Shown: piece by piece, positions 1-64,000 of the stretch
How positions within the stretch are numbered: the stretch's first letter is position 1
Layout of the letters: each line of letters begins with the position of its first letter
From: Candidatus Thorarchaeota archaeon
GTDB lineage: Archaea > Asgardarchaeota > Thorarchaeia > Thorarchaeales > Thorarchaeaceae
NCBI GenBank assembly: GCA_016933575.1
Contig: JAFGAR010000028.1
Span: 96,001-160,000, forward strand
Direction of reading: 5' to 3'
Length of the DNA: 64,000 nt
Translations under genes and position numbers: made by a program
The notes under the pieces: generated by a model
What the model saw: only the letters and a program-made list of their open reading frames with translations
What the model was told of the DNA's origin: nothing
The model's database searches: none

Positions 1-91
1 TATTCCAGCAGGTAGAATAATGGAAGTGTTGCGTGTGCTGGGTAACAATGTAACATGGTCAAAAAATAGGGTGTTAAGTCATGTCAGGTAA
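1..91 (+). CDS. 3' end of a gene entering from the left edge (…IPAGRIMEVLRVLGNNVTWSKNRVLSHVR*)
   Basis: Open frame from position 2 to TAA at 89-91, overlapping the MinD-like start by 11 nt, as in an operon. Confidence 0.5.
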   Translation, partial: IPAGRIMEVLRVLGNNVTWSKNRVLSHVR

Positions 92-833
92 AATAATCTC
101 GATACATAGTTTTCGTGGTGGAACAGGGAAATCCAACATTGCCGCGAATTTAGCAGCTTTTGCAGCTTTGCAAGGAAAGAGAGTTGCAGTAATGGACACA
201 GACATGGCATCGCCAGGTATACATGTCATATTTGGCCTTGGTCGGGAAAAGATGAAGTACACATTGAATGATTACCTTCGTGGCACATGCGATATCACTG
301 ACACGTGCATCGACCTGACAAACAGGTTGGACATAAAGAAAGGTAAGCTCTTCTTGATACCAAGCTCCATGGCAGCAACTGACATCACTAGAATTCTTAG
401 AGAAGGCTATGAAGTAGGAGATCTCAAGAAAGGATTTACTGATGTCATAAAGGGAAAAGACCTAGATTACCTGATTATCGATACACACCCAGGACTTGAT
501 AGAGAGACCCTACTCTCAATGGCTACAGCTCACATTTTATTCGTGGTAGCAAGAATTGATGAACAGGATCTACTGGGGACTGCTGCAACTTTGAGTGTTG
601 CTCGAAAACTGCAGGTTCCTGAGATTCGTATAATCATCAATAAGAAACCAGGGATCTACGAGAATAAAGCAATAATCTCAGAGGTAGAGTCGAAGTTTAA
701 AGCACGAGTTGCTACGATTATTCCACTACTACCGCTCCTCATAGAGGTAGGAAGTCGTTTTGTTGTTATACTACGGTACCCCGAAAATGAGTTCACAAAA
801 AACATTGAGGACATCTACAAGTTGATGCTGTAG
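81..833 (+). CDS. MinD/ParA-family ATPase
   Basis: Deviant Walker A SFRGGTGKSN, MDTDMASPG, YLIIDTHPG and IIINKK motifs. Confidence 0.9.
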   Translation: MSGKIISIHSFRGGTGKSNIAANLAAFAALQGKRVAVMDTDMASPGIHVIFGLGREKMKYTLNDYLRGTCDITDTCIDLTNRLDIKKGKLFLIPSSMAATDITRILREGYEVGDLKKGFTDVIKGKDLDYLIIDTHPGLDRETLLSMATAHILFVVARIDEQDLLGTAATLSVARKLQVPEIRIIINKKPGIYENKAIISEVESKFKARVATIIPLLPLLIEVGSRFVVILRYPENEFTKNIEDIYKLML

Positions 834-957
834 TAAATGATTGCCCAAACAAATTAGGCGCTTGGATTATTATCACTGCAAGAATCAAAATTATCAGACA
901 TACTATGAGTACTAGAACAAGCACAGAGTCAGAATGTGAAGTAGGTTCGTATGTCAT
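793..957 (-). CDS. possible small single-TM protein
   Basis: ATG at 957; hydrophobic VLVLVLIVCLIILILAVIII; fills the gap between minD-like and GNAT genes but overlaps the minD-like 3' end by 41 nt. Confidence 0.3.
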   Translation of the reverse strand: MTYEPTSHSDSVLVLVLIVCLIILILAVIIIQAPNLFGQSFTTASTCRCPQCFL

Positions 958-1065
958 CAATCTATAGAAGGAGTAAATCAAATTAACTCTTGCTTTTATT
1001 CACCAACCAAAACCTTTCTAATGCTTTCTTGTTTAGAAACCAAGGAAAATTGGAGGCCTCTTTTG

Positions 1066-1512
1066 ATGGTCATTGATGTCAAGCTCGCTACTGCCCAAGA
1101 TCGAACAGCACTAGACGAATTCTATGCACGAGAAGGACATGATTTTCAAAAACTCGCTGCACAAGCAGCATGTACACCAACTAGTGGCATCCTAGAAACT
1201 ATGTTCATAGTTGCTTGTACTAATGATATGGTTGTTGCTGCATTGAAGCTTGATATCGGTAAAGATCCTAAATTAGGAAAAGTCGGTGTTATTCAACATT
1301 TTGAGATCGAAGACGAACTTGAAGGAACAGATTTGGGATTAACAATGCTCAAGAAAGCTATCGAGATAGCTGAGGAAAAAGGACTCAGAGCGCTTGATAC
1401 ATTGGTCAGTGAATCAAGAAATGATGTGATCAACCTGTATACCGAGTCCGGTTTCTCAGAGAAGAGAAAAGAAATCTACCTAAGAAAAGACTTCAAACCA
1501 AGTTTGTTCTAA
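1066..1512 (+). CDS. GNAT-family N-acetyltransferase
   Basis: GNAT motif A-like FEIEDELEGTDLGLTML and motif B-like VINLYTESGF; start moved to ATG 1066 after GGAGG. Confidence 0.75.
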   Translation: MVIDVKLATAQDRTALDEFYAREGHDFQKLAAQAACTPTSGILETMFIVACTNDMVVAALKLDIGKDPKLGKVGVIQHFEIEDELEGTDLGLTMLKKAIEIAEEKGLRALDTLVSESRNDVINLYTESGFSEKRKEIYLRKDFKPSLF

Positions 1513-3335
1513 GTATCTTTTACCAGAGAGTCAAGTCCGAGGTCAATTATAGTTTCACGAGTTGGAACACCATCTAATCCCCACCCACGAAGAGCGTAGT
1601 ACTCGTTCAAGGATTTCTCAAAGTCATCTTGATCTATGAATGCTTTCATGCCCTTTGATGATCCAACTGTTTCAGCATGCCAAAACTTTGGAGGAAGAAT
1701 ATCATCCTGACGTGTGATACCTTCTCGAATATTAAAGAGTCGTGTAAGGGTTTCAACACGTTGACCGAATTTTGAAATTTCTTCATCATCATAGACTTTG
1801 CCTGTCGCTCCATTGACTAGTGCTATCTTTTGTTCTCGACTCAGTGGGAAATGCCAAGTGAAATGGCAGATGACCATTGAATCTGTAAGTGTTTTTGTAT
1901 CTCGTTCTATTACCATGGAACGAACTACATTAACTGCTGACTTATCGGGCTTATCTGTTGTCTGAGGCCATCCACGAAGATGACTGGCTCCGACATCAGC
2001 AGTCGCATAAGAAAGTCCCAGACCCAATTTGCCTCGGGGATCCCAAGCTGCCGTTTCCAATCCCTTAACATGAACAGCTAAAGATTCACTTCCTTTGCCA
2101 ATCTCATTAGCAGCACTACGAGTGCCTTTTGCGAGAGTAGCCCCGATACCTTCTTTGAATGCAATCATTCTCATGATCTTCAAAGCAGCCTCACCATCAC
2201 CGAACCTCAGGGGAAACCCAATCTCTTCTTCAGAGAGAATACCATTTTCAAAGGCATCCATTGCGAAGCCAATAGTTGACCCTGCACTTATCGTGTCGAG
2301 ACCCAAATCATCTGCTAGAAAATTGAGACGAAGCACTGATTCAAAATCGCTGATACCCAAGTTGCCGCCACACAATCCAAATGTTTCATACTCGGTTGTT
2401 GATTCCACCTCTACCCCGGGATTACTGGGGTCTTCGATTCTATAGGCATGAGTACAACGCATTATACAATGGGGACAAGAGAGGTGAGCTCCTTTGGCTA
2501 AGTCTTGATGTTTTTCAGGATTCAAAGATTCATATCCATCAAAATAACTATTCGACCAATTTCTTGTTGGAAACTGTCCTCGCTCATTTGAAAATTCCAC
2601 TAGGCATCCTGTACCATAATACCTGAAATCATCGTCAGTCTTTGCCTTCCAGATATTGGCTACAGTTTTATTCGTTTCTCGTAGAATATCAGGATTACTT
2701 GCTACGATCTTTTTAGTACCTCTTACAACTAAGCCTTTCAATTTCTTGGAACCTAGGACTGCACCAATTCCGCCCCTTCCCGTTTGATGAGCTAGTTCAC
2801 AACAACCAGTCGCTGTTAGAACAAGGTTCTCACCAGCAGGACCAATCACATAGACTGCTGAACCTTCGACATGTCTTGCATGGAGCATTTTTGTTGAATC
2901 TTGAGTTCCCACGCCCCAGAGATCTTTGGCATCCTCGAATTCAATTCGTTCGTCATTAATGACAACAACAACGGGAATCTCGGATTTTCCCTTGATAGCG
3001 ACAACGTCGTATCCTGATTTCTTTATCTCACGACCCAGGGGTCCACCACAATGGGAATCAATGAATAGACCTGTCAAGGGAGATTTTGTGACAACAGACC
3101 ATCTTCCAACATTAGGTGCAGGAAGACCCTGAAGAGGGCCAGTCAAAAAGAATAGAGTATTTTGAGGACTAAGAGGATCTACTCCCGCTTCAAGTTGACG
3201 ATATAGTAGATAAGCGCCAAGACCTTTGCCGCCGATGTACTTCTCGAGAATCTCTTCCGATAGTTCTTCAATCTCGGTCTTTTTTGATGTTAAATCAATC
3301 CAGAGTATCTTTCTGTTCCATCCAAATGTCGTCAT
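1509..3335 (-). CDS. aor: tungsten-type aldehyde:ferredoxin oxidoreductase family protein
   Basis: KSPLTG, GPAGENLV, GRGGIGAVLGSKKLK, CPHCIMRC Fe-S motif, EYET, DDLGLDTIS, EYYALRGW. Confidence 0.95.
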   Translation of the reverse strand: MTTFGWNRKILWIDLTSKKTEIEELSEEILEKYIGGKGLGAYLLYRQLEAGVDPLSPQNTLFFLTGPLQGLPAPNVGRWSVVTKSPLTGLFIDSHCGGPLGREIKKSGYDVVAIKGKSEIPVVVVINDERIEFEDAKDLWGVGTQDSTKMLHARHVEGSAVYVIGPAGENLVLTATGCCELAHQTGRGGIGAVLGSKKLKGLVVRGTKKIVASNPDILRETNKTVANIWKAKTDDDFRYYGTGCLVEFSNERGQFPTRNWSNSYFDGYESLNPEKHQDLAKGAHLSCPHCIMRCTHAYRIEDPSNPGVEVESTTEYETFGLCGGNLGISDFESVLRLNFLADDLGLDTISAGSTIGFAMDAFENGILSEEEIGFPLRFGDGEAALKIMRMIAFKEGIGATLAKGTRSAANEIGKGSESLAVHVKGLETAAWDPRGKLGLGLSYATADVGASHLRGWPQTTDKPDKSAVNVVRSMVIERDTKTLTDSMVICHFTWHFPLSREQKIALVNGATGKVYDDEEISKFGQRVETLTRLFNIREGITRQDDILPPKFWHAETVGSSKGMKAFIDQDDFEKSLNEYYALRGWGLDGVPTRETIIDLGLDSLVKDT

Positions 3336-3372
3336 CGTTATTTCAAACCTGTATCAATCAATTCTGCCAGTT

Positions 3373-3522
3373 TCAATCAATCTGTATTTTCGAGATTTTC
3401 TTTATATCAACATCTCGAAGGTTATTCAGTATTGCAAGCATCACATCTGAGATAACGCTGGCTACAAATTCGTTCATAAATAGCTTTTTTCCCTTAAGGT
3501 ACACTTCCAAATCGACTGCCAT
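3373..3522 (-). CDS. 49-aa protein resembling the C-terminal extension domain of archaeal MobB (not in ORF track)
   Basis: My translation: MAVDLEVYLKGKKLFMNEFVASVISDVMLAILNNLRDVDIKKISKIQID*; GGTGA RBS-like upstream; co-oriented with aor, ending 37 nt before its start. Confidence 0.7.
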   Translation of the reverse strand: MAVDLEVYLKGKKLFMNEFVASVISDVMLAILNNLRDVDIKKISKIQID

Positions 3523-3674
3523 ATCCATTTCACCAAAATCTTGATAGTTAATTGATGATGAAAACCCAAACTATTATGCTTTTGTAATTCTGTACGCCTT
3601 GTCCGATACGCATTTATATGCCTCATCTTCGTTCATCCCAAGATGGTGACCATCACCAAGTGAGGAATTTAGAC

Positions 3675-5630
3675 ATGGCACAAATGAGTACTGTACTTTC
3701 AGCAATTCGCAGAAAGTCAACTGATGACGCGCCCGCGGATATTGTAGGTGTGTTTGCTGGTTTTGGTAGCATCTTATCCATCATCGCGGCCGCTATTGGA
3801 TTGTTAGCAGGAGTCCCACTTATTCCAATAACTTCCACAACTTGGGAAGTCGTAGTGGACACTCCTATTCAATGGAGTATTGCAGGTAATCCTCAGTATC
3901 ATCTGTTTTCAGGAGCATTTATGGGTCTACTCGCAATTGGATTAATCCTTCAAGCTTTTGGCTCTCGTGATTTGAGGGCAAAACTTGGAACCATCTTTGG
4001 TTCAGTGTTGTATGTTGCTTTCCTAGTAGCTGCAGTGATTGCAGTATATGTACTGATTGGATACTTCAATATTAATTATGCATCAGAAATTGGAGGATTC
4101 TTGGCAAATCTGTATTTACTAGGATCCATTTTCGTACTAACTTGGCAAATGGTATCAGTGCTCTATGTCGATTCAAGTAAGACATGGATTGGATTCTTTG
4201 CAGGAATTCTGAATGGATTGTTCATTCCTATCCTTGCTCTAGGTCAAGTACTTGGTCCACTCCTCGTCTATGGAGCATATGCAATACTTCTTGGTGGTCA
4301 ATTATGTGCATTACTCTTCTGGTGGTCTCCAAACAGCACCATTAGAGAGTATGCCAGGAGTCCTGAGAAGGCAAAGTTTGCTTTTGGTCTCGGTGGATTG
4401 CTTACTTTCGCTATTGGGACAGCAGCCGTGTTTATCGGGCCAATCACAACACATCCAACAGGCAGTACCATCTGGAGACCATGGATTACTCTAGCACCTT
4501 CCGGTACTGAGTATGTCACAAATCCAGCATTGATTTTCGGATTTCTAGCTGCCATGGTATTTTGGATTTTGTTATCACCTAGATTAGGCGCAAAGGAATT
4601 GAAGACTGCTGCTATAGGAGAAGACATTATCAAAGGTGGAAGCAAATGGTTTGCTGTTTTCCTTCTTCTAATTGGGCTTTTAGCAGCAAGCCAATCAGGT
4701 ACATTTAGTACCGCAATAGGATCTTGGGGATTCTTCTTGGTCATTGCACCAGCTGGTGCCATGATTCTAATAGGAGCTCTTTATACTGCTAAAACTGATA
4801 TTGTAACAGGCTTTCCACTAATAATCACAGCAGTGCTGATTATGATCAATCCTCACTCCCTAGCAATTTTCGTAATTGCTGGTTGGATGCTAATCCTAAT
4901 TACCCAAGTCTTTCTGACAATAGAGTGTAAAATTCGTGGACTAACTGGTTTCAGTCAGGGAGCTGTAACTGTGCTGATGAGTATTTTGACTTCGATAGTA
5001 CTCATTGTGGTAATGTTTGGATGGTTAGGAAGTGGTCCTCAAGCATTATGGCCAACTAATAGATGGTTCAATATCGCGCTTATTCCAGGAGTCGATCGTG
5101 CAGTTCAGTCAGCATTCATCATCATCATGCCATTCCTAGCTTTGCTCCTTAGAAATGCAGCTTTAGCTGGATTTGCTCACGGTAGAGGATATAGCACTGG
5201 TGGCATTCTAATGGGAATTACGGTGATCTTTGCTCTCATGATTCCAGCGATTGCTGGTAACTTTACAGTAACTCATGAGGCTAATACAGGAGCTGCATTA
5301 TTACTTGCACTCTATGCGATGAGTCTAGTAATGGTGGTATCACTGAACCTCAAGCTAGCTAATGACGTTGAGGAACAAGGCCATGATTTTGAATCAACTC
5401 TCATGAAAGTAGCTTCAATTGGACAGATCATATTTTCAGCGGCAGTTCTTCTCATTGTTCTAGTCTACTTTAGTGGTTTACCAACTCCTGAGGAAATAGC
5501 GTTTGTCATCTCAATGCTAGTTGTATTTGTTGCAAGTTCTGAAGTACTATCAATCATTGGGTGGCTTATCGCAGGTATAAGATTAGGTCTACTGAAGGAA
5601 GGATTCCGATTCACTAGACTCGGTCAGTAG
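3675..5630 (+). CDS. large polytopic membrane protein of unknown function
   Basis: ~650 aa, nearly all hydrophobic helices; ATG 3675 follows GTGAGG. Confidence 0.8.
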   Translation: MAQMSTVLSAIRRKSTDDAPADIVGVFAGFGSILSIIAAAIGLLAGVPLIPITSTTWEVVVDTPIQWSIAGNPQYHLFSGAFMGLLAIGLILQAFGSRDLRAKLGTIFGSVLYVAFLVAAVIAVYVLIGYFNINYASEIGGFLANLYLLGSIFVLTWQMVSVLYVDSSKTWIGFFAGILNGLFIPILALGQVLGPLLVYGAYAILLGGQLCALLFWWSPNSTIREYARSPEKAKFAFGLGGLLTFAIGTAAVFIGPITTHPTGSTIWRPWITLAPSGTEYVTNPALIFGFLAAMVFWILLSPRLGAKELKTAAIGEDIIKGGSKWFAVFLLLIGLLAASQSGTFSTAIGSWGFFLVIAPAGAMILIGALYTAKTDIVTGFPLIITAVLIMINPHSLAIFVIAGWMLILITQVFLTIECKIRGLTGFSQGAVTVLMSILTSIVLIVVMFGWLGSGPQALWPTNRWFNIALIPGVDRAVQSAFIIIMPFLALLLRNAALAGFAHGRGYSTGGILMGITVIFALMIPAIAGNFTVTHEANTGAALLLALYAMSLVMVVSLNLKLANDVEEQGHDFESTLMKVASIGQIIFSAAVLLIVLVYFSGLPTPEEIAFVISMLVVFVASSEVLSIIGWLIAGIRLGLLKEGFRFTRLGQ

Positions 5631-5658
5631 CAGAATAATAAAAGGATGGTGATCATCA

Positions 5659-6417
5659 ATGGCTCCTCTGGTTAAAGGAGTTAAAACTTACCCAGAAGGA
5701 GCCAACATTGCTTTTTTGTTAGTACATGGTTTTTGTGCGGCTCCAGATGAAATGCGCACTCTATGGGAATTCCTAGAGGATAATGGGATTGCCTCCTTCG
5801 CAGTGAAAGTTGAAGGACATGGTACTACTCCAGAAGACTTGAAAAACACAACCTGGAAAGACTGGTTTAATTCTGTCAAGATTGGGTTAGAGGAAGTAAG
5901 GTCTTGGGGCACCAATTATGTATTCATCGCAGGACTATCGATGGGCGGAGCACTTTCCACACTCTTAACAGCAGAATCCGAAGATATTGATGGACTAGTC
6001 TTAATCGCTCCAGCTTTGAAGATAGAAGGTTTACTTCCAAAGCTTGTTCCTATACTGAAATATGTCCTCAAGGACAGAGAGATCGATGTTGAAGCATCTC
6101 AAGAGAAGTATGATATAAAGAGGACAAAGTACTCTAGAGAACCTGTTTCAGCATATCACGAACTCTTTAAACTTCAAAATGTAGCAAGAAAAAGTATGAG
6201 TCGAGTGTCTGTTCCTTGTATAATAATACAAGGTACTGAAGATAAGACAATAGATCCCAGAAATGGCAAAATTGCGTACGAGGGAATTGGTTCAAAGGAC
6301 AAAGAACTTCACTTTATTGAAGGAGCTGAACATGTAATAACGTGCCATCCTACGAGAAAGGAAGCATATCCTTTGATTCTATCATTCATCGAGAGGATTG
6401 TGAAAAAGTCTGTATGA
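5659..6417 (+). CDS. alpha/beta hydrolase (carboxylesterase/monoacylglycerol lipase type)
   Basis: HGF oxyanion motif, GLSMGG nucleophile elbow, QGTEDKTI (Asp), AEH (His). Confidence 0.9.
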   Translation: MAPLVKGVKTYPEGANIAFLLVHGFCAAPDEMRTLWEFLEDNGIASFAVKVEGHGTTPEDLKNTTWKDWFNSVKIGLEEVRSWGTNYVFIAGLSMGGALSTLLTAESEDIDGLVLIAPALKIEGLLPKLVPILKYVLKDREIDVEASQEKYDIKRTKYSREPVSAYHELFKLQNVARKSMSRVSVPCIIIQGTEDKTIDPRNGKIAYEGIGSKDKELHFIEGAEHVITCHPTRKEAYPLILSFIERIVKKSV

Positions 6418-6437
6418 AATGATGATAGAGTATTTTC

Positions 6438-7142
6438 CTAGGAGTCTGTGACTTCAGATCTTGCTTTGACACCAATATCTGGAAAATCTGTAATTATACC
6501 ATCAACCCTAAGATTTCTAATTAAATCAAACATTCGATCAATATCATTTACTGTCCAAGGATAGATCAACACACCATGATTATGTGCTTGACTAACTATC
6601 TCGTTCGTTATGATTTCATAGTGAGGGTTTAGAGCATCTACTCCGAGCTCGCATATGTAATTAATCAAATCATCTTGTGAATGAGATATTAAAGCAGCAG
6701 TAAACACCCGTTTATCCAGTTCTTTCATAACGAGGAGTGTTCCATGGTAAAAAGAGCTTATCACAACATCGTTAATCATTTGTCTTTCAACGAGTAAATC
6801 AATAATCTTCTTTTCGACGCCTAAGGTCTTCAATTCGATATTGACCTTCAATCTATTCTTAGCGTAGGACAGGACCTCGCTTAAGAGTGGTATTCTCTCC
6901 CCCTTTCCAGCATCTAATTCTCGAAGCTCATTCAGTGTATGCTCTGAAACTAATCCAGTACCATCCGTTGTTCGTGACACATCAGCATCATGGATACAGA
7001 CTAAATGGCCATCCAAGGTTTCATGTATATCCAATTCGACCATGTCAGCTCCAAATTCAAATGCAGTCTGAAAAGATAGTAGGGTGTTTTCTGGAGCATG
7101 TCCAGCGGCGCCTCGATGTCCGATTATAATGCAATTCTGCAA
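6438..7142 (-). CDS. glycerophosphodiester phosphodiesterase
   Basis: IGHRGA, PENTL, ELDIHETLDG, HD, NIELK, WTVND, GIITDFP. Confidence 0.93.
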   Translation of the reverse strand: MQNCIIIGHRGAAGHAPENTLLSFQTAFEFGADMVELDIHETLDGHLVCIHDADVSRTTDGTGLVSEHTLNELRELDAGKGERIPLLSEVLSYAKNRLKVNIELKTLGVEKKIIDLLVERQMINDVVISSFYHGTLLVMKELDKRVFTAALISHSQDDLINYICELGVDALNPHYEIITNEIVSQAHNHGVLIYPWTVNDIDRMFDLIRNLRVDGIITDFPDIGVKARSEVTDS

Positions 7143-7166
7143 CTATCATGCCTCTAGAGATTAGAT

Positions 7167-7463
7167 TTATTGATCATCTGGCGCGAGCCCAGTTCCTCCA
7201 CATCTTGGACAAGTTTCGCCATTGACTTTTCCACTTCCATTACAATAGTAACAATCATCTTTAGTCTGTGTAAGACTCTTATCAATACCTTTTGTAAAAG
7301 CGGCTCCTATAGCTATCAATACAACTGCCATAAACATACTAAATAGTGATAGAAGATACAATGAAGGAATCTGCAGAAGAATGACCAGAGAAACAATAAA
7401 TAGTAGAAATCCGGCTACAAACAAAATCGGACCAGTTCTCGCTCTTTCCATTTTACCAACCAT
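7167..7463 (-). CDS. small two-TM protein with DnaJ-type CxxCxGxG zinc finger
   Basis: Two hydrophobic helices followed by CYYCNGSG and CPRCGGTG. Confidence 0.75.
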   Translation of the reverse strand: MVGKMERARTGPILFVAGFLLFIVSLVILLQIPSLYLLSLFSMFMAVVLIAIGAAFTKGIDKSLTQTKDDCYYCNGSGKVNGETCPRCGGTGLAPDDQ

Positions 7464-7633
7464 TCCAAGTCATTATTGGAGGTCTAGGATTACATAACTC
7501 CTAGCTACGAACTGTTGCGCTCCTAAATCATCTAAATACATTGCGGAATATAAAATATCAGAATTAATGATAGTGGACGATTCAACCCTAAGAGATAATA
7601 GCAAAGATGAATCATGTCTAGCAATGTGGGAGA

Positions 7634-8557
7634 TTGAATACAATGTCTAGGACTGATATATTCGCAAAATACTCTCAAGTCTATGCAAAAGCTCACGCAA
7701 GAGTTGTTGTTCCAGAAGGACCATTTGTTAGACAGCTAACAGATGTTCCAAGAAAGAAGTATGACATTGGCTTATTCTTCAAACCAAATCGAAGTAGCCG
7801 TTGTGTTCAAATTCATATGGGAAATCCAATACCCAAAGAAATCTGTGAACAAGAGGGTTTCTTGGAAACAGATGAGACAACATACCTCAGTAGAACATTG
7901 CTGTCAAAATTCAAGACACTCGATTTTCTCAGAGTTGTGATTTCTGCAGGAGCAATATGTGGAACGAAAGAAGAACGAATTGATTTCTTAAAAACAGCAC
8001 AACGAGTTATCGATGTGGTTCTACGAAAAGCAAAAAATGTGATGCATATCGCAGAGTTCGAACCATTTCGTTTCGATAAGTGTGTTCAAACCCTTAACGA
8101 ATTTCTAGTAAAAGGATTGAAAATGGATGAGGTGTCAGTTGAAGCAGCATCAATTCCGTTCTACGTAGCATCTCCTGAATATATTCTACTTTCAAATAAT
8201 GACATTATTGTCATTGGTGAAGAACCAAGAGTACCCCAAGGTGAATTCTTTCTTGTAGGAGGGATAGGATATACATTTGACAAGACGGAAGGAGCTGTTA
8301 GTGAAGGACGCCTATTCAGATCAACAACAGACCTGTCTGCTCAAGGTATTGATGAGGCATACATTGACGGTATGATATCAAGGATTACTGAAGATTTCCA
8401 AAATAGTATGCACTCACTCATATTCGCGGATGTCTGGAAGAAGGCAAAGGTGAAACCAGTAGGCGTCAATTTTGGTAGTGATCTCTTTGTAAAAGCTGAA
8501 CCCTCTAGTGAGATTTGGACCGGTGTTTTTGAGGTATATGTGAAATCCCCAAAGTGA
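7634..8557 (+). CDS. hypothetical soluble protein (possible remote pyruvoyl-dependent decarboxylase fold)
   Basis: 307-aa ORF; the functional guess is weak, see findings. Confidence 0.7.
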   Translation: MNTMSRTDIFAKYSQVYAKAHARVVVPEGPFVRQLTDVPRKKYDIGLFFKPNRSSRCVQIHMGNPIPKEICEQEGFLETDETTYLSRTLLSKFKTLDFLRVVISAGAICGTKEERIDFLKTAQRVIDVVLRKAKNVMHIAEFEPFRFDKCVQTLNEFLVKGLKMDEVSVEAASIPFYVASPEYILLSNNDIIVIGEEPRVPQGEFFLVGGIGYTFDKTEGAVSEGRLFRSTTDLSAQGIDEAYIDGMISRITEDFQNSMHSLIFADVWKKAKVKPVGVNFGSDLFVKAEPSSEIWTGVFEVYVKSPK

Positions 8558-8572
8558 TGAACATAATAGATC

Positions 8573-10156
8573 CTAGAACATTAAAACATCAAAGGAATCT
8601 ATTGCAAAGAAGACAGCACGATATGCATAGATTCTGAAAGTATAGGTCACTTGTGAATCAGCTGTTACCAACATTATTGCTCTCAGAGTCCCAATAGCAT
8701 CTGAACCAAATGTTGTAAGAAGCGAAGGAAGAGACGCTATAGTTAGATTTGTGAGACCATGGTTTGAGGCAGATATCAAATCATTGACAAAGATTTGCAT
8801 CGTGGTGTATACTGAGTCAATACGGCCATCAATATCAGTTGAATTACCAATCTCGCCTAATTTGATTGACCAAGTCGAACCTATTGTCCTAAGGGAGCTT
8901 GCATAGGAGTATGCTAAGTATTCGCCTACATCACCTAGCATTTCGAATGAGAATCTAGACCGTTCACATGAGATCTCTACGGAGTTCCAGAGAGAGAGAG
9001 TATCTGCAGTGACGCCACACAGTCGCATAGTTAATGTATCGCCATCTTGAAAATCGTCAATTGCAAATGACTCTACTAATACACCTGCCTTAAGATTAGC
9101 CTCATCCGATGCTTGGATTAATTCAGCAGTATCTTCCTCAATGACAGTTGGATCGATTGAGAAGATTGAAGACCTCATAAGTCCCGCAAAACCCACGAGA
9201 TCTAGATTTCGAGTGTACAACATTAATTGTTGCCATTCAATGCGGGACAAAGTAAAATCATATTGAAGCTTTAGGGGACGGTTCATTACACCTACTAACT
9301 CAGTGGATACCTGCTCTAATGCATCATTATGGGACACAAACATTTCATGAATAACTTCAGTCGTACCTAACGATGTCGGATGAGAACCAATCATACTTGC
9401 TCTGTCTGAGGAGAGTGTAATGATGTAAGGTACAGATGTGAGATTCAGAGCTCCAATCCATGTTTGTAGACGTGACCATGATTCCGAGCTATTCTCTTGG
9501 ACTCTGATGTCAAGACCAAACTGATTTACTAGCACATCGTTCAACAGTGATTGTGTAGGTGTAATGTTGGTGTAAGGATAATCAAAATCCGCCAGAGGTA
9601 CTTCAAACATAGTATAAGAGGATCCGGTGTTCGATACGCTTGCAATCGGAACTTCACCCATAATAATGACAGAAACAGGAAAACTAAATCCAAGCATATT
9701 GAGGAGTATGATATACGCTATTGCTTTCTTTCCAGCTTGCCTGAAATTGGACTTAGGTCGAAAGCGACCAAGAAAGAAAAGTAAAATGATTGCAACAAGA
9801 TTGAATATCAGACTAAAGAGGAATCCTCGAATTAGTAGGGTGAGTAGCCCAAAGAATATACTTGATATCACTAAGAAGATTAAATTCCATACAGCGGCCC
9901 GGTCGTTATGAAAAGATTGTATCATAAATGGCAGGAATATCATCAGAGGAAGTATATAGAGCGCTATTGGCATTGAATCAACAAGACTGACACCACTCAG
10001 AGTCATTCTAATGGTCACTGAGAGCATTGCATAGAGAATGAGAATCATATTAACAACAAGAACAAAGATGATGAAGGTGTTGAATCCCCTATCAAGACGC
10101 TCGTTTGAATTAATAGAACTACGAACATCTCTGCGCCTCTGTAGTATTATACTCAT
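8573..10156 (-). CDS. membrane protein, ~5 N-terminal TM helices plus large soluble domain
   Basis: Hydrophobic N-terminal 170 aa; several N-x-S/T sequons in the C-terminal domain. Confidence 0.75.
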   Translation of the reverse strand: MSIILQRRRDVRSSINSNERLDRGFNTFIIFVLVVNMILILYAMLSVTIRMTLSGVSLVDSMPIALYILPLMIFLPFMIQSFHNDRAAVWNLIFLVISSIFFGLLTLLIRGFLFSLIFNLVAIILLFFLGRFRPKSNFRQAGKKAIAYIILLNMLGFSFPVSVIIMGEVPIASVSNTGSSYTMFEVPLADFDYPYTNITPTQSLLNDVLVNQFGLDIRVQENSSESWSRLQTWIGALNLTSVPYIITLSSDRASMIGSHPTSLGTTEVIHEMFVSHNDALEQVSTELVGVMNRPLKLQYDFTLSRIEWQQLMLYTRNLDLVGFAGLMRSSIFSIDPTVIEEDTAELIQASDEANLKAGVLVESFAIDDFQDGDTLTMRLCGVTADTLSLWNSVEISCERSRFSFEMLGDVGEYLAYSYASSLRTIGSTWSIKLGEIGNSTDIDGRIDSVYTTMQIFVNDLISASNHGLTNLTIASLPSLLTTFGSDAIGTLRAIMLVTADSQVTYTFRIYAYRAVFFAIDSFDVLMF

Positions 10157-10242
10157 GAAAGCTCATAGGTAGGTCTTCGTTTTAGCAGATAAGCTTCACG
10201 CATACGAATCTAGCATACTCTATATATTGAGAAGATTGGGCA

Positions 10243-11463
10243 ATGGATTATAGTAGGTTACCAATCATGTATGATGTTGCAGTGATAGGAGCAGGTCCTG
10301 GAGGATCTACAATCTCACGTTATCTAGCTAAGGCTGGATTAAACATCTGTTTGGTTGATAAGGATGCATTTCCGAGAGACAAACCATGTGGAGGAGGTTT
10401 CTCACAACGGATTCTCGATGAATTTCCATACCTTCGAAAACGTGCGGATGATTTCCTCAAAGGTATAGCAAAGGTTGGAGTACTTCACTCACCAAATCGA
10501 AGAGTGATTCTTGAAGGAAAGGTTGACATGGCAGTGACCTTACGAACTGATTTTGATAATGTCCTTTTTGAATGCGCCATAGAACAAGGTGCAGAACCGA
10601 TTGTTGGTCTTCGAGCGAAATCATTGAGAACAACATCCGATTATTCGGAAGTCTATCTTTCTGGGGGAAAATCCATCAAAGCCAACTTGATTGTTGGTGC
10701 AGATGGAGTGACAAGTATGGTAGCACGAAACACGGGTTTAAATAAAAGATGGCCAAACTCGACAGTAACGGCGTGTCGTGTTGTTGAAGTTCCTGCAACG
10801 AATGACGAAATCATAGAAAGGTATACTGAACAGCTTCATTATCATTTCTTTGCTAATCTAGGAGAACTCCCGGGCTATGCTTGGATTTTTCCAAAACGAG
10901 AAACTATCAATGTTGGCTTAGGGATTGTTGGTACTCATGCTAGAGGGCTCCCCAGTATCTTTAATGCATTTGTAAAATATCTAAAGAAAGAAAACCTACT
11001 GATGGAAGATTCTGATCTTAAAAAAGCCAAAGGTGCTCTTGTACCCACCAACGGACCAATTCGCAGGTCATATGCAAATCGTTGTCTTTTGGTTGGGGAT
11101 TCAGCTGGAATGGTGAGTCCGCTTACTGGAGGAGGAATTGCATACGCTATGAAAGCAGCCCGCTACGCGGTGCCAGTAATTCAAACCTGCATTGAAAATA
11201 GCGATTTCACAGCTACAAGCTTAGAAGATTATGAAACCGCCTGGCGGAGAGCCTTTGGTAATGAATTCAAAGAACAATTACTTGCTCAGAAGATATTTAC
11301 AAGTCCATTTACAGAAGTACTGTTCGCTATTGGAAGTCGTGATAAGAAAATTCAAACAATGGTCTCAGAGTCTATGGCAGAATCATCAGAACAAGGAATA
11401 AGTATCACTAATTTGGTCGCTCGTACATTGTTAGTATGTCTAAAATCAGCAATCAGAGTCTAG
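10243..11463 (+). CDS. geranylgeranyl reductase family flavoprotein
   Basis: GAGPGG, FPRDKPCGGG, GADG, GYAWIFPK, LVGDSAGMVSPLTGGGI; true start may be 10267. Confidence 0.9.
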   Translation: MDYSRLPIMYDVAVIGAGPGGSTISRYLAKAGLNICLVDKDAFPRDKPCGGGFSQRILDEFPYLRKRADDFLKGIAKVGVLHSPNRRVILEGKVDMAVTLRTDFDNVLFECAIEQGAEPIVGLRAKSLRTTSDYSEVYLSGGKSIKANLIVGADGVTSMVARNTGLNKRWPNSTVTACRVVEVPATNDEIIERYTEQLHYHFFANLGELPGYAWIFPKRETINVGLGIVGTHARGLPSIFNAFVKYLKKENLLMEDSDLKKAKGALVPTNGPIRRSYANRCLLVGDSAGMVSPLTGGGIAYAMKAARYAVPVIQTCIENSDFTATSLEDYETAWRRAFGNEFKEQLLAQKIFTSPFTEVLFAIGSRDKKIQTMVSESMAESSEQGISITNLVARTLLVCLKSAIRV

Positions 11464-11535
11464 CTTCATTTTTGTTTCCTGAATAACATAAGGGATAAAT
11501 GAGAGTATACGTAGTAACTTGTATTCCGATTCTCA

Positions 11536-13233
11536 GTGATGAGAGAGAGGAGAGAAAAATTGGATAAACCATGGTACAAAAACTATGTGGAAGGTACCCC
11601 GCACGAGATTTCGATTCCTGAAGGTCCGCTCTGGACAGGACTTGATAATGCCATCAAGAATTATCCAGATAATATTGCTTTGTTTTTTGAAGGAGTCAAA
11701 GTCACCTATCGCGAACTTGGAGAGTTAGTAGATCGAGCTGCCAATGGATTCGCGAAGTTAGGGGTCAAGAAGGGTGATGTTGTAGCAATCATGCTTATCA
11801 ACTGTCCCCAATTTGTAATATCGTATTTTGGTGCACTGAAGTGTGGTGCAACTGTAACTCCTGTGAATCCCCTAGCTGTGGCCAAAGAACTCAGGATATA
11901 CTTGCAGGATACGAAAGCAAAAGTGATGGTAGTTCTCAATTTCTTCTATGGTGTAGTTCAAGCTGTTCGTGAAGAATCGAGTCTTGAGAAAGTGATTGTT
12001 GCTGCTGGTTGGGATATGATGTCAAAGATAAAGCAAATCTTGGCTCCCAAGACAGTTTACAAGAAAGAGATGAAACATGTTCCACCAATGCGCGAAGGAG
12101 ATATTCTTTGGAATGATTTTATTGCAGGCGCAGTTCCTGAAGCACCCAAGGTGGACATCAATCCTGCAAAAGATATTGCAGTGTATCAATTTACTGGAGG
12201 AACTACAGGTATCCCAAAGGCTGCCATGTTAACTCATGATAATCTAAAAGCAAACTGTGAGCAATGTGGAGCATGGATGGAGGCAATTGCTGAAAAAGGA
12301 AAGGAGTCCTTTGTGGCGGCACTGCCATTACAGCATATATTTGGTCAGACAATTTCAATGAATCTAGCCATATCTTGGGGTAGTACGATTATCCTAGTTC
12401 CCAATGCGAGAGATATCAAACACCTACTGGAATTGATTAGCAAGGAGAGACCTACATTCTTTCCAATTGTATCAACACTCGCAATCTCAATTTATAGTCA
12501 CCCGGAAGCAAAGAAGTATGACCTTACATCACTGAAACTGTCTATTGCAGGAGCCATGGCACTTCCACCAGAAGTGACACGTAGATTTGAAGAAGCCACT
12601 AATTCAATTATCATAGAAGGATATGGACTAAGTGAAGCTTCGCCTGTAACTCATGCAAATCCACTCGATAAGGAGAAGCGAAAAGTAGGTTCAATTGGAC
12701 TACCATTCCCAAGTACAGACTGCAAGATTGTAGATCTTGATAACAAATCTAAGGACTTGGCAGTTGGAGAAGTGGGTGAGCTTGCTGTTAAGGGCCCACA
12801 GATTATGGCAGGTTACCATAACCGACCAGATGAAACAAAAGATGTTCTCTCGAAAGATGGCTGGTTGTACACAGGTGATATTGCGAAGATTGACGAACAT
12901 GGATGGACATACATAGTTGATAGGAAGAAGGATCTCATCAATGCGAGCGGCTACAAAGTTTGGCCAAATGAAGTTGAAGAGGTTCTCTTTGAACATCCCA
13001 AGATTAGAGAAGCGGCAGTTATAGGAATTCCCGATGAAACGCGTGGCGAAACCGTGAAAGCCTTCGTCGTTCTTGAACCCGGACAGACTGCAACAGTTGA
13101 TGAGATTCGAGCTTTCTCAAAAGAAAAGATGGCTGTGTATAAGGTCCCAACGCACATTGAATTCGTTGATGAATTGCCAAAATCACAGGTGGGTAAGATT
13201 CTCAGAAGAGAGTTACGCGAAGATACAAAGTAG
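11536..13233 (+). CDS. fadD: long-chain-fatty-acid--CoA ligase
   Basis: FTGGTTGIPK AMP-binding loop, EGYGLSEASP, TGDIA, VDRKKD, LPKSQVGKILRR. Confidence 0.92.
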   Translation: MMRERREKLDKPWYKNYVEGTPHEISIPEGPLWTGLDNAIKNYPDNIALFFEGVKVTYRELGELVDRAANGFAKLGVKKGDVVAIMLINCPQFVISYFGALKCGATVTPVNPLAVAKELRIYLQDTKAKVMVVLNFFYGVVQAVREESSLEKVIVAAGWDMMSKIKQILAPKTVYKKEMKHVPPMREGDILWNDFIAGAVPEAPKVDINPAKDIAVYQFTGGTTGIPKAAMLTHDNLKANCEQCGAWMEAIAEKGKESFVAALPLQHIFGQTISMNLAISWGSTIILVPNARDIKHLLELISKERPTFFPIVSTLAISIYSHPEAKKYDLTSLKLSIAGAMALPPEVTRRFEEATNSIIIEGYGLSEASPVTHANPLDKEKRKVGSIGLPFPSTDCKIVDLDNKSKDLAVGEVGELAVKGPQIMAGYHNRPDETKDVLSKDGWLYTGDIAKIDEHGWTYIVDRKKDLINASGYKVWPNEVEEVLFEHPKIREAAVIGIPDETRGETVKAFVVLEPGQTATVDEIRAFSKEKMAVYKVPTHIEFVDELPKSQVGKILRRELREDTK

Positions 13234-13246
13234 AAACAAACCTGAA

Positions 13247-13287
13247 ACCGGAAGCATAAAGATGCCTTCCGGTATTCTTCTTTTTCT
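13247..13287 (+). terminator. hairpin plus pyrimidine tract between convergent genes
   Basis: ACCGGAAGCAT-AAAG-ATGCCTTCCGGT (one bulge) followed by ATTCTTCTTTTTCT. Confidence 0.6.
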
Positions 13288-13290
13288 CGC

Positions 13291-13851
13291 CTAATCCGAC
13301 GGCTGAAACGCATCTGTTTCATAATTTTCAATGAGTGCTTGAACCTCAGGTCTGCCTAACAACTTCCGACGGGTTTCAGAGAGATTATTGATCACACAAG
13401 CAATACCTACAACAGAGGCACCAACACTCTCAACAAATTTCTTCACTGCGAGGACAGTTGTTCCATGATGTAACCAGTCATCTACAATTGCGACTCTATC
13501 GCCGGGATCAATCGACTCAGTAACAATAGCGAGTTTTCGATCAGCAAAACGACTTACAGGGAAGATTTCCACTTCTCTATTGTATTCCTCAGGCAGATAA
13601 TAAATGGAACGAGCAGGAACAATTCCACAGCCTAGATAGTAAGCAATAGCACTACCTAGAGCAATGCCACGTTGTTCAATGCCAATAATCTTGTTTGGTT
13701 TGACCTCTAGAAGCGGTTTTGCTAAAGCAACTACAGCTTCATGAAATATATTGGGATGTTCTAGAAGTCTGCTAATGTCACAGACGGCCTTTCCAGGTCC
13801 AGGCCAATCCTTAATCACTTCAATGTATTTCTTAAAGTCAACATTTGCCAT
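13291..13851 (-). CDS. adenine/purine phosphoribosyltransferase-like protein
   Basis: DWPGPG…DISRLL, GIEQRG, PRPP-loop RVAIVDDWLHHGTT. Confidence 0.8.
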   Translation of the reverse strand: MANVDFKKYIEVIKDWPGPGKAVCDISRLLEHPNIFHEAVVALAKPLLEVKPNKIIGIEQRGIALGSAIAYYLGCGIVPARSIYYLPEEYNREVEIFPVSRFADRKLAIVTESIDPGDRVAIVDDWLHHGTTVLAVKKFVESVGASVVGIACVINNLSETRRKLLGRPEVQALIENYETDAFQPSD

Positions 13852-14008
13852 CGTTCCATCACTACTGGAGGCTAGCTACTAGTTAGACTTAATCCTTTCG
13901 TTGTCAAAAGAGACCACATAAGATGGGCAATCGGGACACCACACGCGAAACAGTTAAGATGAAAGCAGCAGCATTTGTTGAACATAACCGTTTGGATGAT
14001 AGGTCACC

Positions 14009-15337
14009 TTGATAGTTCCAGGCACAACAATATCACTAACACTCCTACCCACTTTCATAGAGGTACGAGATAAGGGTATAGTCAAAAAGAAGGTCCCTCT
14101 GAAGTCAAGATCTTATGATGATATAGTGTTGGAATTGCAGAAATACTTCAGGTATCTTGGTAAGAGGTTAGCTCCGGGTGTTCTTGAAGATGTTCTTCAT
14201 AAAATAGGAGTACCTAAAGCAAGACGTATCATTCCAGAACCTGAGCTTGAACCCGAACCAGAACCTGAAATCGAAATAATAGAAGAAGAAGTTGTACCTG
14301 AACCCGTCAAAGAAAGAGAAGTAATCAGTGAACCTCCAAAGAAGAAGGAAAACGAGAAAAAGAAAGAGAAGGAGAAAAAGGAGAAACAAATACCAGCTGC
14401 GACCTTCGTAGAGAAACCTAGTGAGAGTGCAGATGAAAAGGGAGTCATATCAGCAGATGATTTCGATGATATTTCAGATGCATTGAAGGCTGTTGAGTCT
14501 TTGAGTGACTCATTCATGACGGGGACAAAGGATACAGGGATTAAAGAAGTAAACAAACCTGAGATCAGTATTAATCTGAAGGGACAAGAGGAAATTGTTG
14601 CTTCTGGCAGTACATATGTTAGAGAGCCATATAGCAAGGAAATTGCTAGTAAGGAAATAGAAGAAGCATCTGAAGAGATAGAACTCATTGCGGAAACAAT
14701 AGAAGAAATTCCAGAGGAAGAAGAGATAGAGACCCCTGTCCATGTGACTCCAACTCATCAAATTAAGCCAATAGTGGAGTGCAAAGCACTTCTTCTGGGT
14801 GAAACAGGTGTAGGCAAGAGAAGTCTTCAACAGAAGGCAGGACTTGAACCAATTGTAAATAATGAAGAAACTGGAGAGGTCTCTTCGTATATCTTTGGAA
14901 GCTTGATCGATTGTGCAAATCATCGGATCAGACTCAATGTATGGTCTTTCGATGTTGCTGTGAAAGCAAAAGTGCCAAGGAAAGATTTCTACGATGAAGC
15001 ACAATTGCTTATCATTGTCTACGCGGCTTCTGATAGATGGAGTTTTGAGAGTATTGATTTCTGGTTGAGAGAGGCATCAATATCCTGTGAAAACAATTTA
15101 CCAATAGTAATCGCAGCAAACAAGATCGACTTGCGTTCTGACAATGCTGATGATTCGGGAGAAGAACCTGTCACTTACGAGGAGGGATTCCAGTTAGCAG
15201 AGGAATTAGCAAAGAGATTTGGTGTAGAGGGAAAGTTGCATCCTGTTGCATTCATAGAAACTTCCTGTATCAGTGGTGAAAACACCATGGAGGTCTTTAA
15301 GACAGCTGCTCAGCTCTTTGAGAATAACCTCAAGTGA
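14009..15337 (+). CDS. Rab/Ras-like small GTPase domain with long N-terminal extension (degenerate G1/G3)
   Basis: LLLGETGVGKRS, LNVWSFD, IIVYAASDRWSFESIDFWL, ANKIDLR, FIETSC; acidic PE/KE-rich linker. Confidence 0.85.
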   Translation: MIVPGTTISLTLLPTFIEVRDKGIVKKKVPLKSRSYDDIVLELQKYFRYLGKRLAPGVLEDVLHKIGVPKARRIIPEPELEPEPEPEIEIIEEEVVPEPVKEREVISEPPKKKENEKKKEKEKKEKQIPAATFVEKPSESADEKGVISADDFDDISDALKAVESLSDSFMTGTKDTGIKEVNKPEISINLKGQEEIVASGSTYVREPYSKEIASKEIEEASEEIELIAETIEEIPEEEEIETPVHVTPTHQIKPIVECKALLLGETGVGKRSLQQKAGLEPIVNNEETGEVSSYIFGSLIDCANHRIRLNVWSFDVAVKAKVPRKDFYDEAQLLIIVYAASDRWSFESIDFWLREASISCENNLPIVIAANKIDLRSDNADDSGEEPVTYEEGFQLAEELAKRFGVEGKLHPVAFIETSCISGENTMEVFKTAAQLFENNLK

Positions 15338-15447
15338 TAGTTATCATAATAAGGTTCAAAGGTTCATATGACTCAGAGAATTCATATAGTGGTCAGTTAT
15401 TGTAAATGACAGCTGAGAACATACATTGATGACACTTGAATACATAG

Positions 15448-15762
15448 ATGGTGATTAAATCGGTAGAATACTGCGAGAGTTGTGGTAAAGAGTTAGACCC
15501 CATCAGACCAGCTACGAATCTAGAAGACAATTTCATCAATGATACAAGACAGAATCTTTTCATCTGCACCGAGTGTTTTAAGAAACGCTTCAAGACCGTG
15601 ACTAAGAAACGTTCTGGGTATGGCGGAACAATTTACGAACTTGAAGAACGCCCACCGCCTCGATTTGGACTTGGCAGTCAATCCTTTTCCTGTCTCAAGT
15701 GCAACTGGGTAGCTTGGAATGAGGAAGGACTTGCAGCACACATGAAAAGGCGTCACTCATAG
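15448..15762 (+). CDS. zinc-finger protein (C4 ribbon plus C2H2)
   Basis: CESC…CTEC and FSCLKC-x12-HMKRRH. Confidence 0.75.
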   Translation: MVIKSVEYCESCGKELDPIRPATNLEDNFINDTRQNLFICTECFKKRFKTVTKKRSGYGGTIYELEERPPPRFGLGSQSFSCLKCNWVAWNEEGLAAHMKRRHS

Positions 15763-15764
15763 AC

Positions 15765-16406
15765 TCATTTATTCATCGCAAATTGCTTGTTTTCACGGAT
15801 AATCTCGTGACCAGATATTTTCAAACCCGGAATTCGTCTTGCAGCACTTTCAAGCATGCCCATTCTATACGTAGCTGTTCGGGGTCCAAGTCCATGAAGC
15901 CATTCTAGCTGAGCCATGTCGAGCTTCTGGTTTGCTGCGAAGTAGAGTTTCAAATCTTCGCCAATCTCGCGAGACCTCTCAAACATAGCAGTGGTAAGAC
16001 CAACACTTGGAGCTGCAAAGGCGGATAATACCCATATGAAAATGAAGGGGTCGTCGCTAAACTTGTCGTAAAAGAACATGAATCCAAACAGAGTTGGACC
16101 AACAAGCGATAGTACTACCAAAATTAGAGACAGATGTTGTGTAGAGTCGTCACTTCCTAGTCCAGCTAGTCCGATAACATCTTGATCAGGAGGATAGAGA
16201 TAGACTAGGACGCCGCCTGAAGTGATACCTACTACCAATGCAGAGGAAATTGTTAGCATAATATATCCGAATGCACGACTAGTCCAAATGTCTGGAAAAC
16301 TCAATAGAGATTGCAGTGTCAAAGATATGGTAATTAATAAGGCTCCAACTATGAAACCTTGCCAACTGAAGAACTCATACTTCCGTGCCATTATCTCATC
16401 AGACAA
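15765..16406 (-). CDS. four-TM membrane protein of unknown function
   Basis: Four hydrophobic segments and a soluble C-terminal tail. Confidence 0.7.
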   Translation of the reverse strand: MSDEIMARKYEFFSWQGFIVGALLITISLTLQSLLSFPDIWTSRAFGYIMLTISSALVVGITSGGVLVYLYPPDQDVIGLAGLGSDDSTQHLSLILVVLSLVGPTLFGFMFFYDKFSDDPFIFIWVLSAFAAPSVGLTTAMFERSREIGEDLKLYFAANQKLDMAQLEWLHGLGPRTATYRMGMLESAARRIPGLKISGHEIIRENKQFAMNK

Positions 16407-16600
16407 TGATTCGCTGCACCTCTAACTATTCTATGATGAAATAAGTCTTCAATAGAGATAAAGCTTACTCATCATTAATCATGTGTCACAAATCCATTAA
16501 GATTGATTGCAAATACGCAAAATGTAAGAAAGCATTGCTTTATTATTAGGAGATAATCCTACCCAACGGCAGTCAAAATGATAGCGGTGTAAGATTTTCT

Positions 16601-19357
16601 ATGTCTGTTCTCATGAAAGATCGTCATGGATTCAAAGACAGACAGAGAATAGCATTGACTCTAATCTGTCTAACCATAGCAACAACCATTGTTGTTAGCG
16701 TTTCAATCTATGTTGATTCTGCTTCTGTCAGTGAGTGGTCACGACAGATAGACATCGGACCTGTATCCATGATGGTTGCAGGCAATGGAATTAAAGATGA
16801 CATTGATGCCATTAGTGAAATACTAGGAGTCACTAATGTTTCAGGTCTTGACTCAGCTCATGGTGAAATTTCTAGAACAAATGTGATTTATGGTTTCGAA
16901 ACGAGTGGGAATATCTACACATTGACGGATGACTATATGGAGAAATTCCCAACAACGTTTACTTTGAAAACTGGGAGATGGCCTCAGAACGAGTCAGAGA
17001 TAGCTATTCCTCAAACGCTAGCGGATCAAGCATTCATAGGAATCGGTTGGCATGTTAACTACTCCTTTGGACTAGGCTTCCCAGAAACATTACTTACAAT
17101 CGTTGGTACATATATGCAAACCACAGGAGACCTCTATAGTCATTATTTTTATTCTAGTATTGGTGTCGTCGTGGATTCACTTCTCAATGTGAATACAACT
17201 GCTACACGAGCGTATCTGAGTGTTGATACGACCTCAATCACTCCTTTTGATGCAGATGGATCCCTTTCTTACTTAGCTAACATCCAAGAGGAAATTAGAT
17301 TATTATACCCAGGCTACCCAGAAGAACTTTTATTTTCAGGCTATACTGTCTTCGATTATTTATCCACTGGAATTGAAGCTTATCTGAATTGGCGAAATAC
17401 TGCTAGAAGTTCTCAGATTGGGAGAGCATCAGGCATAGTACTGATAGTCGTCTTGATTGATATACTTGCAATTCAGTATAATTTAAGATGCAAGAAACCA
17501 GAATTGGACTACCTTAGAGCGAGAGGCGCGAGTTCAACAAAAATAGAAATTGAAGCAGTAAAGGAGATATTTTTCATCACGCTGTTTTCAGCAGTGTTGG
17601 GAATCTTTTTTGCAGTATTGACAAGCAGACTCGCCTTAATGGCTGTTGGTTATCTGCAATTTGATTTCTCACAGATTATGATATTACCAGTACTGATAAC
17701 ACGTGATACTATTCTACTCTGCGTGATTGTGAGCATCATAATTCCAGCACTGGTTTATCTAGGAATCAAAACTGCTGTATCGAGTAGAGGTGTAATCTCT
17801 GATGAAAAGGGGAGAATGGGAAAGATCTCAAAGCTGCTAAAAATCATTAGATGGGATTTGGGCGTTATTATCCTCTCATTAATACTGATGTTTGCATTCT
17901 ACACCACAAGTGCATTAATTCAAAGAAATCCAGTTTTTAATTTAATACTCCCATACTTGCCTGTTCCAATTTATCTTGCAGTCAGTAGTCTCGTTATGAA
18001 GGGATTGGAAAAGAGTACGAACTATTTCTCTTCAGCAACAAAAAGAGTTCTTGGAAAGATTCCAGCATCGATAGGCATACGACGAATCGGAAAATCTGCA
18101 AAGAGTGCAGGTCCAGTAATCATGATATTAGTGCTTGCTATAACATTATCATGGAATAATGTAATTGCAGATGTTTCTTTACCTGAGACAAGGGAGGTTC
18201 ACGCTAAGTTTGCACTGGGAGGAGACATAGTCTTTCATATCAAGAAAGATGAGTCTCCAAGATGGACAGAGTTCATGGAGAATATTACGGACCGCCCAGA
18301 GGTCATTGATGCAACCATTGTATCTTTGACAAGACTGTTCCTTTCTGCAGGTTTTGTGGGAGCTGCTGATTTTGTAGGGATAACACCTGATGAATACAGG
18401 CATATTGGTTATGATTATCTAGGTAACCGCTTGAATGAATCTATCTACAATGATCTACTGCTAGAGATGATAGAGAATCCTAAAGCAGCGATAATGACGA
18501 GAGATATTGCAGAGCAATATGAGATTTCCGCGGGTGATACCTTCAGAGCCTTTAGAACTCAATCAGATACCAATTACTATACCTTCACTGTAATCGCAGT
18601 TGTAGATTCACTTCCACAACCGATGATACCTGAGTCAACATTCATACCAAGTGGAGAGGGCTATAATGTTGGAGCACACAAGATATTCGTCAACAGATTA
18701 TATCTTGGTGAAAAAATAGACCTAGTGCGAGATACTTATAGCTATATCTCAGTATCTACCTTCGATGATGTCAACTCTACTGAAACAGCAATCAATCTAT
18801 TAGAGACCGGTGGTGACATTGTCACGTATGCAGGAGATTGGGCGGTTGTCGATAATGAGGTTGACTCATATCTCTCATCGACAGCTTATAAGATGGATAG
18901 GTCTGTAGATAGTATGTTATCCATCACATCTGTTATTCTATTACTTGGTGTCCTTAGTGTCTACACGACTGAGAGTATAAAGACCCGGAAACGTGATGTT
19001 GCACTACTTAGAGCGATGGGATCTGAAACTAGACTGATCACGAAGATTGAGATTGCTGAACTATCTTTCCTATTGTTATTCAGTCTTGGACTATTAGGAT
19101 TATATGCACCTTTGTTTGTTGCAAATTCTCTAATTGCGTCACTGAATGTGTATGCTTCATGGTCATTCAGATTCCCAGTACAGGTATTTCCTGTGATTCC
19201 GTGGTTTACTTTGATTTTACTTTTATCAATCTTCGTACTAGCAATAATGGCTTTTATTGCAGTAGTAGCCATAAAGAGCTCCCGAGTCGAGCTCAATGAA
19301 GCCCTAAGTAATACTTGGGCAAAAGCAGGTCCAATAATGGAGAGTGAAATTCAATGA
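16601..19357 (+). CDS. type VII ABC (FtsX/MacB-like) permease, class A copy 1
   Basis: GRWPQNESEIAI; two coupling motifs LRARGAS and DVALLRAMGS; two large extracytoplasmic domains. Confidence 0.88.
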   Translation: MSVLMKDRHGFKDRQRIALTLICLTIATTIVVSVSIYVDSASVSEWSRQIDIGPVSMMVAGNGIKDDIDAISEILGVTNVSGLDSAHGEISRTNVIYGFETSGNIYTLTDDYMEKFPTTFTLKTGRWPQNESEIAIPQTLADQAFIGIGWHVNYSFGLGFPETLLTIVGTYMQTTGDLYSHYFYSSIGVVVDSLLNVNTTATRAYLSVDTTSITPFDADGSLSYLANIQEEIRLLYPGYPEELLFSGYTVFDYLSTGIEAYLNWRNTARSSQIGRASGIVLIVVLIDILAIQYNLRCKKPELDYLRARGASSTKIEIEAVKEIFFITLFSAVLGIFFAVLTSRLALMAVGYLQFDFSQIMILPVLITRDTILLCVIVSIIIPALVYLGIKTAVSSRGVISDEKGRMGKISKLLKIIRWDLGVIILSLILMFAFYTTSALIQRNPVFNLILPYLPVPIYLAVSSLVMKGLEKSTNYFSSATKRVLGKIPASIGIRRIGKSAKSAGPVIMILVLAITLSWNNVIADVSLPETREVHAKFALGGDIVFHIKKDESPRWTEFMENITDRPEVIDATIVSLTRLFLSAGFVGAADFVGITPDEYRHIGYDYLGNRLNESIYNDLLLEMIENPKAAIMTRDIAEQYEISAGDTFRAFRTQSDTNYYTFTVIAVVDSLPQPMIPESTFIPSGEGYNVGAHKIFVNRLYLGEKIDLVRDTYSYISVSTFDDVNSTETAINLLETGGDIVTYAGDWAVVDNEVDSYLSSTAYKMDRSVDSMLSITSVILLLGVLSVYTTESIKTRKRDVALLRAMGSETRLITKIEIAELSFLLLFSLGLLGLYAPLFVANSLIASLNVYASWSFRFPVQVFPVIPWFTLILLLSIFVLAIMAFIAVVAIKSSRVELNEALSNTWAKAGPIMESEIQ

Positions 19358-19451
19358 ATAGTACAATCCTTAGTACTTGGAAGCAGTCATTTATTAGTTC
19401 TCATGTAGAAAGTGAAAGACGTCGCGGTGAATTCTATCGGAGTGGGTTGAT

Positions 19452-20153
19452 ATGAACTCAGATATAATTGTAGACCTTCAATCTGTTGCACGTGTATATA
19501 GAATGGGTGAGATTGAAGTACATGCTCTTAGAGGAGTGTCTCTTCAGATAAAACGAGGCGAAGCAGTTGGTATTATGGGACCCAGTGGTTCGGGAAAGAC
19601 AACACTTTTGAATCTCATCGGAGCATTGGACAGACCAACGAGTGGTAGGGTTGTCATTGATGGCCTTGATATCACGGAGATGTCTGAATCTGCTCTAACA
19701 AATGTTCGACGAGATAAGATCAGCTATGTCTTCCAATTCTTCAACCTACTGCCAGTATTGACAGCGTATGAAAATATCGAGCTACCTCTTCTTATTGCAG
19801 GAGTAGATGAAGACACTCGTAAAGATAGAGTTGACCATCTCCTCTCACTAGTAGGTCTCGCAGAGAGAGCAGAACATCGACCAGATGAATTGTCAGGCGG
19901 AGAGCAACAGAGAATTGCTATTGCACGCGCTTTAGCTAAACCTGAGGGCTCTGCCAGTTCTATCGTTGTATTAGCTGATGAACCAACTGGTGACTTGGAC
20001 TATAACACAGGGCAGGAAATCCTCGACGTTCTTGTGTCTCTGACGAAAGGAGAGGGAGGTACTCTAATCACAGTCACTCATGATCCAGAAGTAGGCGAAC
20101 AGATGGATCACGTCTTTCGAATGCGCGACGGTAAAGTTGAGAATCCACAGTGA
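19452..20153 (+). CDS. ABC ATPase, LolD/MacB/FtsE type
   Basis: GPSGSGKT, VFQFFNLL, LSGGEQQR, LADEPTGDLD, VTHD. Confidence 0.95.
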   Translation: MNSDIIVDLQSVARVYRMGEIEVHALRGVSLQIKRGEAVGIMGPSGSGKTTLLNLIGALDRPTSGRVVIDGLDITEMSESALTNVRRDKISYVFQFFNLLPVLTAYENIELPLLIAGVDEDTRKDRVDHLLSLVGLAERAEHRPDELSGGEQQRIAIARALAKPEGSASSIVVLADEPTGDLDYNTGQEILDVLVSLTKGEGGTLITVTHDPEVGEQMDHVFRMRDGKVENPQ

Positions 20154-20164
20154 GGTTATGATCT

Positions 20165-22957
20165 ATGGCAGCTGTGCCCGTGGGTTATGAAGCGTTCCAT
20201 AGTCTCCGTCGGAAAGGAGTCACACTACTCTGCTTCTTGCTTGCATCTACAATGGCCATGGGTATTGCTGTCTATGTCGACTCATACTCCATTCATGAAT
20301 GGGACAAGAATCTTGATGTTGGAGATATCGCAATCAGGGTATCAGGTTCAATCCTCGCTACACAATTAGATGATATTCGAAATATTCCAGGTGTGACAAA
20401 AGCAGAAGGAATAAGGAGTATTTATGGATCGATCTTTTGGGGGTATATCGAGGAGGAGGATTATTGGGAAAATGATTTTTCTGGCGATTTAGTAGCTCCA
20501 AGCCAGGATTTCCTTGAAGCATTTCCTAATTACGTCCAATTCACAGAAGGACGTACGCCGCAAAACGAAAGTGAGATTGCACTCATCCAATCTCTGCGAT
20601 CATATTATGATGTAGAGATTGGCCAATTACTCAACCTTAGCTCCTACGATTTCTTTGATACTGTCCAAGTTGTGGGATTCTACAAACATGAGAGCGAAAT
20701 TGACTCACCCTATTATTGGAGATTTGAAAGTCTCGGTATTGTTGTTCCTTCAGTTATTGATGAGTATTATGAACAATATGAAGTCTGTGTAGACGTAAAT
20801 CGTGCATCCCTCACAGCATTCAATCCTTCAGGTTCTCTCGCATACATGAGTGGGATTGATCAAGCCATCAGGGAATTAGATCCATTTTACGACCCTGTCT
20901 ACCAACCTTGGTCTAACATCTATGTTTCAGATCGTCTTGCCTCAGGGATTTCATACTATATTATGTGGGTTCAGGGAATGAGAATTGCACAGATGTTAAG
21001 ATCAACAAGCATCCTTCTGCTCGTTATCTTAGTGACATTTCTGGCAATACGACATAATGTGAATGAGCGAAGGTACGAGGAGAATATGCTTGTTTCACGG
21101 GGGGCTTCAAAAGGAGACCTGGAAAAAATCGTGACACGAGAGGTTCTTATTCTCGCAATTATATCATGTCTTCTAGGTATACCCCTTGGAATTCTGTTTA
21201 GTAGATTTGCTCTTGCAGCAACTAGTTACTTTGTTTTTGACATTACAAAACTAATCTCAGAACCACTACTAGTGAGTCTTGACTCACTGGTCATTGCATT
21301 AATCGTTGGAATAGTTCTTCCAATGATTACTCTGGGAGGCTATCGTATAATCTATTCAACTAAAAAGAATGTTGATGAAGAGAGAGGAAAGGTGGCTAAA
21401 ATTGCCAAAGGTTTCAATCTAATTCGCTGGGACCTGATTACCGTAATCATTGCAGGTCTTATACTACTAGCATTATCAACAGGAGGAGCCACCGTTTCAA
21501 ATAATGCAATCCTTGCCTTGGTTATGCCAATAATTCCTTTGCCGCTTTTCCTTGGGGTCGCGAGTCTTTCAATGAAGGCACTCAAAAGAGGCGCTAATTG
21601 GATATCAAGACGTTTTAAGAGGCTTGTTGGGGAAATACCTTCATCCATCGGAATAAGACGGATAGGAAAAGAGGCTTCATCAGCAGGTGCGGCTGCCATG
21701 GTGCTCGTTCTTGCAATCTGCCTAAGTTGGAACAGCGCAATAATCGATGCATCTCTTCCAGTGACTGCAGAGAATCAAGCCAGGCTCTATGTTGGCTCGG
21801 ATCTCACATTTGCACTGGACTCTTATTATGCAGCTGATTGGGATGAGTTCATTACCAATGTAACACAACATGAACTTGTTCTTCAACAGACAATGGTTTC
21901 TGAGCTTCAGTTGTATCTCACATCAAACTATTGGGATGGGAGAGAGTTCCTAGCTATTGACCCATTAGAATATGCAGAAATTGGGTATGACTACCTAGGT
22001 AATAGATTGAACGAATCAGGTATCTTTCAGGATCTCGAGTTGCTTGAGAACACGCCAGACGGGGCAATCTTATCAGCTGATATTGCACAGGAATTTAATT
22101 TCGAAATAGGGGATATACTACGTGCGACTTCTATGGGAGAAGATACACTGCAGCTCTCCTTCAGGATTCTGAGTATTGTAGAAGCTTTGCCAGAGATGCC
22201 CGAAAGGAGTTATTATTATGATTACTATGGACCATACTATGATTTCTATCCAGGATATTATTCTGGCTATATGGTTGGTAGTAATCGAGTCTTAGTGAAT
22301 CGAGACTTTATTGGTACTCAGTTCAACTTGGTGAATGACACCAATAACTATCTCTGTGTAAGTACTCGTAAAGGCGCAAATACTACTACTATCGTCAGCG
22401 ACTTATTTGCTGTGGGTGGGAGCATTGTTGTTTCAGAGGACATCTGGGATGGTGTGAATACATTGGTTGAGGAGTACATTGGAGGTACTCAATACAAAAT
22501 AGAACGGGCATTAGATACAATGCTTACTTTTCTTACCATTGGAACAATAGTTGGTGCCTTTACGATTTATGCAGTTGAAGGACTTCGTTCAAGACGCAGG
22601 GAAATTGCACTACTTAGATCTGTAGGAGCGGCGAGGAAAATTATTATCAGTGCACAGTCTGTTGAGATGTTAATATTACTACTCTTCAGCTTATTCCTAC
22701 TTCTTTTGTATTCACCACTATTTCTAAGTACATCCCTAGCAATTGCTGGTGGTTCAACAATCCGATATGGTGAAATATTCCCTATTTCAGTTTTCACCGT
22801 CATACCTTGGAATATAGTCCTGTTAGTCCTTGGCTTTTTCATTGCTATTGTTTCAATGTTCATTGTTGTCATTGCCGCACTTAGTTCCAAGATCAACTTA
22901 GCAGAAGCTCTAAACACTGCATGGGCTGAAGCTGGACCTTACGGAGGAGATGTCTAA
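20165..22957 (+). CDS. type VII ABC permease, class A copy 2
   Basis: GRTPQNESEIAL, SRGASK, REIALLRSVGA; clear paralogue of 16601 (IGIRRIGK, LGNRLNES, WAEAGP). Confidence 0.88.
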   Translation: MAAVPVGYEAFHSLRRKGVTLLCFLLASTMAMGIAVYVDSYSIHEWDKNLDVGDIAIRVSGSILATQLDDIRNIPGVTKAEGIRSIYGSIFWGYIEEEDYWENDFSGDLVAPSQDFLEAFPNYVQFTEGRTPQNESEIALIQSLRSYYDVEIGQLLNLSSYDFFDTVQVVGFYKHESEIDSPYYWRFESLGIVVPSVIDEYYEQYEVCVDVNRASLTAFNPSGSLAYMSGIDQAIRELDPFYDPVYQPWSNIYVSDRLASGISYYIMWVQGMRIAQMLRSTSILLLVILVTFLAIRHNVNERRYEENMLVSRGASKGDLEKIVTREVLILAIISCLLGIPLGILFSRFALAATSYFVFDITKLISEPLLVSLDSLVIALIVGIVLPMITLGGYRIIYSTKKNVDEERGKVAKIAKGFNLIRWDLITVIIAGLILLALSTGGATVSNNAILALVMPIIPLPLFLGVASLSMKALKRGANWISRRFKRLVGEIPSSIGIRRIGKEASSAGAAAMVLVLAICLSWNSAIIDASLPVTAENQARLYVGSDLTFALDSYYAADWDEFITNVTQHELVLQQTMVSELQLYLTSNYWDGREFLAIDPLEYAEIGYDYLGNRLNESGIFQDLELLENTPDGAILSADIAQEFNFEIGDILRATSMGEDTLQLSFRILSIVEALPEMPERSYYYDYYGPYYDFYPGYYSGYMVGSNRVLVNRDFIGTQFNLVNDTNNYLCVSTRKGANTTTIVSDLFAVGGSIVVSEDIWDGVNTLVEEYIGGTQYKIERALDTMLTFLTIGTIVGAFTIYAVEGLRSRRREIALLRSVGAARKIIISAQSVEMLILLLFSLFLLLLYSPLFLSTSLAIAGGSTIRYGEIFPISVFTVIPWNIVLLVLGFFIAIVSMFIVVIAALSSKINLAEALNTAWAEAGPYGGDV

Positions 22958-25813
22958 TTGTTTCTCTTTTCACGTCTTTCAGCACGAGCCCCAGAAGTCA
23001 TTACAACACTTTTGATATTTTCACTATCAAGTGGAGTTCTGGGTGGAATTCTATTCTACATGGATTCTGCATCACCAGATGTTCTCGATGACATGACATC
23101 TAATGTCCCAGTTGACATGGAAGTAGCTTTTACTCAATCATACTATATGCAGAATTTTTCCAATCCAGAAAGCGTGACTGCTAATGATATTGAGGACAGT
23201 GTGGCAGAGCAAGAATTCGTTCTGGCTACTGAGCAGGTCACTTTTGCAGAAGTGCATGATTATGGAGAAGAAGATTACACATTTTCAAGGAAAGGTTTCC
23301 TAGGTGCTGATTATGATGTCTTTGAGAGCTTTTCGGATGCAATAGATGTCGATATTGGAGATCTTACCTATAATGACAATTCCTGTTTGGTTGAAATATC
23401 CCTCTTCTTACGACTCGGTCTAGAGATTGGTGAGAATTACACAATTGAGATGCTAGTCTATAATAGTACATGGGACGAGGTCTCTGTAGAACGAACATTC
23501 ACAATTGTTGGTACATTTTCTTCACATGTCTATCTGTACCAACCATATTGGGGTGAATCGGTCATCACATATCTTCAAATAATCACTACTAGAGATGCTA
23601 TCAAAGATACCTTTGGTTTTCTTGGACATGATTCATATTATGGGCTCCAAGAAAAAATCTGGGTAAAATTTGATCACAATGTCATAATTCAGTCAGATAC
23701 GTCAATTGTTGTCAATGAACTATCAAATATTGAAAGAAGAATCGAGCAGGATAACTTACCATTCGCTCTTGTTGATGACTTTCAACTGATTGGGTCTGTG
23801 TATGAATTTGCTTCATGGTCTGTCAGTATGAGAGCGATTGCACTTGCATTTTCAATCCCATCTGTAATCATGGGTGTAATGCTCATTCAATACAATTTTC
23901 GTCTCCTCGCTAATACGCAGAGAAGAGATGTGGGAACTCTAAAAACTAGGGGCTCATCAGGTTTCCAAGCATTTTCCTGGGTCCTGAGTAACGCAATAGC
24001 TACAGGGTTCATTGGTAGCTTAGGCGCTGTATTGACAGGGATATTAGCAGCTCTCTTCTCAAGCACTGTGAAAGAGTTACTGGTCTTTGACTTGAGTCTT
24101 TTGAGTGGCTTTACGATTCTCCTCCAACCTATCGCGATCATCACGGTCTTTTTGTTCTCCTTTCTTGTAGGTATAGTCGTTGCCTTACCTGCTGCAATCA
24201 AGGCTCTATTGATGACTCCAACAGAAGCTCATAGCACATTGGAGAGAGAAACCCTATCAGATTCGGAAAAGATGGGGAGTTCAACTGTCGATCTATTATT
24301 GATAGGTATCACGGGTTGGTTATTGGCACCAATGATGACAATCCTTGCATACTCAGGAATAACATTCTTGAGCTCTGCGCTTTTTGCATTAGTCATTGTC
24401 ACATTATTGGGCATCTTTCTATTCTCGTTCACAAGGCTCTTATCAAGGCCTACTGCGATGATAAAAGCAAAAGTCTTAGGAAGGGCGAAACGACCATCCA
24501 TTGTTGTGGGCACAAGACTCATGTCTAGAACAGTACTCATGTTTAAAAAATCTGAAACGATGGGTACAATGTTTATCGCAATGGTATTTACTGCAGGTCT
24601 CTTTGCATCGATATCTGCGACGACAGGCGGTGACCATATGAAACAGGTCTTCATGTTCCAGACCGGGGCAGATATCGTTATAGATGTAAATCCCAGTTTT
24701 ACTAACGTCACTCTTGATATCATGGACAACATCACTGCAGTAGAGGGTGTTACGCAGGTAAGTCCGATGTATCGCACAACTGGTTACGTGCTCTACTGGG
24801 ACTCGTTGTATTTTGGCGGACGTTTCTATATCAATCGTTCAATATCCATATTTGGCGTTGATCCTGAAACATGGATTGATGCCGCGTTCTGGCTCAGTTA
24901 CTTCGCATACTCTGGTTCTCCGAGTACGTCAATCGCAGAATTAGGCGACCAATCAGGGGATAGGATGAATATCATTACATCATTCAAACCTATTGACCAT
25001 TATACTACAGATTCCTATGGGAGTCAACGTCCTGAATATGGTAACTATCTGGATCTCCAGATTTCCATGCCAACTTGGACTAATATAACTGAATGCTACA
25101 TTACAGATCTTCTCGCTGCAGGAATCAGCAATTCAGGAGGTTATCAGACCTACTTCCCTGGAGAACCTGATGCAACAGACTTTGTTATTGCAGACATTGG
25201 ATATGTACATGCATGCGAAAACACTACTCAGGTCACAAAATTCTATGTGAAAATTGATCCCTATGCCAATTATACAAAAGTGATGGAGGATATTCATAAC
25301 GTTGCTCCTCATACATTCAATGATATTGAATCACCCTACACGAATATCGATGAAACTCTGAATTCCAGAGCAACCCAATCTGTCTATGGAGCGTACACAT
25401 TGAATGTCATATTTTCACTAATCTATCTAACAATCGGTATGACGATTGTCAGTATAGTGAGGGTGAGAGAACTTAGAAAGCAGTTCTCTGTACTTCGTGC
25501 ATTAGGTGCACCAAACAAGTCAATTATTGCTGCATCATTGCTTGAAACAAGTGTGGGTCTGTTACTGGCAGCAATCATCGGAGGAACAATAGGAGTAAGC
25601 CTAGCAGTCATCTTAAAGGATGTGCCCCTTCTTCATATGGGTGGATCCACATATGGACTATGGCAAAGATTACCCGTTCTTTTGGCAATACCTTTGCCGT
25701 TAGTTGCGACCATTGTAGGAATATCTATCATAGTTTCATTGATTGCTACATACTACATTTTAGTACGGACATTGAAGTTGAATATCGCAGAAGAAATACA
25801 ATATAATGAGTGA
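22958..25813 (+). CDS. type VII ABC permease, class B copy 1
   Basis: RRDVGTLKTRG, FSVLRALGA, GADIVIDV; start immediately follows the upstream stop. Confidence 0.88.
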   Translation: MFLFSRLSARAPEVITTLLIFSLSSGVLGGILFYMDSASPDVLDDMTSNVPVDMEVAFTQSYYMQNFSNPESVTANDIEDSVAEQEFVLATEQVTFAEVHDYGEEDYTFSRKGFLGADYDVFESFSDAIDVDIGDLTYNDNSCLVEISLFLRLGLEIGENYTIEMLVYNSTWDEVSVERTFTIVGTFSSHVYLYQPYWGESVITYLQIITTRDAIKDTFGFLGHDSYYGLQEKIWVKFDHNVIIQSDTSIVVNELSNIERRIEQDNLPFALVDDFQLIGSVYEFASWSVSMRAIALAFSIPSVIMGVMLIQYNFRLLANTQRRDVGTLKTRGSSGFQAFSWVLSNAIATGFIGSLGAVLTGILAALFSSTVKELLVFDLSLLSGFTILLQPIAIITVFLFSFLVGIVVALPAAIKALLMTPTEAHSTLERETLSDSEKMGSSTVDLLLIGITGWLLAPMMTILAYSGITFLSSALFALVIVTLLGIFLFSFTRLLSRPTAMIKAKVLGRAKRPSIVVGTRLMSRTVLMFKKSETMGTMFIAMVFTAGLFASISATTGGDHMKQVFMFQTGADIVIDVNPSFTNVTLDIMDNITAVEGVTQVSPMYRTTGYVLYWDSLYFGGRFYINRSISIFGVDPETWIDAAFWLSYFAYSGSPSTSIAELGDQSGDRMNIITSFKPIDHYTTDSYGSQRPEYGNYLDLQISMPTWTNITECYITDLLAAGISNSGGYQTYFPGEPDATDFVIADIGYVHACENTTQVTKFYVKIDPYANYTKVMEDIHNVAPHTFNDIESPYTNIDETLNSRATQSVYGAYTLNVIFSLIYLTIGMTIVSIVRVRELRKQFSVLRALGAPNKSIIAASLLETSVGLLLAAIIGGTIGVSLAVILKDVPLLHMGGSTYGLWQRLPVLLAIPLPLVATIVGISIIVSLIATYYILVRTLKLNIAEEIQYNE

Positions 25814-25818
25814 TCATC

Positions 25819-26706
25819 ATGTCGGAAAATCTAGAACAATTAGCAGAAGAATACAAGATTGTTATACGTGACCTCATGAAAGTCTACCGAAGAGGACAGA
25901 AAGAGGTAATTGCACTCCGAGGTGTTGACTTCGAGGTAAAGCAGGGAGAGTTCCTAAGCATTATCGGTCCTAGCGGTAGCGGAAAATCGACACTACTTAA
26001 GATGCTTGGTGCGCTGGACAAACCAACTGCAGGGGCAATCCTTTTTGATGGTCACAGTGTCACTGCACTTGATGATAGGCGATCAATGCTCTATAGAAGA
26101 CAGAAGGTAGGTTTTGTGTGGCAAATCGGTAATCTTGTGCCCGGTCTGAGTGCATTGAACAATGTCATTCTCCCCATGAAGCTTGCAGGAGCTCCATCAC
26201 GAGCCTCTGCAGAACGTGCAACCATGCTCCTTGAAACACTAGGTCTGAGTCATCGTTTGGACCATAAACCGAATCAGCTATCTGGAGGAGAGAATCAACG
26301 AGTGGCAATCTGCGTAGCACTTGCAAACAATCCAGAGCTAGTGCTTGGAGATGAGGTGACTGGAGAGCTGGACTCTGAAACAACGGAGATAGTCATGGAG
26401 GCACTAAAGAGGACAAACAAGGAGTTTGGTACTACTGTCATCAATGTCACGCACAATCCAAAAGTTGCCGAATATGCAGATAGAGTGTTGAGAATACGAG
26501 ATGGTCTCATAGAGGGACAGAAACATGTACTCTATGGCGATATTACAGAGATTGACGCAAAAGGTAGAATGGTCATTCCAGATACGGTAAGACGGCTTGC
26601 AGGACTTGGCAAGAGAGTTGTACTTCGTGCAACATCAGAAGGTCTATTGATCAGTCCATTAGATACTAGTGGCTACGACGACAACAATGACCAGGGAAAT
26701 GACTGA
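25819..26706 (+). CDS. ABC ATPase (LolD type) with C-terminal AbrB/MraZ-like domain
   Basis: GPSGSGKS, LSGGENQR, GDEVTGELD, VTHN; tail EIDAKGRMVIPDTVRRLAGL…VVLRATSEGLLISP. Confidence 0.92.
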   Translation: MSENLEQLAEEYKIVIRDLMKVYRRGQKEVIALRGVDFEVKQGEFLSIIGPSGSGKSTLLKMLGALDKPTAGAILFDGHSVTALDDRRSMLYRRQKVGFVWQIGNLVPGLSALNNVILPMKLAGAPSRASAERATMLLETLGLSHRLDHKPNQLSGGENQRVAICVALANNPELVLGDEVTGELDSETTEIVMEALKRTNKEFGTTVINVTHNPKVAEYADRVLRIRDGLIEGQKHVLYGDITEIDAKGRMVIPDTVRRLAGLGKRVVLRATSEGLLISPLDTSGYDDNNDQGND

Positions 26707-26738
26707 GATATTCTGAGTAAGGTCTATATCGGACAATA

Positions 26739-26987
26739 ATGAGCGTAAAAGTGATTGTTATGACAAAACAGCAGATGCCATGGTCATTCTATTCTACACT
26801 GATTTCATTTGGTGTTTTCTTTGCTTGTCTGAATATCTATATCTTGACTAAATGGTTGGCGCATCCCTTAGCAAGTGAGTATTGGCTGATTGGGGTCATT
26901 GTCGGTTTTATTTGGTTAATCTATTCGATTAGAATGGTAAGAGTTCACCAGAAGGAACTCATCGAGAAGAAAGTAGTATTAGCGTGA
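26739..26987 (+). CDS. small two-TM membrane protein within the ABC cluster
   Basis: Two hydrophobic helices, co-oriented with the cluster. Confidence 0.65.
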   Translation: MSVKVIVMTKQQMPWSFYSTLISFGVFFACLNIYILTKWLAHPLASEYWLIGVIVGFIWLIYSIRMVRVHQKELIEKKVVLA

Positions 26988-27052
26988 TTAGGTATCAATT
27001 TAAGACAGAACTAAGGCGTTCTAATTAGTACGTGGAGGTCTGAGAGCTCTAT

Positions 27053-29791
27053 ATGTATCAAATGGGACATCTGAGCAAATCAACAAAGCGTAGAGGCTTT
27101 GTAACCTTCATCTGTTTTCTGATTATTATAACAGTAGTTTCTTCAACTTCGATTTTCATCGATTCAGATTCACTATCAAGATGGAACTATTACAATGATA
27201 TTGGCCCAGTAGCAATGAAAGTTGAAGGAGATGGACTTGAGAACTTTGTTGATGAAATTAGTAACATCTCATACGTAACTCAATCATGTTCAGTACAAAC
27301 AGCTCAAGCATATCTAAGAATGGACCAGAATGATGTCTATTATGGATCCCCAACAGATCCATTAGAGCCAATGTTTCTTGTCACAGGAAGAGCATATTCA
27401 ATTAATGATGATTTTCTAAATGCATTTCCAACTGAATTTGCTTTACTACAAGGAAGATTCCCTCTCAATGAATCTGAGATTACGATTGCCTATAGTGATG
27501 CTGCTTATTGGAATATTCCAATAGGGAGAATGATGAACTACACCCATCAACTCAATTCCGAGAAACGAACTGTTTTTGTTGTTGGCTATTTTGAAGTAAC
27601 TAATGATGCCCTTAGAGCTGTGATTACAGATGCCGTGGCAATCGTAACATCAGATGTACTTAATCCTAACACCATCCAAACCAAGGTCTATATCGATGTA
27701 GACCGAAGTATTGTATTTCCCTCAGATCCAGTTGTAGGTCTTACCACTCTTCGTGATATTGAGAATAGAATCTCAAGTCTAAGCTCTGATGACTTACAGT
27801 ACCAAGGATTCTTTGTTGATAATTATCTAGCAAATAACATTCAATTGTATCTTGATGAATTGAATGCAATCAGATCTAGGCAACTATCAAGATTGAACTA
27901 CATTGTAATTATAGGAGGACTACTTGCTTTTTTGGGAGTTCGGTTTAACGCCATATTGCTAGATCAGACCTTGAGTGATCTAGAAATGAGAGGTGCTTCA
28001 AAACTAAAGATAAGATTCACAATTCTAAGAGAGATAGTAACCATTTCAGTTCTTGCAGGTGTAATAGGGCTTTTCATGGGTATTATGCTAAGCAAGGTGG
28101 CATACTTATCATCGAGTAGCAAACCGTTTGATATTGCGGTTTTTATGAGTGGCCCTTTATTGATTAGCTCTAATACAATCGTATTCGTGCTTATGATCAG
28201 CATTATTCTACCACTAGCTGGATATGCTATAGATCAATTACTTAGAAGACCACGGGCAAGTGTACAAGAAACAGGAAGGATTGCAAGAATCGTCAAATCA
28301 TTTCATTTAATTCAATGGGATTTTGCAATAATCATTATAGTAACTATATTGATGATTCTCCTATACATAGGAGGACCATTGATTAGTGACAATCAGATAC
28401 TCTCACTAATTGCTTCGTATTCACAGATACCACTTTTTATTTCTGTAGCTAGTCTTTCTTCAAAGATAGCTCAGGCTGCCACGAGAGTAATTTCAAGACT
28501 AAGTAGACCTCTAGTCGGTAGATTATCAGCCGCAGTTGGAATGAGGAGGGTTTCAAAGAAAAAATATATTGCTACTCCGGTTGTTCTGATTATTACTATT
28601 GTATTTTCGCTAGTCTTTGTTAACAATTCATTAGTTCTGAGTCTTCCAAACACGCATTTAGCACATTCAAGGTACTTAATTGGAGGAGACATTTGTTTCA
28701 AACTAGAGGAAGTAGAATCAGAGCGGTGGGTTAATTTCACTGAAAGTGCATTACAGACGTACGGCACTCAATCAGTGTCCTTAGTTTCAATTAGTACTCT
28801 CTCGTTATCAGAAGGGGCATCAGGAGTAGTTGAGTTTGTAGCAATTAATCCAGAAGAGTATAGTCATGTAGGTTATAATTATGCAGGAGTTACCCTAGAC
28901 CAGAGTGATCAACAACAGCTACTAAATGAACTTGAAATAAATCCAGAAGGGGCAGTACTAACATCCGATATCGCTCTTGAGTACAATCTGAATTTAGGAG
29001 ATACAATGCGAGTCTTTTCTTTCGGTGAAGATTCAGGGACAGTGGAATTCAGTGTAATTGGCATTACAAATGCGATAACCAGACCAATTATTGCGGGTAG
29101 TCCTCAGGGGAGCGAAACGATTGGTACGAGAAAAATCTGGTTGAATAGGAATTACATTCAGACATTGGTCAACCTAAATGAAACGATTGAAACATATCTC
29201 TGCATTCGCACAATAAATGGAGTAAACTCAACTGAAATAGTAGAGGGCATTCTTGATACAAGTGGATTGACTTTCTCTTCAAGTGATTGGTCATCTGTTA
29301 CTCACGAGCTTGACGCCTATACATCTCGTCAAGATTACATCCGTGATAGAGCAATTGATACCATGCTCACTTTTGGATCAGTGTTTAGCATTTTTGTGGG
29401 CATAGTGATCTATCGAATTGCCTGTACAGTCAGATGGAAAGAAGAGGATGCCATTCTCAGTGTACTTGGAGCTTCAAACAAACAGACACTACAGATTTCA
29501 ATCGCAGAAATTCTGGCACTCTTTCTTTTTGGTTTGGGAATCTTCATTCTTATTGGGCCACTCACGCTAGCAAATATGTTGAGAATGGAGTATATTGAAT
29601 ATTCAGTTTGGAATTATGAATTCCCAGTTTCAATAGTCTTCTCGATGAATTGGATATACTTTATAATTATTATACTAAGTGTTTTCATCTCTTCAACTAT
29701 TCTAGCTATAGCCCATTCTCTTAAAGGAGCAAGAAAAAGTGTCAGTACTGTCTTGAGAGAAATGACACTATCAAGTGGAGGGAATGTGTAA
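27053..29791 (+). CDS. type VII ABC permease, class A copy 3 (more divergent)
   Basis: GRFPLNESEITI, MRGASK, GMRRVSK, AILSVLGAS. Confidence 0.85.
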   Translation: MYQMGHLSKSTKRRGFVTFICFLIIITVVSSTSIFIDSDSLSRWNYYNDIGPVAMKVEGDGLENFVDEISNISYVTQSCSVQTAQAYLRMDQNDVYYGSPTDPLEPMFLVTGRAYSINDDFLNAFPTEFALLQGRFPLNESEITIAYSDAAYWNIPIGRMMNYTHQLNSEKRTVFVVGYFEVTNDALRAVITDAVAIVTSDVLNPNTIQTKVYIDVDRSIVFPSDPVVGLTTLRDIENRISSLSSDDLQYQGFFVDNYLANNIQLYLDELNAIRSRQLSRLNYIVIIGGLLAFLGVRFNAILLDQTLSDLEMRGASKLKIRFTILREIVTISVLAGVIGLFMGIMLSKVAYLSSSSKPFDIAVFMSGPLLISSNTIVFVLMISIILPLAGYAIDQLLRRPRASVQETGRIARIVKSFHLIQWDFAIIIIVTILMILLYIGGPLISDNQILSLIASYSQIPLFISVASLSSKIAQAATRVISRLSRPLVGRLSAAVGMRRVSKKKYIATPVVLIITIVFSLVFVNNSLVLSLPNTHLAHSRYLIGGDICFKLEEVESERWVNFTESALQTYGTQSVSLVSISTLSLSEGASGVVEFVAINPEEYSHVGYNYAGVTLDQSDQQQLLNELEINPEGAVLTSDIALEYNLNLGDTMRVFSFGEDSGTVEFSVIGITNAITRPIIAGSPQGSETIGTRKIWLNRNYIQTLVNLNETIETYLCIRTINGVNSTEIVEGILDTSGLTFSSSDWSSVTHELDAYTSRQDYIRDRAIDTMLTFGSVFSIFVGIVIYRIACTVRWKEEDAILSVLGASNKQTLQISIAEILALFLFGLGIFILIGPLTLANMLRMEYIEYSVWNYEFPVSIVFSMNWIYFIIIILSVFISSTILAIAHSLKGARKSVSTVLREMTLSSGGNV

Positions 29792-32631
29792 TGTTCCTGT
29801 CTTCACGGATAACAGCAAATGCGACTGAGCTAGTTGTTGCATTTCTTATCTTCTCTCTATCTTCAGGAGTTGTAAGTGGAGTCCTTCTATATCTTGATAG
29901 TTCAGGTCCTGACGTTCTTTCGGAGATGTCAAATGAAACTCTTATTGATATGCAGGTTAACTTCCGACCTTCTTTCTACGAACAAAATCAGACTACAATT
30001 GAATTTCATCAAAATACAATTCTAGACACAGAGTATGTATCTGCAATCGAAACGATTTCTTTGATAGAGATTAATGATGATAGTATAGAAATCCCTGAGT
30101 TCAGTAGAAGCATTGTTCTTGGATTAGAAGACACATATTTCAATACGTTTCCAAAAAGCATCGATTTAGCAGAAGGTAACCTTCCTCTAAACGAATCAAA
30201 TTGCTACATTCAAAGACAGAGATTAGAAACTGAGGAATTATCTTTAGGCGATAACTTTACAATTTCTGTGCCGACCACTGAGGGTAGGTTGAACAAAACA
30301 TTTTCAATCGCTGGTACTTTTGACTCTAATCTATATACAAGAAGACTAACATACAATGCAGAACCGTTTTCGTATCTTTATATTATTCTTGAAAGAAATA
30401 CACTATTGACAGAATTTTCGAATTTAACACATTCTGGAGATAACAGCCTTTCAGACAGGATTTGTGTATCTTTTGATAAAAATGAATTATTAACTCAGGA
30501 CCCATCATTGATAGTAACCATTCTAAGGAATGTTGAGAAACAAATAGAACAGAGAATTCTTCCTGATGCCTCAGTAACTGATTTTTCACTTATTGGAGTA
30601 TTCTACGAATACTCATCTTGGATCACAGGTATGAGAATTATCGCCTTAGCATTTTCAGTCCCATCAATCATAATGGGAGTTATGCTGATACAATACAATT
30701 CGAATTTAGAAGCAAATCAACAGAGAAGAAATATTGGAGCGTTAAAGACACGGGGTGCATCTGGCTCTCAAGCAACACGATGGGTATTGAGCATTTCAAT
30801 ATTCACTGGCGTCGTTGGAAGCATTGGGGCTCTACTCACCGGGATTCTAGCTGCCTATCTTACCGGTGGTGTGAGAGAATTGATGATTTTTGACTTTACT
30901 CAAATGGATATCTTTGGAATAGTGATACTGCCACAGACCATCGTCATGCTCTTTCTCTACTCATTTACGATTGGATTTCTTGTGGCTATTCCAATGGCAA
31001 TCAGAGCATTTCTCATGTCCCCTGCAGACGCGCATAGTATCATTGAAAGAGAGAACAACGCAACAACAGAGAGAATGAGTAATCCTGTCTACCAAGTACT
31101 AGCTGTATGCATCGCAGGTATTCTCCTTATCCCACTAATAGATAGTATGGAGTCATTCTCCAATCTTTCAATGGGATTTGCAATCTGGGGATTCTTGATT
31201 ATTATCTTATTAGGAATTTTTATTCTAGGATTAACATATCTTCTTGCTCGACCATCAGCGAAATTAAAATCTCTTGTTTTATTGAGAGTCAAAAGAAAAT
31301 CCCTCATCGCTGGACTCAGAGTCGTGGGCAAGAGTGCTTTCACATTTAACAAGAGTGAGATGATGGCAGTAGTATTCATTTCACTTGTATTTACAGCAGG
31401 TACATTCTCTATCCTTGCTGCAACGACTGGAAGCAATCACATGAGAGAGCTATTCATGTTCGAAGTTGGAGCAGATATTGTCGTTGATGTAAAACCGGGA
31501 CTTGAAAACATAACACTCGATATGGTTGAAGAGATTGAATCATTGGAAGGTGTATCCCATGCAAGTGGCATGCTCAAGACATCCTCAAGAGTGACTTTTC
31601 CAATGGACTATAATGGGTATCTTTACTATTATAACCAATCCACAACGCTATATGGGATTCAACCTGAAAAGTGGACTCAATCAGCTTTCTTGAAATCATA
31701 TTTCACATACTATAATGATCCTATCACTTCTCTGGAGGAACTGGAAGATTCGGAAGATAAGGTGATTTGCAACTTTAAACCAATTATTGGCTATACTTCA
31801 GATTCATTTGGACAGTCTTATCCAATATATAGGGAATACCTCTCTATTGAACTTCTTGGGCTCGAGGGTAAGCATATTATGAATTGTTCAATTATTGATA
31901 TTATGGCTAATTACCCAGGAGGATTTACACGCGGTAACTACGGCTATCTTGGATATCGAGGCATTAGCTACTTACCTGGTGAAGATGTAGAGAGTCCTTT
32001 TGTGATGCTCGATATTCAATATCTCTATAAGTATCTCAATGTGTCATATATCAACAAGATCTATATCGACTTGGAAGAAAGCGCTGACTATAGTTCTATA
32101 ATGCAGCAGATTGGTGAAATAGCACCATTTAGCTTTGAAGATATTCAATCACCGTTCTCAGAAATAGAAAACTTACTTGACACGCGTGCAGGGCAAGCTG
32201 TCTATGGGGCTTATACGCTGAATGTCATTTTCTCCATTCTCTATCTCACATCAGGAATTACTCTTGTTCTTACAATGAAAGTGAGAATGATGAGAAGGTA
32301 CTTCTCTCTCTTAAGAGCCCTAGGTACACAAAGCCGAGCTGTGCTTCTATCGGTTCTTATCGATTCAATAATCAGTCTAATATTTGGAGCAATAATAGGA
32401 GCTATTGTTGGAATCTTGCTTACATTAATTGTGCTGAGATTTCCGCTAACATATCTCGGTCTTTCAACTGCGATTTCATGGGATAGACTGCCATTAACAA
32501 TTTCAATTCCAATTCCTTTGCTAGTTGGACTGGTAAGCATATCAATTGGATTTACTCTGGTTGCAGCTTTCCTTGTTATCAGAAGAGGTTTAGAATCTAA
32601 TATAGCAGATGACATCCAGCACTCTGAATAA
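29791..32631 (+). CDS. type VII ABC permease, class B copy 2
   Basis: Paralogue of 22958 (LIFSLSSGV, ALAFSVPSIIMGVMLIQYN, YGAYTLNVIFS, NIADDIQ); TAATG stop/start overlap. Confidence 0.88.
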   Translation: MFLSSRITANATELVVAFLIFSLSSGVVSGVLLYLDSSGPDVLSEMSNETLIDMQVNFRPSFYEQNQTTIEFHQNTILDTEYVSAIETISLIEINDDSIEIPEFSRSIVLGLEDTYFNTFPKSIDLAEGNLPLNESNCYIQRQRLETEELSLGDNFTISVPTTEGRLNKTFSIAGTFDSNLYTRRLTYNAEPFSYLYIILERNTLLTEFSNLTHSGDNSLSDRICVSFDKNELLTQDPSLIVTILRNVEKQIEQRILPDASVTDFSLIGVFYEYSSWITGMRIIALAFSVPSIIMGVMLIQYNSNLEANQQRRNIGALKTRGASGSQATRWVLSISIFTGVVGSIGALLTGILAAYLTGGVRELMIFDFTQMDIFGIVILPQTIVMLFLYSFTIGFLVAIPMAIRAFLMSPADAHSIIERENNATTERMSNPVYQVLAVCIAGILLIPLIDSMESFSNLSMGFAIWGFLIIILLGIFILGLTYLLARPSAKLKSLVLLRVKRKSLIAGLRVVGKSAFTFNKSEMMAVVFISLVFTAGTFSILAATTGSNHMRELFMFEVGADIVVDVKPGLENITLDMVEEIESLEGVSHASGMLKTSSRVTFPMDYNGYLYYYNQSTTLYGIQPEKWTQSAFLKSYFTYYNDPITSLEELEDSEDKVICNFKPIIGYTSDSFGQSYPIYREYLSIELLGLEGKHIMNCSIIDIMANYPGGFTRGNYGYLGYRGISYLPGEDVESPFVMLDIQYLYKYLNVSYINKIYIDLEESADYSSIMQQIGEIAPFSFEDIQSPFSEIENLLDTRAGQAVYGAYTLNVIFSILYLTSGITLVLTMKVRMMRRYFSLLRALGTQSRAVLLSVLIDSIISLIFGAIIGAIVGILLTLIVLRFPLTYLGLSTAISWDRLPLTISIPIPLLVGLVSISIGFTLVAAFLVIRRGLESNIADDIQHSE

Positions 32632-32749
32632 CGATACATAGAAACGATAAACCATTTCTAAAGCAACTAACAGTGAAAATCATAGGTAAATTGAAAGGAC
32701 TAATTGTTGGGTGTTCGCAGATAAGTCATAAATCGGTGGCCATCTACCA

Positions 32750-33124
32750 TTGGAAAACTTTGATTCTGAATATGATCGTTTCTATAGACTAGCAGCAGAA
32801 GATATGGAAGCAGTACTGCGAGAGATAGTCACTTCTCGAGAACCTTGGTACGGTATTGCTCATATTGTAGAAGGCGATGACCAAGATTTCAATTAAAGAG
32901 CCAGAACAATCATCAAGGAGAGATTGAAATACATCATTGAGTCAATTCGAACCTCAAATCATCCATATCTTATCATCATAAGTATAATTCATCACGAGTG
33001 GATATTCCATGATGAGAGCATAATCACAGCGATAGCAGAGGCCATCAGACATTCAGAAAATCCAGCATGGCTCTATTATGAAATCAGTAAACATACACAT
33101 TTGATATATCGAAACAAAATATGA
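32750..33124 (+). pseudogene. short helical-repeat protein interrupted by an in-frame TAA
   Basis: One frame from TTG 32750 to TGA 33124 with a single TAA at 32894-32896; repeat unit I-x-x-S-x-x-P-W/Y seen on both sides of the stop. Confidence 0.55.
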
Positions 33125-33147
33125 CGCACTGAATTCTTCATTATTAA

Positions 33148-33192
33148 TAAAAAGAGAGAGATTGGCATGCCCCTGTTTTTTTAGACATGCCA
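33148..33192 (-). terminator. asnS terminator-like hairpin
   Basis: Minus strand TGGCATGTCT…GGGCATGCCA stem followed by TCTCTCTCTTTTT. Confidence 0.55.
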
Positions 33193-33207
33193 TCGAATTC
33201 AATATGG

Positions 33208-34515
33208 CTATGGAAATATCCGACTCACAGTTCTAGGGAATGGGATACAATCCCTGATGTGTTCAAGATTCAACATCCAAGTAATTAATCGGTCCATTCC
33301 AACCCCAAATCCTGAATGCTGAACACTGCCATATCTACGGATATCAATATACCATTTGTACTTCTCAGGATCATCACCAATTCTATTTAGATTATCAATG
33401 ATTAACTGAGCATCAGTTTCACGTTCGCTTCCGCCAATTACTTCACCAAATCCGCGAGGACCAAGAAGATCACTGTTCTTGTATGTTCTAGGATCTTCAG
33501 GATTGTCCTTCATATAGAATGATTTGATCTCCTTGGGATAGTATTCGACAAATAGAAAGTTATCACTCTCTTTTGTAAGGAATTCCTCAGCTTCGCTACG
33601 AATATCATCGCCCCATTTAATTTCAATACCACCCTTCTGACAGGTCTCTATAGCTTCCGAATAGGTCATTCGGTCAAACGGTGGATTTACTGCAAGCAAA
33701 CGTTTTGGATCGACTTTGAGCTCTGCTAGTTCGTACTTTCTGTTATTCGCCACAGAATGGCACATGTAACTTACAAGTTCCTCTTGTCGTTTCAGATTGC
33801 ATTCATGGTCGCACCATGCTTCTTCAACCTCCAGATGCCAGAATTCAGTGAGATGTTTTCTGGTTCTGGATTTTTCAGCTCGAAATGATGGAGCTAGTAT
33901 GAAGACTTTCTCCATGGCGAATAGCTGTGGTTCGAGATGCATTTGACTGGTCTGAGTCAAGTAGACTTTCTTTCCAAAATACTCCACCTCAAAGAGCTCC
34001 GCACCTTCTTCACCCATTGTTGACACGAACATTGGAGAAGTTGTTTCATAGAATCCCTGGCCGCGAAGATATTCACGAGCTGAATTGAACACTTCATCCC
34101 TGACCTTCAAGATATTGGTGAGCGATCTGGAACGCATCCATAAGTGGCGATTATCATTCAGGAATTCGATGCTCTGGTCTTCAGTGATCGGGAAATCTTC
34201 TGCGAAATGAAGCACATTAAAGTCCTCGACCTGTACTTCATAACCACCTTCCGCTCGCTCGTCAGCCTTCACTATACCAGCGATTGTAACAAGGCTTTCT
34301 ATTAGCATCTTCTCTGCATCAGCATATTGCTCGTCCCTGACTGCAGCCTTTTTAATGACCGTTTGGACAACACCTGAAGGATCTCTAAGGAGAACGAAGA
34401 CCATCTTCTTCTGTTTGCGAATTCGATGGACCCATCCTCGAAGATGGACCTTCTGTCCATCGTATCCACCTTCAAGTACGTCACGTACGTGAATATAGCT
34501 CACTTTAATCACCAC
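33208..34515 (-). CDS. asnS: asparagine--tRNA ligase
   Basis: OB-fold LRGWVHRIR; FRAEKSRTRKHLTEFWHLE; GEVIGGSERE; HSGFGVGMDR; CIPFPR. Confidence 0.9.
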   Translation of the reverse strand: MVIKVSYIHVRDVLEGGYDGQKVHLRGWVHRIRKQKKMVFVLLRDPSGVVQTVIKKAAVRDEQYADAEKMLIESLVTIAGIVKADERAEGGYEVQVEDFNVLHFAEDFPITEDQSIEFLNDNRHLWMRSRSLTNILKVRDEVFNSAREYLRGQGFYETTSPMFVSTMGEEGAELFEVEYFGKKVYLTQTSQMHLEPQLFAMEKVFILAPSFRAEKSRTRKHLTEFWHLEVEEAWCDHECNLKRQEELVSYMCHSVANNRKYELAELKVDPKRLLAVNPPFDRMTYSEAIETCQKGGIEIKWGDDIRSEAEEFLTKESDNFLFVEYYPKEIKSFYMKDNPEDPRTYKNSDLLGPRGFGEVIGGSERETDAQLIIDNLNRIGDDPEKYKWYIDIRRYGSVQHSGFGVGMDRLITWMLNLEHIRDCIPFPRTVSRIFP

Positions 34516-34567
34516 AAGTTTTGGTTAGACCTATTGGAGCCTAACGTCTATGCCCGCTAGTCTTGAG

Positions 34568-34599
34568 ATAAAAGGGTGACGGCCATTATAGGCCATCAC
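34568..34599 (-). terminator. hairpin directly after the surface-protein stop codon
   Basis: Minus strand GTGATGGCC-TATAAT-GGCCGTCAC then CCTTTTAT. Confidence 0.5.
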
Positions 34600-34603
34600 A
34601 GAT

Positions 34604-36520
34604 TTACCTGTATCTTACAAACCAGATGATCGCAATAAGAACAATTGCACCAACTGCAATCAATCCGATAGAGAACATATATCGAGCTACTGTCGATTGG
34701 GTCACTGTCACAGTGACTGTAGATTCAGCGCTGTTGCCTCCAATGTCATAGACACGAAGCGTGACAGTATGTGTCCCTTCTAACATTCCCGAGAAATCAA
34801 ACTCGATTATGTCAGAGACCCAGTCTATCGCATTGCCTACAACACCATCTACTATGATAGTATAGTAATCTTTGAAATCATCTACCGCAGTCCAGTTCTT
34901 GATACTCACAATATCTCCTTGAGCATAGATGATATTTCCAGGTGAGTAGGTAATGACTGGAGGTGTAGTATCAGCCTTCACAGTCACTAAGACACTACTC
35001 ATTGCAATATTGTTGCTAGTGTCATTCACATAGATTGTGAAATTATGAATACCAATAGCTAGGCCATTCAGACTGATTGAAATAATCGGTTCAATTGGAT
35101 CAATGCTACCGGAGGCATATGTCTCATTGTTATCAGTTATATTGTACTTACTGGGGTAGTCATCAATAACTGTCCAACTTAGAGTGTATCCAGTTTCTGA
35201 GAAGAAGAACTCAACGGGATCAGGACTCTCGATGACTGGTGTAATATTCTCATATAATCTAAGTGAAACAACATCTTCAGCGAAATTGTTATTTTGGTCA
35301 TAAGCAACCAGCTTGATCTCATAAACACCAATGATGAATTTTGGAAATGCAGCACTAACATTGTATACATAGTCATACGTTGAATTGACCCACGAAACTG
35401 TCACATTGAGTACATCATCAACATAGACCTTGATAGTTGCAGGATATTCATCTTCAAGATGCCAAGTGATTGTGACATTCTCTGAAGTAATGAGTACGTC
35501 TTGGTCGACAGGACCTGTAATCACTGGATTTCGGAGGTCACTAGATACAGAAGTCAGATTGTAATAATAGTCGCCAAGACCCACTGGCTGTCCGCCATAT
35601 GTGATTGTCCAGTTGATAAAAGCAACGGGTAGATCTACGAATAAAACAGTCCCATTACTGCCTGTAGTCTTTGTATCAATGATTGTTCCATTCTTATACA
35701 TGACTTGAATCTGAGCACCTACGAGCGGTTCAAAACTTGTTTCATAGTATGTAAAGACTTCAAGGTCATAATAGTCAGGATTCCCTGTTAGAGGTCCAAT
35801 ACTCTGGTAGACCAGTTGTTGTGTGCTATTTGCCTCAAGTAAGCCCCAATCGAGGAGATAGCCTTTGTAGTAGGGGTCATCTAGGACAGATAATCGCCAA
35901 ATATAATCACCATCAGGAATATCAGAGAAATCAGCATTGCCATCAACAACCTCAACTTGAGCCCATATCGAGTCATTGGAACTGTAATGAATTGAGAAGT
36001 TGAGATTATTTGCAGGATTGAACTCAATATCTGTGATAGTTGCATTCAGATCATCTTGGTCATTATCCCAGTCAATGTTTCCGAACAAGATATTCAAGTT
36101 GGCCTCGGGACCATTGGATACTATCTGACCAGTTTTATCTGGAGTAATAGGGTCTGAAGCGTGAGAAACATTCCATTTGTAGGTTCCAATAGGGAGATTG
36201 TAGAAGTATGCGAACCCATTTCCATCAGTGTATTCCTCATCCTCAAGAGCCATTGTTGATGCATTGAAGAGACGGACCCATGCGTTGTTTAGAGGATTTG
36301 TACCATTAAGGACCCTGAATTCAAAATCGTCATCATTGAAAGCTTGTAACGCATTGAAAACGCGCACATTAACAACGTAAGCTGTTGTTGATGGAGCGTA
36401 GGGTGTGTCGACTAGAGATATAGTTGTCACCGGACTGCTATTGAAAGCAATCGGAATGACTGCACCGGCTATGAAAAACGCCGTGAATAGTAATGCAAAT
36501 GCTCTATGTGATTTGCTCAT
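34604..36520 (-). CDS. cell-surface glycoprotein with repeated Ig/CnaB-like domains and C-terminal membrane anchor
   Basis: N-terminal signal; three TDGNG-x-A-x-F-x-x-LP-like repeats; three P-x-I…W-x-x-x-D…Y repeats; TM followed by RYR; many sequons. Confidence 0.82.
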   Translation of the reverse strand: MSKSHRAFALLFTAFFIAGAVIPIAFNSSPVTTISLVDTPYAPSTTAYVVNVRVFNALQAFNDDDFEFRVLNGTNPLNNAWVRLFNASTMALEDEEYTDGNGFAYFYNLPIGTYKWNVSHASDPITPDKTGQIVSNGPEANLNILFGNIDWDNDQDDLNATITDIEFNPANNLNFSIHYSSNDSIWAQVEVVDGNADFSDIPDGDYIWRLSVLDDPYYKGYLLDWGLLEANSTQQLVYQSIGPLTGNPDYYDLEVFTYYETSFEPLVGAQIQVMYKNGTIIDTKTTGSNGTVLFVDLPVAFINWTITYGGQPVGLGDYYYNLTSVSSDLRNPVITGPVDQDVLITSENVTITWHLEDEYPATIKVYVDDVLNVTVSWVNSTYDYVYNVSAAFPKFIIGVYEIKLVAYDQNNNFAEDVVSLRLYENITPVIESPDPVEFFFSETGYTLSWTVIDDYPSKYNITDNNETYASGSIDPIEPIISISLNGLAIGIHNFTIYVNDTSNNIAMSSVLVTVKADTTPPVITYSPGNIIYAQGDIVSIKNWTAVDDFKDYYTIIVDGVVGNAIDWVSDIIEFDFSGMLEGTHTVTLRVYDIGGNSAESTVTVTVTQSTVARYMFSIGLIAVGAIVLIAIIWFVRYR

Positions 36521-36659
36521 TCAAGTTCACTCTCGATAGGGGCTGAAGATGGCAAATCCAATGCCATCTAACGCTTGGCGGCGTCGAACTAGAATGCAGC
36601 ATAAAAGGCTTACCCTAGTTCCAGCAGTGCACCAGTTTGCCGTGATTTATGCATAACTT

Positions 36660-36848
36660 CTAAGATGACCTTGTCTGTCGTCCCATTCTGTATAGACCAA
36701 GGAGATTCAGAACCAAAGCCATACCAGTTAAGACACCTATAATGAAATCAAGAATCTGAACATCAGCAACAAGGAATCTATCAGCTAAGATGGCAATCGC
36801 TAAACAAATTCCGCCAATTGGAATTAACCATTCATCTTTTAGTAACAT
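36660..36848 (-). CDS. small two-TM membrane protein
   Basis: ATG 36848 after GGAG; two hydrophobic helices. Confidence 0.6.
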   Translation of the reverse strand: MLLKDEWLIPIGGICLAIAILADRFLVADVQILDFIIGVLTGMALVLNLLGLYRMGRQTRSS

Positions 36849-36967
36849 CAGTAGTTCTCCTAGAATGAATCTCTTGAATACCAATGATAACCTTACGTTC
36901 TAAGCCAAATTGGCAATCATACTAGGACGACGGAATTGCATCGTTTGCAAGAGAGGATAGTCTAGGT

Positions 36968-37804
36968 CTATAGATGATTCTCAATCCACTGGAATATATC
37001 ACCGAGAAACTCATCCCCTCCAGGTTCTTCAAATGGCTCGTGATACAAACCAGGGTAGAATTTCCAAGTCTTGTCCTCAGAATTAATGTTATCAAAGAAT
37101 TCTTTGTTTTTGTCAGGAATTAGAATCATATCATCTCCAGTCTGTTGAACCAACACGGGCAGTTTTATTCGATTTGCAGATTCAAACAGTCTCTTACTTG
37201 CTTTGAGTCCTTCAATTGCATACCGAGGCGTCGCTTTGTCAAATCTTAGTGGATCTTCTTTGTTTCTTTGAACAACATCCTGATTTCTTGAGATGAGATC
37301 TATCTTCAATCCATTATCAATGTAGGTCTTGACATTGATTTTTGATAGCAAGGTGCCAATCATTCTAGTTGCCTTCCCAACTTCAAGTCTCTCAGACACT
37401 GCTGGGCATGGCATAATTAAACCATCAATTGGTGCATTTGGATATTCAAGAATATAGCATCCAATGAAGACACCACCAAGAGAATGTCCATACATGAACA
37501 TCTTTTCATCAGGATGAGCCTCTTTGATTTCGTCAACTAGAACTTTCATATCTTCAAGATGCTCATTGAAACTCTCAATATGGCCCTTGCGACCCGGGTA
37601 TGTACCAAATCCCCTCATATCCGGAGCATAGAATAGAAATCCTTTCGATGCAAATTGCTCTGCAACAAAAGAAAGCAAGCCACTATGTGAACCAAGGCCA
37701 TGAAATCCTAGAACTACAGCACGTGGTTCTCCTTCGGGTTTCCACACCCTAAGCAGCATGATTGTCCCATCATATCCTGAATAATGCTCTTCTTCACCTG
37801 ACAT
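36968..37804 (-). CDS. lysophospholipase/monoacylglycerol lipase (alpha/beta hydrolase)
   Basis: HGLGSHSG, DMRGFG, GHSLGG, GDDMIL, YHEP. Confidence 0.9.
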   Translation of the reverse strand: MSGEEEHYSGYDGTIMLLRVWKPEGEPRAVVLGFHGLGSHSGLLSFVAEQFASKGFLFYAPDMRGFGTYPGRKGHIESFNEHLEDMKVLVDEIKEAHPDEKMFMYGHSLGGVFIGCYILEYPNAPIDGLIMPCPAVSERLEVGKATRMIGTLLSKINVKTYIDNGLKIDLISRNQDVVQRNKEDPLRFDKATPRYAIEGLKASKRLFESANRIKLPVLVQQTGDDMILIPDKNKEFFDNINSEDKTWKFYPGLYHEPFEEPGGDEFLGDIFQWIENHL

Positions 37805-37868
37805 TTATTCCACACAGCACACACAGAATATGCAAAATTACCTATTTGTCTTCCGAAGTTCCCAAATA

Positions 37869-38687
37869 TCAACTGGTGAGTAATGCAAATTGCATTCGAG
37901 GGTAATCAATAATAATTTCAAGACTCTTTAAGAAATCAAATCCAATGATTCCATTCTCAATGAGATTACCCTTTGGTGAAACTCTACTGAGATCTATGAC
38001 TGTTGCAGTAGATTTTTCCAGTCTTTGAGAACCAATAGATATGGAATCAAGCGAAGCTATTTTTAGTTCAACATCACCACCAAGACCTCGAGCAATTCCA
38101 TTGATTGGTTCTGCACTGGCACCAATATTTGTGGCAAAATCTGGTGTAAGCACTGTATTTCCTGCCCCAGTATCAAGAACAAAATCAAAAGGTCCACATC
38201 CGTTAACTACGACAGGAACTCCAATCAAATGTGAGTCTTTGATATACTCAAAGGGACTCCAGATAATGGAATCAGTTGAATCATTATCAGAGAAGCGATC
38301 CTTATCGATGCAAAGTTTCTTCCGTGAGTAATTCAAAGACAATATGCAGTGTTTAAGCGTTGAATGACCAATCACACCATCGCGCTTTCCAGCTCCTTGT
38401 AACATAGCATTAAGATCCAAGACATAGACTTCATCTTCATTGAATGTGAGAGGACCTATACCAATTGTAGCTATCGCATATTCAGTAGGTATCCCGCTTC
38501 CGAGACCTCTTGCATCGGATTGTTCCCTCTTATAGGTAGATATCCCCAATTTTTCAGCTAATGACTTGGTGAGAGTTGTTGTAGAAGCTCCTGTATCAAA
38601 AACAAATTGAAAAGGACCATATCCATTGACATGGACTGGTATTTTCACAAGGCGAGTACCAGATTCAATTTCAAACTCAATATCCAT
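37869..38687 (-). CDS. tandem two-domain retropepsin-like aspartic protease
   Basis: Two FVFDTGA/FVLDTGA catalytic motifs, each followed by a GVIG/GIIG psi-loop; start moved to ATG 38687. Confidence 0.88.
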   Translation of the reverse strand: MDIEFEIESGTRLVKIPVHVNGYGPFQFVFDTGASTTTLTKSLAEKLGISTYKREQSDARGLGSGIPTEYAIATIGIGPLTFNEDEVYVLDLNAMLQGAGKRDGVIGHSTLKHCILSLNYSRKKLCIDKDRFSDNDSTDSIIWSPFEYIKDSHLIGVPVVVNGCGPFDFVLDTGAGNTVLTPDFATNIGASAEPINGIARGLGGDVELKIASLDSISIGSQRLEKSTATVIDLSRVSPKGNLIENGIIGFDFLKSLEIIIDYPRMQFALLTS

Positions 38688-38697
38688 AGTATCGCCT

Positions 38698-39498
38698 TCA
38701 GAAATCAGGTTTTCGGCCATACACGTAGGCACTATAGGCTCCGTACATACTTGAACCAGCCTTTCCAGCTATTTTGACATCTACGAATCCAACATCTTTC
38801 ATATGTTGAAGATATTCATCATCAAGTATAGCTCCACCAATACAACCTGTATATGTTACAACTTCGTCTTGGATTTCTTTTGACAATGGTCGTGATAGAA
38901 CGATATCAGAAACCATCATTCTACCACCGGCTCGCAAAACTCTGAAAGCCTCGTGAAACACTTTACTCTTATCTGGAGCCAAATTGATGACACAATTACT
39001 GATAACAACATCAACAGAACTATCATCTAGAGGGAGATCCTCGATATCTCCATAACGAAACTCTACGTTTTCGATGCCGAGCTCTTCAGCATTCTTCTTA
39101 GCCTTGTTTATCATTGCAGGAGTCATATCAACACCAATTACTCTCCCGGTAGTACCCACTTTACTACTAGCGACGAACATATCGAGACCTGCGCCACTAC
39201 CTAAATCAAGTACGATCTCCCCCTCCTTTAGGCTTGCAAGCGCTACAGGATTTCCACACCCTGCAAAAGACTCTGTTGTTGAAATCGGCATTCCATGAGT
39301 ATCATAGCCAAGTGCTTGAGCAAGATCAATGCGCGTGACCTTCCTAGAGGAGGACTCACCGCAGCAACTTGATGATCTCTTAATATCAGGTTCGCAGCCA
39401 CAACTTACATCGAGGTCTGCAACCTGAGTGTACGCTTTCCGAACTTCTTCCTTAATTTCATCAGGTTTCATATCACTAATTTTTTTCATGTCTGTCAT
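38698..39498 (-). CDS. arsM: arsenite S-adenosylmethionine methyltransferase
   Basis: SCC N-terminus, GCGNP, VLDLGSGAGLD, GVDMT, ISNCVINLAPDK, GCIGGA. Confidence 0.88.
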   Translation of the reverse strand: MTDMKKISDMKPDEIKEEVRKAYTQVADLDVSCGCEPDIKRSSSCCGESSSRKVTRIDLAQALGYDTHGMPISTTESFAGCGNPVALASLKEGEIVLDLGSGAGLDMFVASSKVGTTGRVIGVDMTPAMINKAKKNAEELGIENVEFRYGDIEDLPLDDSSVDVVISNCVINLAPDKSKVFHEAFRVLRAGGRMMVSDIVLSRPLSKEIQDEVVTYTGCIGGAILDDEYLQHMKDVGFVDVKIAGKAGSSMYGAYSAYVYGRKPDF

Positions 39499-39652
39499 AC
39501 AACCACCGTCTTCGAGGGATTCCTATTCGATAGATCTTCGACGCAATAGGATGCTGATTCATATGAATTATCAGTTCTCTTACAATCGTTAAGAAATCGT
39601 CTTGATTTGCAGGATTTCATTTTCTTATCATTGTCCATTCAATCACCAACCA

Positions 39653-39715
39653 TATTGGACATCCAATATTGGACATCCGATATATAAATTTAAATGTATC
39701 GGACATCCAATACAT
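39653..39715. promoter_or_regulatory. three near-palindromic operator boxes TATYGGACATCCRATA around a TATA element
   Basis: Copies at 39653-39668, 39667-39682 and 39697-39712; TATATAAATTTAAA at 39681-39694; ATG at 39720. Confidence 0.8.
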
Positions 39716-39719
39716 CAAT

Positions 39720-40097
39720 ATGAGAGGTCCCGCTAAATCAGAACCGTGCTGTCCACCAGATTGCTGTGATATGAGAGGACTTCTAACCTTCCAAATTCTC
39801 TGGGAGCTTGAACAAGAGGAATTAAATGGGCAGCAGATTGCGGATAAAATTGCCAAGAGAAGAGGTATCAAACCGACGCCAGGCACAATTTATCCCGCGC
39901 TGAAAGAGTTGAAAGAGGGAGGGCTTATCAGCGGCAGAAAAGAAGGAAGGCAGATTTTGTACAGTCTAACATCTGAAGGTAAAAAAGGATTGGAGCAAGC
40001 TTCGGTTTATTTTCATCAAGCCTTTGGTGATATTGCAGAAGATGTCAAGGTTAAGGTCAAGGTCATCGTAATTGATGATGATGATTGTAGATGTTGA
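39720..40097 (+). CDS. PadR-family transcriptional regulator with Cys-rich termini
   Basis: PTPGTIYPALKEL…GLI…YSLTSEGK; N-terminal CCPPDCC, C-terminal CRC; the track's upstream extension merely translates the operator boxes. Confidence 0.88.
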   Translation: MRGPAKSEPCCPPDCCDMRGLLTFQILWELEQEELNGQQIADKIAKRRGIKPTPGTIYPALKELKEGGLISGRKEGRQILYSLTSEGKKGLEQASVYFHQAFGDIAEDVKVKVKVIVIDDDDCRC

Positions 40098-40205
40098 TAA
40101 CAATCGTTATGCATATTATTCCTTAAATTTAAAAGACGATTTATATACTAAATCTTGTTCCTTATATACTATATAAGGCCAGAGAACAGGCAGGAGTATG
40201 AGCAG

Positions 40206-40814
40206 ATGCCACGTCCAGATCCAATAACGAAAATCGAGAACGTTGTCGCCTCGGTCATTTTAAACCAGCGACTGGACCTCGATGAGATAGCAGCTACAAT
40301 GCCTAATGTTGAATTCGACCCGGAACAATTCCCAGGTCTTGTCTATCGACTAAAGAAACCCAAGACAGCTACGCTCATCTTTAACTCAGGAAAAATGGTC
40401 TGCACTGGAGCGAAATCTGAGAAGGAATCAAAACGTGCAGTGCATAAAATTGTCAAGAACATCAAAGAAGCAGGTATTGAAATAACTGGTAAACCAATCA
40501 TTGTTGTCCAAAACATTGTAGCCAGCGCAAGCCTTGGGGCAGAGCTCAATCTTGAACTCGCTGCAATGAAGTTGGAAAATACGCTCTACGAGCCAGAGCA
40601 GTTCCCAGGCTTGATATACAGAATGAGAGACCCCAAGGTCGTTATCCTTTTGTTTGGATCTGGTAAACTTGTTATTACTGGAGCAAAGTTTGAACCGCAA
40701 ATTGACGAAGCAGCTTTGAAGGTCATGGACCGTCTACTTGAGCTTGGAGTCATGAGGATTCCTGAAGGAGAAGACTGGGGTCAAGCAGTAACCGAAGTTG
40801 ATGATGAATGGTAA
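40206..40814 (+). CDS. tbp: TATA-box binding protein
   Basis: Two repeats NVVAS/NIVAS, F/Y-x-PEQFPGL-x-YR, LIFNSGKMVCTGAK/LLFGSGKLVITGAK; acidic tail. Confidence 0.97.
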   Translation: MPRPDPITKIENVVASVILNQRLDLDEIAATMPNVEFDPEQFPGLVYRLKKPKTATLIFNSGKMVCTGAKSEKESKRAVHKIVKNIKEAGIEITGKPIIVVQNIVASASLGAELNLELAAMKLENTLYEPEQFPGLIYRMRDPKVVILLFGSGKLVITGAKFEPQIDEAALKVMDRLLELGVMRIPEGEDWGQAVTEVDDEW

Positions 40815-40885
40815 ACTAAAAAGGTTCTCAAGACTCGATATTTGGGAACCATCACTTGTTTTACCTAATGTGTCTTTGAAACCAT

Positions 40886-41995
40886 CTATTTCTTTGATTT
40901 CTTCGATACAGATGCCTTCTTCTTTGCTTCAGTCTTTTTGCCCTTTTTGGAAGGCTGTACTTTTGATTTGGTCACACTCTTTGTCTTGATACTCTTCTGC
41001 GTAGATACTATCTCTTGATTGGTAGCAGCTGCATACAACTCAACTGTTGCTTTGGTATCTACATCATAGACAGAACCAAGTCTCTTAATTTCCTGAATGT
41101 TCTCTTTGCGGACCATCTTTGCACCTAATCGCTTTGCCAGTCTTAGTATGCGTACAGTAGATCTTGCCTGCATACCTTCATTGAACATGACCACTGGTAA
41201 TATGTAAGCCATTACAAAGAAAGGCAAGCCAATTGTCCATAATAGTGCTACTGTAGAGTGGAGAACAATCTGAGCTGGTGCAAGGGTATTGCCATTTAAT
41301 ATGGGAAGAATAATTGGTTCGTAGAATTGACTAATGAACATAGTAATTGGAAATGCTAGCAAAGCATAACCACCCAGCATATTAGCTATCCAACGTCCTA
41401 CGCCCTGAGTATCTGGGCATTGCCGATAGTACAGACTCTCAGATTTAAGATGAGTCACTACTCCAGCATCGTTTAGTACCCATGTGGGCATAAAGAGCAA
41501 CAAAGCAATCGGGACAAAAAGAAGTGCGCCCATCAAGGAAAGACTCGCAGGATATAGCGCTTCATATTCAGGAGGTATTATGAGTCCAGTCGGAAATAGA
41601 ATGTCCTCGATTATACTACTGAACATCTGTGAGAAGGCTACACTAAAGAGAGCTGGAGCAGCCGCACGACGGACCATCTGGGTTCCGCCAAACTCACGAC
41701 CGATATTCATGATATTCATTTCATACCTAGTGGATTTCACAACCCGAGTAATTAGGAGGACCACGACTGCAATAGGTACAGCAAATAAAGCATATTCTAC
41801 AAATAGAATAGGTAGTGCAATTACCATGATCATTACAATATCAGTACTCATTGTGGGACTTAGTGTTTCAGGAAATAGCTGAGTTGCAGGCACTGCCTGT
41901 ATGACCAGCGTTATCAGGTAAATAGCTACAAATGTCCCAGCTAGAAACATGAATAATGGTGTGAGAAATCTTGCCTTTCCCATTCTAATGACCAT
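40886..41995 (-). CDS. membrane protein with Lys-rich C-terminal tail
   Basis: ~6 hydrophobic helices; tail KKGKKTEAKKKASVSKKSKK. Confidence 0.75.
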   Translation of the reverse strand: MVIRMGKARFLTPLFMFLAGTFVAIYLITLVIQAVPATQLFPETLSPTMSTDIVMIMVIALPILFVEYALFAVPIAVVVLLITRVVKSTRYEMNIMNIGREFGGTQMVRRAAAPALFSVAFSQMFSSIIEDILFPTGLIIPPEYEALYPASLSLMGALLFVPIALLLFMPTWVLNDAGVVTHLKSESLYYRQCPDTQGVGRWIANMLGGYALLAFPITMFISQFYEPIILPILNGNTLAPAQIVLHSTVALLWTIGLPFFVMAYILPVVMFNEGMQARSTVRILRLAKRLGAKMVRKENIQEIKRLGSVYDVDTKATVELYAAATNQEIVSTQKSIKTKSVTKSKVQPSKKGKKTEAKKKASVSKKSKK

Positions 41996-42062
41996 CGGTG
42001 TAGGATGAAATCGGTCTGTTAAGCTTTCCGAGAAATTTCTCGATATATTTCAAGCGTTTTTC

Positions 42063-43238
42063 CTAGAACAGGCTGAGCATCTCCCAAAGAGGTGGAATGC
42101 ACAGCACCAAGATGACCATTGCAATGAAGAAGAGTGCAACTCGTCCCTTTGAGACCTTCACTGTGTCATTAAGAGGACCCGGATGACTTCCACCACCTGA
42201 GAGGACTAAGATCAATATTGCAAAGGTATAGAATTGAGCCAGAAGAAGAAGTACAATACCAACCCATCCAATTCTTCTGTGCCATTTTGAATCGACAAGT
42301 GATCGAAGAGCATGACCTCCATCAAGCTGAGAGATTGGAAACAGATTGAGTGCAGTCACTAACATTCCTACCCAGGCAGCAAATGCAACTGGGTGAAGGT
42401 AGATTGTACCACCAACAGGAATGTAATCGATGAACACATACTCCATCAGAGTGAAGAGAAATGGAACAGCCAATGATGCGGACTGGTTTGGAAAAGCTTG
42501 ATCTATAGCAATCAACTGCTCAGCTGTGACGGGGACTGACAGGAAGAAACCTATTACAAGGACAACCAGTGTTACTACGAATCCAGCTAAGGGACCTGCA
42601 AGACCCATATCAAGAAGATCAGAGCGATTCTCTGTTGGACTCTTCTGAGAGATGAATGCACCAAAAGTCCCACCAATCTGCGGCAGACCGGGTATGAAGT
42701 AAGGGAGTGATGCTTCAATATTCAATCGTCTTGCGGTAGTGTAGTGACCCATTTCATGAGTAAATATGATACCCATTAGTGAAGCAACAAAAATCAATGT
42801 GGTAAAGAGTATGTCCCACATTGTATAGCCTTGTGGATAGAAGAGTGCCAAAAAGATAGGACTCGTAGCTTGCAGAAAACCACCAAGCGAAATGCTGGCA
42901 AGAGTCACGATGAAGAGTGCGTAATTAATACGAGTGTCACTCTTTCCAGGTACCTGTTGGGGAACAAAACGAATGATGTATTCTCCTTCCTTCTCATTTC
43001 GCCATCGCACAATAGGCCAAACTTTCAGGGGTTTAGTCAAGCTAGTAATTTCTTTGAATACAACATCCTGCTCTTCATTACTTGGAACATCACCATGAGC
43101 CCACTGAACAACGAAGGTAGGCATTCCGTGCTCAAGTACACTCATTTTAATTTCAAATTTATTTGACAGGATCTGGTTCAATTCAGCAAATGTCGGATAG
43201 GTGATGACACTGCTTGATGCATCTTCATCAATGGACAA
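42063..43238 (-). CDS. site-2 protease (peptidase M50)
   Basis: HEMGH, AGPLAG, NLFPISQLDGGH; likely TTG start at 43238. Confidence 0.92.
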   Translation of the reverse strand: MSIDEDASSSVITYPTFAELNQILSNKFEIKMSVLEHGMPTFVVQWAHGDVPSNEEQDVVFKEITSLTKPLKVWPIVRWRNEKEGEYIIRFVPQQVPGKSDTRINYALFIVTLASISLGGFLQATSPIFLALFYPQGYTMWDILFTTLIFVASLMGIIFTHEMGHYTTARRLNIEASLPYFIPGLPQIGGTFGAFISQKSPTENRSDLLDMGLAGPLAGFVVTLVVLVIGFFLSVPVTAEQLIAIDQAFPNQSASLAVPFLFTLMEYVFIDYIPVGGTIYLHPVAFAAWVGMLVTALNLFPISQLDGGHALRSLVDSKWHRRIGWVGIVLLLLAQFYTFAILILVLSGGGSHPGPLNDTVKVSKGRVALFFIAMVILVLCIPPLWEMLSLF

Positions 43239-43473
43239 GGTATTCTTTCTCCAGTTATGTAGGCAGTGTTGGATTTTCCATTGAAGCATTATAAGAATAT
43301 CCGCTCAGGCAGATATCAGTCACGCATGAAATATGACTTTTCAAATTTGGAATCATTTGATTTCTCGACTGATACCTTGCACTCCAGCCCAACGAAAAAC
43401 CAGCTTTCTGTTAGTTTCTGTTCTATAATTAGATTGATGTCAGTTGAAGAAACAAGAATGAAAGGGTAAGTAA

Positions 43474-45315
43474 TTGATGGTGGATATAAGTATCAATGGA
43501 GAATTGTCTAAGGTTCTAGGTTTATTGATACTCTTCATTATAGGCATGTCATTGCCAAATATCATTGGCTTTGGACCTTTGAATAATTCAGAATTGGATA
43601 CAAATATTCTCTCAAATTACACCTACGTCAATATAGATGGAGATGCGGATTGGATAACTCAAGGATTTCTTGGAAACGGAACTATTAACAATCCATATAG
43701 AGTGGAGAATCTAACAGGAATATACTCTATATCGATCCAAAATTCTACAGCTCATTTCATTGTTAAAAACTGCATAATCGATGGTGGAGGCTATTTCATA
43801 TTTTCACATAACGGATTGATCATGAATTCTTCATTTGGATCTACAGTCCTTATATCATACTCATCAAACCTTACTTTTTCGGAAATTGAAAATATTATTC
43901 CACGTGAGAGCGATTATAGTGGAGTGGAGTATGGTGTGACTCTATATCAATCACAGAACATAATCATAGAAACAGCTGTGGTAGCAAATGCTGCAAAATA
44001 CGGAGTAGATGTTCAATTTTGTACAAATTTCACATTGAGTAATTGTTCCATTTATGGTTGTGGATCGGTTTCGTACCAAACTACTGGTGCTGGCTCTTAT
44101 ATTCCGCCAACTGGAGGCGCTCTAATGATAACCTGTTCTTCGTATTTGGTAATTCATAATAATACGATTATGGAGAATTTAGGAGGTGATATAGCGATAT
44201 ATTATTCTGAAGATATGAGAATTTCGAATAATACCGCGATAGGGCCTATAGTCATGGAATCGAGAGATATTAGTATCTACAATAATTCACTAAAAAGTGG
44301 AGTTTCTTTGAGGAGTTGCATCAACTGTATAATCAAGTACAATGATTTTGGTGAAGTAGGTCTGGACTTATATGGGAATCAATCATGCCTTATACATAGT
44401 GTTTCCAACAATAATGTTCTGAATCAACCTCTTTTCTATGCAAATAGCCAGACCGATCTGGAAATTTCAAAATCAGTATATGGTCAGATAATATTTGTAA
44501 ATTGTTCAAAATCAAGACTAACTGAACTTGTCATTAGTGAGTCTAGACCATCAATTAAATTGCTCGACTGCTTGAATACCAGTATAAGAAACAGTATCTT
44601 TCCATCAATATACATCCACCATTCAGATACCACAACCATCGAAAATTGTACTATAGTAAAAGGTCAACCATATGCAATTGGTTGTTATTTGTCAAATTTG
44701 AGTTTGATAGCAAATAATGAAATTCGTGATTCGACACTAGGAGTACTAATTACTGGATCGCACAATGTTACGATATATAGAAACAATATTGTAGATGTTC
44801 TCCGTCACGGAATTACAATTGAGAATTGTGAATTTTGCATTGTTGAAGAAAATTCTGTAACAGGGTGTGCGACACCCTATTCATATCCGATAGCATACTA
44901 TACGCCTTTTGTAATTTACTATGCTGCAATCAAAGTATCAGGTGATTCTTGTTTAATCAAGAATAATACGATATCGAACAACCATGGCTATGGTATCTGG
45001 GTGACCGGAAAATCTAACATATTATATTTGAACAACATCTATGGAAATGGAGTCAGTAATGCGCTAAGTAACGGAGAAGATAATCAGTGGGATAATGGCA
45101 TCGACACAGGCAATAAATGGGGAGATTGGAATGGTCTTGGATGGTATGCAATTCCAGGAGATGAAGGGTGCTTCGACAGATTCCCAATGCATTCCTCGCA
45201 ATCATTCTTGGGAGGATTTTATGGACTATTGATTGTAGCAATACCCTCGTTAGTCTTATTCGTGGCTATTTTCTATTGGATTCATAAAACCCATCAAAAG
45301 AACAAGCACAATTAG
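43474..45315 (+). CDS. NosD-like right-handed beta-helix surface protein with C-terminal TM
   Basis: GNGTINNPYRVENL; repeated I-x-N-N-x-I/GI units; DNQWDNG…GNKWGD; TM plus basic tail. Confidence 0.82.
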   Translation: MMVDISINGELSKVLGLLILFIIGMSLPNIIGFGPLNNSELDTNILSNYTYVNIDGDADWITQGFLGNGTINNPYRVENLTGIYSISIQNSTAHFIVKNCIIDGGGYFIFSHNGLIMNSSFGSTVLISYSSNLTFSEIENIIPRESDYSGVEYGVTLYQSQNIIIETAVVANAAKYGVDVQFCTNFTLSNCSIYGCGSVSYQTTGAGSYIPPTGGALMITCSSYLVIHNNTIMENLGGDIAIYYSEDMRISNNTAIGPIVMESRDISIYNNSLKSGVSLRSCINCIIKYNDFGEVGLDLYGNQSCLIHSVSNNNVLNQPLFYANSQTDLEISKSVYGQIIFVNCSKSRLTELVISESRPSIKLLDCLNTSIRNSIFPSIYIHHSDTTTIENCTIVKGQPYAIGCYLSNLSLIANNEIRDSTLGVLITGSHNVTIYRNNIVDVLRHGITIENCEFCIVEENSVTGCATPYSYPIAYYTPFVIYYAAIKVSGDSCLIKNNTISNNHGYGIWVTGKSNILYLNNIYGNGVSNALSNGEDNQWDNGIDTGNKWGDWNGLGWYAIPGDEGCFDRFPMHSSQSFLGGFYGLLIVAIPSLVLFVAIFYWIHKTHQKNKHN

Positions 45316-45321
45316 AGTATA

Positions 45322-47235
45322 CTAAGTATTAATGGAGTTAGCGAGATTAAATGCACCATGAACTACATCAAGAAGGTTCATTGTTTTTACGACTGATCCC
45401 ACACTATCAAAGGGGATTCCTCTTTTCTGCAGCTGGAGGAGGAGCCTATCTCTAGGTTGTGGCTCAGTTGCTAGAACAATGGTCTTTGCCTTGACATGAT
45501 GGTATGCTCCATCCTGTAAGACGATGATATACTTGCTCTCAATCTCAACAACACGAGCCTCAGTGTAAACCTTTACAGCTCTGGCCTTCAATCCCTGAAG
45601 AATAACCCATCTTGTTGTTCGACCAAGATCGACACCAATGGTCTCATCTGAATCAAATATCTGAACAGAATCCGCTCTCGAGGCAAGATTCAATGCTGTG
45701 TAGCAACCGAGTGCTCTACCACCAATAACAATGACATCGCCAAGGTCATCTAGATCTAGCGATAACACATCATAGGCAGTAGTCACATGTGAGCTCTCAA
45801 CACCATCTACAGGAGGGGCTCCTGCAATAGTTCCGGTGGCACAGATGATCCTGTCATAATTTTCATCGATCAATGTCTTGGCATTTACAAGTGTATTAAG
45901 GACTACATTTACACCGAGTTCTCTGAGTTCGTGTTCCATATGACTCACATAAGCAGCAAACTCGCCTCTTCCTGGAATTTTTGCTGCAAGATTAAGAAGT
46001 CCGCCAAGCCGCTTGTTCTCTTCATAGAGAGTAACATTGAATCCTCTACTAGCAAGCACACGAGATGTCTCCATCCCAGCAGGACCACCACCAATGATTG
46101 CTATCCGTCCAGGGCATTGAAAGCCAAGAGACCTATCAGTCTCATAACCAGTAAGAGGATTTATTGCGCATGTCACAGGCTCCATCATGAATACGCGATC
46201 TAAGCAACCTTGATTGCATGCAATACAGGGACGTATACTTTGTTGTCTTCCTTCACGAGCTTTGGTTGGAAATTCTGGGTCAGCTAAGAATCCTCTGGAC
46301 ATTCCAATTAACTGAGCCTTTCCTCTTGAGAGAATTCGTTCAGCTATGGAGATACTATTGATACGATTGCTTGCGACCACTGGAACATCTACAACATCAG
46401 CAATCCCTTCAGCCAGATAGGCATAATGTCCTCTGGGGACATTCATTGTAATTTGAGGGACCTTTGTTTCATGCCACCCTCCAGTAACATCGAAACAATC
46501 AACTCCGGCTTCGCGCAACCAAGGAGCCAGAATCTTGTTATCTTCTAACTTCAGTCCATCTGGGATAAAGTCTTCACCACTCATTCGGTAGAGAATGGGA
46601 AAATCATGACCGACAGAATTTCGGACACTACGAACGACCTCAAGAGCAAATCTGGCACGAAATTCTAATGATCCACCATATTCATCATCTCGTAGATTTG
46701 TTGCGGGTGCTAGGAACTGGTTAATGAGATATCCTGCAGAACCGATGATCTCAACGCTATCAAAACCAGCCGCCTTAGCGCGGGAAGCGGCTTTACCAAA
46801 GCTAGATACAGTCGCATCTATCTCTTCCTTACCAAGAGGTCGTGATGTCTCTCGAGTAAGTCTGCATTTGGTAGCCGAAGCTGAAACAGCTTGCTGCCCC
46901 AGGATAAGCGAGTGTGCGTATCTACCAGCGTGATAGAGTTGAGCAGCTACTGGAACATCAAAAGATTTGATGACATCAACAAGCCTACTCAGACCTGCTA
47001 TATGCTCATCACGAGAGATTCCAATCATTGTTGGACTGCTCATGCCAAGATGCTCAGTATAGCAACCTCCTACAATGATCATTCCAGGTCGATGTCTGGC
47101 TCGTTCACGATAGAACTCTATTAGTCGTTCAGTGACTATGCCATCTTCGTCGCAATAACCAAGATGAGTTGCAAGCATAACTAAGCGATTATCGAGTGTC
47201 ATGTTGCTGATGGATATAGGTTCCCAGAGTTTCAT
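45322..47235 (-). CDS. fadH: 2,4-dienoyl-CoA reductase-like NADH:flavin oxidoreductase (OYE plus FAD domains)
   Basis: QLYHAGRYA, GYLINQFL, RDDEYGGS, CIACNQGCLD Fe-S motif, GGGPAGME. Confidence 0.85.
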   Translation of the reverse strand: MKLWEPISISNMTLDNRLVMLATHLGYCDEDGIVTERLIEFYRERARHRPGMIIVGGCYTEHLGMSSPTMIGISRDEHIAGLSRLVDVIKSFDVPVAAQLYHAGRYAHSLILGQQAVSASATKCRLTRETSRPLGKEEIDATVSSFGKAASRAKAAGFDSVEIIGSAGYLINQFLAPATNLRDDEYGGSLEFRARFALEVVRSVRNSVGHDFPILYRMSGEDFIPDGLKLEDNKILAPWLREAGVDCFDVTGGWHETKVPQITMNVPRGHYAYLAEGIADVVDVPVVASNRINSISIAERILSRGKAQLIGMSRGFLADPEFPTKAREGRQQSIRPCIACNQGCLDRVFMMEPVTCAINPLTGYETDRSLGFQCPGRIAIIGGGPAGMETSRVLASRGFNVTLYEENKRLGGLLNLAAKIPGRGEFAAYVSHMEHELRELGVNVVLNTLVNAKTLIDENYDRIICATGTIAGAPPVDGVESSHVTTAYDVLSLDLDDLGDVIVIGGRALGCYTALNLASRADSVQIFDSDETIGVDLGRTTRWVILQGLKARAVKVYTEARVVEIESKYIIVLQDGAYHHVKAKTIVLATEPQPRDRLLLQLQKRGIPFDSVGSVVKTMNLLDVVHGAFNLANSINT

Positions 47236-47247
47236 TTGTCCTAGACC

Positions 47248-48087
47248 TCACCTGTAAAACTTGAACCAATGGTCCAGAGACCTCACACACCATCGATCAA
47301 TTCCCTGAGTGAATGCAGCAGGAATCATTCCCTTTGACATGAACTCATCAACAGAGAGTTTAGATGATAGGGCAGCCTTAACATTATCCCTGAGTTCAGA
47401 CATGGCTTTTTCATAGGTCTCGACATAGTCAGTATCGCAAACTGGTCCATGACCTGGAATAATATAGTCATAGTCTGATTTTTTTATTTCATGAAGATCT
47501 TTGATCCATAAGTCAGGATTGCAGGATGGATCACCAGCATAGGGAAATGAACCACTGAAGATGAGATCGCCTACAAAAATACAGTTTTGTTGATGAGCAA
47601 TAACAACAGATGACCCAGAAGTATGACCGCCTAATAGCTTTAAAGTGACATCCTCACTAGCTCCGAGTCTGATCTCATCGCTGAATGTAATGTTTGGCGG
47701 TTTTATTGATAAAGTCTGAAGAGATTCCCAGAGTTCAGGACGTTCGTCTTTTGTTGAAGCATACCCATTCAATAGCTCTTGATGTTTCCAATTAGTAGCC
47801 AAAGCTTCGTCGCAATTCTTTCTCATGGGTGTTGATGCGATTCTACTAATGGAACCAAATGCTTGTGCTCCAAAGACATGGTCAGAATGATAGTGGGTAT
47901 AGATTAGTTTGAGCAAGGGAAGTTCATACTGAGTCGTCAGATATTCATACATCTCGCGAGTCTTTGTATGCACCATTCCTGAATCGATTTGAAGTATCTC
48001 GTCCTCTAAAACAATCGAGCCCACATTCCCCCCATTTTGTCCATCTGTATCAGCTAAGATACCATCAATAATCTTCTGAATGGTCAT
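47248..48087 (-). CDS. MBL-fold metallo-hydrolase
   Basis: THYHSDHVFG, GHTSGS, GDL, PGHG. Confidence 0.9.
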   Translation of the reverse strand: MTIQKIIDGILADTDGQNGGNVGSIVLEDEILQIDSGMVHTKTREMYEYLTTQYELPLLKLIYTHYHSDHVFGAQAFGSISRIASTPMRKNCDEALATNWKHQELLNGYASTKDERPELWESLQTLSIKPPNITFSDEIRLGASEDVTLKLLGGHTSGSSVVIAHQQNCIFVGDLIFSGSFPYAGDPSCNPDLWIKDLHEIKKSDYDYIIPGHGPVCDTDYVETYEKAMSELRDNVKAALSSKLSVDEFMSKGMIPAAFTQGIDRWCVRSLDHWFKFYR

Positions 48088-48153
48088 ATTCTGAAACCCG
48101 GGTCACAATCTGATATACTTGACTAATACAGTGATTTGATTCAAGATTGATGA

Positions 48154-48804
48154 TTAACTAGAAGCTAATGTGCGAATAATGCCTTCGATGGCACCATCGG
48201 GACCTTTGAAAACTCGAACCCTGAACTCAACACCAAGTCGCTCAGCAATGCCTCTACATGCCTCAATATCCACGCCGGGAATGTCAACAGCTGATAGCTC
48301 AACCCTCATGTACTTCCTACATCGTTCAGCAAATTCCAAGATAGAATCGTACGCTAATCGCCCCAACTTAGGCTGGCATAGCCGTAGATAGGTATCTGAA
48401 TTGTGGGCGTTAAGGGATATCTGTATTCTATCCAATCCTGCTTCTGCAAGTTCCGAGGGCACATCACGTGTGGTGTACAAGAGGAGGGCTTGCCCATTGG
48501 TATTCATCCTTATTGGGATGTTGCAGATTTCTTTCAATTTCTTGATTGCAGCAAGAGTTCCATCCAGATTTAGCAATGGTTCTCCAAATCCTACGATAGC
48601 CACATCTGTAAAATCGGGTTGCCATGTTGCCTCAATTTCTTGAATCAACTCCTCAGGAGTAGGATCATTATCAAGAACGAGATTGAACCCAAAGACTCCT
48701 TCACCGTAATTACGGACACAAAAGATGCAATCATTCACGCAACGAGAAGACGGGTTGATGTAAAAGCTACCCTCCCGCCAATATGTTAGGTTTCTTCTTG
48801 ACAT
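48154..48804 (-). CDS. radical SAM protein of the TatD-associated family
   Basis: YINPSSRCVNDCIFCVR, GFGEPLL, RMNTNG, ISLNA. Confidence 0.85.
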   Translation of the reverse strand: MSRRNLTYWREGSFYINPSSRCVNDCIFCVRNYGEGVFGFNLVLDNDPTPEELIQEIEATWQPDFTDVAIVGFGEPLLNLDGTLAAIKKLKEICNIPIRMNTNGQALLLYTTRDVPSELAEAGLDRIQISLNAHNSDTYLRLCQPKLGRLAYDSILEFAERCRKYMRVELSAVDIPGVDIEACRGIAERLGVEFRVRVFKGPDGAIEGIIRTLASS

Positions 48805-48901
48805 TTATCCAACACATCTTTCGTTGAATCGCCACTAGTGAGTTGCTCAAATTGGGTTGCGCCTTTTCTGCATTTAACCGTCTCGAAATCGGCGGTATGT
48901 G

Positions 48902-50512
48902 TTAGCCAAATGCCCAAAGCATGGTCAGGATAGCTGTTGCCAGAGTCATTAAAAGTGCAACAACAAGACCATATCGAATTACTTGTCCTTCAATGCCAAT
49001 CTCATCAATTACTGCTGCTGCATTCTGTATCTTAGCAGGGCTTAACACGCTGGCTAATCCACCTCCAATACCATTTGAGGCTGACACAACCAATGCATTT
49101 GCACCAATGATTGTACTCGTATCAACATGATATTTTGTAAACATGGCTATTGCTGAGGTTTCAGATCCAGAGATGAATCCTGCAAGGAGACCTAGAAATG
49201 GTGCAAGTATCGGATATAATATCCCGAGACCTGCGGTCATGGATGCTAGAAGGTATATCATATTATTTGATGGATCGAGACCATTGACAAGGTCTGTTGG
49301 ATTAAGCCATGTGCCTGAAGCATCAACTATCCAGCCGCTGAAATTCATGACTTCAGCCATCGCAAAGAAGATAGCTGCAGCGAGAACTGGGCGGGGAGCT
49401 CTCTTTTTGAATCCTACAAATGTACGTTTCAAGACTTCTCTATCAGTCTTCAAAAAGGGCATTGACACAAGGGTCGCAACAAGCATCAATGTATATGCTT
49501 GCCAAATCACTCTTGTTTTGATGGCAACTGGATAGCCACCAATCTGAAGTGGGAGAGCAAGGTCAGTAAAAAGAAAGTCGAAGATTGGAGGTATCATATT
49601 TGTTACGAGGCTCAATATCACAAGAACAACCCATGGGATACTAGCTCGTGACAGACTCATCTTTGATTCAACTTCAAAATCCTTTTCATCCAAGGTACTT
49701 CGATCGATTATGGGATTACCCCTTACACGTGTATATACAAATAGAACTAGGAGAACCCCTGCACCTGCAAAGACATTTGTTAGAGTGGTAAGTGGCAATA
49801 GAACATTACATACAATCGCCATCGTCCCTGCAGTAAGTCCACATAAAACAGCCAAGACTATTCCATCTTTACTCATGAGGAGTTTACGACCACCAGCTAT
49901 CCACAGCATCGATATAGCAATACCCAGACTGACTATAGGCATAAACCAAGCAAAAACTGAACCTGCCTCCTGAAGTGTAATTGTTGTACCCCAAGCCGAA
50001 TATTCCCCAGTGAATACGACGGCAGGGACGCCAAGAAGAGCGAAGGTTGTGAGGGGATCATATCCAATAGAGGGAAGAGCTACAGCTACCATGGGTGAAA
50101 ACCCGAGGGCAAGCATTACTGGTGGAAGCATTGAAACAGGAGTAGCTCCAATTCCAACAAGAAACAGTCCAAGACCAAAACTAATCATCAAAATCTGCAT
50201 TGGGCGACTGCCACCGCCCAGGGTCTTGAAAAAAACTATCAGTCTTTGAAGAGATCCTGTCTCTTGCATATAGGTCATCATCAATATTGATGTGGCAACC
50301 ATTAGTGAAATTGGGAACGACTTTACAATGCCTGCTAGACTAGCAGTTAATGCAATTGAAATATCTGTTTGAAATGCTACTATCGCTATGATAATTGTCA
50401 CTAACCAGACAATCACACCTGTAGTATCCGCTGCCTTTCTCATGAAAACAAGAAGTCCAAAGGCAAGTAGAATTGGTGAAATAATTAGCAGAAATCCTAG
50501 TAATGCATCCAT
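48902..50512 (-). CDS. L-lactate permease family transporter
   Basis: Polytopic; GFISGSETSAIAMF, GGGLASVLSPAKI. Confidence 0.82.
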   Translation of the reverse strand: MDALLGFLLIISPILLAFGLLVFMRKAADTTGVIVWLVTIIIAIVAFQTDISIALTASLAGIVKSFPISLMVATSILMMTYMQETGSLQRLIVFFKTLGGGSRPMQILMISFGLGLFLVGIGATPVSMLPPVMLALGFSPMVAVALPSIGYDPLTTFALLGVPAVVFTGEYSAWGTTITLQEAGSVFAWFMPIVSLGIAISMLWIAGGRKLLMSKDGIVLAVLCGLTAGTMAIVCNVLLPLTTLTNVFAGAGVLLVLFVYTRVRGNPIIDRSTLDEKDFEVESKMSLSRASIPWVVLVILSLVTNMIPPIFDFLFTDLALPLQIGGYPVAIKTRVIWQAYTLMLVATLVSMPFLKTDREVLKRTFVGFKKRAPRPVLAAAIFFAMAEVMNFSGWIVDASGTWLNPTDLVNGLDPSNNMIYLLASMTAGLGILYPILAPFLGLLAGFISGSETSAIAMFTKYHVDTSTIIGANALVVSASNGIGGGLASVLSPAKIQNAAAVIDEIGIEGQVIRYGLVVALLMTLATAILTMLWAFG

Positions 50513-50515
50513 GAT

Positions 50516-51520
50516 CTATGCCCTCTTTTTCAAGAACCCATTTTCAAAGTACCAATCGATAGCTCGCTTAATGCCCTCACGCATGGTCACTTTTGGTTCC
50601 CACCCCAAGAGTTTCTTAGCTTTCGCATTCTTATACCATCGATCTTCATCCATACTTTGAACAGTCTGCATATGCCAAAGAAATGTTGTCTTTCTTCGAT
50701 TCTTGAAGGGACTTAGAACCCCGATACCAATTTTAGCAATACTTGTAGGGATCTTCCTTTTTGGTGGTTCAACACCACAAGTTTCCGCCACGAATTCGAA
50801 TAGCTCGTTGTATGTTAGAGGCTCATCAGGACAGAGAATTATGGTGTTGTTCAATGCGGATTTGGAAGTAATCGCTTTGATGAATCCCTCAACGACATCA
50901 TCAACATGTGTGTACATCAGGTGCTTCTTACCATCTCCAGGAAGAACAGGGATTGTTCCATCATTCACCGCTTCAATCGCTTCAAAAGCTGTATAGAGGT
51001 CTCCTTCGCCCATAATACCAGTCGGGCGTAGTATAATATGGTCAAGTTTTGTATCCTTAGTTATTTCACGGATAGATTGTTCAGCTACAACTTTGCTCTG
51101 ACCATAATCAAATGAAGGAGTTAGTTCAGTATCTTCATTTCCAGGAGGATAACGGACAGGGCCTATTGCTTCTGTGCTTGAACAGTAGATAAAACGTTCA
51201 ACTTTTGTTCCAACACATGCAGACATAAGATTCCTTGTCCCTTCGACATTGACTTTGTACATAAGCTCTGTATCACTGGGATAAAAGTCAAAATATGCCG
51301 CAAGATGAATTACGATATCTATGTCTTGAACTGCCGCCTCTATACTACCGATATCAAGAAGATCAGCTTCTCTTATTTCGATACCCTTTGGAAGTCCTTC
51401 AACATTACTTGTCTTACGAACAAGTGCAATAACCTCATGACCCTCGTCAAGAATCCTTGGAATGAGTTTTCTTCCAACAAACCCAGTAGCACCAGTTAAG
51501 AGGATTTTCAATTGAAACAA
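50516..51520 (-). CDS. NAD-dependent epimerase/dehydratase (extended SDR)
   Basis: TGATGFVG, IHLAA, YGQSK, HVDDV. Confidence 0.9.
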   Translation of the reverse strand: MFQLKILLTGATGFVGRKLIPRILDEGHEVIALVRKTSNVEGLPKGIEIREADLLDIGSIEAAVQDIDIVIHLAAYFDFYPSDTELMYKVNVEGTRNLMSACVGTKVERFIYCSSTEAIGPVRYPPGNEDTELTPSFDYGQSKVVAEQSIREITKDTKLDHIILRPTGIMGEGDLYTAFEAIEAVNDGTIPVLPGDGKKHLMYTHVDDVVEGFIKAITSKSALNNTIILCPDEPLTYNELFEFVAETCGVEPPKRKIPTSIAKIGIGVLSPFKNRRKTTFLWHMQTVQSMDEDRWYKNAKAKKLLGWEPKVTMREGIKRAIDWYFENGFLKKRA

Positions 51521-51607
51521 CCTCAGAACGAAACACTACCATGTAGCATTTATCTGTTCCCAATCAATGACTGCTAAATCTAATATAGCCTCAAGTGCTA
51601 TTATCAA

Positions 51608-53032
51608 TTGGGCGTAAATAGAGTACTTATTCGGAGGAGTAACAATTCATTGAAAAGTGAGGAACAACTTACACCCTCAGAGGATACCCCTGCTGCTTGG
51701 TTTCAAATGGGTTCAAGACTAGCTTCGGAAGGAAGACTAGTAGAAGCTGAACGAGCAATCAAGATTGCCGTTGACATGCAGGAGCAATTCCCGATTGCTT
51801 GGGCTATTCTCTGTGCAATACTACTCTCTCAGGGAAAGGAAACAGATGCAGAAAAAGCTGGGAAAAAGGCAATCTCTCAATGTTCAGAATTGAAAATGAC
51901 TTGGCCAATATTTCGCAGTATCATACTCAAGCATGCAATAAGAAAAGGAGCGAATTGGAAAATACCCAAGAGAATCTCAATTGATGAAGAAGGTTTATCA
52001 AAATGGGGTGAGACTCTGGCAATATTCTCAAAGGCAGTCACAGATGAAATTGAAACTGTCAAGGCTCCTGCAATTAAACCGGATATTGAAAAAGAAAAAC
52101 CAGAAGAAAAAACAATAGACACTCCCACTCCCCCTTCTGTCAAATTAGAGCGTGAGAAATTACCCTCGTATTCGTCAAGAACAGTTGAAGGCTTAACAAA
52201 GCTTATGGATCGAAAACTAAAAACTACGAAGAGCACTCAAGTAACATCTCCTGATGAGAGAGATGAGAAAACAAAACAATCTGAACTACCAACCTATTCG
52301 TCAAGAAAAGTAGTTGATGTTACAGAGAAATACTATGAAGAACTTGAGAGTCCAGAAGAGAGTAGCAGTAGTTCACCTGAATGGACACCAGTAACTCCGG
52401 GTCAATCACAGACATCTGAAGCATGGTACAGTGCGGCTGAAGTACATTTACGTCAAGGTCGTTTTGACCAATCCGAGCAATCTCTCTTGAGAGGTTTATC
52501 AATGGACCCCAAGAATGGAAAAGCTTGGCTCAGACTTGGGAGTCTTCTAATGAGGAGAAAGAACTATCAAGATGCTCAAGAAGCATTCGAAAAAGCAACT
52601 CAGTTCCTCAATAGAAATGTGGAGGCTCTGAGTGCTCTGGGAGATTGTTTGCAGGAACAACATAAATGGAGAGAGGCATTTCAAGTATTATCAAAGGCTG
52701 CAATAATCGAGCAAAATAGACCTGATATCTATCTCAAAATAGGTATCTCAGAATACAACCTGGGTCTATATCAGGATGCATCAAGAAGTTTTCTTAGAGT
52801 TTTGCGGATTGCACCTAGTCAAAAAGATGCAATGTTCTACTTAGCTCAATGTATGGAGAAGCAAGGTAATAGAAAACATGCACTCAGTCTTTACATCAAA
52901 CTGATGAATCTAGGCAATCTTTCTTCAGAGATGTATGAAAAGATGTCAGGTGCATTTGAGCGATTAGGTAGGCAGTATGAAGCTAGAGAGTCTAGAAGAC
53001 AAGCGGTCCTCGCAAGGCAAGCTGGAAAGTAA
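51608..53032 (+). CDS. TPR protein with N- and C-terminal TPR blocks and a disordered linker
   Basis: AWFQMG…A, AWLRLG, AMFYLAQC repeats; likely start 51650. Confidence 0.85.
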   Translation: MGVNRVLIRRSNNSLKSEEQLTPSEDTPAAWFQMGSRLASEGRLVEAERAIKIAVDMQEQFPIAWAILCAILLSQGKETDAEKAGKKAISQCSELKMTWPIFRSIILKHAIRKGANWKIPKRISIDEEGLSKWGETLAIFSKAVTDEIETVKAPAIKPDIEKEKPEEKTIDTPTPPSVKLEREKLPSYSSRTVEGLTKLMDRKLKTTKSTQVTSPDERDEKTKQSELPTYSSRKVVDVTEKYYEELESPEESSSSSPEWTPVTPGQSQTSEAWYSAAEVHLRQGRFDQSEQSLLRGLSMDPKNGKAWLRLGSLLMRRKNYQDAQEAFEKATQFLNRNVEALSALGDCLQEQHKWREAFQVLSKAAIIEQNRPDIYLKIGISEYNLGLYQDASRSFLRVLRIAPSQKDAMFYLAQCMEKQGNRKHALSLYIKLMNLGNLSSEMYEKMSGAFERLGRQYEARESRRQAVLARQAGK

Positions 53033-53046
53033 TTCGTCAAGAGATT

Positions 53047-53775
53047 CTATTGAAGCATCGTATTCAATCTAGGCAGTATCTCACCAGCTTTTCCTGACAG
53101 ATGCAAATCCGCCATAGATGTAAGAGGTGTACTCTCGACATTTACTTCAATAATTGTCCCCCCATTCTGCTTTACTAATATTGGGAATGATGCTGCGGGT
53201 TGCACTAAAGCTGAAGTCCCAATGACTATACATGCATCTGCCTTTTGCAATTGGTCATATACGACTGAAATGATCTCTTGGTTAAGCTGCTCTCCAAACC
53301 AGACAACATCAGGTCTGAGGTTACGATTGCATTCAGGACAGGTAGGAATACCAACTGCAGGCTCTTCAAGTCTACCAAGATGACCGCATGAGGTACATTT
53401 CAATGCCCAGATATTTCCATGGACCTCGAAGACCTTTCTTGATCCAGCTCTTCTATGGAGACCATCGACATTCTGTGTTATCAAGCTCTTCAAAATCCCA
53501 GTTCTTTCCCAACTTGCCAGAACTGTATGTGCTGGATTTGGATTGCATTTTGAAATTAAGTGCTGTCGCCAAGTGTACCATTCCCAGACTAGTTTTGGAT
53601 TCTTTGCAAATGCATCAGGAGTTGCTAGTTCCATGGCATCATAATTACGCCACAAACCATCTTTTCCACGAAATGTAGGAACATTGGATTCTTTTGAGAT
53701 CCCTGCGCCTGTAAGTGCAATAAGATATTTTGATTGTTTGATGGCTGTTGTTGCTTCAGAGAAAGAATCAACCAA
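53047..53775 (-). CDS. cobB: Sir2-family NAD-dependent protein deacylase
   Basis: GAGISKESNVPTFRG, TQNVDGLH, HG, two CxxC, RPDVVWFGE, GTSALVQPA; the track's upstream extension overlaps the next gene. Confidence 0.93.
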   Translation of the reverse strand: MVDSFSEATTAIKQSKYLIALTGAGISKESNVPTFRGKDGLWRNYDAMELATPDAFAKNPKLVWEWYTWRQHLISKCNPNPAHTVLASWERTGILKSLITQNVDGLHRRAGSRKVFEVHGNIWALKCTSCGHLGRLEEPAVGIPTCPECNRNLRPDVVWFGEQLNQEIISVVYDQLQKADACIVIGTSALVQPAASFPILVKQNGGTIIEVNVESTPLTSMADLHLSGKAGEILPRLNTMLQ

Positions 53776-53908
53776 TCTAGTCACCGCCAAGTGTATTGAG
53801 GAAAGAGTCATAAGGTATTCATGAAATATAGATGCCTCCGCCATCAATCTTATTAAGGGCTTACATTGATAATTATTCACTATTGTGAATGATTGTTGAG
53901 GGAATTCG

Positions 53909-54391
53909 ATGTCTCGATCTGAAAGCAAACAAGTTAAGAAAAGAACATGGATGATGCCACAAGAAGTGGAAGTTTGGTATGTCCTTCCTGCAATTAGGCG
54001 TGAATTGGCCAAGATATTGAAGACCAAAGCAGTACAGAGGGTGGGTGAAGATGGCAAAATCAAGGAACGCAAAGTCACACAGAAAGAGATTGCCAAGATA
54101 CTTGGAGTGACTGAACCAGCAATAACACAATATCTGCTTAAGAAAAAGGGGAGAAGATCTAGAGGGGATCAAGTCATTATTCCAGAAAAATTCATCCCGG
54201 AGATCGATAAATCCGCAGATAAAATGTTAGCCACATTCGAAGAAGGCTACAATATTGAGAATATGTTTGAAGACATGACGCGTGAAGTGAATAGAATAAT
54301 AAAACTCATGCGCGATGATGGAGCAATGTGCGACATCCACAGACAATTCTCTGCTCATGTTAAAGGCGATTGCAACGCTTGTAAGAAGTAG
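53909..54391 (+). CDS. archaeal HTH transcriptional regulator with C-terminal Cys/His motif
   Basis: LPAIRRELA, TQKEIAKILGVTEPAITQYL, CDIH…CNAC. Confidence 0.85.
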   Translation: MSRSESKQVKKRTWMMPQEVEVWYVLPAIRRELAKILKTKAVQRVGEDGKIKERKVTQKEIAKILGVTEPAITQYLLKKKGRRSRGDQVIIPEKFIPEIDKSADKMLATFEEGYNIENMFEDMTREVNRIIKLMRDDGAMCDIHRQFSAHVKGDCNACKK

Positions 54392-54441
54392 TTCTATCAA
54401 GCAAAGGCTTAATTCCAAGTAACTAGACCCCAGTTTCTGTC

Positions 54442-55179
54442 TTGGGGTGTACATTATTGACAGGAGAAATTATTGTCTCTATCCAGGATTCGTATGCGAT
54501 CGTAAAGATATCGAGACCTGATAAGATGAATTCTGTAACCAAAGAGATGTTACAATCATTTGATGAGAGTGTTGCAAGAATTGCTAATGATCCCAAAATA
54601 AGAGCCATCATTTTTACTGGTGAAGGAGATCGATCATTCTCCGCAGGTTTTGATCTAGAGATGGTGAAGAAGCTAGAAGGAAAAGATGCAATCGATTTCT
54701 TCAAACTCCTTGAGAAGACCATAAATCGGATCAAGGAAAATCGAACATGTATCACAATAGCAGCTGTGAATGGTTTTGTTATTGGATTTGGGGCGATGGT
54801 TGCTAGTGCTTGCGATTTTAGAATATTCTCTGAGAGTGCAATCTTTAGATTGCCGGAAGTTGAGCTTGCAATCTTTCCTGGAGCAGGTGCCGCTTCAAAT
54901 CTACTCTATTTAGTTGGACCCGCCAGAACAAAGGATATTCTCATGACAGGAAGGAAGGTTTCTGCGAAAGAAGCTCTTCAGATTGGCCTAGCAGATATGC
55001 TGGTAAAGAAAGAAGAAATAATGGAAAAGACAATGGAGTTTGTCCAAGAACTACTTCGAAGAGATGCCAAGATACTTTTACATACAAAGACTCTTGTTGA
55101 CGGTATGACTGGAAAAGAGCTTCAGGAAGCCGCTGACCTTGAGACTCAATATCTTGACGAATGGCTCCGAGAGTTCTAG
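54442..55179 (+). CDS. enoyl-CoA hydratase/isomerase
   Basis: RPDKMNS, FSAGFDL, IAAVNG, CDFRI, PEVELAIFPGAG. Confidence 0.9.
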   Translation: MGCTLLTGEIIVSIQDSYAIVKISRPDKMNSVTKEMLQSFDESVARIANDPKIRAIIFTGEGDRSFSAGFDLEMVKKLEGKDAIDFFKLLEKTINRIKENRTCITIAAVNGFVIGFGAMVASACDFRIFSESAIFRLPEVELAIFPGAGAASNLLYLVGPARTKDILMTGRKVSAKEALQIGLADMLVKKEEIMEKTMEFVQELLRRDAKILLHTKTLVDGMTGKELQEAADLETQYLDEWLREF

Positions 55180-55262
55180 ACCATCGTAGTTGAATTAAAC
55201 AACCTTACACCCATTCGTTTAATTAGGAGATATGAAGAGGTGGATTCCCTCAATTCGGAGAG

Positions 55263-56249
55263 ATGAAGAAAATGACCAAGAAGGCAGTAATCGCAATTGG
55301 TGGAAACAGTCTCATTAAAGACAAGCAGCACAAGACAGTACCTGACCAATATGCTGCAACAGCAGAAACATGCAAGCATATAGCTGATATGATTGAGCAA
55401 GGTTGGGATGTCGTAATCACATCTGGAAATGGTCCTCAAGTCGGATTCATATTACGACGTTCAGAATTATCAGAACATGAACTCCACCCAGTTCCATTGG
55501 ATTATTGCGGTGCTGATACCCAGGGAGCAATCGGATACATGATTCAGAGAGCCATGTACAATGAGTTCCACAAACGGAACATGATTAAGAACGCAGCCTC
55601 AATTGTTACACAAGTGCGAGTTTCAAAAGATGACCCTGCTTTTGAAGACCCAGCAAAACCAATCGGTTCATTCATGGATGAAAAGGATGCAAAGAGTAAG
55701 GTTGAGAAAGAGGGATGGATTGTAAAAGAAGACTCAGGAAGAGGGTGGAGAAGAGTGGTTGCTTCACCAATTCCAAAAGAGATCGTTGAACTCCCAGCAA
55801 TAAAGGCACTCATTGATCAAGGAATTATTGTCTATGCTGTAGGGGGCGGAGGCATTCCTGTAGTCGCTTCAGAAGACGGTTTACTTGAGGGTGTTGCCGC
55901 GGTCATCGACAAAGATAGAGCGTCCAGTCTATTAGCTACAGGTCTCGATGCAGACGTACTAATCATCTCTACGGCAGTTGAGAAGGTCTATCTCAATTAT
56001 GGTAAGGAAAACCAACAGGCTATTGATAAAATGGACCACATTCAAGCTCAGCAGTATATCCAAGAAGGACACTTTGCTCCAGGAAGTATGTTGCCTAAAA
56101 TCGAATCTTGTGTTGAATTCATCAAGAATGGTGGCGAGATGGCTATCATCACAGACCCACCAAACATCTCCAGAGCTCTACGAGGAGAAACTGGAACAAG
56201 AATTGTTGCAGGATTCGCAGTTCCGCCACCGCCTGAGAGAAGACCATGA
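55263..56249 (+). CDS. arcC: carbamate kinase
   Basis: AIGGNSL, GNGPQVG, KPIG, RRVVASP, GGGGIPV, VIDKD, GSMLPK. Confidence 0.95.
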   Translation: MKKMTKKAVIAIGGNSLIKDKQHKTVPDQYAATAETCKHIADMIEQGWDVVITSGNGPQVGFILRRSELSEHELHPVPLDYCGADTQGAIGYMIQRAMYNEFHKRNMIKNAASIVTQVRVSKDDPAFEDPAKPIGSFMDEKDAKSKVEKEGWIVKEDSGRGWRRVVASPIPKEIVELPAIKALIDQGIIVYAVGGGGIPVVASEDGLLEGVAAVIDKDRASSLLATGLDADVLIISTAVEKVYLNYGKENQQAIDKMDHIQAQQYIQEGHFAPGSMLPKIESCVEFIKNGGEMAIITDPPNISRALRGETGTRIVAGFAVPPPPERRP

Positions 56250-56300
56250 TGAGACCACTACATTAATTGTGTAGTGTGTATCTGTGCAACATGATGAAAC

Positions 56301-56681
56301 ATGTGTCCTAAACAGATTGTAACAGATAACGCTCCAAAAGCTATAGGTCCATATTCACAAGGCATAGTGTCACAGGGGTTTGTATTTTGTTCTGGGCAAA
56401 TTCCAGCAAATCCTAAGACAGGCGAATTGGTGACGGGATCAATTACTGAACAGACTCATCAATCCTTATCGAATGTGAAAGGAGTGATAGAAGCTGCTGG
56501 CTCTAGTATGAGTAAGGTAGTGAAATGCACTGTCTTTCTAAGAGACATGAATGATTTTGCAGAGATGAATCAAGAATACGCAAAATGGTTTTCAAATCCT
56601 CCTCCAGCAAGAGCAGCTGTACAAGTCGCAAGACTCCCAAAAGATGTTGGTGTCGAAATAGAGGCAATCGCTGAGCTATAG
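56301..56681 (+). CDS. ridA: RidA/YjgF family enamine deaminase
   Basis: [35 protein letters not shown]. Confidence 0.93.
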
Positions 56682-56734
56682 AGAGTCAATATTCCCTATA
56701 GGTGGTTATATACAAGTCTAAGGATAATAGAATA

Positions 56735-56890
56735 TCCAGAAGAGGTGTAGTCACCGCAGACTGGATTATCTTTGGGGAAAAGAGTGCATGTTAGCTGAGC
56801 CACCACCTTTCTACTCATTATGACGTGCCTGCTGTTTGGTAATACTTTTATCCCCGTCCGACCGGTTTGATTGTGCATGACGGGTGGTAG
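56735..56890 (+). promoter_or_regulatory. candidate structured 5' leader RNA
   Basis: TTATATA at 56706; nested stems at 56738-56812; CCCGTC/GACGGG hairpin over the RBS region. Confidence 0.35.
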
Positions 56891-56898
56891 ATTAAAAT

Positions 56899-58032
56899 AT
56901 GAACTCAAGTAATGTGAAACTCTACGGAGTTCTAATTGCAGTAGTGCTAGTTGCTGCTTTTGCTTTAGCAGGAATTGTTCTTCTACAACCACCAGCTGAA
57001 GAGCCAGATGTGCCCTTGGTTGTTGTCATTGGAAGAACTGGTACGACTGAAAATGTCACTTTGACAGAAATGGAGTCAATGACTACCATTGCAGGTAATA
57101 GTTCATACCAAAATTCGTATGGAAATATACGAGGATACGGTTCGTATACTGGCGTGAAAATTTCAGATCTTGTGGATCTTGTTGGCGGAATGTCAGAAAA
57201 CGATACCCTACAGGTTACAGCTTCAGATGATTATATGATAACTTTCGAATTCGGGAAGGTCTATCCAAATTCAAGTATTTTGGCAATTCAAGGTGATATG
57301 ATTTTAGCATATGAATACAATAGCACAACCGTACCAGACTATGAAGATGGTTTCAGAATTGCCTTCATGCCAGATGATGGCTACTACTCAAATGAAGATG
57401 CCAATGCTACCACAGAACCAGATCCTTCAGCAGCTGGGCCGCAATGGGTGTCCAAAGTTGTGAAGATACAAGTTCTAGCTCCTGAAACAACAGTGATGAC
57501 ATTAAATTTTGAGGATACAACCATCGAATTCAAACTATCAGAAATCAAGGCATTGACTCCAATAAGCGGTGAGGGTGGTTATAGAAAGTCTACAGGTACA
57601 ATCAATGGACCGTATGAAATAACAGGAGTGGCATTTAGTACACTTCTAGGTTTGCTTCCAACATTACCAGACAACTATACATTGACAGCGATAGCTAGAG
57701 ATGATTGGACAACTGAGTACACGAAAGCTATGGTGGAAGGAAGACTCAGTGGGTATACACCGACTGGAGATCCGATTGATTTGATCAACTCGACTATGGT
57801 TCTTGCCTATGAGATAGACGGAAGTCCAATTCCAGATGAAGATGGGCCTTTAAGAATCACTTTCATCAATGAAGATGGAAATCTAACAGATGGTCCCCTA
57901 TGGGCAAAGAAGATTTTCAACATCACATTAACAGAAATCCCTACAACGCCTAGCCTTGTCGAAAATCTCACAGTTGGTGTAGATATCAACTATGATATAT
58001 GTATCATAATGGCACAAGTCAAACTGATATAG
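56899..58032 (+). CDS. membrane-anchored/secreted protein with two molybdopterin-oxidoreductase (sulfite-oxidase-like) domains
   Basis: N-terminal TM; duplicated TGV…A-x-D-x-Y/W…M-x-LAYE…G-x-x-RI…W-x-x-K pattern. Confidence 0.72.
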   Translation: MNSSNVKLYGVLIAVVLVAAFALAGIVLLQPPAEEPDVPLVVVIGRTGTTENVTLTEMESMTTIAGNSSYQNSYGNIRGYGSYTGVKISDLVDLVGGMSENDTLQVTASDDYMITFEFGKVYPNSSILAIQGDMILAYEYNSTTVPDYEDGFRIAFMPDDGYYSNEDANATTEPDPSAAGPQWVSKVVKIQVLAPETTVMTLNFEDTTIEFKLSEIKALTPISGEGGYRKSTGTINGPYEITGVAFSTLLGLLPTLPDNYTLTAIARDDWTTEYTKAMVEGRLSGYTPTGDPIDLINSTMVLAYEIDGSPIPDEDGPLRITFINEDGNLTDGPLWAKKIFNITLTEIPTTPSLVENLTVGVDINYDICIIMAQVKLI

Positions 58033-58122
58033 ATTAATTATGCCCTCAGAACAATCCTTTTCTTTGTTCTTTTCAGGCGAAAGAATGAAGAAAAGATATT
58101 CTAAGAGTCCTTTGAGCGAGGA

Positions 58123-58764
58123 GTGATTACAATGACTTTACCATACACCGATAGCAAGGATATTGATACACTCCTTGGTAGAGCTGCCACTTTGATAGAG
58201 AAGAAGCTCTTCGATGAGGCACTTGTCACTCTTCAGCATGGCCTATCTTTGGATCCGGACAATCCGAAAACATGGGAGCGTATTGCTGCATGCAATCTTG
58301 AAATGGGAAAACCAAAGATGGCAATTGAGGCACTCAATAACTTATTACGAATCCAGCCAAATTCCTACTCAGGGTGGGCAGATAAAGGTCTATTACATTT
58401 ACTAATGAATGAAACATCAGAAGGTATTGGTGCTCTCAAAGAGAGTCTACGACTGAATCCAAGAAGAGCAAGAGACTGGGAACTTCTAGCAACTGTATTG
58501 ATTTCAGAAGAACGATGGGATGAAGCACTTGACGCCCTCGAAAAGACCCTAGATATGAATCCGAATTCAGCTGTCACATGGTACAATCTGGCTATTGTCT
58601 ATCTCTTTTTCGAAGAACTCAATTTGGCAGTACAAGCAGCAGAAGTCGCCTTCTCAATTGATCCATCCCTCAGAGAACTTGCAGAGGACTGGATAGACAT
58701 GGTCGATGAAGATGATACCGAAGATGAAGATGATACAGCACTCTATGATTTTGCGGCAAGTTGA
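58123..58764 (+). CDS. TPR repeat protein with acidic tail
   Basis: L-x-L-D/N-P turns with W-x-x-x-A/G repeats; tail DEDDTEDEDD. Confidence 0.88.
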   Translation: MITMTLPYTDSKDIDTLLGRAATLIEKKLFDEALVTLQHGLSLDPDNPKTWERIAACNLEMGKPKMAIEALNNLLRIQPNSYSGWADKGLLHLLMNETSEGIGALKESLRLNPRRARDWELLATVLISEERWDEALDALEKTLDMNPNSAVTWYNLAIVYLFFEELNLAVQAAEVAFSIDPSLRELAEDWIDMVDEDDTEDEDDTALYDFAAS

Positions 58765-58765
58765 T

Positions 58766-60652
58766 TCATTCTTCATCTAATGACGCAAGCTCACTCTCTA
58801 TTGATTTCACAAAATTGGATATTTTGAAACTCTTGGCTGCTTCAAGAGCTTGTTGAAGTGCAGATCGAATTCTCTGCAATTCTTTTTCCCTATCAGCAGG
58901 ATTTGTGATGTTTGTCAATTCTTCTCGTTTCTTAGGAAGCATACTGAGAAGACCTTCTATTGCATCTTCAGCTTCATCCCGGCTTGTAAATGTGCTCTCT
59001 TGACCAGGATCATATGATGACAATATTCGTTCAATCTGCTCATGGATTTTTTTGTATTCCTGCAAAGCACCCGAGAGAATCCTGTGTACTTCACCCTCAG
59101 TTTCAGCTTCCTCCAAAGCATTAGATATCTTCTCTATGGCTTTTTCTAAGTACTCCTTCCTATCTGAAAGATTACTCCGTTTTCGTTCAAGCCATCTCCA
59201 TTCATTGGAGATATTCCGGATCAAAGCTGATGCATGATTGATAGTTTCGCGGTATTGGTCATATCTGGCCATTGCCTCAGTGAAATCTGACTCAAGCGTG
59301 TCAATAACATGCGAGAGTTGAAAACTGAGCATATCACTTGCTTGAGCCTCAGCTAGAACACGACTCTCCTTAATTGCACGATTAGCGACTGCCCAGAGAC
59401 GTTCAACATCCTCGGGATTCATATCAGTGCGTTTTCTGACCTCCAATTCTTCAGATAATTGTGAGATGTCATGATTAATCGATTGTAGTTCTTGCATCTT
59501 TGCTTTTAGTAATGCTTTGCCCAAGCGCGTGTTCAAATCATTAGTCAGCATTTTACGCTCCTCAGGTACTTCCTGCAAAGCTTGTGTGTTATCAATCAGG
59601 ATCTGAAGGGCTTTTTCGAAATCTCCAACAGCTTCATGGAATAGTCCTTCTTGATATTGCTCATCTCCCTTCCTTTGCAATTCTAAGGCACTCTCAAGAA
59701 CATCATAAGGTGATGTCTTCAACAGACTATCTCTGAGTAACAATGGATAGGTTGAATGAAGGTCTAATGGATGACCAGATGCCATAATACGTAAAATATG
59801 AATACAATCAGCTGTTGCAACATAGATAAGGTCGCCTTCTGCAGTGAGATAATCGATCTTCTGATTGTCCAGAGCGATACTACCTAACTCATCTCCTTTC
59901 TTCAGGTCCCACAAAGTGACATTCCCAGGAGATACTGCTCCAAGGAGATAGTTCTCTGTTGTCCACATTGAAGTCACAACATTGGCATTCTTTACTTCAA
60001 ATGTTCGTACCAATTCCCATGCTGTTCGCTCATATACAGCAATTTCTCCAGAAGGTGTACCGATGAAGACAAACTCGGAGTTGCCACTGACAATACCACC
60101 CTTGCCTTTCTTATCAAGTCTTGCAAGTTCTGAAGGAGCAGCATCAGACTCTTTCAACCATACCTTTGGCTCTTCTTTTTTCGTACTAGTACAAATTATC
60201 TTTTCATCAGACCATATGCTAGTGAGATCAGATTTGTGAAGTTGCCAACTTGAAGTCTCATGGGTGTCTTTCTGAATTGATACAAGACGTCCATCTCGTG
60301 CTCCAACGAAGAAGAAATCGCCTTGAAGTCTAGAAGTGACAGCTTGATAGCTCAATTCGAACCATCCTATCATGCCCCATGTGTCTTTCTTCCAAACATA
60401 TACTCTCTTCTCACATGTAGCATAGACCTGTTCATCATCAACATCAACAGCAAGTAGGTCTGAACCTGTTTCGCCAAGCTCAGCAATAAGTTCCCAATTT
60501 GTTTTTGACCAGACACGAATTCGCTGATCACGACACGCGGCGTATAGAAAGTTCTCATCATAATCGATATCAAAAGCATCAACACTTAGCTCGGATACAG
60601 TCTCATGACTGATGAGATTTAAATCATTCTTCCCCGTCGATGAGTGGTCCAT
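58766..60652 (-). CDS. WD40-like beta-propeller plus MIT/TPR-like helices and coiled coil
   Basis: DQRIRVWSK, RVYVWKK, PKVWLK, NVTLWDLKKG blades in the first ~290 aa; then all-helical region. Confidence 0.8.
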   Translation of the reverse strand: MDHSSTGKNDLNLISHETVSELSVDAFDIDYDENFLYAACRDQRIRVWSKTNWELIAELGETGSDLLAVDVDDEQVYATCEKRVYVWKKDTWGMIGWFELSYQAVTSRLQGDFFFVGARDGRLVSIQKDTHETSSWQLHKSDLTSIWSDEKIICTSTKKEEPKVWLKESDAAPSELARLDKKGKGGIVSGNSEFVFIGTPSGEIAVYERTAWELVRTFEVKNANVVTSMWTTENYLLGAVSPGNVTLWDLKKGDELGSIALDNQKIDYLTAEGDLIYVATADCIHILRIMASGHPLDLHSTYPLLLRDSLLKTSPYDVLESALELQRKGDEQYQEGLFHEAVGDFEKALQILIDNTQALQEVPEERKMLTNDLNTRLGKALLKAKMQELQSINHDISQLSEELEVRKRTDMNPEDVERLWAVANRAIKESRVLAEAQASDMLSFQLSHVIDTLESDFTEAMARYDQYRETINHASALIRNISNEWRWLERKRSNLSDRKEYLEKAIEKISNALEEAETEGEVHRILSGALQEYKKIHEQIERILSSYDPGQESTFTSRDEAEDAIEGLLSMLPKKREELTNITNPADREKELQRIRSALQQALEAAKSFKISNFVKSIESELASLDEE

Positions 60653-60857
60653 AATATTACCACCGATACAATGGCTCTAATAACATGATTTAGGACAACT
60701 TATGGCAGTTTCCTTTTGCACAAAAACACCCTAACGTGCGATTTATCGAACTTAGAACGGGAGAATACATGACACAATCGTTGAAAAGGGAGAAACCACA
60801 CACAGAAAGCACTTAAGACATTTACAGGTGAAAGCCATATTAGATGGAGGTAGGTCT

Positions 60858-63548
60858 ATGGACAGTCACGGATGGAGACGCGAACTGGACAAGTTTGCGG
60901 AATTGAAAGGAATCCTAGTGTCAGTCAATCCGATACTAGAAGAACAGGCTAATCGCCAAGTCCGAAACCTCTATGATATCTTTGCTAGTTTAAGCAAGCT
61001 AGAGAATGATCTCACTAACGCGGGCTTGCTAAAGAAACGAAAAGTTCAGACTGAAGTTGATAAAACTACTAGTGAGCTTGAGGATGCATTCATGAGAGCC
61101 ACTCGTGACTTTGCTGAACTATTCAGGAAAGAGCATAGAGATGTAGTTGCGATTATACCCAAATTACAGGCAATTAAACCTGCAGAATCAAAGTCAATCT
61201 CGACTATTAGTTTTCCCGGGATTGGCGCAGGGGATATGAAAGACTTTGAGAAATTGATGGAATTTGCCAAGTCATATTCAAAGTTGTATCTGATTATTTT
61301 TGAAGATGTATCTCGAGAGGTCAAGTCTGTCTTGGATGAGAACAAGGCTACAGTAGACACCTATGAGAGACATGTCACCATCGACAAGAGTGAGGTATCA
61401 ACAACAGTATCTAATGAGGATGTCGCGGGTCTCACAATGCGAGACTTGATCATTCTGAATGACAAGCTCATGGAAGACCGGAAATACCTCAATAGTCGGA
61501 AAGATGAAGTCAGCAAGATGCTGGGTTCATCTTTGGTTAGTGATACTGAATCACTACAGGCATCCGTTGAAACAGCTGCAAGATTGGGACTGGACCTACC
61601 AATGGAATTCTCCCAGCAACTGCGAATCATAGCTAGAGATGCATCAAAAGCACAAGATCTGACCTCTCTGGTAAGTCTTGAGAACCAGCTCCACACCTCC
61701 AAGATAAAGATGGCAAACATGTTGAGAGATAAAATCATCAACATCAAGCATGAGGTCACTCAGAAGATTGTAGATGGGGGAATACCAACTACCTCAGAAG
61801 TCATTCCAAATCCACCATCTGTATCAGTCGAAGGGGAAGGTATTGCAGGATTATTATCAAGTTATCAGCGGATGGTAGAGTGGGAAGGTCAAGTAAGAAT
61901 CGCACTACGTGAAAGACTCTACGAGTTACTTGATGATGTTGAGAAAGCCTCTGAAGTCCCCGATGACACTGGTATTAAAGATGTCATCACAGTGAGACAA
62001 TACATAGCTGATTCAAAGAAGAGTCTGAAATCAGCAGACATTGATGAAATGGTGAGAATCTACATCAAAGTCAAAGCTATGGATGAAGAATACCGTAAAG
62101 CCATCATCGATAGTATACGAAATTACCTAACACGATTCAATGAATTGGCAACTTCAGCAGACCGCGTGCTAGATCATGCCCAGTTAAGCAAGAAGGCTCC
62201 CAAAGTCGAAGAGATGGAGGGTGGAATAACCTATCTACTTGAGTCACTCTCAACTTTGCGACAAGCTGTAGAGAGTGGAGTAGCAACATTTCGTGAAGCC
62301 TGTCAGCAAGAGATTGATGCTATTGTCCATGACCTTCAAACAGTCAAACCTGCTTATGCTGAAATCTTCATGCCAATTATTGTAGAACTTGATGAAGGAT
62401 CCAACAGAATTCAGGTCATGGATGACTTTACAGAGATCAAATCAGAGATGCGTTCTATCAAAGAAACAATGCTTGCAAAGGCAAAGGATTCTTTGGAGAA
62501 CCTGCGCTACAGATTAGGTGTAAAGATTCGACTCGCTGCTGCGAAGCTCATGGGTGCAGGTGTCGAGATACCTCCCGAAGTACAAGAGGCAATCAGTGAA
62601 TTGAATAGTATCGGTGTGGCTGCAGACAATGTTTTTGCCTTGCCTGCAATCGCAAGAAAGATGATTGAGATATATGAAAAGAAGATCTCGAACAATGTCA
62701 TTGATCAGCTAGAGTCGGAGGTCGATTCACTCATCACCTCCCTTGAGAAGGCAAAAAGCATTGGTGTCAAGGTTGAAAAGGAATTGAAGATGCTCACTTC
62801 TTTGAAGGAGAAACCTCCCACAGAGCTCGAAGAAGCCGCGGATGCCTTTGACAAACTAATGAACCTGACAACATCCCCACAGGTGCACAAGAAGATAAGA
62901 GACCGGGTTGATGAGGCCTATCTCCAGATCAAGAACGCAGTAGGGCTCTTCGAAGAACAGGGGATGTCTGAGTTCGTTGAAAGGTTAAAGATGCTAATTG
63001 ACCAAGTACCAGCTAAGCTGGAAAATGAGTCACCTCATGTTAATGATGCCCTTGATGTTTGCCTGACCCTAGCAAATATCCAGGAAGAGATGCTCAGTGT
63101 GATAAAGAACATCTCAAACATGAGTGGAGAAAGGCACGACCGTGAACTTAGAGAGAAAAGCCAATATTACTCAACAATTGAACGAGTTGTTGAAAACCAT
63201 CAAGACCAATTCAGCAAAATCGTATTCAACATAAACAAGATGAAAGAATTAGAATCAACACTTAATGTTCTATCTAATCTTGATGAAACAATCACATGTT
63301 TCCATGAACTTGAAAATATGAGGAAATCGTGGCTCGAGAAATCAATAGCAATGGATGACTGGCACAAGTCATTAAGAATGTTTATGACTGGTTTCAGTCC
63401 TGCAGCAAAGGCTGATGAACGAGACAAGTTCATTGAAGATGCAATACGAAAAATCAAAGAGACCTATAGTAGAGAAGACATCAGTTCTTATCTCAGCTGG
63501 GCGGTAAGGGAAAGCGCTCAAGCATTGGTCGGCGCAAGAAAAACATAG
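60858..63548 (+). CDS. large all-alpha/coiled-coil protein (~896 aa) of unknown function
   Basis: E/K/L/I-rich with no TM or enzyme motif; ATG 60858 after GGAGG. Confidence 0.85.
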   Translation: MDSHGWRRELDKFAELKGILVSVNPILEEQANRQVRNLYDIFASLSKLENDLTNAGLLKKRKVQTEVDKTTSELEDAFMRATRDFAELFRKEHRDVVAIIPKLQAIKPAESKSISTISFPGIGAGDMKDFEKLMEFAKSYSKLYLIIFEDVSREVKSVLDENKATVDTYERHVTIDKSEVSTTVSNEDVAGLTMRDLIILNDKLMEDRKYLNSRKDEVSKMLGSSLVSDTESLQASVETAARLGLDLPMEFSQQLRIIARDASKAQDLTSLVSLENQLHTSKIKMANMLRDKIINIKHEVTQKIVDGGIPTTSEVIPNPPSVSVEGEGIAGLLSSYQRMVEWEGQVRIALRERLYELLDDVEKASEVPDDTGIKDVITVRQYIADSKKSLKSADIDEMVRIYIKVKAMDEEYRKAIIDSIRNYLTRFNELATSADRVLDHAQLSKKAPKVEEMEGGITYLLESLSTLRQAVESGVATFREACQQEIDAIVHDLQTVKPAYAEIFMPIIVELDEGSNRIQVMDDFTEIKSEMRSIKETMLAKAKDSLENLRYRLGVKIRLAAAKLMGAGVEIPPEVQEAISELNSIGVAADNVFALPAIARKMIEIYEKKISNNVIDQLESEVDSLITSLEKAKSIGVKVEKELKMLTSLKEKPPTELEEAADAFDKLMNLTTSPQVHKKIRDRVDEAYLQIKNAVGLFEEQGMSEFVERLKMLIDQVPAKLENESPHVNDALDVCLTLANIQEEMLSVIKNISNMSGERHDRELREKSQYYSTIERVVENHQDQFSKIVFNINKMKELESTLNVLSNLDETITCFHELENMRKSWLEKSIAMDDWHKSLRMFMTGFSPAAKADERDKFIEDAIRKIKETYSREDISSYLSWAVRESAQALVGARKT

Positions 63549-63560
63549 GAGTAGCAGTCA

Positions 63561-64000
63561 ATGTTTGGAACCAATCCTGGTGTAGATAGTGATGACACAA
63601 CCAAAGCAGCTGAAGTTTTTGCAATCGGAATAGGAGAATGTGGGTCTAATATTGTAGGTTCATACCTCCAGACTAGCCGCGATAATAAACTGCCATCACG
63701 TGTTCGAGGATACCTCCTCATCAATACAGATAGAGCAGACCTCACCAAGGTCAGGCAAAAATACAAGATACCCAAGGAAAACACCCTCTTGTATGGCGCG
63801 TCTGAGATAGGTGTCGGTGGTCGTTTCATGGATGGGTATAATGCAATCATGGAATCCAAGGACATCATCTTCGACCAGTTGAGTAATCTAGGATTTGAGG
63901 GTGTATCGGGATTCTGTATCTTTACATCCTTGGGTGGTGGTACCGGATGCGGCGGAGCTCCTGCTTTAATTGAGCTTCTAAAACAGAGATTCCAAGAAGA
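63561..64000 (+). CDS. tubulin/FtsZ/CetZ-superfamily GTPase, N-terminal part (truncated by window end; not in ORF track)
   Basis: My translation: AIGIGECGSNIV (T1), LLINTDRADL (T2), GVGG (T3), SLGGGTGCGGAP (T4 signature at 63933-63953); frame open to the end. Confidence 0.93.
   Translation, partial: MFGTNPGVDSDDTTKAAEVFAIGIGECGSNIVGSYLQTSRDNKLPSRVRGYLLINTDRADLTKVRQKYKIPKENTLLYGASEIGVGGRFMDGYNAIMESKDIIFDQLSNLGFEGVSGFCIFTSLGGGTGCGGAPALIELLKQRFQE

Follow-up and report, generated by a model that had tools for sequence, protein, structure and literature searches.

Asgard archaea are the closest prokaryotic relatives of eukaryotes, and attention to their cytoskeleton has reportedly gone so far to actin, FtsZ1, FtsZ2 and true tubulins (OdinTubulin, AtubAB). 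At the end of a 64,000-nt stretch of a Thorarchaeota genome (hereafter the window), a gene for a large helical protein precedes a gene for a divergent tubulin-like GTPase, across an intergenic region from a WD40 gene. Do these genes form a functional unit, which of them belong to it, and what might it do in the cell? The original prediction pointed to an undescribed filament plus scaffold/adaptor system, possibly one that remodels membranes.

Gene order and extent of the operon

The large all-helical partner gene (60858..63548, + strand) ends in a TAG stop (63546-63548), and a spacer of 12 nt separates it from ATG 63561 of the tubulin/CetZ-like GTPase gene, which the window edge cuts after its 5' part (63561..64000, + strand). 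A Shine-Dalgarno-like GGAG (63548..63551, + strand) begins on the final base of the stop and lies 9 nt before this ATG; the end, the start and the overlap first reported for the pair were thus borne out. The length of about 896 aa proposed for the helical protein is also right, because ATG 60858 is preceded by GGAGGT (60846-60851) and 896 aa is the size of most Thor orthologues. The start given by the ORF lister, GTG 60828, corresponds to 906 aa.

Once the DNA beyond the window edge was read, an operon of three genes became visible, encoding the large helical protein, the GTPase and a second helical protein of 356 aa. The whole GTPase gene (461 aa, + strand) ends at window-equivalent position 64946 (L002:5561-6946). 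The small helical partner gene (window-equivalent 64961-66031; L002:6961-8031), beyond the window, follows after a spacer of 14 nt, with the succession TAA, GGAG and, 9 nt later, a TTG start. The tight unit that had been proposed therefore holds and extends to a third conserved gene, which was missed because of the window edge. This spacing suggests that the genes are co-transcribed, presumably from one or more promoters inside the divergent intergenic region (60653..60857). From the WD40 start to ATG 60858 this region measures 205 nt, in agreement with the roughly 200 nt first estimated.

On its other side, the WD40-helical gene (58766..60652, - strand; 628 aa) encodes a propeller at about residues 15-290 and, over its C-terminal half, a helical or coiled-coil region, and it converges on the TPR gene (58123..58764, + strand; 213 aa), with stops 1 nt apart. 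Pfam confirmed the domains that the original prediction had assigned to this convergent pair. More than 15 beta-propeller families matched residues 15-290 (best E 2.3e-9); ANAPC4_WD40 scored 23.2 bits against a cut-off of 22.9, and most other propeller families fell below their whole-domain cut-offs. The TPR protein matched TPR_1 with an E-value of 1.4e-21.

Conservation across Asgard archaea

The synteny of the three genes across Asgard genomes was strongly positive. At Thor-like loci, wherever flanking DNA exists, the large partner was adjacent to the GTPase gene in 49/49 cases and the small partner in 60/60. Using tblastn, they were found at 16/17 and 19/21 non-Thor loci, respectively (Hermod, Borr, Sif and Heimdall-side), and the partners missed by this search were recovered through clustering or gene calls. 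Because adjacency is kept at every related locus with flanking DNA, chance is excluded as the origin of the pairing of the helical with the tubulin-like gene. The GTPase and its two partners are the only families common to the loci of all lineages, with intergenic spacers mostly of 30 nt or less.

A Heimdall-side genus carries a second cassette, in which a GTPase paralogue is accompanied by a genuine homologue from the large-partner family (hhalign E 5.9e-87). This paralogous cassette also adjoins genes of 311 aa and 303 aa, which were rejected as relatives of the small partner (hhalign probability below 1%). That functionally unrelated neighbours flank the GTPase gene by happenstance is, on these data, extremely improbable: order, orientation and short spacers are kept while the partners diverge to 18–30% identity between classes (GTPase, 50–63%) and the other neighbours change, the large partner was duplicated together with the GTPase, and both partner families were found solely at loci of this GTPase. 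Gene order, spacing, conservation, restriction of the families and co-duplication are thus established.

The cassette is chromosomal and mostly single-copy, amid housekeeping genes, its loci being parts of chromosomes or of long contigs. The GTPase family was missing from several large Asgard families (0/135, 0/31 and 0/14), and thus is not essential to Asgard biology generally. In four Heimdall-side lineages, Arf/Ras-type genes occur no more than 8 kb from the cassette, and such genes also adjoin the paralogous cassette. We rejected small GTPases as a fourth component: they belong to mixed subfamilies (Arf, Ras/Rab-like, Gtr1/RagA), are absent at Thor, Hermod and Borr loci, and are common genes, 57 of them in one 4.9-Mb genome.

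The WD40 and TPR genes, which had been drawn into the locus, behave differently from the triad. In the Thor family, 67 of 85 genomes have the WD40 gene, which is all but absent from the rest of the phylum, and the TPR gene is a neighbour in Thor alone. Where enough flank was available, the WD40 gene was adjacent and divergent at 39/44 Thor loci versus 0/16 non-Thor loci. Three Thor loci (L008, L054 and L058) keep the cassette without the WD40 gene, with the TPR gene directly upstream of the large helical gene. In two Thor genera the WD40 gene is missing from genomes that retain the GTPase (g10, 0/4 vs 3/4; g15, 0/3 vs 3/3). We conclude that the WD40-helical and TPR genes are not core to the module, and their place in a locus-wide system could not be upheld beyond adjacency in the Thorarchaeota family; in that lineage they may be specific accessories.

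It is conceivable, though we doubt it, that the Thor system is larger: the divergent WD40-helical protein would be a working component, the TPR protein perhaps another, with a bidirectional promoter common with the operon. The WD40 protein might then be a propeller-plus-helix adaptor connecting a filament to another structure. Most WD40-bearing Thor genomes do have the GTPase gene a few kb away on the same contig, and the frequency of the divergent arrangement within Thor points the same way, as does the persistence of the TPR gene beside the operon at the three loci without a WD40 gene. This frequency, however, is confined to one family, where conservation can be plain inherited gene order; the WD40 query gave just generic WD40 matches in other Asgard families, and genera g10 and g15, like all 16 non-Thor loci, keep the cassette without it.

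The GTPase and its two partners

The GTPase matched Tubulin (PF00091) over residues 18-202 with 74.5 bits, against a cut-off of 33 (E 1.8e-20). Its T4 loop is GGGTGCGG, with Cys at the Ser/Thr position of the GGGTG[ST]G signature, and its T1 loop is GIGECGSN (pattern GxGExGxN). Both motifs are invariant among 21 diverse members, with G23, G25, E26, G28, N30 and G125-G132 unchanged throughout, as are T283, D284 and D287 (TTDLADY) and the VVVP strand that follows. In FtsZ and tubulin, the active site of one subunit is completed by acidic T7/H8 residues of its neighbour, which activate GTP hydrolysis there. The layout of TTDLADY would correspond to N-x-D-x-x-D of FtsZ and N-x-D-x-x-E of alpha-tubulin, by motif reading and not by structural superposition; MAFFT misplaced the FtsZ T7. 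The succession of this motif and the VVVP strand is as in tubulin H8-S7.

The best solved relatives of the GTPase were CetZ1, Methanosaeta CetZ and CetZ2, for the N-terminal domain only, with E-values in the PDB of 6.7e-11 for the single sequence and 3.2e-11 for the profile. The profile was closer to CetZ1 (3.2e-11) than to AtubA (1.6e-5), OdinTubulin (6.5e-5) or gamma-tubulin (1.1e-4), and a eukaryote-type tubulin (AtubA/B, OdinTubulin, BtubA/B) was rejected on this basis. Its nearest neighbours by language model were CetZ clusters (0.94 and 0.93), followed by TubZ-like clusters (0.92). CetZ_C (PF21011) was not detected at E-values up to 0.1, no sequence method aligned known tubulins to the C-terminal half, and scores fell below the cut-offs of the FtsZ equivalog TIGR00065 (35.9 vs 295.2 bits) and of Tubulin_2 (PF13809; 20.9 vs 27 bits). 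Its T7 loop is long, it carries an acidic insert that is variable, and its C-terminal extension of about 60 residues is both distinct and highly conserved. Two canonical FtsZ genes lie at other loci of the same genome (PF00091, 162 and 152 bits).

Judged by its sequence, the GTPase is a member of 'Asg.Tub', a CetZ-like Asgard group. This clade was defined by OLS30664.1, KXH77455.1, OLS26264.1 and PWI48967.1 (Santana-Molina et al. 2023, PMC9871819), and supplementary file 35 of that study holds four sequences, from Thor AB_25, Thor SMTZ1-83, Heimdall LC_3 and B3-JM-08. The published C-terminal alignment and our alignment A1 have PTTDLADY, LPKIPE and HSG.S.LKQ.WF.RSKG blocks in common, and two of our loci come from assemblies used for the published sequences (L019, Thor AB_25; L085, Heimdall LC_3). 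The clade was placed outside canonical CetZ, in an unstable position between CetZ and tubulins but nearer CetZ; coiled-coil genes of unknown function were noted near Asg.Tub, and the genome contexts of the CetZ-like groups were described as unknown, unrelated genes (PMC9871819). New relative to that work are the three-gene operon, the two orphan partner families, the paralogous cassette and the distribution in Hermod, Borr, Sif and further Heimdall-side lineages. The system is hence undescribed as regards the module and its partner families, but not as regards the GTPase, whose family already bore a name. We conclude that the triad is a real, conserved and undescribed module around an already named GTPase family.

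The large partner matched no Pfam or NCBIfam family, and its profile, searched against 1.84 billion representatives, gave 47 matches, all orthologues or fragments. The family is found solely beside Asg.Tub genes, always directly upstream of the GTPase. Its model (pLDDT 86, pTM 0.40) has long helices throughout, and the protein is predicted to form an extended series of long-helix bundles, not the classical two-stranded coiled coil implied by its first description as a coiled-coil gene. Its most conserved stretch is the C-terminal ~140 residues, with W835, H836 and Y878 invariant. Spectrin repeats are tandem three-helix bundles of about 106 aa; a weak internal repeat signal of about 115 aa was seen in the large partner (hhalign probability 83% and 60%). 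Foldseek returned nothing at an E-value of 0.001 or better, and the best VIA hit was a designed helix bundle (Z 11.5), values under about 13 being helical-bundle background. Fold matches to PRC1, EzrA, talin, dynein tail and gamma-TuRC lay inside this background, among them the spectrin-type rods PRC1 (Z 7.4, rmsd 17 A) and EzrA (Z 6.2, rmsd 24 A). It is the modelled shape that suggests a scaffold role.

The small partner is also an orphan found at Asg.Tub loci alone. Its hydrophobic N-terminal three-helix bundle is joined through a disordered linker to a C-terminal domain that is helical and well conserved, a layout that suggests a tether or regulator. Fold searches (Foldseek against the PDB, ESM Atlas, VIA-align wide) gave generic three-helix-bundle matches for the N-terminal part only, and neither partner had a credible relative in the PDB, Pfam, NCBIfam or the Atlas by sequence or profile. 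The N-terminal helix is borderline for a transmembrane segment (Kyte-Doolittle 1.2–1.9 across orthologues) and was modelled within a soluble bundle; no 19-residue window of the GTPase or the large partner had a clear transmembrane score. As no ESCRT, vWA or OmpA partners were present among the neighbours either, nothing was found for the membrane remodelling first envisaged.

Both partners are acidic (pI 5.2) and matched no DNA-binding family. These properties bear on a role in DNA segregation, in which helical partners would link a tubulin-like filament to DNA as in systems of the TubZ-TubR(-TubY) type. TubZ-type operons do combine a divergent tubulin-like GTPase gene with genes for small or helical partners, and the TubZ-like language-model clusters score just under those of CetZ. 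The adaptor gene beside the GTPase in type III systems, however, encodes a small winged-helix protein that binds DNA, and such systems reside on plasmids or phages. Yet CetZ ranks first among solved structures, TubZ is not among the matches listed, and the chromosomal, mostly single-copy cassette sits among housekeeping genes. We consequently rejected membership in type III segregation systems and regard such a function as very unlikely.

Co-folding was performed with the GTPase, residues 560-896 of the large partner and residues 148-356 of the small partner. The score was 0.56, compared with 0.00 for the best of three controls, giving a verdict of 'weak support'. Among solved complexes, 58 of 80 pass this mark, as do 2 of 110 mismatched pairs, counts that are only rough here because our own alignments and three chains were used. 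Scores of 0.60 or less include only 7 of the 80 solved complexes and both passing mismatches. By the tool's own rating, passes in this range are wrong in the majority of cases where the pairing was not already probable. The runs agreed in at least 88% of contacts, with partner pLDDT of at least 79. When the large-partner chain alone was replaced, the score fell to 0.00, and the interface in the model is accordingly assigned to that chain; as the small partner was kept in this control, its direct binding is unsupported by the model. The co-folding of the tubulin-like with the helical protein that the original prediction called for therefore gave a weak pass, consistent with contact between the GTPase and the C-terminal third of the large partner.

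This geometry could also be read without a filament, the GTPase instead joining the large helical protein, in fixed stoichiometry, as a subunit of a soluble or capping complex. Such a complex would be comparable to gamma-tubulin on the C-terminal domain of the ~900-aa all-helical GCP proteins, or to tubulin with large helical cofactors. The large partner is about 900 aa, all-helical and most conserved at its C-terminus, the region on which the co-fold pass depends, and the spacing of the genes suggests near-equimolar synthesis. GCPs carry helical domains at both ends (N-terminal, PF17681; C-terminal, PF04130). Direct likeness to GCPs is at noise level for helical proteins: the Pfam GCP_C_terminal match (PF04130, E 0.0032) arose in 1/28 members beside 116 other, unrelated weak families, and the member behind it was not recovered among 18 re-searched in Pfam, while gamma-TuRC chains appeared in weak structural rows (Foldseek E 0.17; Z 5.8 over 81 residues) under the Z of about 13. 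The invariant acidic T7 residues, moreover, argue for a longitudinal, filament-type contact between GTPases. We therefore consider a complex of this kind unlikely.

Possible role and relation to known systems

Our preferred reading, in which we have reasonable but not high confidence, is that this Asgard-specific conserved three-gene operon encodes a tubulin-superfamily cytoskeletal module with the Asg.Tub GTPase at its centre. We infer polymerisation, binding and the cellular role of the module. The GTPase, with its nucleotide-binding loops and acidic T7/H8 residues kept, most likely forms GTP-dependent protofilaments. The large partner probably binds it through the conserved C-terminal region and would likely act as a stoichiometric scaffold, bundler or adaptor, steps with which the weak co-fold pass is consistent, and the layout of the small partner would suit a tether or regulator. 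With two canonical FtsZ genes at other loci of the genome, division is a less likely role for the module than cell shape or internal organisation. The filament plus scaffold/adaptor system of the original prediction is strengthened by the tight unit conserved across Asgard classes and by the co-fold pass, and it loses the WD40 gene as a core part.

A third Asgard tubulin-superfamily protein, better conserved (50–63%) than its neighbours, with two dedicated partners lacking relatives, constitutes a defined three-protein system suited to direct co-expression and imaging. It could show how partner proteins for tubulin-like filaments originate and may explain features of the way cells are shaped or internally organised in archaea of the Thor, Hermod, Borr and Heimdall types. 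Lokiarchaeal models cannot show these features, since the largest Asgard family sampled is without the module. A bolder interpretation, to which we give little credence, is that the triad is an Asgard-born tubulin and dedicated binding-protein machine, in which the large partner grips the GTPase via its C-terminal domain, templating, capping or bundling the polymer, and the small partner tethers the assembly to some other structure of the cell. It would then be a functional forerunner of the tubulin-binding scaffolds of eukaryotes (GCPs, MAPs), or an analogue of them, and a dedicated tubulin-partner complex would be older than eukaryotes and biochemically accessible.

Among known systems, the membrane-remodelling system FtsZl-1, a precedent of the kind alluded to in the original prediction, likewise has a divergent GTPase of the FtsZ/tubulin superfamily within a conserved group of several genes; its partners are a protein with a vWA domain, a second, distinct GTPase and proteins of the OmpA family (Makarova and Koonin 2010, PMC2875224). 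None of these partners is present here, and Tubulin_2 is below cut-off. FtsZ with EzrA provides a working analogy, a tubulin-superfamily filament with a spectrin-like helical-repeat rod, and the small partner is similar in layout to the ZipA/SepF tethers, in which a flexible linker joins a hydrophobic element at the N-terminus to a binding domain at the C-terminus; EzrA, ZipA and SepF are tethers and regulators of division in bacteria and archaea. However, the partners have no sequence or convincing structural kinship with EzrA, ZipA or SepF and no clear transmembrane segment, and the canonical FtsZ genes of the host lie elsewhere. In Prosthecobacter, the helical-repeat partner BtubC binds and stabilises the BtubA/B filament; BtubC is of TPR type, whereas the partners here are unrelated. 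Asgard AtubA/B operons are similarly tight, with the downstream ribosome-binding site overlapping the preceding stop, but BtubA/B and AtubA/B are heterodimers close to eukaryotic tubulin, while each cassette here has one GTPase gene, nearer CetZ.

The archaeal cell-shape proteins CetZ (4b46, 4b45, 3zid) are the top solved match and the nearest language-model clusters. We know of no description of CetZ genes in an operon with two dedicated helical partners. CetZ aligns to the GTPase over only ~145 N-terminal residues, and the GTPase differs by the GIGECGSN T1 loop, the long T7 loop, the acidic insert, the C-terminal extension and the lack of a detected CetZ_C. Like the GTPase, CetZ is a third tubulin-superfamily member beside FtsZ1 and FtsZ2 in an archaeon.

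Anatomy of the locus

The contig that holds the window is 296 kb long and comes from a Thorarchaeota-type genome that is 86% complete. When ORFs and start and stop positions were re-read, all gene boundaries of the original prediction proved correct. The large helical ORF ends in a TAG stop codon at 63546–63548 (+), the last base of which is also the first base of a GGAG (63548–63551, +), and the GTPase ORF begins with the ATG at 63561 (+). ATG 60858 (+) is the most likely start of the large helical gene, because GGAGGT precedes it and the resulting 896 aa match the length of most Thorarchaeota-type orthologues. The start of a WD40-type gene (58766–60652, –) lies 205 nt from the large helical gene, and a convergent TPR gene has its stop 1 nt from that of the WD40-type gene. 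Pfam confirmed the tubulin/FtsZ GTPase, TPR-repeat and beta-propeller domains, and returned no family match for the large helical protein.

The original prediction had also proposed that the downstream genes be read, and a third gene was found to complete the unit. In the contig sequence beyond the window edge, the GTPase attains its full length of 461 aa and is followed after 14 nt by a gene for a 356-aa helical protein (GGAG 9 nt before its start), for which no family was found. From this reading past the window edge, we therefore conclude that the unit consists of three genes, encoding a large helical partner, the GTPase and a small helical partner. All three proteins are acidic, and none has a clear transmembrane segment.

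An ADP-forming acyl-CoA-synthetase-like gene lies 88 nt beyond the small partner gene, across an AT-rich gap, followed by a type-2 IPP isomerase gene on the opposite strand. The former (alpha-like, CoA_binding_2 + Succ_CoA_lig; window-equivalent 66120–67529, or 8120–9529 of L002, the window's own locus among the retrieved loci, or L-numbers) has its own TATA-like sequence within the 88-nt gap. It is found downstream of the operon in nearly all Thorarchaeota-type loci and also in Borr and Sif loci (32–36% identity; further loci with the gene: L066, L069, L070 and L073), and probably reflects inherited gene order rather than a component of the system. Two TPR-repeat proteins are encoded at most 7 kb upstream of the operon (51608–53032 and 58123–58764); the Sir2-family, enoyl-CoA hydratase, amino-acid kinase and RidA/L-PSP genes between them are ordinary metabolic context.

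The GTPase family and conservation of gene order

The closest solved relatives of the GTPase are CetZ1, Methanosaeta CetZ and CetZ2, which aligned over the N-terminal domain only. Among solved structures, the family profile scored 3.2e-11 for CetZ1, 1.6e-5 for Asgard AtubA and 1e-4 for gamma-tubulin. The protein fell far under the cut-off of the FtsZ equivalog model and did not match the Pfam models CetZ_C and Tubulin_2; two further FtsZ-type genes, both canonical, lie elsewhere in the genome. About 150 homologues (49–93% identical) were retrieved from Thor, Hermod, Heimdall, Hodarchaeales and 'Asgardarchaeia' bins, all annotated as hypothetical except one named 'CetZ'. The family conserves T1 GIGECGSN, T4 GGGTGCGG and the T7/H8 motif TTDLADY, with D284 and D287 invariant, a loop set as expected of a polymerising, hydrolysing subunit. 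Judged by its sequence, it is the 'Asg.Tub' group of Santana-Molina et al. (PMC9871819), since the same C-terminal blocks appear in the published supplementary alignment and two of the retrieved assemblies are among its sources. That group was defined from four sequences and placed between CetZ and tubulins, closer to CetZ, and coiled-coil genes of unknown function were seen near its members (PMC9871819). At one 'Asgardarchaeia' locus (L084:8001–9323), gene calling gives the GTPase 389 aa and places a separate ORF of 42 aa after it; the conserved C-terminal ~60 residues look truncated, for which a frameshift or an assembly error may be responsible.

We compared 80 loci from species-representative genomes, to which metagenome assemblies added 4 and whole genomes several more. 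The linkage of large helical gene and GTPase gene, for which the original prediction had proposed a synteny test across Asgard genomes, was kept across lineages. Where Thorarchaeota-like loci had sufficient flanking sequence, the large partner was directly upstream (49/49) and the small partner downstream (60/60). In the non-Thor set, comprising Hermod, Borr, Sif, three Heimdall-side lineages and 'Asgardarchaeia', tblastn recovered the large partner in 16/17 and the small partner in 19/21 loci, and clustering or gene calls supplied the partners it had missed. Spacers are mostly at most 30 nt, and clustering of all flanking ORFs left the three cassette families as the only ones common to every lineage. 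Between classes, the GTPase is 50–63% identical and the partners 18–30%. That these genes are neighbours by chance is ruled out by such synteny, and we give that explanation virtually no credence. In one Heimdall chromosome (L082:6963–9965), the ORF of the large partner spans 659 aa and has another of 199 aa ahead of it in the same orientation; the gene may be frameshift-split or have a mis-called start.

The GTPase was found in 124 of 400 genomes of the phylum. It is near-universal in some families (74/85, 20/22, 15/19, 5/5 and 4/4 genomes) and was not found in others (0/135 in the largest sampled, 0/31 and 0/14), genome incompleteness being a caveat for single absences and not for these family tallies.

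The WD40 and TPR genes, described beside the locus in the original prediction, are lineage-specific neighbours outside the conserved core. Within the family to which the window belongs, 67 of the 85 genomes encode the 628-aa propeller-plus-helix protein, which is otherwise virtually absent, and its gene adjoins the cassette in 39/44 Thorarchaeota-type loci and 0/16 others. Two Thorarchaeota genera keep the cassette and lack the WD40 gene; at loci without it, the TPR gene lies directly beside the operon. Both genes may be accessories in Thorarchaeota. A partial second copy of the WD40 protein at a contig edge of the same assembly (G000:C40:760–1164; 61% identical, residues 13–147) could stem from paralogy, strain heterogeneity or contamination, for which the assembly's rating is 6.9%. 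Small GTPase genes lie at most 8 kb from the cassette in four Heimdall-side lineages (L083:102–1037, L084:4532–5113, L085:1–468 and L086:749–1917), and the Thor, Hermod and Borr cassettes have none nearby. Together with a RagA-type domain encoded beside a paralogous cassette (below), these GTPases fall into differing subfamilies (Arf, Ras/Rab-like, RagA). Genes of this kind are frequent, with 57 in 4.9 Mb, and the association is suggestive at most.

A second cassette is present in some genomes of one Heimdall-side genus (L090:7920–12680; also L092, L093 and L094); in it, a paralogous Asg.Tub GTPase has a clear 1140-aa member of the large-partner family upstream (hhalign E 5.9e-87) and no small partner. 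Among the genomic evidence, this co-duplication speaks most strongly for a joint function of GTPase and large partner. Beside the second cassette, on its upstream side, is a gene for a 311-aa protein without a family assignment. Four genomes of a single genus have, converging on the paralogous cassette, a gene whose 739-aa product carries a Gtr1/RagA-type GTPase domain (L090:4341–7869).

The partner proteins and their predicted contacts

Searched against 1.84 billion representative proteins, the large-partner family profile gave 47 matches, all orthologues or fragments, and an Atlas search returned its own Thorarchaeota cluster and nothing else. Its AlphaFold2 model (pLDDT 86, a local confidence; pTM 0.40, not confident globally) contains only helices, each of 15–45 residues, consistent with bundles strung into an elongated chain. 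Weak similarity links segments of ~115 residues to one another. The protein is most conserved over its last ~140 residues, and W835, H836 and Y878 are invariant. A PDB fold search gave no match above helical-bundle background. GTPase and partner might form a non-filament stoichiometric complex of the gamma-tubulin/GCP type, which we consider improbable, the GCP-like hints being at noise level.

Database searches identified the small partner family as an Asgard-only orphan. Its model (pLDDT 80) comprises an N-terminal three-helix bundle, a disordered linker (103–147) and a C-terminal helical domain (pLDDT >90) with the conserved motifs EAP.ARLLQ, F.WG...LEKR and a terminal MKP. No stretch encoded by the operon is more hydrophobic than its first helix, which is borderline as a membrane segment.

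Co-folding of the GTPase with the helical protein, proposed in the original prediction, was performed with the GTPase as the scored chain against large-partner residues 560–896 and small-partner residues 148–356. The score was 0.56, classed as 'weak support', against 0.00 for the best of three controls. In calibration, the mark was reached by 58/80 solved complexes and 2/110 mismatched pairs, and at or below 0.60 by only 7/80 solved complexes plus both passing mismatches, counts that hold only roughly here because of author-made alignments and three chains. Runs shared at least 88% of contacts, with partner pLDDT of at least 79. Replacing the large-partner chain alone brought the score to 0.00, so the large partner, rather than the C-terminal domain of the small one, makes the modelled contact; nothing in the co-fold favoured small partner binding. 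Taken with the prior expectation that synteny and co-duplication provide, the model lends modest support to predicted binding between GTPase and large partner.

A candidate filament system and its relatives

Gene order, spacing, conservation, restricted distribution and co-duplication were observed directly. The best-supported reading, which we hold to be reasonably probable, is a filament-forming GTPase with a bound helical scaffold and a tether or regulator. The CetZ-like GTPase would form filaments and be produced together with the long scaffold, which would grip it via the conserved C-terminal domain; the third protein has a bundle-linker-domain layout as might be expected of a tether or regulator. 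Cell shape or internal organisation, rather than division, would be the most likely role of the module. Polymerisation, binding and cellular role are what we infer. Membrane remodelling, suggested by the original prediction, found no support at the cassette, and the partners in the FtsZl-1 precedent (PMC2875224) are of quite another sort. A TubZ-like segregation system is very improbable, as the cassette has no DNA-binding partner and its context is chromosomal.

The Asg.Tub GTPase family is already published and uncharacterised. Literature searches found no paper describing the operon; as far as they reach, no earlier description exists of the invariant triad, of either orphan partner family, of the paralogous cassette or of a distribution that is broad yet patchy. 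As a tubulin-superfamily filament with dedicated partners, the proposed system would be of a known kind.
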